A DNA stretch of 62,956 nucleotides, filler included, from Octopus bimaculoides (Eukaryota), in the NCBI RefSeq assembly GCF_001194135.2. It is 5 parts of 5 records of this genome, joined end to end, with 100 filler letters (N's around TTAATTAATTAA, not from the genome) between each part and the next. Parts side by side here need not be neighbours in the genome. Positions count along the whole stretch, not along the records: positions 1 to 18,721 come from NC_068984.1; 4 more parts are not named here. One strand, written 5' to 3'. The notes beneath the pieces were generated by a model. The model did no database searches. It saw only the letters and a program-made list of their open reading frames with translations, and was not told the origin of the DNA. Below, in pieces: positions 1-62,956 of this stretch (position 1 is its first letter; every line of letters starts with the position of its first letter). The translations under genes were made by a program, and so were the position numbers.

Positions 1-484
1 AAGATTATTTTTTTTCCAAATATATATATATATATATATAAAACGAAACGAAAAACAAACAAGCAAAGCAAATACAGACCACTTCTAAATGAATGTCTTT
101 AACAATAAGACTAATTGTTAAGGATCGGAAATGAAATAAGAAGATATTTAGCATTATCTATCAGCCCACCCTGCTTAAACTAGAAAGAAAAAACCCAATA
201 TCTTCATACATACATACATACATGCATAGTTTCCGTCTACTCAATCCACTCATAAAGCTTTGGTCGGCCCAAGGCTATAGTAGAAGACACTTACCCAAGG
301 TGCCACGCAGTGGGAATGAACCCGGAACCATGTGGCTGGGGAGCAAGCTTCTTACCACACAGCCACACCTGCACCTACACCTACACAGTCACGTTGTATT
401 ATGTGGTAATGTTTTATCAAGTAGAAAAGCACTCGATCAGCTAAGAGAGTAAAGATAATCTTATAATAAAAATTACAAGTCTTG

Positions 485-494
485 TTAAATACAG
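485..494 (-). CDS. Possible terminal coding exon (C TGT ATT TAA) of the IB-like gene
   Basis: Strong acceptor TTTTCTTTCTTTGTTTTCTTCCATGTAG| at 495. A phase-2 join with exon 7080-7267 gives ...NTE-S-C-I-stop and supplies an eighth Cys. No canonical poly(A) signal seen; could be chance. Confidence 0.25.
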
Positions 495-544
495 CTACAT
501 GGAAGAAAACAAAGAAAGAAAAACACAAGAGATAATCAGTGCTA

Positions 545-2660
545 CAATAATTCGATGTAAACAAGGTATTTATGGTTTACTTGGTGTTCGGTGGCCTACT
601 TTTAAATTCCGACAAGATGTATTTCTTAAAATGCGGACAAATTCCTGGAACTTATGTATTCGTTAGAGGTCTTCAAGTTTTTTAAGAGATGTAATTTTCC
701 AACAGAATATACTAAGCATTGACACCGTTAAGATCTGGTTTTAGAGAGGATTTTCCATTTGATGTCGAAGCTGGTCCCTTTGTCTTTAATTTCCAGATTA
801 CAGCCAAAAGGATCGTCGAATGTCTCTTATTACGGTGTCTAAAATTCGAAAGATAGTTGTTATATCTGATTTTAAATTTACCTTCCACGGCTCTGATATA
901 ACTTTTGTCGTAGTTCGCAGAAACCTGTGATATGCATCAAGAGCGGGCTTGAGTCGTCTGTTGCTTCTTGATATATGACTTAATATTAGGGGGACATGAA
1001 TAAGTAATTTTAATCGTGTGTCGGTTATAATTTTTATTGTATCTATTGGTTCTAGGGAAAACAAAAGAACCTTAAATACGAGGGAAACCACTTGATGATA
1101 CCTTCAGGTATCAGTCTGCCGGCCGGTGTCGTCGTTCTTGAAAAAGGTCCGGATCAACTTCCAACTGTTCTTACGGTTCCCGACACGCATTCAGTCGTGA
1201 CTACTTTTGATCTTCTGCGAGGCACAAATTTTGCTGAAACTCTTTTCATGCGCAATTCCTCACTCAAAATTCGTTGGTAGGAGCTCCAGGTAATACCAAT
1301 CATATCAACAAATTCGTCAACTGTTCAGCGATGGTCCTCCAAGATCATTTCATGAATTTTCGTGATGTTTTTATTCGTATTTTTGGATCAACAATTATTG
1401 TGCAGATACGCCTTGCCATACTGTATGGAATGTTCTTTTTGATGTGTGAAAGATAGCAAGAGTAGAAGTTCAAGTATTGATGCGTGTCCGTTTTTATTGT
1501 AAAATATGTCCGTTGTGACTGCAGAGTCGCGTATTTTTATGTGAATGTCTATGACTGGTATGTCATTATAATTGGTCTCTGTCGTGAATTTGATAGATTG
1601 GTGAAGAGTGGTGAGGATGTTATTAGATATTTGTAGATAATCATTTGATCTATCCCCCAAATTGAAGCTGTCATCGAGGAAGCGTTTCCACTTTTCAATG
1701 ATATATTTTGAATTCTCTACTTCGTCGTATAGTTTTTTCTAAGAAGCCCATGACCAGGTTGGTATATGAAGGTGCAAATTTTGTCCCCATAGCCGTGTCC
1801 TTTGTCTGTCGATATATTCCATTATCAAAGCTAAAGGAGTTCCCTTCTAGTGCCAGGCATGTGACCTTGTTAACGAAGTCCGTTTTGAAGCGTTCGCTTA
1901 TCCTCCCTCTATGTTTTTTCTATCCAGCGTTTGATTACTTTCAGGCCGTAAGTGCGAGGTATATTAGTATAAAGGTTAGTGACGTCGACAATTGTAAATT
2001 GTAAACTTTGGGGTTTATTGGTCAGTTACCCTGTTTATTGTTCCAATGAGGCTTGAGATGGATAAAACTGCAGCTTGTTCCCCATTCTTAATGTCAGCAG
2101 GTGCCATCTAAATAAAATTTACCAAAAACCTGGGCTCTATCAGTTTCAGTCCTTGTGTTTGTTCGTTTTTCTGTTTTGCATTTCGAGTTTTTGTCCTTGT
2201 TCTTGTCTTTGCTTTTAGTTTCAGGCTTGAGAGCATCACTTTTCCTGGCTGCATCGCTTGTTTGCCCGTCTCCATTTTTCACTATAGTTGCGTTTCGACT
2301 GTTTTCGTTGCATCCGTTGTTGCTTCGAGTACTGTTTTTTTAGGACGGGTGGTGCTCGTGGCTACTTTCTTTTTTGATGCCGTCTGTCTATCCTTCGTAG
2401 GTTTCAGAACATGCTAGGTCATCATTGACCACTTCGTCTGTTTCATTAATAATGTTGTCTAGGAAGTCGAGGTGTAGTTTGATAAGAGCATAGGAGAGTA
2501 TGAACTCCTGATTTTTTTTCGCTCGATTTATGCCATAGACCTATGGAAAATCTAGCTTTTAAGGCTACTGCTATTAGGTCTCTCAACGGACATTCCTCAC
2601 TCATGTCCCACGATGGAAGAAAGAGTCGAAGTTCATCAAACTATTAATTTCGACGCATCT
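545..2660 (-). mobile_element. Decayed Penelope-like retroelement (RT + GIY-YIG), frameshifted
   Basis: Minus-strand RT motifs VDVTNLYTNIP (~1955-1990), TAMGTKFAPSYTNLVMGFL (~1739-1795) and WKRFLDD (~1670-1690). GIY-YIG-like YIRAVEGKFKIRYNNYLSNFRHRNKRHSTILLAVIWKLKDKG (~780-930). K/T-rich N-terminal region to ~2600. Confidence 0.9.
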
Positions 2661-3856
2661 TTTGTATTTTGTTTGCCTCAATCTGGCTCGGTACAAGTTC
2701 GCGGCTTTTGGTGTACATTTGTTGATTTTACGTAGTATAAAAGTACAGTCACAATATACATGCATACACACACACACACACACACANNNNNNNNNNNNNN
2801 NNNNNNNNNNNNNNNNNNNNNNNNNNNNNNNNNNNNNNNNNNNNNNNNNNNNNNNNNNNNNNNNNNNNNNNNNNNNNNNNNNNNNNNNNNNNNNNNNNNN
2901 NNNNNNNNNNNNNNNNNNNNNNNNNNNNNNNNNNNNNNNNNNNNNNNNNNNNNNNNNNNNNNNNNNNNNNNNNNNNNNNNNNNNNNNNNNNNNNNNNNNN
3001 NNNNNNNNNNNNNNNNNNNNNNNNNNNNNNNNNNNNNNNNNNNNNNNNNNNNNNNNNNNNNNNNNNNNNNNNNNNNNNNNNNNNNNNNNNNCGATGTACC
3101 CAACAAAGTACGATGACTTCTGTTCATCCTTATATATCCGTGAAAGAGGCTGGCTTTATCCAGTTGCATCTCGGTAACACGTGCTTTTACAGAATAATAT
3201 TCAGCACTGAATATATTCTAATTATTTATAATATAATATAGGATAAAATCTTTATAAGAATTTATCAAGTAGTCAGCGTGAAAAAATCCCATAAGGAAAA
3301 AAACCCATCGTTTTTTTTCCATAAATATATATAATTTATATAAGGGCATTATTATATAGTAATGCCTCACGCTTAGAGGGACCAAATAAGTCAAAACTAC
3401 CAAAAAATAATCACATATTTACCGAAAGCGAGGGAATGCAACTTTAAAAAATTAACCTCCTAAAAACATGAAACATAAAACAAGAATATTGGCAGTGTCA
3501 AATTTCAAGGTCTCATCTAGCTAAGCCATCAGTCCAATGATGGCTTAGCTGGCTGAAACTTCGAAGTCACTCTCAATGCTGTTCTTGTTAAAGAATAAGT
3601 TTATACTCCACCAAATGTATTAAGTATTTGCAATACAAATGTATCCTTCAGTTTAATGTAAAGTCACTTTTAGCATAACAAAAACAAACATTAATATACA
3701 TATGTAGGGTGTGTGCTAAGAGACTGCTTCCCAGTTACATGGTTCCGAGTTCAGTCTCACTGCGTAGTATCTTGGGCAAGTATCTTCCACTATAGTCTAG
3801 GGCCGACTAAAGACTTGTAAGTGGATTTCGCAGATGGAAACTGAAAGATGCCTGTC

Positions 3857-3906
<50 letters not shown>

Positions 3907-4427
3907 NNNNNNNNNNCCTGTCGTGTATATATATATCTGTGTATGAGTGTATGTGTGAGAATGTGTGTGTCTATGTGTGTGTGCATGTGTATGTGTATTT
4001 GTGGTTGTGGTTGTCCCCCACGATCATTTGACGATCGGCGTTGGTGTATGTACGAAGTCAACCCAAATATAGATATTTTGAATCATTTAATACGTACATT
4101 TCATGTCTACGTAATATATAATAGGATATAATAGGAAATACATCCATTATATAAGACTTCTTTAGTTAAAACATTTCAAAATGTATACACACACAGACTC
4201 AAATATATACATACATATATNNNNNNNNNNNNNNNNNNNNNNNNNNNNNNNNNNNNNNNNNNNNNNNNNNNNNNNNNNNNNNNNNNNNNNNNNNNNNNNN
4301 NNNNNNNNNNNNNNNNNNNNNNNNNNNNNNNNNNNNNNNNNNNNNNNNNNNNNNNNNNNNNNNNNNNNNNNNNNNNNNNNNNNNNNNNNNNNNNNNNNNN
4401 NNNNNATATATATATATATATATATAC

Positions 4428-5840
4428 ACCAATCATCACTGCCAAAATTTGGCATCTCATTACATTGCTATTTAAAGGAGAGCTGGAAGATGTATTTGGA
4501 CGATTGCTTTATAGTTTGGAAAGACAGCATGGACAAACTCCTCGATTTCCAAATAATGCTTAACAATATTAATAGCAACATACAATTCACCATGGAGCAC
4601 AGCAATAAACAACTACCTTCTCTTGACATCCTAATTAAAATTGTCAATAACCACATCGAAACAAACATCTTCTATAAGCCCACAGATTCTAAACAATACC
4701 TATTATTCAACTCCTGCCACCCCAAACACATAAAAATTAACATACCATATAATCTAGCGAAAAGAATCTGTTTCGGATACTGATACTCGTGAACAAAGAC
4801 TCCTTGAACTCAGATCAATACTAATCAAAAGACATTACCCAATATCATTAATAAATGATGGCATTAAACGAGCTAAGGACATAGATATACGAACATTAAG
4901 GGAAGTCAACGGAAATACTACACGGAACTAAAAGATACTCCCGTACATCTCCACACAACCCTAGAAACAATGAAACCTTCAGCATCATCATCCAAATTCT
5001 ATCCATTCTCACAGGTGATAAAACAATGAACAAAATTTTAGGCTCACATAAAATTATCAAAAGCAAAATGCAACCGAAATCAATGAAAAAAATATTAACC
5101 AGTGCAAGACTATATCCATTAGCAACGGAACCAAAAGTAAAAAAAATGTGGTCGACCTAACCTTTTGGAGGGTTCACAGTTCCACTTTAAACAAGGTGAA
5201 ATATTTAAGATTAAATCAAATTTCACCTGTGCTTCTGAAAACCTAATCTATGCCATTGCATGCTTAGGGTTTGGTAATCATTATATTGGCCAAACAGGAA
5301 AATCACTCCGTCGAAGAAACACTCTCCACAAAGAACAAATCCGCCACCCACAATACAGACAGATACAGGTTAGTGGACACATAGAAAGGTGTGCTAGGAA
5401 CCTTAATCCTAATTTCCTAATTTTCCCCTTCTATCAATGTTCACAGAACACCTCAGTACAGCAAAGAATGAATAAAGAGGCAACTTTCATCAGTAAATAT
5501 CTTCCACAACTCAATATGAACACATAACATAATACACAACACTACTAACCTTTCAATTAATACCACTAACCCCCATACATCCCATACACCATTCACATTA
5601 CAGATTTATATCTACCTTAATTGCACCAAGTCCAGAACTACTTACCTCCCTTACACATAATCTTTTTACTCAGGGACTAGTAGACCCGACACCGTTCGGT
5701 AATCGGTGCGCATTCAAAGCAGTGAACAGAAATTTTACGAAACCAGTATGCCTTTGAATCTCTTTAACAATTCACAATAACGACTTTTATTACTTTTATT
5801 CCTACCTCAGTTCATCTTATTGTATATATCTATCGTATCT
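4428..5840 (+). mobile_element. Penelope-like retroelement, 3' half (RT C-terminus/thumb, GIY-YIG, 3' terminal repeat)
   Basis: WKMYLDDCFIVW...YKPTDSKQYLLFNSCHPKHIKINIPYNLAKRIC, then FTCASENLIYAIACLGFGNHYIGQTG...EATFISKYLPQLN (ORF 5165-5527). The 5' part falls in an N gap. Confidence 0.92.
5712..5759 (+). ncRNA. Decayed hammerhead motif in the 3' repeat of the Penelope element at 4428-5840
   Basis: Stem I ATTCAAAGCA/TGCCTTTGAAT (10 bp, 1 bulge); core GTGAACA (2 changes from CTGAAGA); GAAA; ACCAGT (1 change from palindrome ACCGGT); GUA triplet. Confidence 0.5.
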
Positions 5841-7079
5841 TTTCATAAAAAGCCTTTACTTTTTTGATTTCCAATGTGCATTTTCGCTTATTTATCTTCT
5901 TACTTTCCCCCTACATTTCCACATGTAGTTTCTATTTTCTTTTTGTAACATATTTCGATTATATATATANNNNNNNNNNNNNNNNNNNNNNNNNNNNNNN
6001 NNNNNNNNNNNNNNNNNNNNNNNNNNNNNNNNNNNNNNNNNNNNNNNNNNNNNNNNNNNNNNNNNNNNNNNNNNNNNNNNNNNNNNNNNNNNNNNNNNNN
6101 NNNNNNNNNNNNNNNNNNNNNNNNNNNNNNNNNNNNNNNNNNNNNNNNNNNNNNNNNNNNNNNNNNNNNNNNNNNNNNNNNNNNNNNNNNNNNNNNNNNN
6201 NNNNNNNNNNNNNNNNNNNNNNNNNNNNNNNNNNNNNNNNNNNNNNNNNNNNNNNNNNNNNNNNNNNNNNNNNNNNNNNNNNNNNNNNNNNNNNNNNTGT
6301 GTGTGTGTGTGTGTGTGTGTATATGTTTGTGTGTCTGTGTTTGTCCCCCCAACATCGCTTGACAACCAATGGGGGTGTGTTTATGTCCCCGTAACTTAGC
6401 GGTTCGGCAAAAAGAGACCGATAGAATAAGTACTAGGCTCACAAAGAATAGGTCCTGGGGTCGACTTGCACGACTAAAGGCGGTGCTCCAGCATGGCCAC
6501 AGTCAAATGACTGAAACAAGTAAAAGAGTAAAGAGTAAATAGTAACGTTAAGGTAAAACTCAGCTCCTAAATGAAATTGTATAACCATGTTGTTGCTCCC
6601 TAAGAGAACAACACTGTTCAAAACCCAGGCTTAAGGACATCAGGCAATCCAAATCTCCAGTCTAATCACAAACGCTCCGAACTGACAACATCAGAACAAA
6701 ACGTTTTCGTTTGCCTTGTAACATCTGAACTCGTTAAGGAAACGCCAGCTGTACCTAAGGTCAAAACAGTGACCTACGTTCCCCATCCCAACATATGTAC
6801 GTATAAATATCAAAACAAGTCAAACCTTACCAGACACTCCTCCTTCCCCCCTACTATTACTATTCCTTTTCTCTCTTTCTATCACTTTTTCTCTTCTTTA
6901 TCAACATAGAACAACTACACAATCTAGGCACTTAGTACAATCATATCAATTCCATCGCCCTCCATGAATTTATACACACAGTTAGTCCAAATACACACAG
7001 GTCCGCTAATATTATCAGTAAACCAGTAAACGTTCTCACCAATAAAATAAAATGCATGTTAATAAACATTTTTCCATAC

Positions 7080-7267
7080 CTTTCTGTATTTGAATTACAG
7101 CTTTCGCCCTGTAGAACGGCACATGCTGAACAATCTGAACATCTCGCATCAACGGTAATGCAACCGTCTGTTATAGTTGGGCAACCCCCACTGCAGTCTA
7201 CCGCAACTGCTGCAGTAAAAAGCATTGACATAAAGGCCACGAAAAATACAACTCTGATGGAGTTCAT
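7080..7267 (-). CDS. First coding exon of a small secreted cysteine-rich protein with a reduced IGFBP N-terminal (IB/SIBD/perlustrin-like) domain
   Basis: ATG in ACCATGA context. Hydrophobic signal peptide MNSIRVVFFVAFMSMLFTAAVA, then VDCSGGCPTITDGCITVDARCSDCSACAVLQGESCNSNTE. C-x2-C-x2-CA-x3-GESC matches the IB motif GCGCCxxCAxxxGExC with one Cys replaced. Consensus donor AG|GTATGG at 7080/7079 (phase 2); protein-like character stops at the donor. Confidence 0.85.
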
Positions 7268-7320
7268 GGTGATATCAGGCGTATTAAGTTGTTCAATATC
7301 ATAAAATGAATAGCGGGGAA

Positions 7321-7328
7321 CTTATATA
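7321..7328 (-). promoter_or_regulatory. Candidate TATA box (TATATAAG) upstream of the IB-like exon; its terminal AG could instead be a weak splice acceptor
   Basis: Minus strand reads TATATAAG ending 53 nt before the ATG; no other AG lies between it and the ATG. Confidence 0.3.
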
Positions 7329-7564
7329 GTTTGACAAATAATTGATTTATTAAAAAAATTATATTCAAACTGGCGACAGCTGATGCATTTTCTTTTTTAA
7401 CAACCTTAAAAAGTATTTATTTTTATGATTTTCGATTATTTATGCTATTATTATTATTATTTACAACCACAATACTATTGAAAAATATACTTACATACAT
7501 ATACACAAACGTGTGTGTAGGTGTGTCTGCGCGTGCACTCCCCACCTCGCACGAACACACACAT

Positions 7565-7943
7565 AAACATATGTACTCTTTTATTCTTTTACTTGTTACT
7601 GCGGCCATGCTGGAGCACCGCCTTTTACTCGGGCAAATCGATCCCAAGACTTATTCTTTCAAAAGCCGAGCACGTATACTAGCGGTCTCTTTTGCCGAAC
7701 CGTTAGTTACGGACACACAGACACCAGCATTGGTTGTCAAGTGATGGTGGTGGGGAGGCATAAACACACAAAAATATATTCATATACGACGGGCTTCTTC
7801 TAGTTTCCGTCTACCAAATCCACTCGCAAGGCTTTGGTCGGCTCGACACTATAGTAGAAGACCCTTGCCGAAGGTGCCACGCAGTGGGACTGAACCCGGA
7901 ACCATGCGGTTGGGAAGCAAGCTTCTTATCACAGAGCCACGCC

Positions 7944-7945
<2 letters not shown>
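7565..7945 (-). mobile_element. SINE family A copy just upstream of the IB-like exon
   Basis: Reverse complement of the 25642-26052 type, from head to tail. Confidence 0.9.
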
Positions 7946-7979
<34 letters not shown>

Positions 7980-8104
7980 NNNNNNNNNNNNNNNNNNNNN
8001 NNNNNNNNNNNNNNNNNNNNNNNNNNNNNNNNNNNNNNNNNNNNNNNNNNNNNNNNNNNNNNNNNNNNNNNNNNNNNNNNNNNNNNNNNNNNNNNNNNNN
8101 NNNN

Positions 8105-8560
8105 GTTATATACCATAAACAAGTATAAAAAAAATAGAGAGAAGATGTTGAAACAGAAATAGGTTTATTATAAAACTGGATTCAATGCATACGTACGTTT
8201 CGAAAAACAATGCAAAAAATTTAAGAAAAATTAAAAATCATAATGATTAAAATTATAATTGAAAATAAACAATTAAACAATTAAAATTAAGAATAAAAAT
8301 AAAATTTAAAATTTAATTTATACATTGTCATTCTCATCAGTGAAAGGATCTTTTGAAGGACATCAGACAAGTTTAATAAGATGAAGTAATAGGAGATAAA
8401 AAAATAAATAAAATGAAAATAAAATAAGACACAATAAGAGAACATAGATGGGGCAATAGGGAAAATCTGGTAATTTACAAACGAAGTTGTGAACGGGAAA
8501 GACAATGATATCAACAATATTACTGGTGAGAGAGACGAAAAAGAAAAATACAAAATGTAT
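8105..8560 (-). mobile_element. Probable Penelope-like pseudo-LTR or non-autonomous remnant carrying a hammerhead motif
   Basis: Pyrimidine-rich minus strand leading into an intact hammerhead core; no ORF retained. Confidence 0.5.
8181..8345 (-). ncRNA. Type I hammerhead ribozyme motif with intact core and a long stem II insert
   Basis: CTGATGA (8340-8334); stem II GAATGACAATG/CATTGTTTTTC (10 of 11 pairs, 110-nt loop); GAAA (8201-8198); palindromic stem III ACGTACGT; GUA triplet, predicted cut between 8190 and 8189. Stem I is short and imperfect. Confidence 0.75.
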
Positions 8561-8624
8561 ATCAATGCGTATGCAAATGCATGTGTGCAGTGAAACTATA
8601 ACATAAGAATGAAACGGATGTGTT

Positions 8625-8641
8625 TAATAATAATAATAATG

Positions 8642-8688
<47 letters not shown>

Positions 8689-8850
8689 GATAATAATAAT
8701 AATAATAATGATAATAATAATAAACACCGTTATAACCGAAATACAGTGTAAACAAAGCCACGTGTGTCCATTAGAGTATAATGTACTCTAATAGACACGC
8801 GTATTTAGTCTAGAACGGTGTTTATTATTATTATTATTATTATTATATTC
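8625..8850. repeat. (ATA)n followed by an opposite-orientation (ATT)n tract
   Basis: Directly visible. Confidence 0.9.
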
Positions 8851-10536
8851 TTATTACCTGTTTTGGTTGTTTTTCATGAATATGATGAATCCTTATTAGA
8901 AATCATCTTTTCTCTCTTTTTGGATCCCCTCAAAAGTTTGAATTGTTCTTTTCGAACTTACCTTTTCTCCTATATATTTATGTACATTATATATTATATG
9001 TATATACATATATGTACTAATAAATACTAATAGGCGCAGGAGTGGCTGTGTGGTAAGTAGCTTGCTTACCTCACACCTGTTCGGACGTGTTTTTTAGCTG
9101 CTCCTGTCGCGTCGCTGTATGCCAGCGTCGTGAATTTTTGACGCACAACTACAGGTAAGACTTTTGTGTTTTTTTGGATTTAGTGGGGGTTTGTTGCTCG
9201 TGTTTATTTATATTTATGTCGAACAAGAAACCTCCACTGAGTTCCACGCATTTGTTTGCCGTAGTTGTGCTTAAAGTCTCACTTAGCGGTGAGAAGTGTG
9301 TTTTGGGGGCGTATCCCGCCTACAAAAATTGTGAACTTTGTTTTTGTGTTCCTGTTGCTGTGTTCCTGCTACTATTTAGTTGGCCTGGAGTACTGGTGGC
9401 CGGAAGACTGTATTGTGAAATTTTAGTTACCAATTTTTGTTGAATTTATTGGTGAGATTTGTGAAGCTTTGTTCCGGTTGCTACACCAGTCGGCCGGGAG
9501 TACCAGTTGGCGGGAAGATTGAAGTTGCTGTGTTTCGGACTGTTTTCTTTCCTTCTTTCTTCCTTTGCTTTTTTTTCTATNNNNNNNNNNNNNNNNNNNN
9601 NNNNNNNNNNNNNNNNNNNNNNNNNNNNNNNNNNNNNNNNNNNNNNNNNNNNNNNNNNNNNNNNNNNNNNNNNNNNNNNNNNNNNNNNNNNNNNNNNNNN
9701 NNNNNNNNNNNNNNNNNNNNNNNNNNNNNNNNNNNNNNNNNNNNNNNNNNNNNNNNNNNNNNNNNNNNNNNNNNNNNNNNNNNNNNNNNNNNNNNNNNNN
9801 NNNNNNNNNNNNNNNNNNNNNNNNNNNNNNNNNNNNNNNNNNNNNNNNNNNNNNNNNNNNNNNNNNNNNNNNNNNNNNNNNNNNNNNNNNNNNNNNNNNN
9901 NNNNNNNNNNNNNNNNNNNNNNNNNNNNNNNNNNNNNNNNNNNNNNNNNNNNNNNNNNNNNNNNNNNNNNNNNNNNNNNNNNNNNNNNNNNNNNNNNNNN
10001 NNNNNNNNNNNNNNNNNNNNNNNNNNNNNNNNNNNNNNNNNNNNNNNNNNNNNNNNNNNNNNNNNNNNNNNNNNNNNNNNNNNNNNNNNNNNNNNNNNNN
10101 NNNNNNNNNNNNNNNNNNNNNNNNNNNNNNNNNNNNNNNNNNNNNNNNNNNNNNNNNNNNNNNNNNNNNNNNNNNNNNNNNNNNNNNNNNNNNNNNNNNN
10201 NNNNNNNNNNNNNNNNNNNNNNNNNNNNNNNNNNNNNNNNNNNNNNNNNNNNNNNNNNNNNNNNNNNNNNNNNNNNNNNNNNNNNNNATATATATATATA
10301 TATATATATACACGACAAGAAATAATGTTTGTCTCTTTTTATGGAAACAAAAGTGTTTATAGGACTGCAAAAAAGAAGTGTTCAAATATAATTGAGACAG
10401 AGATAAGAAACATTGATCATAGAACAAACATCAAATTCGAGTCAACGGCTTCATATATAACCCCATACTGCCAAACATTTGATCATATATAAATATATAA
10501 ATGTCACCATGGTTCTTAAACATATAAAGCATACAT

Positions 10537-11142
10537 ATACAAAAAACACAGATGGTAAAAATATATATGCGAATAAAAATTACAGATATAGAGAACGGCC
10601 TATTGAAAAGGTAAATACAATCGACTAAAAATTCTAAAGCGTGTCAAGCTACTAAAATAAAATAAAATATAATATCAATCGACTAAAAAGATTTTCTTAC
10701 TTCCCTTAAATCAAAAAGTACGTCAAAAAAGTTCAGTTCATAAGAACTTTAGGGGGTTGGAGTCCACAAAAGGGTTTCACAAAGAGTTTCCTGTTCATCT
10801 TGATGAGGATTTCATTGCCGAGATGCACTTTAACCGCGGCAATGAACTTCCGAAATGGCCATAGGTGTGTTTGACTTGTTTTTGTGGAACTCTTTTTGCT
10901 CCTGGACTCCAACCAACCATGGTTTTTATGAATTGACCTTTGTTGACGTACTCTTTGATCTGAGGGGAGTAAGATAATTTTTATAGTCGATTGATATTTT
11001 ATTTTATTTTATTTAGATTTTTAGTTGCATGACACATTTTAGAATTTTTAGTCGATGGTATTTACCTTTTTGATTGGCCGTTCTATATATCGGTATTTTT
11101 ATTCGCATATATATATGTTTTTACCTTCTGTGGTTTTCGTAT
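10537..11142. repeat. Diverged inverted repeat, arms ~10537-10783 and ~10881-11142, with a ~97-bp spacer holding the hammerhead
   Basis: The left arm aligns by eye to the reverse complement of the right arm along its length (e.g. GCGAATAAAAAT, GAACGGCC, TCGACTAAAA, AGTACGTCAA, TTGGAGTCCA); roughly 80% identity estimated. Confidence 0.9.
10796..10867 (+). ncRNA. Type I hammerhead ribozyme motif (C3U core variant)
   Basis: TTGATGA (10800-10806); stem II GGA/TCC plus TTCATTGCCG/CGGCAATGAA; GAAA (10852-10855); palindromic stem III ATGGCCAT; AUA triplet, predicted cut after 10863; stem I CATC/GGTG. Confidence 0.8.
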
Positions 11143-11392
11143 TGGGTTGGTGCATAATTATTGCGGCTTTTTTTCAACAAATTTTATTCAACAAAAACAA
11201 TAACAATATTTAACAAAAACATCTTTAAATGACGGTCTGACAGTTTGCCAAGCAAATGGGAAGCAGTAATTGAAGTAGATGGTGAATATGCTCCAGAATA
11301 ATCATTTAAGGATGTTTTTGTTACATGTTGTTATTGTTTTTGTTGAACAATATTCGTTGTAAAAAAGCCGCAATAATTATGCACCAACATAA
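11142..11392 (+). mobile_element. Mariner-derived MITE with ~100-bp TIRs and TA target duplication
   Basis: TTGGGTTGGTGCATAATTATTGCGGCTTTTTT ... AAAAAAGCCGCAATAATTATGCACCAACATAA, flanked by TA at 11140-11141 and 11393-11394. The core encodes a transposase C-terminus (SLPSKWEAVIEVDGEYAPE*). Confidence 0.9.
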
Positions 11393-12427
11393 TATAGCTT
11401 GTTTCACAACTATTTGGTTCCAGGTTCAGTCCAACTGTGTGGTACTTTGCATAAGTGTCCTACTATAGCCTTGGGCCGACCAAAGCCTTGTGAGTGGATT
11501 TGGTAGACGGAAACTGAAAGAAGCCCGGCCCGTCGTATATATGTGTGTGTGTGTGCGTGTCTGAGTTTGTCTCCTCCTCATCGCTTGACACCCGAGTTGG
11601 TGTATTTACGTCCCCATAACGTAGCGGTTCGGCAAAAAGAACCGATAGAATAAGTACTAGGCTTACAGAGAATAAATCCTGGGGGTGATTTGTTCGACTA
11701 AAGGCGGTCTGCCTTCCTCTCTTTGATCTTCAGCCTTAACTAGCGAATCCTAAACCCCGACCCTATACCTAATTGGCTTTTTACGCACTTATATATTTCT
11801 TCACTTTTTACTCTTTATTTTTTTTTTTGCTTTTTCTGTATTTTTTCTTTTTTCTTTATCTTCTGTTCTCTCCCAGTTACTCACATTACTAAACCTAGTA
11901 TACTCTTTTTTTTTACTCTCTTACTTGTTTCAGTCATTTGACAGCGGCCATGCTGGAGCACCACCTTTAGTGGAGCAAATCGACCCCAGGACTTATTCTT
12001 CATTACGTTCTGAGTTCAAATTACACCGTGGTCGACTTTGCTTTCATCCTTTCGGGGTCGATAAAATTAAGTACCAGTTGCGTACTGGGGTCGATCTAAT
12101 CGACTGGGGATCCTCCCTAAAAATTTCGGGCCTTGTACCTAGAGTAGAAAGAATTATTCATTTGTTATTGTTCGTTTGGTTATAATACACAAGAGAGATT
12201 TACGATATATCGGACATCCTGGAGTATACCAACAACGTACAATCAACGTAACATGTGCTTTGGACAAACCTCTTGGCGCTAAATACACATAAGGTTGGTT
12301 TCCTCTGTGTATACAACAGGAATATTCTATTTAATATTGATCGACCATGGGTAGTGACCACAGGTTTATGCAACCCTACTTGGTACATAAATTTTCTAGT
12401 ACCCGATTTTATCTGAATCCTTATTAT

Positions 12428-12458
<31 letters not shown>

Positions 12459-13145
12459 ACACGATTACGACTTCCAGTTTCCATCTACCAAATTCACTCA
12501 GAAGGTTTTGGTTGGTCTGGAGCTATAGTAGAAGATACTTGCCCAAGGTGTCATGCACTGGGACCGAACACAGAAACAAGTGGCTGGGAAGCAAAATTCT
12601 GACCACACAATAAAATAAAATAAAAACTACCTTCCCTTCCCTTCCCCCGAGCTACGAAAAATGCATTTTTTACGCAAGTGTATCTTTAATAACAGAATGC
12701 CTGGAATCCTGTTCACAAATATATACATAAAAGCTAAATGTAGTGATTCATAAAATCTTTATTCGAGAAGTAACAGATGTTGTTTTTGAAAGGCGTTGTG
12801 GTATTATTTTGCGATTTATTGTTCATTTTTTCGTTCATTTTCCCTATATTTACTTACGTTCAACCAGTGTTGCATTTAAAAGACCCAGAATAATCTTGTT
12901 ATAGAAATTGCGTCATGGCTATCAGTAAACATTTCCATACGATTAATGTTTCACATCAATATTGCACTTGAGTGCAGGACTTATGAGAAAATAGAGCACC
13001 GAGCTAAATGCTACTAATAGCCTTGTAATATATACAAAAGTAGTGAGCCGAAAAAATCGTTAGCACGCAGAGCAAAATGCTTAGCGGTATTTCATCCGTC
13101 GTTACGTTGTAAGTTCATATTCCGCTGGGGGTCAGCTTTGCCTTT

Positions 13146-14540
13146 TAGCTCCTTTCATCTTCACGGGATCGTTGAAAAGTACCATTTGAGCAATAGGGCC
13201 GTTGTAATGGGGAATACGGGATTTTTGGTATGATGCAGTGCCGTCCAGTTCGAGGATTGGTATAACTGTCAATTCCAAAATTGGGAGTTAAAACTTTCAA
13301 GATCTTCCAAATATATATCATTGCATATCTCTCTCGTCTTCTCTCCGAGGAATAGAGACTCAGCTCCTTTAACCTCCCCCAGTAGCCCATCTTTTGCATC
13401 AAGTCAGTCTTCTTTGTGTATTGGCGCTGGATTGCTTCAAGATCCACAATTTGTTTCACACTCTCTAGGGACCATAGTTGGGTGCAGTAGCCCAAGCGGC
13501 TTAGAACGAAAGTCTTCCATAGGAGTTGCAGGGCCTCCTTTTCCTGGTTCTGAATGTCCTCAGCATCCATCCAGCCACTCGCCTGCACAGTGTTACCGTT
13601 TTGGTAGTATGCACATGGAATGTTGTACCATTGCTCATGTGAACTCCCAGGTCACGCAGCGACTCTGACTCTAGGATCGTATTACCTTTAGGTCCAGTGT
13701 ATTCCGATTTTAGCCTGGCGTTGGACCGATAGTGGAGTGCTTGTAANNNNNNNNNNNNNNNNNNNNNNNNNNNNNNNNNNNNNNNNNNNNNNNNNNNNNN
13801 NNNNNNNNNNNNNNNNNNNNNNNNNNNNNNNNNNNNNNNNNNNNNNNNNNNNNNNNNNNNNNNNNNNNNNNNNNNNNNNNNNNNNNNNNNNNNNNNNNNN
13901 NNNNNNNNNNNNNNNNNNNNNNNNNNNNNNNNNNNNNNNNNNNNNNNNNNNNNNNNNNNNNNNNNNNNNNNNNNNNNNNNNNNNNNNNNNNNNNNNNNNN
14001 NNNNNNNNNNNNNNNNNNNNNNNNNNNNNNNNNNNNNNNNNNNNNNNNNNNNNNNNNNNNNNNNNNNNNNNNNNNNNNNNNNNNNNNNNNNNNNNNNNNN
14101 NNNNNNNNNNNNNNNNNNNNNNNNNNNNNNNNNNNNNNNNNNNNNNNNNNNNNNNNNNNNNNNNNNNNNNNNNNNNNNNNNNNNNNNNNNNNNNNNNNNN
14201 NNNNNNNNNNNNNNNNNNNNNNNNNNNNNNNNNNNNNNNNNNNNNNNNNNNNNNNNNNNNNNNNNNNNNNNNNNNNNNNNNNNNNNNNNNNNNNNNNNNN
14301 NNNNNNNNNNNNNNNNNNNNNNNNNNNNNNNNNNNNNNNNNNNNNNNNNNNNNNNNNNNNNNNNNNNNNNNNNNNNNNNNNNNNNNNNNNNNNNNNNNNN
14401 NNNNNNNNNNNNNNNNNNNNNNNNNNNNNNNNNNNNNNNNNNNNNNNNNNNNAATTGTCTTCCAGCTTTGAAATAGAATATGTCCAGAATCGTTTTCCAT
14501 TAAACCAAACTGTTCCTTCCGATACCCATATTGTTCATTT
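13146..14540 (-). mobile_element. 5'-truncated CR1/L2-group LINE, RT C-terminal region (partly in gap)
   Basis: LWKTFVLSRLGYCTQLWS...LEAIQRQYTK...YWGRLKELSLYSSERRRERY matches the CR1/L2-type post-RT motif (LVRPxLEYC...LYSLERRR). Confidence 0.85.
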
Positions 14541-15364
14541 TGTACATTTTTAGTTCGTCAAAGACATAAAACTGGAAAAATATTTCTTCAAAATTCTGTT
14601 TTTCTAAGATATTGATCGTAACACTTTGGCACCCGTCCTAAAGGAAGAAATGATGCTTTACTGAAGTCAAATAAAACTAGAAATTCTTTTGTTTTATGTT
14701 TTTGGTCAGTTTAGAAGTTCAACTTCTTTTTCTATCATTATATTTAGGAGTAGCTGAGTGGTAAAAAGTTTGGTTCCCAACCACAATAGCTCTAGGGATC
14801 CACATAGTGATCTCTCATATTGTTTACGTTTAAATAGAATTCACGGTCCTCGGACGTTTTTAAAGTATGCTGACCAATAGTTGAAAGTGATATTATTTAA
14901 TAATCTTAATTTCTACTCTTCTTATTTAATTTCATATATCTGTGTTCTCTAGCCAGTTGATTCACTGCTGAATGTCATTCATTTGCAGTCATTTTCTGGT
15001 TTAATTTTTGTGTTTATATTTTACGATGTATTAGAATCTTTTGTTCATTAAAAAACAAACAAACGGAAAAACACATTTCAAATCGTTTCTGTCATTAATT
15101 TTTTCAGTGAACTACAGTCCGATGTTATTGTTAGTTTCGTGTTGTTTAAAATGAAATAGAATTTGACTGGCTTTCTTTACCATATCATTTCCCCTTCCGC
15201 AAAGTAAAAAAAAAAGTACTCCGAAATGCAACAGAAGTGGTGTGTTATGTGATATTGCTTCTTAGGCCCCGTGATGGTGGTAATATTGTTGATGCAGGGT
15301 CATGTGTTACAAACTGTACGACTTCCTTGTTGTACTACAAAAGACATGTAAAATTCACTCACTC

Positions 15365-16075
15365 ATTCCCCACCATCCAACTTCTCCTGTTTCGCTCAAC
15401 ACCTCCACCGTCTATGCCATCCCAAGCGATTTTCCTCTCACTCACGCTGAACGAGCTTTACTTAGCAGAGGTCTTAATTTAATTCCTCTCAAAATCACGC
15501 CCGGTGAATTCGACGCACGCGCCAATACAGAAAGTTTCCTTCCTCGGATCCAACTCAGGGCATTTTTCTACAACAAAAGCCCAGTTCCTCCAATTGAGGA
15601 CGACTTTACTACGCTCAAAAAGAGTTTCTCCAACTGGACACCAAACCTAGGATTACACCGTTTGGTAGATATATTCATTAATAAATGCCGTTTCGATCTC
15701 GTTACTTTCAATTTAGATAGAAAACCAAGCATTTCGAACCTTCCCCCATCGGAACTGGACGCCCTCCGGAAGCTCCGCTAACGTAAGGACATTGTTATTA
15801 AGCTAGCCGACAAAAGGAGCGCCGTTGTTGTTTGGCGAGCCGACCTTTATAGAAAAGGAATACTCCACCAACTCAGCGACCTCCAGATACTACATGAAGA
15901 TACCATTACTAGAGGAATGTTTCGACCACTGTCCATCAGCTGGTCTTTTCTGGTTCACTGCCACGCACTGCCACCAACCTCATTGTCACCACACCCCGAA
16001 CTTCCACTGTCTATTTCGTCCTTAAAATACATAAACAACATAATTCCGGCCGCCCTATTGTCGACTTTTTCTTTT
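15365..16075 (+). mobile_element. Decayed Penelope-like element fragment (pre-RT region and start of RT)
   Basis: LTHAERALLSRGLNLIP...NLPPSELDALRKL*RKDIVIKLADKRSAVVVW...HQLSD and TPRTSTVYFVLKIHKQHNSGRPIV, matching the PLE pattern DIVIKPADKGGAVVV / PxFYxLPKIHKxxxPGRPIV. Confidence 0.85.
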
Positions 16076-17002
16076 ATCCTTTCGGAGTCGATGAATAAAG
16101 TACCAGTGAAACATTGCGGTCGATGTAATCGACTAGTCCTCCCCCACACCAAATTTCAGACCTTATGCCTTTAGTAGAAAGGATTATTATTATTATTATC
16201 GCTATCCATGTGCCAAAATTTGAAACTATCATACCTGTGAAACACTGGGACGATGTAATCGACTTAATTCCCTTACCCAATCTGCTCTTGTGACAAAAAT
16301 TTAAAATCATTATTATCTGTCTAGGCTTAATAATCGATAAATTGCTTTTATTCACTAACAACAAACCTGAAAATTTGTGACGCAATTTAGTATATAACTA
16401 TGTAATATTCGATTTGTCAATATCGATGTTTTTCAATGCCAAATATGAAGTCAACTGATTCACAGATGTTTTAATGACAGCATTTTTATATTGGATTATG
16501 AGATAAATTCGCCTTTTTTTTGTCTGCTATCCATTTAAAAAACATTCTTTCCAATGTCATTTGAATTAACTCGAAAATACTTTTATCGTACTACATGTTT
16601 TTGTTTTTGTTGGTATGCTTTCCCTCTGCAGCTGTCGATTATCGATTTTGAAAATTGAATAAACTTTGTCTTACTTTTCAGACATGTGGCAATGGTGTAC
16701 CATGTAGAAAAAAAGGACTTACGACTTTATCTGACAACCCAACACATTGCTACCGTTGAGGATCTGTAGGTCTATTGTGAAGCAAGTCAATGACTCGCTG
16801 GCCTATGATCATGTTGATCTATAATTATATTCAATAGCATCCCAAAAGTACTAGTTTAGGGCGTCGAGTCGGTGGGATCATTTGCGCGTCGAACAAGACG
16901 TGTTGCAGTAATTGTTCCGGTGAGTTCAAATCCCGGAGATGTCATCTTTATCCTTCATTCCAAAACTGATGACTAAAGTACCAGCCTAGGGTTTGGGAGG
17001 AG

Positions 17003-17835
17003 GCACATGGCCTTGTGGTTAGAATGTTGCACTGGCGAGCGCAGGATCGTGGTTTTGATTTCCGGAGCAGGGTGTGCGCAGTGTTCTTAAGCAAAACACT
17101 TCATTTCAAGTTATTCCTGGCCACTCAACTGCAAATGAGTAAACCCGCGACGCACTGGTATACTGTTCAGTTACTTATATGCCACGGAAAGCGGGTAATC
17201 GGCCCTTTGAGTTCTAGAACTCGAGGCAGTACTGTCCAAGGAACTTTCTTTACTTTTACTAGGATGGTGGATTGGCAGAATAGTTGAAGCGTCGGGCGGG
17301 ATGTCTTGTGCTACTTGTGTTCTAAGTTCAAATCTCACCATAGCCTACTCGCCCAGTTTATCACCAATATCTGGTCCTTGGATATCGTTTGCAAAGAAGT
17401 CCAGTGTTTCAAAGACCCATCCTTCTCTCTCCCTCTCCCACCAGTCTCGGAGGCCCCGTGGAAGGTCAGGGCAATGTATTTTCCTCCCGACTAAAGTATT
17501 AACCCTTTGTCTGTTCACTAAGTATCAGAGGGTCACCGGGGTCGATATAATCGATTTTCTCTCTCCCTCTCTCTCTTTCTCCTAAAATTTCTGTGTGCCA
17601 AAATTCGAAACCACTACCATTGCGAAGGCGAGTGGGCCCGCGGTTAGAGTGTTGCACTCACAATCGCAAGATCGTGGTTTCGATTCGTGGACCGAGAAGT
17701 GCGTTGTGTTTTTGAGCAAAAATACTTCCTTTCACGTTACTTCAGTCCACTCATCTGTGAACGAGTAAACCTCTGACTCACTGGCGTCCCGTCCAGGAGA
17801 ACGTTATGATCTCGTTCACTTCTAGGCCATGGAAA
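17003..17835 (+). mobile_element. Two copies of tRNA-derived SINE family C (~17003-17225, ~17625-17835) with a family B copy between them
   Basis: tRNA-like head (TGGCCTTGTGGTTAG ... GGTTTCGATTC) followed by GAGCAAAA-ACTT-TTTCACGTT-CAGTCCACTCA, a CORE/V-like central motif. Confidence 0.75.
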
Positions 17836-17914
17836 CTGGATTCTTAGGATTAGACAAAGTAATTCCCAGCTGTTGATGAAGAAGATTATAATGTTTATTA
17901 TTATGGCAGAAACC

Positions 17915-18128
17915 AAGGCGGCGAGCTGGCGGACTCATTAGCATGCCGGGGAAAATGCTTACCGGTATTTCGTCTGTCTTTACGTGCTGAGTTCAAATTC
18001 TGCCGAGGTCGACTTTGCCGTTTATCTTTCGGGGTCGATAAATTAAGTACCAGTGGAGTACTTAGGTCGATCTAATCACCTGGCACCCTCCTACCAAATT
18101 TCAGGCCTTGCGCCTATAGAAAAGATTA
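17915..18128 (+). mobile_element. Full-length tRNA-derived SINE, family B (central motif resembles the Deu/Nin domain)
   Basis: GGCGGCGAGCTGGC...GAGTTCAAATTC (B-box)...GTCGACTTTGCC...TCGGGGTCGATAAATTAAGTACCAG. Other copies at ~12001-12160(+), 13040-13145(+), 16860-16990(+), 17262-17620(+), 23700-23935(-), 26430-26635(-), 26640-26865(-), 32625-32760(+), 55871-56090(+), 59470-59590(+). Confidence 0.9.
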
Positions 18129-18164
18129 TTGTGGAGACCCTCGCTAGTTTCTTCCGATTTTAGA

Positions 18165-18478
18165 TTTCTTCTATGTTGTTGTTTGTTCCTTCTCGCGCCA
18201 TGTCTGGTTCATAAGGACCGGTTTCCCGGGCATATAGGTTCCCCACATGGACGGGGCGCCGGTCCATCGCGGGTGAGCTGCTAAATGCAGGACGAAAGAT
18301 TGAGAGAAAGTTGTGTTGAAAGAGTCAGAAGAAGTTCGCCATTACCTTCTGCCGGAGCCGCGTGGAGCTTAGGTGTTTCGCTCATAAACACACACACACA
18401 TCGCCCGGTCTGAGATTCGAACCCACCATCCTTCGACCGCGAGTCCGCTGCTCTAGCCAGTAGGCCATCTGCTTCCAC
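18165..18478 (-). mobile_element. tRNA(Arg)-like SINE, family D
   Basis: Minus strand GCAGATGGCCTACTGGCTAGAGCAGCGGACTCGCGGTCGAAGGATGGTGGGTTCGAATCTC, continuing into a non-tRNA body without a poly-T terminator. Confidence 0.75.
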
Positions 18479-18721
18479 TTCTATATTACTGATACTTATT
18501 TTTTTCTTCCATTTCGGATTTACTGAAGCAATTTACTCCGATCTATACCATTTCTGCTGCCAGTTCCCTGTTTTTTTCTTAGACGTTAATTGAGGTTTAT
18601 GGATTCTTTTCTCTTTGTAAGATTACTACAACGAAACTTGTAGCTAGTGTTAAGTGCTTTGTTATGTCACCGTATTTAGATAATAATACTAAAATTGTAT
18701 TTTCTGTTTTCAAATGTAGCG

Positions 18722-18821
18722 NNNNNNNNNNNNNNNNNNNNNNNNNNNNNNNNNNNNNNNNNNNNTTAATTAATTAANNNNNNNNNNNNNNNNNNNNNNN
18801 NNNNNNNNNNNNNNNNNNNNN
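18722..18821. other. Assembly join marker N44-TTAATTAATTAA-N44 (also 27987-28086, 38219-38318, 57633-57732)
   Basis: Identical 100-bp layout four times; the spacer gives stop codons in all six frames. Confidence 0.95.
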
Positions 18822-19404
18822 AAATTAAAAGGGTAAAGGATTATCAATTTATTAATTTATTAATAAATCAACAATTAATAATTTTTACCAAGCCCTTCGG
18901 TATGTAAGCACCATTATCGGTGAAGAACTTATTTAAAAGTTCAATATATTTATAAACATAATTAAGGGATCAGCAAATATTTGCTTCACCACATACCGAA
19001 GTTCAGAAATAGCAGCTAAAAAAGCTGAGACTCCAACAGATAGCATTACTTGTAACTCACAAAGGCAAAAGCAAGAAGAAAAAACAATGAAAACTAACCA
19101 TTCCGAAGATTAATCGGTATGTGTGTGTATATATATATATACATATATACATATATATATTAAGGCTTACGTGACTCGCTCCCTCATTTTTTTCCTTGCT
19201 CCCTACTTTGCACCCAATCTGCCGCAACCATTTCCTTCTTCCTTTTTTTCTTCTCCTCCTGCTCTCTCTCTTCACTCCCTCTATTTCGCTCTCACTTCTC
19301 CTCCTTTTCGTCCTCTTTCTTTCTCCCCCACTTCCCTCACAAACATAATTATCTTTAAAGAAAGTGGATATTGATGCGCTATACCAAAAGAAACCAACAT
19401 AAAA

Positions 19405-19416
19405 TATTTTTACTGC

Positions 19417-19450
<34 letters not shown>

Positions 19451-19753
19451 ACAGCAACAGCAACAGCAGCAACAACAAGAACAGTAATAACAACGAATGC
19501 AATGACGTATGTGTATATGACGTGTGTGTTTGAGAAAATTATTCGAGTGATTGTGTGCAAATTTAATTTGTATTCGTGCGTGTGTGCATATATACACACA
19601 CACACATTATCTTCGTACGTATGCGTTTACACACACACGCAATGCCATTGATGGACAACGACACACCTTGTATCTACGCGAGATAATCAGTATCTGCATT
19701 ACAGAATTGACTAAAAAAAAATTTCATAATTCATAATTACATTATTTTTATTA

Positions 19754-19803
<50 letters not shown>

Positions 19804-19825
19804 AATAATAATAATAATAATATTG

Positions 19826-19887
<62 letters not shown>

Positions 19888-19953
19888 GAAGATGTCGCAC
19901 AGTATCCAATACTGTGATGTTGATTAGAGTTATTGTGTATCATTATTATTGTT

Positions 19954-19989
<36 letters not shown>

Positions 19990-20020
19990 ACTATAAATTG
20001 TTGTTGTTGTTGTCGCCGTT
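19405..20020. repeat. Compound trinucleotide microsatellite region: (TAG)n, (CAG/CAA)n, (ATT)n-(AAT)n-(ATT)n, (GTT)n
   Basis: Directly visible. Confidence 0.95.
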
Positions 20021-21220
20021 ATTATTTGGTGGTTGATAGAAATCAAAATTAATATTTAGAAAGACTTTATTAATATTTTGCAGGGTAATAGCTGAACAAT
20101 CGAACACCACAATACACGTTGATATTTCGCTCGAATGAGTGAACAATACATGTTTAGATTAACAATAAGCGTTTTATATTTTTCTAATGAAGTGTGGATG
20201 ACCACACAAACGACAGATATGAGAGATAATCAAACGAAAGTCGTTCACTTAAGTTAGTAATTATGAAGACAAATAATAATCTTTTGAAAATATTGCAGTC
20301 TGCCCTTTCACGGCATCGCACACGCGTACGCACACACATGCATAATACATATATAATACATACATGCATACATAGATACATACATACATACATACATATA
20401 TACATACAGTACATATATATAATACGGACACATACACGCACACATACACATGAATAAATGAATATGCGTATATATATATCTTTATATATGCATGCGTATT
20501 ATTATATTAATGTTTGTTGTCTTGTATAGATATATAACAGCCGAGCATTAAATCGAACGTTCATTCAATAATTTTCGGTAAAGCGCCATATTCATTACTG
20601 CAAGAAGAAGGTTAATTGTGACTTCGAAGTTTCGGGTTACTTGTATTAATCAGACAATGGCTTTGTTTTTTTTTCAAGCCTTGTATATAGATTTACTCTG
20701 TATTTTTCTGTTCTTTCTTTACTTGTTTCAGCCATTTGACTGCGGCCATACTGGGGCACCGCCTTGAAGAATTTTTATTCGAATATATTGACCCCCCTAT
20801 ACTTATTTTTAAAAGTCCGGTACTTATTCGATCAATCTTTTCCTGAACGGTTAGATTACGGGGACGTAAACACACCAACACCAGTTGCCAAATGGTGGTG
20901 GAAGAACAAACACAAACATAAATACAAGCACACATGCGCACGCGCGTACACACACACACACACACGCATATATATACACAGTATATACACATATATACGA
21001 CAGGCTTTTTTTAGTTTCCGTCTATCAAATCCACTCAGAAGGCTTTGGTTGCACCGCGGCTATAGTAGAAGATTCTTGCCCAATGTATTCATTTTGTATG
21101 AAATTATGTACGTATATTGGATGTTATTTCATATACATGTATTTGTCTATGTTGTTCTAATACATGCTTGGCTACTGGAACATAAACATGTGTCTGGGAC
21201 TTCCCTTATATGTACACGTA

Positions 21221-21285
<65 letters not shown>

Positions 21286-22068
21286 NNNNNNNNNNNNNNN
21301 NNNNNNNNNNNNNNNNNNNNNNNNNNNNNNNNNNNNNNNNNNNNNNNNNNNNNNNNNNNNNNNNNNNNNNNNNNNNNNNNNNNNNNNNNNNNNNNNNNNN
21401 NNNNNNNNNNNNNNNNNNNNNNNNNNNNNNNNNNNNNNNNNNNNNNNNNNNNNNNNNNNNNNNNNNNNNNNNNNNNNNNNNNNNNNNNNNNNNNNNNNNN
21501 NNNNNNNNNNNNNNNNNNNNNNNNNNNNNNNNNNNNNNNNNNNNNNNNNNNNNNNNNNNNNNNNNNNNNNNNNNNNNNNNNNNNNNNNNNNNNNNNNNNN
21601 NNNNNNNNNNNNNNNNNNNNNNNNNNNNNNNNNNNNNNNNNNNNNNNNNNNNNNNNNNNNNNNNNNNNNNNNNNNNNNNNNNNNNNNNNNNNNNNNNNNN
21701 NNNNNNNNNNNNNNNNNNNNNNNNNNNNNNNNNNNNNNNNNNNNNNNNNNNNNNNNNNNNNNNNNNNNNNNNNACCCCTAAGTTACGGGGACACAAACAC
21801 ACCAACACCGTTTGTCAAGTGGTGGAGGGGGAACAAGCATAGACACAAAGATACTTACACACACAAACACGTACACATAAACTTACACACAAACACACAC
21901 ACATATATATACGACGGGCTTCTTTCAGTTTTCGCCTACAAAATCCACTCACAAGGCTTTGGACGGCCTGTAGCTAATATAGTAGAAGACACTTGCCCAA
22001 GGTACCACACAATGGGACTGAACATACATACATACATACATACATACATGAATACATGCATGCATACA

Positions 22069-22102
<34 letters not shown>

Positions 22103-22737
22103 CATATTTCTACATTTCGGTTGTAAAATTGCGAATTAGCCACCCATATAATTTTCAGTTTTACTGTTTATGAAATCAGCGCATGATTTCAACGGAAATC
22201 TTACAAACTAACAAGGTGAGATGAGTTTAACCCTAGCCGCGGTGAGAACCAGCGATGAGCATTAAGAAGCGTAAGCATCAAAATGTAAAATCATTGATGC
22301 TCTGGCTATATCTGCTGCTCTAGGGAGCTAGGCCCCCTTGTCAGTGGTTAAGATAGTAGTTCTGTGGCTATTGAGTTGTTTTGACTCTTACTTTTAGCAA
22401 TACTCTTGCTGACTAGTGCCCTTTCTCACTTTAGTGACTCACACGCACACACACATGTGTATATACATACACAGTACATCTGTCAGAGGCATGAAAGTAT
22501 ACTAGCCCTTATATATTTAATACTCAATATTTCATATATTCAATAAGACATTCAATACTTCATTTCATTTTACTATTTATATTATATATTCCATATTCTA
22601 TATCCCACATTAATTTTACACGAATATAAATAAAACATAAAAAAACAGACAAAGTTGGAACTCTTTTAAATAATATATTCCTCTATACACGATCATACAA
22701 AACCCTTTTTTTAATTTTAATTTTTATTTTTATTCAC

Positions 22738-22799
<62 letters not shown>

Positions 22800-22887
22800 N
22801 NNNNNNNNNNNNNNNNNNNNNNNNNNNNNNNNNNNNNNNNNNNNNNNNNNNNNNNNNNNNNNNNNNNNNNNNNNNATTTTTATTCAC

Positions 22888-22949
<62 letters not shown>

Positions 22950-62956: not shown

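What the first reader, a model, noticed from the sequence alone, without database searches (positions are those of the whole stretch)
7080..7267. Secreted mini-protein with a reduced IGFBP (IB) domain that appears to have lost one whole disulfide pair
Seen: a signal peptide followed by C-x3-CP-x5-C-x6-C-x2-C-x2-CA-x3-GESC-x3-TE. Established: the canonical IB domain (IGFBP-4 numbering) pairs C1-C5, C2-C6, C3-C7, C4-C8, C9-C11 and C10-C12. Perlustrin, crustacean and arachnid single insulin-binding domain proteins and venom IGFBP-like peptides use this fold. Here the GCGCC motif reads RCSDC (C6 replaced by D) and one N-terminal Cys is also absent. That is the reciprocal loss expected if C2-C6 was removed, leaving a three-rung ladder. 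The domain is also split by a phase-2 intron before C10, unlike vertebrate IGFBPs, whose IB domain lies in one exon. Inference: a lineage-specific compact secreted IB peptide (insulin-binding modulator, immune or gland/venom-type peptide).
Basis: partly seen in the sequence, partly recalled or inferred. Interest (0 to 1): 0.78.

Follow-up and report, generated by a model that had tools for sequence, protein, structure and literature searches.

The report
Fast-evolving octopus IGFBP-like secreted protein

Summary
On the minus strand, 7267-7080 encodes a signal peptide followed by C-x3-CP-x5-C-x6-C-x2-C-x2-CA-x3-GESC-NSNTE. It ends at a phase-2 AG|GT donor and lies behind a TATA box.

It is exon 1, not a whole mini-protein. 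The only homologue among 1.84 billion representative proteins is Octopus sinensis XP_029634581.2, an uncharacterised protein of 115 aa in 3 exons. It has the same reduced Cys framework (RCANC) and completes the domain with C-LENLV-C...GKC.

Synteny puts exon 2 of this genome in the assembly gap that starts 17 nt before its acceptor, at the window edge. Exon 3 is intact about 3.2 kb beyond the window.

IB homology is supported but below threshold:
- Pfam IGFBP scores 18.9 and 22.9 bits against a cut-off of 28.
- hhalign gives 92.6% probability.
- The best PDB sequence hit is IGFBP-5.
- A canonical 12-Cys O. bimaculoides IB gene has an intron at the same place and phase.

New here: the mature-peptide codons are 69.7% identical between the species, against 91-95% for promoter, signal peptide and intron. 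dN/dS is about 2.8, and all Cys codons are identical.

Disulfide pairing and function remain untested. The most likely role is a scaffolded binder under diversifying selection, not a conserved endocrine insulin binder.

The parts
7321..7328 (-). TATA box (TATATAAG), 61 nt upstream of the ATG
   Evidence: Read directly. The box and its surroundings are identical in the O. sinensis alignment, where the proximal promoter 7268-7420 is 95.3% identical. Its function as a promoter is inferred.
7202..7267 (-). Start codon and signal peptide (MNSIRVVFFVAFMSMLFTAAVA), with predicted cleavage after A-V-A
   Evidence: The sequence has an n-region with Arg, a hydrophobic core, and small residues at -3/-1; the cleavage site comes from this rule only, since no SignalP was available. 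17 of the first 18 O. bimaculoides residues are identical in O. sinensis, with one inserted Val there. The DNA of codons 1-23 (7199-7267) is 91.3% identical.
7080..7201 (-). Mature-peptide part of exon 1: the IB-like ladder subdomain, VDC-SGG-CP-TITDG-C-ITVDAR-C-SD-C-SA-CA-VLQGES-C-NSNTE, 7 Cys (C1/2, C3, C4, C5, C7, C8, C9 in IB numbering)
   Evidence: Pfam IGFBP scores 18.9 bits, E 0.0025, model positions 4-46 of 55. hhalign gives 92.6%. The region 7080-7198 is only 69.7% identical in DNA to O. sinensis; dN is 0.476 and dS 0.171, and all 7 Cys codons are identical.
7078..7079 (-). Splice donor GT (AG|GTATGG), phase 2
   Evidence: The donor is identical in O. sinensis, where the annotated 115-aa protein requires it. 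The canonical IB gene P0008/L004 has its intron at the same place and phase.
1..7077 (-). Intron 1, the part that is assembled. It holds repeats, Penelope-like element fragments and four N gaps
   Evidence: Synteny with O. sinensis intron 1. No exon-2 candidate was found by motif, acceptor or tblastn scans.
1..149 (-). Conserved 3' end of intron 1. The sequence stops 17 nt before the acceptor of exon 2, which lies in the adjoining assembly gap
   Evidence: blastn aligns L020 19698-19840 to window 149-1. Read side by side, O. sinensis continues ...aataatctt|tcaaatttttatttcag|CTGTCTGGAG...

Best explanation
SHOWN. Window 7267-7080 (minus strand) is coding exon 1 of an unannotated three-exon gene of Octopus bimaculoides. 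It is the orthologue of O. sinensis LOC115210245 (XP_029634581.2, 'uncharacterized protein', 115 aa).

The gene has a TATA-box promoter. Exon 1 carries the signal peptide and the first seven Cys. A phase-2 intron of about 7 kb follows. Exon 2 lies in an assembly gap here; in O. sinensis it reads (S)CLENLVCANEVNEYFEGLVPDWAIRFVGKCTTK. Exon 3, at G000:C4:137379866-137379950, encodes a Ser/Thr/acidic tail, (K)DASMTPGVGQSVSTETPVSDSIMEIDS*.

The product is a secreted, acidic protein of about 100 aa whose core is a divergent IGFBP-N-terminal (IB)-like domain with 10 Cys instead of 12. C6 of the GCGCC motif and one of C1/C2 are missing.

INFERRED. There are five disulfides: a three-rung ladder plus C9-C11 and C10-C12.

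SHOWN. Between the two octopus species, the signal peptide, promoter and introns are 91-95% identical, whereas the mature-peptide codons are 62-70% identical. Replacement changes are in excess (dN/dS about 2.8, and dN is about 6 times the local non-coding divergence), while every Cys codon is kept.

INFERRED MECHANISM. The disulfide scaffold is held constant while its surface loops are diversified by positive selection. This fits a secreted binder working at a fast-changing interface, such as saliva or venom, immunity, or reproduction, rather than a conserved endocrine insulin/ILP carrier.
For: - Exon, frame and donor.
- Single copy in the genome.
- Only homologue in 1.84e9 representatives: P0001, E 9.3e-11, 56% identity over 1-62, same Cys spacing.
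- P0001 is XP_029634581.2, encoded by a 14.5-kb gene next to transketolase.
- Exon map in O. sinensis.
- Synteny shows exon 2 falls in the N gap and exon 3 is conserved as an ORF with a 27-nt in-frame indel.
- IB homology: Pfam IGFBP is the only hit for exon 1 and by far the best for P0001, at 18.9 and 22.9 bits. PDB hmmsearch best hit is IGFBP-5, E 0.0064. hhalign against canonical IB domains gives 92.6%, E 4.4e-7. Foldseek's top 12 hits are all IB domains.
- The canonical octopus IB gene P0008 has an intron at the same place and phase.
- Accelerated evolution: 69.7% identity in the mature codons against 92.6-95.3% in the flanks. There are 32 non-synonymous and 4 synonymous changes. Fisher p = 1.8e-12 for non-synonymous against non-coding sites. 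Changes by codon position are 16/12/8.
- Exon 3 coding sequence is 62% identical, against 94% for the intron and 90% for the 3'UTR.
Against: - No direct transcript or protein evidence was reachable for either species. The O. sinensis model is a RefSeq prediction carried by one contig only.
- Exon 2 of this genome is unseen, so intactness of the O. bimaculoides gene is inferred from exons 1 and 3.
- All IB profile scores are below Pfam's 28-bit cut-off.
- The better AlphaFold model is of low confidence (pLDDT 58), and its alignment contained canonical IB domains, so the fold hits are not independent.
- dN/dS rests on 39 codons and one species pair. dN against dS alone gives p = 0.058.
- Gene conversion from an undetected paralogue could mimic the acceleration.
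- The gene is single copy, unlike typical expanded toxin or antimicrobial peptide families.
- The protein is strongly acidic (counted by eye from the sequences), unlike cationic antimicrobial peptides.
Confidence: 0.7

Rival explanations
1. It is a conventional single-IB-domain (SIBD/perlustrin-type) endocrine modulator. It would bind octopus insulin-like peptides in the haemolymph, and the reduced Cys set would be a neutral variation.
For: The IB-like domain is supported. It shares gene architecture with the canonical octopus SIBD-type gene P0008. Invertebrate SIBDs are reported to bind insulin/IGFs and to act in immunity (PMC7866140).
Against: A conserved endocrine binder would be expected to be under purifying selection, yet here mature-region dN is about 6 times the non-coding divergence. 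The residue aligned with the IGF-contact Val49 of IGFBP-5 is Ser in both species. No relatives were detected outside Octopus among 1.84e9 representatives.
Confidence: 0.15
2. It is an acidic extracellular-matrix or biomineral-associated protein. The model is perlustrin, the nacre protein with IB homology. In an octopus it would act in the stylet, statolith, beak, egg case or mucus.
For: The mature protein is strongly acidic (roughly -5 for exon 1 here and about -10 for the O. sinensis protein, counted from the sequences). It has a Ser/Thr-rich tail. Perlustrin and IB-domain proteins occur in mollusc shell matrices and in octopus skin-mucus proteomes. Matrix proteins also evolve fast.
Against: No sequence relation closer than the general IB fold was found. 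There is no repeat or low-complexity mineral-binding block. No expression data are available.
Confidence: 0.1
3. It is a dying gene or pseudogene remnant in O. bimaculoides. Exon 1 would survive by chance, exon 2 would be lost rather than hidden, and the divergence would reflect relaxed constraint.
For: Exon 2 cannot be found anywhere in the assembly. The gene is not annotated in this genome.
Against: Relaxed constraint cannot push dN far above the neutral (intron and promoter) divergence. All seven Cys codons, the ATG, the donor, the TATA box, the exon-3 acceptor and an in-frame exon-3 ORF with a 27-nt indel are preserved. The alignment to O. sinensis breaks exactly at the N gap, 17 nt before the acceptor, which is what an assembly gap predicts.
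Confidence: 0.05

Closest known systems
Single insulin-binding-domain (SIBD) proteins and the IGFBP N-terminal (IB) domain, Pfam PF00219. Examples are Cupiennius salei SIBD-1 (PDB 3zxb), perlustrin, and O. bimaculoides P0008
   Same: Both have a signal peptide followed by one small Cys-rich domain. The CP, CxxCA-x3-G-x2-C and C-x2-(G/N)L-x-C ... GxC motifs are shared. The phase-2 intron before C10 is the same as in P0008. The best profile, PDB and fold hits are all IB domains.
   Different: It has 10 Cys instead of 12. GCGCC reads RCSDC or RCANC. It scores below the Pfam threshold. It has an extra C-terminal Ser/Thr/acidic tail from a third exon. Its mature region evolves very fast. It has been detected only in Octopus.
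Vertebrate IGFBP-6 N-domain, the known 10-Cys IB variant
   Same: It has five instead of six N-domain disulfides because of losses within the GCGCC motif (PMC3356058).
   Different: IGFBP-6 lacks the last two adjacent Cys of the motif (C6 and C7) and has rearranged pairing and a different fold. The octopus protein keeps C7 and lacks C6 plus one N-terminal Cys, which is compatible with simple deletion of one ladder rung. IGFBP-6 also has linker and thyroglobulin domains.
Rapidly evolving disulfide-rich secreted peptides, meaning conotoxin-type precursor genes, and IGFBP-related peptides found in arthropod venoms such as remipede xibalbin 7
   Same: The signal peptide and non-coding DNA are conserved, the mature region is hypervariable, and the Cys framework is invariant. 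IB-type peptides have been found in venoms (PMC5577568).
   Different: It is a single-copy gene with no detected family expansion. No gland expression or toxicity data exist. The comparison with conotoxin gene organisation rests on general knowledge and was not tested here.

Membership tests
IGFBP N-terminal / IB domain (Pfam PF00219) | Profile score at or above Pfam's gathering cut-off (28 bits) | tested here: not met
   Exon 1 scores 18.9 bits, E 0.0025. The full O. sinensis orthologue scores 22.9 bits, E 1.3e-4. As controls, the canonical octopus IB genes score 29.7 and 42.6 bits.
IGFBP N-terminal / IB domain (Pfam PF00219) | Homology detectable by profile-profile comparison with canonical IB domains | tested here: met
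   hhalign of A1 (the two orthologues) against A2 (three octopus IB domains plus an IGFBP-5 piece) gives probability 92.6%, E 4.4e-7, over 52 columns from C3 to beyond C11. The PDB profile search has IGFBP-5 7ufg_D as best hit, E 0.0064.
IGFBP N-terminal / IB domain (Pfam PF00219) | Twelve conserved Cys forming six disulfides (C1-C5, C2-C6, C3-C7, C4-C8, C9-C11, C10-C12) | tested here: not met
   There are 7 Cys in exon 1, where 9 are expected, and 10 in the full mature O. sinensis protein. The canonical pattern is as described in PMC7866140 and PMC3356058.
IGFBP N-terminal / IB domain (Pfam PF00219) | GCGCCxxC motif | tested here: not met
   It reads RCSDCSAC here and RCANCIAC in O. sinensis. 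C5, C7, C8 and the following Ala are kept; C6 is Asp or Asn.
IGFBP N-terminal / IB domain (Pfam PF00219) | C-terminal subdomain motif C10-x2-GL-x-C11 ... G-x-C12 | tested here: inconclusive
   O. sinensis exon 2 has C-LE-NL-V-C ... G-K-C, that is Gly replaced by Asn. In this genome the exon lies in an assembly gap and cannot be read.
IGFBP N-terminal / IB domain (Pfam PF00219) | IB fold, a rigid disulfide ladder plus a three-stranded sheet | tested here: inconclusive
   AlphaFold2 gave pLDDT 45 with 2 sequences and 58 with 5 sequences. Foldseek's top hits are all IB domains (HtrA1 N-domain, IGFBP-4 at TM 0.56, IGFBP7, SIBD-1). However, E is at least 0.015, and the alignment contained canonical IB domains.
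IGFBP N-terminal / IB domain (Pfam PF00219) | Gene structure shared with a bona fide family member of the same genome | tested here: met
   P0008 (UniRef 'IGFBP N-terminal domain-containing protein', O. bimaculoides) has signal peptide plus C1-C9 in exon 1 and a phase-2 intron six codons after C9, exactly as here.
Functional IGF/insulin binders (IGFBP-1 to -6, SIBDs) | Hydrophobic IGF-contact residues (IGFBP-5 Val49, Leu70, Leu74) and measurable ligand binding | tested here: inconclusive
   The position aligned with Val49 is Ser in both octopus proteins (alignment; residues from PMC3356058). The Leu70/Leu74 loop cannot be aligned reliably. Binding itself is not testable with these tools.
IGFBP-6-type 10-Cys N-domain | Loss of the last two adjacent Cys of GCGCC | tested here: not met
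   Only the middle Cys (C6) of the motif is lost, and C7 is retained. The second lost Cys is N-terminal.
Neuroparsin family (arthropod IB-related hormones) | Match to the Pfam neuroparsin profile | tested here: not met
   No neuroparsin family was listed at E up to 10 for exon 1 or for P0001.
Diversifying-selection secreted peptides (toxin / host-defence type) | Conserved signal peptide and non-coding DNA, hypervariable mature region, invariant Cys framework, dN above dS | tested here: met
   Identity is 91-95% in signal and flanks against 69.7% in the mature codons. dN is 0.476, dS 0.171, ratio 2.8. All 7 Cys codons are identical. p = 1.8e-12 for non-synonymous against non-coding sites. This rests on one species pair only.
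Diversifying-selection secreted peptides (toxin / host-defence type) | Gland- or immune-restricted expression; multigene family | tested here: inconclusive
   No paralogue was found in this genome, so the multigene-family feature is not met. Expression cannot be tested here: no transcript-derived protein is in the collections and no paper mentions the gene.

The most novel reading that the evidence does not exclude
An Octopus-restricted, positively selected five-disulfide 'mini-IB' scaffold has been recruited from the endocrine SIBD family into an arms-race role, as a salivary or venom component or a host-defence or reproductive factor. That would make it a new cephalopod effector-peptide framework.
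Probability: 0.25. Interest if true: 0.65.

Novelty: new variant of a known kind. Interest (0 to 1): 0.45.

Why it matters
IB domains are usually treated as conserved hormone-binding modules. Here a lineage-restricted derivative has dropped one ladder disulfide, falls below database thresholds, is labelled 'uncharacterized' in one species and is missing from the annotation of the other. Its mature peptide shows a toxin-like pattern of evolution on a fixed Cys scaffold. If expression proves glandular or immune, it adds a new scaffold to cephalopod secreted effectors. It would also be a natural experiment on how many disulfides the IB ladder needs. On the practical side, it shows that a real gene is hidden in O. 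bimaculoides by an assembly gap.

Tried and rejected
- **Exon 2 in or beyond the window.** I searched the window and 60 kb downstream by acceptor scoring, Cys-motif scans and tblastn. Nothing credible turned up.
- **Nearby candidate peptides.** RLCSCSML... (acceptor at 6924/6923) and the YDCTKCLDC ORF (6945-6904) lie in an interspersed repeat with copies on other chromosomes. I rejected both.
- **Read-through ORF.** The read-through ORF (108 aa from the ATG, with a hydrophobic tail) was rejected, because the sequence after 7080 is conserved at intron level and the orthologue splices there.
- **Word-based protein searches.** The exon and P0001 found no further relatives. A search with the P0008 model returned only itself, so no deep alignment could be built.
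- **Exons 2 and 3 elsewhere in the assembly.** O. sinensis exon 2 DNA and the exon 2-3 peptide found nothing elsewhere.
- **Structure prediction.** AlphaFold2 with 2 or 5 sequences gave low confidence, and no model coordinates are exposed. Disulfide connectivity therefore could not be read.
- **Literature.** No paper mentions LOC115210245 or XP_029634581.
- **Other hits of the representative search.** P0002 to P0007 are long repetitive proteins that match over short Cys- or Ala-rich stretches. I took them as spurious.

Full report
**1. What is in the sequence**

On the minus strand an ATG at 7267-7265 opens a frame that reads MNSIRVVFFVAFMSMLFTAAVAVDCSGGCPTITDGCITVDARCSDCSACAVLQGESCNSNTE. It then meets AG|GTATGG, with the last exon base at 7080 and the donor GT at 7079-7078, in phase 2.

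The N-terminus has the look of a signal peptide: Arg5, a hydrophobic core, and A-V-A before the likely cleavage site. This is by inspection only, since no SignalP was available.

A TATATAAG box lies at 7328-7321, 61 nt upstream of the ATG.

There are seven Cys after the signal peptide, and the GCGCC motif of IB domains reads RCSDC.

The exon and its promoter are single copy in the 2.34-Gb genome. An interspersed repeat starts about 73 nt into the intron.

**2. Which genome**

The window is G000:C4:137383106-137401882. A two-exon model that I built from another locus of the same genome is 100% identical to a UniRef entry of Octopus bimaculoides. The genome is therefore O. bimaculoides.

**3. 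It is exon 1 of a real, conserved gene**

An exhaustive HMMER search of 1.84 billion representative proteins found one true relative, P0001 (E 9.3e-11, 56% identity over residues 1-62). The other six hits are long repetitive proteins matched over short stretches, and I took them as spurious.

P0001 is XP_029634581.2, 'uncharacterized protein LOC115210245 [Octopus sinensis]', 115 aa. It is encoded by a 14.5-kb gene next to a transketolase gene. Its exons are:

| Exon | Product |
|---|---|
| 1 | MNSIRVVFFVAFVMSMLFAVRVVALCAETCPPVPDDCPIVQARCANCIACALGDEDNCNSASE, same donor, phase 2 |
| 2 | (S)CLENLVCANEVNEYFEGLVPDWAIRFVGKCTTK |
| 3 | NDSMVEAGQFSSSYESTR* |

The orthologue has the same reduced framework: C-x3-CP-x5-C-x6-C-x2-C-x2-CA, with RCANC. 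It supplies the missing C10, C11 and C12, giving ten Cys in all.

**4. Where exons 2 and 3 are in this genome**

blastn synteny gives these correspondences:

| O. sinensis locus L020 | Window coordinates |
|---|---|
| 9290-10382 | 7979-6896 |
| 19698-19840 | 149-1 |
| 20830-21182 | -1595 to -1940 |

Read side by side, the O. bimaculoides sequence stops at the N gap exactly 17 nt before the O. sinensis exon-2 acceptor. Exon 2 therefore lies in the 1403-N assembly gap that adjoins window position 1. It was not found anywhere else in the assembly.

Exon 3 is present outside the window, at window -3155 to -3239 (G000:C4:137379866-137379950). Its acceptor (ttacAG) is conserved, and it has an open frame, (K)DASMTPGVGQSVSTETPVSDSIMEIDS*. 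This differs from O. sinensis by many replacements and an in-frame 27-nt indel.

The gene is not in the protein collections for O. bimaculoides. It is therefore unannotated there, plausibly because of the gap.

**5. Is it an IB domain?**

- Pfam lists IGFBP (PF00219) as the only hit for exon 1 (18.9 bits, E 0.0025, model 4-46). It is by far the best hit for the orthologue (22.9 bits, E 1.3e-4, model 5-55). Both scores are below the 28-bit cut-off.
- A profile of the two orthologues has IGFBP-5 (7ufg_D) as best hit among all PDB sequences, E 0.0064. The alignment is CP=C3, C4, C5, [C6 to D/N], C7, C8-A, C9, C10, C11.
- hhalign against three canonical octopus IB domains plus that IGFBP-5 piece gives 92.6% probability, E 4.4e-7.
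- A genome-wide PF00219 scan found three canonical IB loci. One of them (L004 on C2, which is P0008) has its signal peptide and C1-C9 in exon 1, with a phase-2 intron six codons after C9. This is the same place and phase as here. Its spliced product passes the Pfam threshold at 29.7 bits.
- AlphaFold2 was not decisive, with pLDDT 45 and 58. Foldseek on the better model lists only IB domains in its top 12 (HtrA1 N-domain, IGFBP-4, IGFBP-3, IGFBP-7, spider SIBD-1, IGFBP-5). However, E is at least 0.015, and the alignment already contained canonical IB sequences.

I conclude that it is a divergent homologue of the IB domain. It fails three defining features of the family as curated: the score threshold, the 12 Cys and the GCGCC motif.

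**6. The lost disulfide**

The canonical pairing is C1-C5, C2-C6, C3-C7, C4-C8, C9-C11, C10-C12 (PMC7866140; six N-domain disulfides, PMC3356058). Here C6 and one of C1/C2 are absent in both species.

This could not be tested, because there is no confident model and no coordinates are exposed.

A 10-Cys IB domain is not unprecedented. IGFBP-6 lacks the last two Cys of GCGCC and has a rearranged fold. The set of Cys lost here is different.

**7. New observation: accelerated evolution of the mature peptide**

Aligning the orthologous DNA gives these identities:

| Region | Identity |
|---|---|
| Upstream, 701 nt | 92.6% |
| Proximal promoter | 95.3% |
| Signal-peptide codons | 91.3% |
| Mature-peptide part of exon 1, 119 nt | 69.7% |
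| Start of intron 1 | 93.4% |
| End of intron 2 | 93.7% |
| Exon 3 coding | 62.1% |
| 3'UTR | 90.3% |

By the Nei-Gojobori method the mature codons have dN 0.476 and dS 0.171, a ratio of 2.8. There are 32 replacement and 4 silent changes, and all seven Cys codons are identical. By codon position the changes number 16, 12 and 8 (counted).

Replacement changes exceed the local non-coding divergence with p = 1.8e-12, while silent sites do not differ from it (p = 0.12). dN against dS alone gives p = 0.058.

Relaxed constraint cannot raise dN above the neutral rate. The pattern therefore indicates diversifying selection on a fixed disulfide scaffold. Less likely, it reflects conversion from an undetected paralogue; none was found in this genome.

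**8. Function**

No expression data, paper or annotation exists for the gene. The following points bear on function:

- The residue aligned with the IGF-contact Val49 of IGFBP-5 is Ser in both species.
- The mature protein is strongly acidic (counted from the sequences).
- The gene is restricted, as far as the databases show, to Octopus.

Together with the selection pattern, I consider a role at a rapidly changing extracellular interface most likely: saliva or venom, host defence, or reproduction. A perlustrin-like matrix role and a classical insulin-binding role are the rivals. IB-type peptides are known from arthropod venoms, but their role there is uncertain.

**9. Verdict**

The locus is a new variant of a known kind: a sub-threshold, 10-Cys IB-like secreted protein. 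It is unannotated in this genome and has a clear signature of fast adaptive change. Interest is moderate. The decisive data are RNA-seq, gap filling, more cephalopod orthologues and a disulfide map, all of which lie outside these tools.

Noticed in passing
window 4166-5527 (+), inside intron 1: Two ORF fragments look like a retroelement: a reverse-transcriptase-like ORF at 4166-4783 (no Pfam hit) followed by an ORF at 5141-5527 with a GIY-YIG endonuclease domain (PF01541, 26.4 bits, above cut-off). I read this pairing as a Penelope-like retroelement. A similar RT-like fragment lies at 1388-1738 (-).
   Followed up: partly
window 6900-7006 (intron 1, just downstream of the donor): An interspersed repeat has 70-90% identical copies on C2, C4, C5, C10, C14, C18, C20 and an unplaced contig. 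It contains short Cys-rich ORFs that could be mistaken for exon 2.
   Followed up: yes
G000:C2:110289130-110290053 (L004 / L011): This is a canonical 12-Cys single-IB-domain gene of O. bimaculoides (P0008, 106 aa). Its IB domain is split by a phase-2 intron at the same position as in the gene under study. Its stop codon overlaps a GT that looks like a further donor (GCC AG|GTGAGG).
   Followed up: partly
G000:C3:139333476-139333628 (L002) and G000:C6:115151259-115151435 (L003): Two further IB domains in this genome are encoded without the intron, at 43 and 33 bits. The C6 one sits at the end of a 418-aa open frame rich in Ser, Pro and Asn-x-Ser/Thr sites.
   Followed up: no
window 2787-3091, 3907-3916, 4221-4405, 5970-6297, 7980-8104, 9581-10287, 13747-14452: N runs are flanked by (TA)n or (CA)n microsatellites, which suggests assembly gaps at simple repeats. 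About 24% of the 79 kb examined here is N.
   Followed up: partly
window 6439-6540, 7567-7700, 11900-12000 and elsewhere: A short element recurs that translates to ...GHAGAPP.../...AMLEHRL...PQDLFF... It also aligns to many places in the O. sinensis locus (L020 about 13000-13400). It looks like an abundant octopus SINE.
   Followed up: no
about 9.4-12.1 kb beyond the window start (window -9448 to -12108); L020 29780-34498: A transketolase gene lies on the opposite strand as the downstream neighbour in O. sinensis. The same region aligns at 84-92% in O. bimaculoides, which confirms that the two loci are orthologous.
   Followed up: partly
window 13145-13651 (-) and 15293-16174 (+): Long open frames of 130-168 aa have no Pfam match. 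The first resembles the C-terminal part of a LINE-type reverse transcriptase by eye. They are probably decayed transposon ORFs.
   Followed up: partly
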